Of a DNA stretch of 3,843 nt, positions 1-3,843 are shown in pieces. This DNA comes from Candidatus Babeliales bacterium. GTDB taxonomy: Bacteria > Babelota > Babeliae > Babelales > Vermiphilaceae. The notes below the pieces were generated by a model. It worked only from the letters and a program-made list of their open reading frames with translations, had not been told where the DNA came from and made no database searches. How positions within the stretch are numbered: position 1 is the first letter of the stretch; the number at the start of each line of letters is the position of its first letter. The translations under genes and the position numbers were made by a program. Where the stretch lies: contig JBIOKB010000065.1 in NCBI GenBank assembly GCA_044451405.1, positions 1 to 3,843 on the forward strand, written 5' to 3'.

Positions 1-58
1 GATATATATATGAATAAGATACGGGAGTGGAGAGCGCAATACAAAAAGGAGCTTAAAT

Positions 59-256
59 ATGACAAAATCTGCTATTAAATTTTCTCGTGATAAAAAAGGG
101 AACAAAGCGCGGGTGGTAATGCCTATCAAACAATTTGAAAAGCTTATGGATGAATTGGAAGAACTTAAGGATTTAGCTGATGTTTACGAGATAAAAAGTA
201 AAAATTTTAAGTCAATTCCCTACGAAAAAGTAAGAAAAAAGATTTTTAGCAAATGA
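59..256 (+). CDS. Putative type II antitoxin (RelB-like / Phd-YefM-related), 65 aa
   Basis: AGGAG RBS at 47-51, 7 nt before the ATG. The stop overlaps the toxin start (ATGA, 253-256). The pattern F-x2-D-x2-G-x4-V-x2-P-x-K-x-F-E-x-L-x2-E-L-E-E-L-x-D followed by a C-terminal 'IPYEKVRKKI' helix resembles small antitoxins found upstream of relE genes. Confidence 0.8.
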   Translation: MTKSAIKFSRDKKGNKARVVMPIKQFEKLMDELEELKDLADVYEIKSKNFKSIPYEKVRKKIFSK

Positions 257-534
257 AGCAAAGAAAAAGTTTCGAGGGTTATGCATTGGAGTTAGCACCT
301 TCTGCTGAAAAACAACTAAAAAAGTTGGAAACGAGTGTTGCCAAAGCTATTGATGAAAAACTAGAAGACTTGATTGAAGGGGTGCCTAATCTTGACATTA
401 GGAAGATGGAAGGTGCAGATGATACGTACAGATTACGCTGTGGTGATTACCGCGTGATTTTTGAAGTAAAAAAACATATCGTGACAATTTTGGTAATTAA
501 AATTGCTCATCGCAAAGAAGTATATAGAGATTAA
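253..534 (+). CDS. relE: Type II toxin-antitoxin RelE/ParE family toxin (RelE-type mRNA interferase), 93 aa
   Basis: RelE-family motifs: N-terminal 'Y-x-L-x-L-x3-A-x-K-x-L-K-K-L', 'RKMEG', 'YRLRCGDYRVIF' and C-terminal 'IAHRKEVY'. Typical size, translationally coupled to the upstream small ORF. Confidence 0.93.
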   Translation: MKQRKSFEGYALELAPSAEKQLKKLETSVAKAIDEKLEDLIEGVPNLDIRKMEGADDTYRLRCGDYRVIFEVKKHIVTILVIKIAHRKEVYRD

Positions 535-535
535 T

Positions 536-727
536 ATGGCTAAGAAAAAAAAATACCCTAAGATTAATCCTTCTTTTATTGAAGACCACAATGGAAAGAT
601 AGTTGAAGTGAGTTTTCCCTATAAAGTTTATGAATCTATTTTTGAAGAAATGGATGAATTAAAGGATAAAATATCTACGTTAAAGAAAAAAACAGTAAAG
701 AAGAAAACTGCAAAAAAGAGTATGTAA
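536..727 (+). CDS. Small basic protein, paralogue of the 59-256 antitoxin with a Lys-rich C-terminus, 63 aa
   Basis: ATG at 536 lies 1 nt after the relE stop (TAA-T-ATG), consistent with translational coupling, and is preferred over the 503 start in the ORF track. Residues 14-44 align without gaps to residues 8-38 of the antitoxin (12/31 identical). It ends just upstream of the terminator. Confidence 0.75.
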   Translation: MAKKKKYPKINPSFIEDHNGKIVEVSFPYKVYESIFEEMDELKDKISTLKKKTVKKKTAKKSM

Positions 728-733
728 GATAAT

Positions 734-767
734 AGAGCCCTTGAGAGTTAATTCTCAAGGGCTTTTT
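734..767 (+). terminator. Rho-independent terminator of the TA operon
   Basis: Perfect 11-bp stem AGCCCTTGAGA (736-746) / TCTCAAGGGCT (753-763), 6-nt loop GTTAAT, T-run at 763-767, starting a few nt after the stop at 727. Confidence 0.88.
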
Positions 768-781
768 GCTGCGCAAATATG

Positions 782-796
782 TGGTACACTTATACT
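782..796 (+). promoter_or_regulatory. Candidate sigma70-type extended -10 element for the 839 gene
   Basis: TG-G-TACACT (782-790) immediately followed by TATACT (791-796), located between the terminator and the RBS. No well-spaced -35 is evident. Confidence 0.4.
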
Positions 797-838
797 ATAC
801 GGGTTCAAAAATAATTAATTTCAACAGAAAGGACCACG

Positions 839-1261
839 ATGATTTCTAGAATTTTCTGTGCAGTACTCTGTTTATTAACAGTATATGTATATGGATCAGA
901 GATAGGGCGTATAGAATTTGAAATGCATCCTGATAAGACATGTTATATAAATCATCTTTCTGCGAGAAAGAAGTGCTATGCTTATAGAACTCAGGCTACT
1001 GAATATAGAGGCGGGATGGTAGATAAAGTTGCGCAGGATTGCGAGCGAGTATCAGCAGAGAAAGCTAAAGAGTGGTACCATCAATTTGAGAGGGAATATA
1101 AAATTCAAGGAGACACGAACATTTTTGTTTTAGAAGAGAAAGAACGTAAAAAAATAGAGCTGCTAACAAGCGAATCTGTGGGTTTAGCTGTGGTGGCTAT
1201 GGTTGCAGCAGGCATTTTGTTTGACCAATCTGTGAATTTTTCGTCTATGTTCTCATTGTGA
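839..1261 (+). CDS. Hypothetical exported/membrane-anchored protein, 140 aa
   Basis: AAAGGA RBS at 828-833. Signal-peptide-like N-terminus (MISRIFCAVLCLLTVYVYG|SE), hydrophilic middle and a C-terminal hydrophobic segment (VGLAVVAMVAAGILF). No family recognised. Confidence 0.7.
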   Translation: MISRIFCAVLCLLTVYVYGSEIGRIEFEMHPDKTCYINHLSARKKCYAYRTQATEYRGGMVDKVAQDCERVSAEKAKEWYHQFEREYKIQGDTNIFVLEEKERKKIELLTSESVGLAVVAMVAAGILFDQSVNFSSMFSL

Positions 1262-1262
1262 G

Positions 1263-3497
1263 TTAGTTAAAGTATTCTTCAGATTTTTCTTTGGTTTCTC
1301 GTGCAGGGTGTTCAAGCTTAACGCTCTGCTTATGCTCTTCAAATCCAAATTTGATAATCAAATCAATAAAATCCATAGGCTTAATGCCAATTTCAGCAGC
1401 TTGATGGAAAATGCACGTAGCTGGTGTCATGCCAGGCAACGTATTAACTTCAATAATAACAACCCGCTCAGCGCCAGTAGGGCTTTGCGCTGCTGATTGA
1501 TAAAAACAATCAATGCGCGCGTAGCCGCGACAGCCAAGAAACTCGTACGCCCGTTCCATAGTGCGTTGTACAAGCGTGAGTGTCTGCTCTGGTAATGGTG
1601 CTGGTGTCTGATTTTCACCAGCGCCCGGTAAAAATTTTTCTTCGATAGAAAGAATATCTGAAGCTGTTACGGTTTGACTTGGTGGTAACGCCTGAGGTTT
1701 TTCGTTACCAATGACGCCTACGGTAAGTTCCATGCCAACAATACATTCTTCAACGAGTGCATGGTTTTTACCATGAGCAAAGATAGTTTCAATATGGGTG
1801 ACAAGATCAGTAGTGTTGTTGGCTTTTGCAACCATGACGCTGCAGCCATCATCATGAGGTTTAATAATTGCAGGTAACCCAATAGTTGTTGTTATCGTTT
1901 CAAGTAAAGCTTCTTTATTGGTGAGCCATTCGTGGTGCGCAATCAGCAGGCCGCGCGGGACATCAATGCCCTTGCTGTGTAAAAATTGGGTAGTTTTGTA
2001 TTTATCCATGCATAATGAGCTGGCGAGTATGCCTGAACCATTATACGGTACCCCCAACATTTCAAGAGCACCTTGGACGCTGCCATTTTCACCAGCACCG
2101 CCATGAAGCCCAATAAACACAAAGTCAGCAATATTTGGGAGATCATTCCAGGCAACGTAAGAACTTTTATCAACCATACTTTCTATTTCTTTAGTTGAAT
2201 TGCGGACTAATAATGATTGATTAAGTTTGTAAAGCTCCATAGAGCTGCTTACAAACAGGGGAATAACCGTGTATTTGTGAGGAGAAAGTTTAAAGGTAAT
2301 ATTTCTTCCTGATTCCAATGATATTTCTCGCTCATTAGAATTGCCGCCCATTAATACGGCTACGCGTGTTTTATGTGTTTCCATGGAGGTCTGTTTTTCC
2401 TGGGTAGAGAACGTTGCAGTATCAAGCATGCCGTAGGCATGAAGTTCTGTTTCAATAAGATGATTTATAAGTTGTGTATGGCCCATGTTAATTTCAGCTG
2501 CTTCACGGAATAAAAAACTTGCAGGTCCCATGCCCGATAAGGTGTTTGGGTCAACAATAACAATCCGATTATCTTCTGTTACAAAGCCATCAATACGTGA
2601 AATGTTGGTGATACCAAGTGCATGCGTAGTTTGTATGCATACATCATGAATGCGTTGTATGGTGCGTGTATCACATCGAGCGGGAGTAAATTTCTGAGCG
2701 CGGCCGGGCATATATTTTTGTTCATAATCATAAAAATGGCTTTCTGGCTCAGGAACAATTTCTGTTGGTGGTAACGGTACTAATACTCCGCTATTGTAAT
2801 CAGTAATGGTAATGCATGAAAATTCCATACCACTAACTTTTTCTTCAATAAGAACTGATTGTGCTTTATGAGGATCAACAAAACAGGCACGCTTAAGTGC
2901 TTCATGAAGATCGTTAGTATCAAATACAACGGTGATTCCCAAACTGGAACCTTCTTGATGTGGTTTTACTACGTAGGGCAGGGGTATGCGTTCAGCGGCT
3001 AGCTGTTGTTCAATGCTGTGTTGGTAGATGTCAAAATCACGTACTTGATCAGGGGTTACCGTGATACTTGCAGGAACATCTATGCCATTATGCTTAAGAA
3101 ATTCTTTTTGCACCGCTTTATCCATGCACAGGGCGCTGGAAAAAACTTTAGACCCTAAATACGGAACACCAAGTATTTCTAAAAATCCTTGCACCGTACC
3201 ATCTTCTGCATATTTACCATGTACGGCAAGATACATAAAATCAATAAGCTCAGGTATATCATCCCAGGTAATGTGACGTGCTTGGGTAGCAAGGCGATGT
3301 TCAAAGTCAGCTATTTTTCCTCGATGCAAAAAGTGCCATGGCAATATATATAAGGTTCCAGCTGCGGTTTGAAAAATAGGAATGATGTCATAGCGAGCAG
3401 TATCTAAATGATCACAGACGGTGCGCCCTGAATTAAAAGAGACTTCCCGTTCAATTGATTTACCGCCCATTAAAACGCCGACACGAATTTTATTCAT
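1263..3497 (-). CDS. ddl: D-alanine--D-alanine ligase family ATP-grasp protein with two complete Ddl modules in tandem, 744 aa
   Basis: All Ddl signatures occur twice: GGxSxERE[V/I]S, HGxxxE[D/N]GxVQGxLExLGVPYxGS...CMDK, KPxxxG[S/C]S, EE...GME, omega loop (FYDYEQKY / ILSIEEKF), RID, [D/E]xNTLxGM. Module 2 begins at about M372 (2382-2384). A possible RBS AGGT lies on the minus strand at 3504-3507. Confidence 0.95.
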   Translation of the reverse strand: MNKIRVGVLMGGKSIEREVSFNSGRTVCDHLDTARYDIIPIFQTAAGTLYILPWHFLHRGKIADFEHRLATQARHITWDDIPELIDFMYLAVHGKYAEDGTVQGFLEILGVPYLGSKVFSSALCMDKAVQKEFLKHNGIDVPASITVTPDQVRDFDIYQHSIEQQLAAERIPLPYVVKPHQEGSSLGITVVFDTNDLHEALKRACFVDPHKAQSVLIEEKVSGMEFSCITITDYNSGVLVPLPPTEIVPEPESHFYDYEQKYMPGRAQKFTPARCDTRTIQRIHDVCIQTTHALGITNISRIDGFVTEDNRIVIVDPNTLSGMGPASFLFREAAEINMGHTQLINHLIETELHAYGMLDTATFSTQEKQTSMETHKTRVAVLMGGNSNEREISLESGRNITFKLSPHKYTVIPLFVSSSMELYKLNQSLLVRNSTKEIESMVDKSSYVAWNDLPNIADFVFIGLHGGAGENGSVQGALEMLGVPYNGSGILASSLCMDKYKTTQFLHSKGIDVPRGLLIAHHEWLTNKEALLETITTTIGLPAIIKPHDDGCSVMVAKANNTTDLVTHIETIFAHGKNHALVEECIVGMELTVGVIGNEKPQALPPSQTVTASDILSIEEKFLPGAGENQTPAPLPEQTLTLVQRTMERAYEFLGCRGYARIDCFYQSAAQSPTGAERVVIIEVNTLPGMTPATCIFHQAAEIGIKPMDFIDLIIKFGFEEHKQSVKLEHPARETKEKSEEYFN

Positions 3498-3590
3498 ATG
3501 CCAACCTGTTAGATCTATTAAAAAGTAATGCTTTGCTTAGGTTAATAGTTTATAGAGTGATGTAAAGAAAAAGACTATTCGTGTGTAATG

Positions 3591-3723
3591 TAAAAAACTG
3601 ATGCGCTAGTTATTTAGATGTTTTTATTTTCATGTAGCATAAAAAGATTGAAAATGCTTATAAGAAAAGCTTTAACAACATTAAAAAACTGATACACTCA
3701 AGTTTTTATTGGGGTAAAAAACT
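3591..3723. repeat. Repeated TAAAAAACT(GAT) motif forming imperfect palindromes in the divergent intergenic region
   Basis: TAAAAAACTGAT at 3591-3602 and 3682-3693, and TAAAAAACT at 3715-3723. Reverse-complement arms are AGTTATTTA (3608-3616) and AGTTTTTA (3701-3708). Confidence 0.5.
3671..3698 (+). promoter_or_regulatory. Candidate sigma70-type promoter for the 3753 gene
   Basis: TG-A-TACACT extended -10 (3690-3698) with -35-like TTTAAC/TTAACA at 3671-3677 (15-16 nt spacer). Confidence 0.4.
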
Positions 3724-3752
3724 ATAACAGATATATCAACATGAGGATACAC

Positions 3753-3843
3753 ATGAATATCTATAGATATATGCAATGCGCAGTAGTATGTTTGGGAATG
3801 CAGAGTTATGTAGGTGCTACGGAAATGGTGCGAGCTTCTAAAC
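3753..3843 (+). CDS. 5' end of a hypothetical exported protein (truncated by the window)
   Basis: GAGGA RBS at 3743-3747. The frame is open from ATG 3753 to the window end: MNIYRYMQCAVVCLGMQSYVGATEMVRASK, resembling a signal peptide. An in-frame upstream ATG exists at 3741. It is divergent from ddl and absent from the ORF track because it is short and partial. Confidence 0.6.
   Translation, partial: MNIYRYMQCAVVCLGMQSYVGATEMVRASK

Follow-up and report, generated by a model that had tools for sequence, protein, structure and literature searches.

The control of toxin-antitoxin (TA) systems of type II is usually explained by a single antitoxin with two tasks, toxin binding and repression of the operon. 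In E. coli, the relBEF operon carries a third small gene after relE, and this gene, relF, encodes a Hok-like membrane peptide. The SpoIISABC system of Bacillus is organised as toxin-antitoxin-antitoxin, SpoIISB and SpoIISC having arisen by duplication (PMC4926146), and both antitoxins are reported to bind and neutralise the toxin; PMC4526809 also deals with this system. The preliminary description of the locus studied here had taken as its premise that no described three-component system contains a copy of the antitoxin, and this premise is contradicted by SpoIISABC (PMC4926146). For omega-epsilon-zeta and paaR-paaA-parE, the antitoxin may lack DNA binding and a third small protein has been proposed as the regulator (PMC8138530), and in TAC modules the third protein acts on the antitoxin and not on the toxin (PMC5105189).

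In the window, that is the whole stretch of 3,843 nucleotides that was analysed, a RelE-type toxin gene (T) is placed between an antitoxin gene (A) and a gene encoding a basic paralogue of this antitoxin (A'). The A-T-A' order is real and conserved, and makes the locus a three-gene variant of the usual RelE operon. The literature searched did not describe A-T-A' around a RelE toxin, nor was a TA-focused paper found in the literature on Dependentiae, both searches being limited in their coverage.

Organisation of the operon and its toxin and antitoxin

The features of the locus are listed in Table 1. The tight coupling of the three genes claimed in the preliminary description is borne out by the open reading frames: the stop of A and the start of T overlap in an ATGA at 253-256, and the TAA stop of T at 532-534 is followed by a single T and then by the ATG of A' at 536, leaving a gap of 1 nt. 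From this spacing we infer that A, T and A' are likely co-transcribed. The translation of A' is probably coupled to that of T, and the dose of A' should therefore track the dose of T. The single terminator that the preliminary description has the three genes share was also found, as a strong hairpin: the element at 735-764 has a folding energy of -22.9 kcal/mol (z = -4.87, with none of 200 shuffles equally stable), contains an inverted repeat (736-749/750-763) that is 93% complementary, and is the sole terminator-like element 3' of A' in the window. The consensus terminator scan called this element for the minus strand alone, and we therefore read it as a hairpin that works both ways. The window extends over only 58 nt upstream of A, and within these 58 nt neither a plus-strand promoter site nor a convincing operator repeat was found; promoter-like sites near the modules were not above chance.

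Table 1. Features of the A-T-A' locus (coordinates are positions in the window)
Feature	Coordinates	Strand	Position relative to genes	Basis
Shine-Dalgarno-like AAGGAG	46..51	+	7 nt before A start	read from sequence
A, RelB-like (PF18506 / mini Phd-YefM type) antitoxin, 65 aa	59..256	+		ORF, profile scores
T, RelE-type toxin, 93 aa (mRNA interferase family)	253..534	+		PF05016
A', basic paralogue of antitoxin N-terminal module, 63 aa	536..727	+		similarity, profile match, AlphaFold2
Rho-independent-type terminator: hairpin and T run	735..767	+	8 nt past A' stop	folding energy

The middle gene had been described as a RelE toxin, and the domain searches place its product in the RelE/ParE family: T matches PF05016 (1.5e-12, 48.3 bits, above the 23-bit cut-off), PHROG 1213 'RelE-like toxin' (3e-20) and, in the PDB search, E. 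coli RelE (4e-7). Among 16 relatives, R60, R62, Y66, R67 and R87 of T are invariant and Y91 is nearly so. Residues R60, R62, R67, R87 and Y91 align at or beside K52, R56, R61, R81/R83 and Y87 of E. coli RelE, which we take to be its active-site residues, and the RelE-type Arg/Lys together with the C-terminal Tyr are retained in T. With this conserved Arg/Tyr site intact, T is probably a ribosome-dependent mRNA interferase.

The first protein, A, scores 19.4 bits against PF18506, under the 27-bit gathering cut-off, and matches PhdYeFM with an E of 0.028 and PHROG 2268 'antitoxin' with 3e-5; a word-based homologue search with A returned no relative. On the family profiles built here, A reaches 69.1 bits on the A-type HMM versus 21.0 on the A'-type HMM, and PF18506 is matched by all 36 members of the A-type alignment (E <= 0.1; best 8.4e-10). 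The architecture of A is a beta-hairpin and helix, forming the dimerisation module, then a C-terminal segment. The C-terminal tail is presumed to be the toxin-binding part, by comparison with the C-terminal part of RelB, YefM and Phd, which we take as analogues of A. Judged by the toxin domain, its active-site residues and the overlapping upstream antitoxin gene, the window locus would be a type II RelBE-like toxin-antitoxin module.

Relationship of the third protein to the antitoxin

The preliminary description had pointed to a gapless similarity between residues 8-38 of A and 14-44 of A', with 12 identities over 31 residues. This similarity is confirmed by BLASTP (E = 9e-7, single comparison) and by a Smith-Waterman score of 68 between A and A', to be compared with 32.7 +/- 6.0 when both sequences were shuffled with their composition preserved (best 64, none of 5000 shuffles reaching 68). 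In L001 and L003, two of the related loci presented below, A likewise resembles the A' of its own locus, and none of 2000 shuffles reached the score in either case. At the family level, hhalign paired 49 columns of the A-type and A'-type alignments, with a probability of 98.4% and an E of 4.2e-15. A' itself scores 17.2 bits against PF18506, where the cut-off is 27, and covers only profile positions 1-29 of 62, the profile's C-terminal half being unmatched; PF18506 is matched by 16 of the 32 A'-type members (best 2.1e-5). With a weak PF18506 match for each and the match between their profiles, both small proteins belong to one antitoxin superfamily, in line with the kinship first proposed for them.

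It could be argued that the similarity is a composition artefact of Lys/Glu-rich helices and that ORF 536-727 is no gene, since A and A' are both short and K/E-rich, their Pfam matches lie under the gathering score, and coiled coils of the PDB are also retrieved with the profile. This explanation is hardly credible and already largely refuted by the composition-preserving shuffles, which never reach the A-A' score, by the match of the A-type with the A'-type profile, by the conservation of the A' ORF in other genomes, and by the confident fold predicted for A' when an alignment is used.

The match between the two family profiles stops at about residue 50 of A', and nothing in A' therefore corresponds to the C-terminal segment of the A-type. 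In the AlphaFold2 model of A' (mean pLDDT 89.3), a beta-hairpin formed by residues 13-16 and 22-26 precedes a single long helix, residues 29-62; the N-terminal arm is Lys-rich and the helix ends in a Lys-rich tail. The A'-type proteins retain the beta-hairpin and helix, with a lysine tail in place of the C-terminal segment of the antitoxin. The A and A' genes of L001 differ at a single one of 46 nt over their 5' ends, a stretch that begins 6 nt upstream of the ATG, which suggests gene conversion between these ends and an interchangeable N-terminal arm.

The exhaustive profile search gave 228 matches, of which the best 150 were classified as A-type or A'-type. Among these 150 relatives, 38 are of the A'-type, and clustering at 50% identity leaves this type with at least 38 clusters. 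A' reaches 96.6 bits on the A'-type HMM, of which it was a seed, versus 39.2 on the A-type HMM. The A'-type proteins are very basic, with a net charge of +9.3 +/- 2.7 and a pI of at least 8.8 (32 members), versus -0.6 +/- 5.0 for the A-type (105 members); the A' of the window has a net charge of +8 and a pI of 9.7, and the charge contrast is not clean at this locus, where A is basic too (+8). In the tree, a branch with an SH-aLRT of 92 sets apart all 39 A'-type rows and 3 ambiguous ones, while the neighbouring A proteins are dispersed among ordinary antitoxins. The third gene had been proposed to be a diverged duplicate of the antitoxin; since the A'-type rows group apart and the neighbouring A proteins are scattered, A' is no simple local duplicate and no recent local copy, but a member of a separate, very basic sister family of the antitoxin.

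Searches of the databases gave little. Neither A' nor its relatives match a family above the cut-off in Pfam or NCBIfam, no match to SecB was found for any of them, and no DNA-binding Pfam domain was found in A'. A word-based homologue search returned only two relatives, tblastn of A' gave no match in plasmids or phages, and PADLOC returned nothing meaningful. Profile searches of the PDB with both families gave coiled-coil noise or E > 0.6 only, and when the A' model was compared with PDB structures by Foldseek, no match had E <= 0.001, a hairpin and one helix being too simple to place. The protein atlas contained no usable feature match, and the structure neighbours in it (TM <= 0.57) were uninformative; one of the atlas rows is a PF18506 cluster. 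The single source name for an A' relative is 'hypothetical protein'. A Hok-like analogue of relF was also considered for A' and rejected, A' being hydrophilic and devoid of a hydrophobic segment.

Recurrence of the gene order

Related loci were searched with a 5-sequence alignment, which gave 88 pattern matches, and 3 of them were confirmed (L001, L002 and L003). The order A-T-A' is present in three of the four loci with an A'-type gene and available DNA (the window, L001 and L003), and so recurs in two further genomes, whose toxins likewise pass the RelE/ParE domain test. A spacer of 1 nt separates T from A' in both the window and L003, and one of 3 nt does so in L001; A and T overlap by ATGA in L003 as in the window and by 11 nt in L001, and the gap from the upstream gene to A is 23 nt in L001 and 0 nt in L003. 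The toxins of the window and of L003 are identical at only 33 of 85 positions, and the flanking genes differ: the window locus has a Ddl-Ddl gene beside it, L001 is flanked by a pseudopilin and MlaD, and L003 by BacA and FtsK. Because the same 1-3 nt T-A' junction occurs at three unrelated sites, A, T and A' appear to move as one unit. The proteins P0002, a relative of A' (90% identity), and P0006, a relative of T (76%), are both listed on a 2283-nt contig, presumably a shared one, and the N-terminal extension of P0002 resembles an out-of-frame read of the toxin 3' end.

The A' ORF is intact across the four loci, at 43-52% identity. The fourth locus, L002, belongs to a Babeliales genome and contains A' alone, without A or T, preceded by its own AGGAG ribosome-binding site; the 270 nt upstream contain no trace of a toxin gene. 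A' may therefore have a job that is independent of the toxin.

Possible role of A' and comparison with known systems

The three-chain model of A, T and A' obtained a score of 0.83 (0.83, 0.83 and 0.84 in the separate runs), versus 0.46 for the best control, in which T was replaced and A' kept, and 0.00 for both partner-replaced controls. At least 95% of the contacts are common to the runs, with a partner pLDDT of at least 81. Of 157 solved complexes, 116 attain the mark applied to such models, as do 2 of 215 mismatched pairs; these counts are a rough guide here, with our own alignments and three chains; a pass supports binding and does not show it. The confident contacts of A' (7-12, 14-15, 22-29, 32-53) are with residues 8, 15-23 and 26-47 of A and with residues 90-93 only of T. 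A' is predicted to sit on the dimerisation module of the antitoxin and not on the body of the toxin, and the A:A' pairing suggested by the preliminary description gains its support from this model. The model may merely echo the homodimer mode of homologous domains, so that an A:A' pair cannot be told from A:A or A':A' by it. The natural two-domain fusion P0132, taken as a stand-in for the A:A' pairing, gave a poor model (pLDDT 64.1) from a single sequence.

With about even confidence, we propose that A' is a regulator or modulator that acts via the module it shares with A and is not a direct blocker of T; a tuning of the antitoxin by A' seems more likely than a blocking of the toxin. T would not be directly neutralised by A'. 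Through the shared module, A' would pair with A in mixed dimers and probably also with itself, and a mixed dimer would carry a single toxin-binding tail together with polycationic arms that could bind nucleic acids. A', with this putative nucleic-acid binding and a putative regulatory effect, would be a third, regulatory or modulating component, whether as a co-repressor, a DNA anchor or a setter of the antitoxin valency. A wider proposal is possible but doubtful: A-T-A' would form a distinct mobile class of tripartite RelBE systems, in which a 'headless' A', made in step with T, pairs with the real antitoxin, halves its toxin-binding valency, adds polycationic arms and sets the threshold of toxin release, as an anti-antitoxin or regulatory subunit, and the A' family would also have been freed as a lone small DNA-binding protein in Babeliales-like bacteria.

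Several other roles could be considered for A'. It could be a true second antitoxin that binds and neutralises T, giving a toxin-antitoxin-antitoxin system like SpoIISABC; its homology to the antitoxin, its position directly after T wherever T is present, its contacts with residues 90-93 of T in the model and the precedent of a duplicated antitoxin (PMC4926146) all favor this role. It is decidedly unlikely, however, because the C-terminal segment that A-type antitoxins conserve has no equivalent in A', because A' is strongly basic and T is basic too (net charge +2 to +17 in 17 relatives), and because the confident contacts of the model are nearly all with A, A' docking at 0.46 even when T is replaced. 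Rather unlikely as well is an independent nucleic-acid-binding protein, nucleoid-associated or a general regulator, that rides with the module or has repeatedly been joined by it. The orphan A' of L002, the extreme positive charge of both A' tails and the lack of an evident operator at the modules speak for it, whereas the junction repeated at three unrelated genomic sites speaks against it, as do the pairing with A that the model predicts and the kinship of A' with the antitoxin module.

TA modules often stand in tandem arrays, antitoxins are often found as orphans, and A' could also be the functionless leftover antitoxin of a decayed second pair (A1-T1-A2, T2 having been lost), orphan loci being mentioned in PMC6504116. 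This is highly improbable: no toxin or toxin remnant is found past A' at any locus, where A' is followed by the terminator at 8 nt in the window, by a candidate start of the next host gene at 1 nt in L001 and by ftsK at 78 nt in L003; the A' ORF is intact and spread over many clusters, and the entire A' family is devoid of the presumed toxin-binding tail. The remnant of a decayed second TA pair was consequently rejected, on the intact ORF and the lack of a downstream toxin.

If A' is indeed a modulator of the antitoxin, a third protein made of the antitoxin dimerisation module and basic tails would give RelBE a natural dominant-negative or adaptor subunit, and possibly a new mode of control for type II TA systems. 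The A' family has been missed by annotation, and the module occurs in a poorly studied, probably host-dependent lineage, with one relative in a Candidatus Babeliales genome. The module is small and its parts are ordinary, the function proposed for A' being drawn from sequences and structural models.

Compared with the known systems, the proposed mode of action is shared with the TAC modules, in which the third protein also works on the antitoxin, but that protein is a SecB-like chaperone, a feature absent from A'. The E. coli relBEF operon likewise has a small gene after relE, but A' is hydrophilic and antitoxin-like. In omega-epsilon-zeta and paaR-paaA-parE, the regulator is encoded upstream of an antitoxin to which it is unrelated, whereas the third gene of the window lies downstream of T and is homologous to A, with a DNA binding that would be its point in common with these regulators. 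SpoIISABC has, as here, three genes and two paralogous small antitoxin-like proteins; its toxin is the membrane protein SpoIISA and its order T-A-A, whereas the toxin of the window is of the RelE type in the order A-T-A', and A' lacks the presumed toxin-binding part and is placed on A by the model. The bicistronic relBE-type modules with PF18506 or Phd-YefM-like antitoxins, of which the two-gene form with an A-type antitoxin is annotated in one case, on a Leptolyngbya plasmid inside a cmr operon, have in common with the window an antitoxin gene placed first and overlapping the gene of a RelE/ParE-fold toxin; to this arrangement the window adds a toxin-coupled third gene for a truncated, basic paralogue of the antitoxin.

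Gene layout and the toxin

The left end of the window (3843 nt, 38% G+C) carries three small plus-strand ORFs, the antitoxin gene A, the RelE-type toxin gene T and a third gene, A', and an ORF reading of the window agrees with the coordinates and gene junctions given in the preliminary description. A and T share an ATGA overlap, and a single base separates the TAA stop of T from the ATG of A'.

Features of the window and of the loci compared with it (L001 and L003, MAGs named 'bacterium'; L002, Candidatus Babeliales MAG; L004, Leptolyngbya plasmid)
Locus	Feature	Position	Strand	Description
Window	AAGGAG	7 nt before A	+	read from sequence
Window	A	59-256	+	ORF, 65 aa
Window	T	253-534	+	ORF, 93 aa
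Window	A'	536-727	+	ORF, 63 aa
Window	Hairpin, 12-bp with T run	8 nt after A'		inverted repeat; -22.9 kcal/mol, z = -4.87, 0/200 shuffles as stable
Window	ORF	839-1261	+	140 aa, downstream of module; no Pfam, NCBIfam or PADLOC family
Window	Ddl-Ddl	1263-3497	-	744 aa, two fused D-Ala-D-Ala ligase units; Pfam Dala_Dala_lig_N + _C
L001	A	3508-3729
L001	T	3719-3997
L001	A'	4001-4201
L001	Module	3485-4205		inserted in host operon
L002	A'	4001-4174		alone
L003	A	2914-3141
L003	T	3138-3425
L003	A'	3427-3597
L003	Module	2911-3675		inserted in host operon
L004	Module, two-gene form	1201-1664		between cmr4 and next gene of type III-B CRISPR operon

T matches PF05016 with 48.3 bits, above the Pfam cut-off of 23, as well as PHROG 1213 'RelE-like toxin' (3e-20) and E. 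coli RelE structures (4e-7). Among 16 relatives, R60, R62, Y66, R67 and R87 are invariant and Y91 is nearly so, and these conserved residues align at or beside K52, R56, R61, R81/R83 and Y87 of E. coli RelE, which we take to be its catalytic residues. By its sequence, T appears to be an intact RelE-type mRNA interferase. Relatives of T were found by tblastn in 468 plasmid records, all at less than 60% identity, and the 20 matches listed are annotated as RelE/ParE or RelE/StbE family toxins.

Downstream of the module, the 140-aa ORF has a hydrophobic, signal-like N-terminus and a further hydrophobic stretch close to its C-terminus. In the Ddl-Ddl ORF both Pfam domains match two stretches each, giving two complete units in tandem whose halves are 33% identical (117/354, E 1e-64); such a fused double Ddl is unusual. 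Past the start of this gene, positions 3498-3843 hold a 240-nt AT-rich spacer and an open-ended ORF from 3741, with a hydrophobic N-terminus that contains a Cys and is possibly of a signal or lipoprotein-like type.

Relationship between the two small proteins

The similarity of A and A' noticed earlier was reproduced as a gapless 31-residue match with 12/31 identities (E = 9e-7 in a single BLASTP comparison). The local alignment scores 68, compared with 32.7 +/- 6.0 for composition-preserving shuffles, 0/5000 of which reach this value, and profile-profile comparison aligns the A-type and A'-type families with 98.4% probability (E = 4.2e-15) over 49 columns spanning residues 1-44 of A and 2-50 of A'. 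These shuffles and the profile match rule out an artefact of composition. In Pfam both proteins hit one family, PF18506 (RelB-like), below its cut-off of 27 (19.4 bits for A, 17.2 bits for A'), and A also matches PhdYeFM. Judged from these alignments, a homologous N-terminal module is common to A and A'.

Word-based searches returned no relative of A and two of A', and an exhaustive profile search collected 228 proteins at E <= 0.001. Using HMMs from two seed sets, we scored 150 small proteins (146 shorter than 150 aa from the best 150 of the 228, plus P0001-P0004): 106 are A-type, around 69 aa long and sharing a conserved C-terminal segment, 38 are A'-type, of about 59 aa with a Lys-rich N-terminal arm and a Lys-rich tail, and 6 are ambiguous. 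A scores 69.1 bits on the A-type HMM versus 21.0 on the A'-type, and A', itself a seed of the A'-type HMM, 96.6 bits on that model versus 39.2 on the A-type. PF18506 is matched by all 36 A-type members scanned (best 8.4e-10) and by 16 of 32 A'-type members (best 2.1e-5); PhdYeFM is matched by 29/36 A-type members, two NCBIfam RelB-antitoxin models by 11/36 and 9/36, and the phd family model by 13/36.

The tree of the small proteins, built on 39 shared columns, is poorly resolved (107/148 inner branches open); one branch, with an SH-aLRT of 92, sets all 39 A'-type rows and 3 of the ambiguous proteins apart from the rest. Given this separation, and with the three A proteins that accompany an A' dispersed among the A-type rows, the tree places A' in a distinct subfamily of long standing rather than making it a recent duplicate of the neighbouring A. 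The proposal that the third gene is a diverged antitoxin duplicate holds for its antitoxin homology, seen in the profile match; a simple local duplication is not supported.

All 32 A'-type proteins measured are basic (net charge +9.3 +/- 2.7, pI 8.8-10.3), their positive charge lying mainly in the first 12 residues and the last 18, whereas the net charge of A-type proteins averages -0.6 +/- 5.0 (105 proteins), the window's own A being an exception at +8. Modelled with an alignment, A' is predicted to form strands 13-16 and 22-26 and a single helix, 29-62 (mean pLDDT 89.3); Foldseek found no PDB match to this model at E <= 0.001. By sequence, A' is a shortened and basic representative of the antitoxin superfamily. 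The hairpin-helix module also occurs repeated within one chain, with 8 stretches in P0026 (774 aa), 3 in P0124 (198 aa) and 2 in P0132 (110 aa), all hits of the exhaustive profile search; the single-sequence fold of P0132 is poor (pLDDT 64.1).

Recurrence of the three-gene order

A genome scan with a 5-sequence A' alignment gave 88 matching stretches; three of them (L001, L002, L003) were confirmed. The synteny search for A-T-A' succeeded: at the DNA level the arrangement is present in 3/4 loci compared (window, L001, L003) and A' stands alone in one (L002). Both further toxins pass PF05016 and share 54/89 (L001) and 33/85 (L003) residues with T, and their A' proteins share 32/61 and 28/53 with that of the window; the T-A' spacer measures 3 nt and 1 nt, respectively. 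Within each of these two loci A and A' are again alike (0/2000 shuffles reach the score). The flanking genes differ: in L001 they are of pseudopilin type and MlaD, in L003 BacA/UppP and FtsK, and in the window the 140-aa ORF and Ddl-Ddl. The three genes therefore move together.

The solitary A' of L002 comes with an AGGAG site of its own, and no toxin remnant was found in the approximately 270 nt upstream (all frames, A'-bearing strand); the gene is flanked by a membrane ORF and an opposite-strand MerR-family gene, and the locus has 46% G+C. A 2283-nt contig is listed both for P0002, which shares 90% identity with A', and for P0006, which shares 76% with T, and the N-terminal extensions predicted for P0002, P0025 and P0030 resemble an out-of-frame read of the toxin 3' end, as in the window; from these data we infer further A' genes adjoining toxin genes. 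One annotated case with only two genes lies on the Leptolyngbya plasmid, where an A-type gene overlaps a RelE/ParE gene inside a cmr operon.

The modules of L001, L003 and L004 are inserted in host operons with almost no spacer: the ATG of A directly abuts the BacA stop in L003, and in L001 an in-frame TTG 1 nt after A' could start the next gene. Also in L001, the 5' ends of A (3502-3547) and A' (3995-4040) are identical at 45/46 nt, including 6 nt before the ATG; the remainder of the two genes has diverged. Such identity suggests that gene conversion has acted inside the operon and that the N-terminal arm can be exchanged between the two proteins.

Possible role of A' and relation to known systems

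By analogy with RelB, YefM and Phd, A would neutralise T via its C-terminal tail, presumably the toxin-binding part. Translational coupling would keep the production of A' in line with that of T, and A' would form mixed dimers with A, or homodimers, bringing polycationic arms that could bind nucleic acid; in our preferred mechanism A' has a regulatory or modulating function and does not block the toxin directly. A three-chain model of T, A and A', each with its own alignment and with A' as the scored chain, gave 0.83, 0.83 and 0.84, against 0.00 and 0.00 with the partner replaced; A' docking persisted at 0.46 when T was replaced and A' kept. The mark used is reached by 116/157 solved complexes and 2/215 mismatched pairs, counts that apply only roughly here. 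Contact agreement between runs was at least 95% and partner pLDDT at least 81. In the model, the A' hairpin and helix (7-12, 14-15, 22-29, 32-53) make confident contacts with those of A (8, 15-23, 26-47), and only residues 90-93 of T are contacted by A'. The model supports a pairing of A' with the dimerisation module of the antitoxin and, because the modules are homologous, does not distinguish A:A' from A:A or A':A'.

A classical co-repressor role for A' is disfavoured by several results: the gap from the upstream gene to A is 23 nt in L001 (after the pseudopilin-type gene) and 0 nt in L003, promoter-like sites near the modules do not exceed chance, and the 58 nt upstream of A, all that the window shows, contain no convincing repeat. 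Also against this role, a review describes some archaeal relBE modules in which antitoxins have no DNA-binding domain and there is no autoregulation (PMC8138530).

The core of the earlier interpretation, A-T-A' with a third gene of the antitoxin superfamily, holds; with contexts from four loci, the sequences identify the module as a conserved, mobile A-T-A' variant of the RelBE type. A literature search of limited coverage returned no description of A-T-A' with RelE, and one of like coverage returned no TA-focused paper for Dependentiae. The accessible text of a RelE/ParE-superfamily context survey describes other tripartite operons, e.g., ptuXYZ, and does not include A-T-A' among them (PMC11980606). 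In omega-epsilon-zeta and paaR-paaA-parE the antitoxin gene is preceded by an unrelated gene for a regulator (PMC8138530), and TAC adds a SecB-like chaperone (PMC5105189); neither type fits the window. The premise that no described three-component system holds an antitoxin copy was incorrect, SpoIISABC being a toxin-antitoxin-antitoxin system in which SpoIISB and SpoIISC, derived by duplication, are both described as neutralising the membrane toxin SpoIISA (PMC4926146). Compared with SpoIISABC, the window locus has a toxin of another family and a different gene order, and its A' is devoid of the presumed toxin-binding part.
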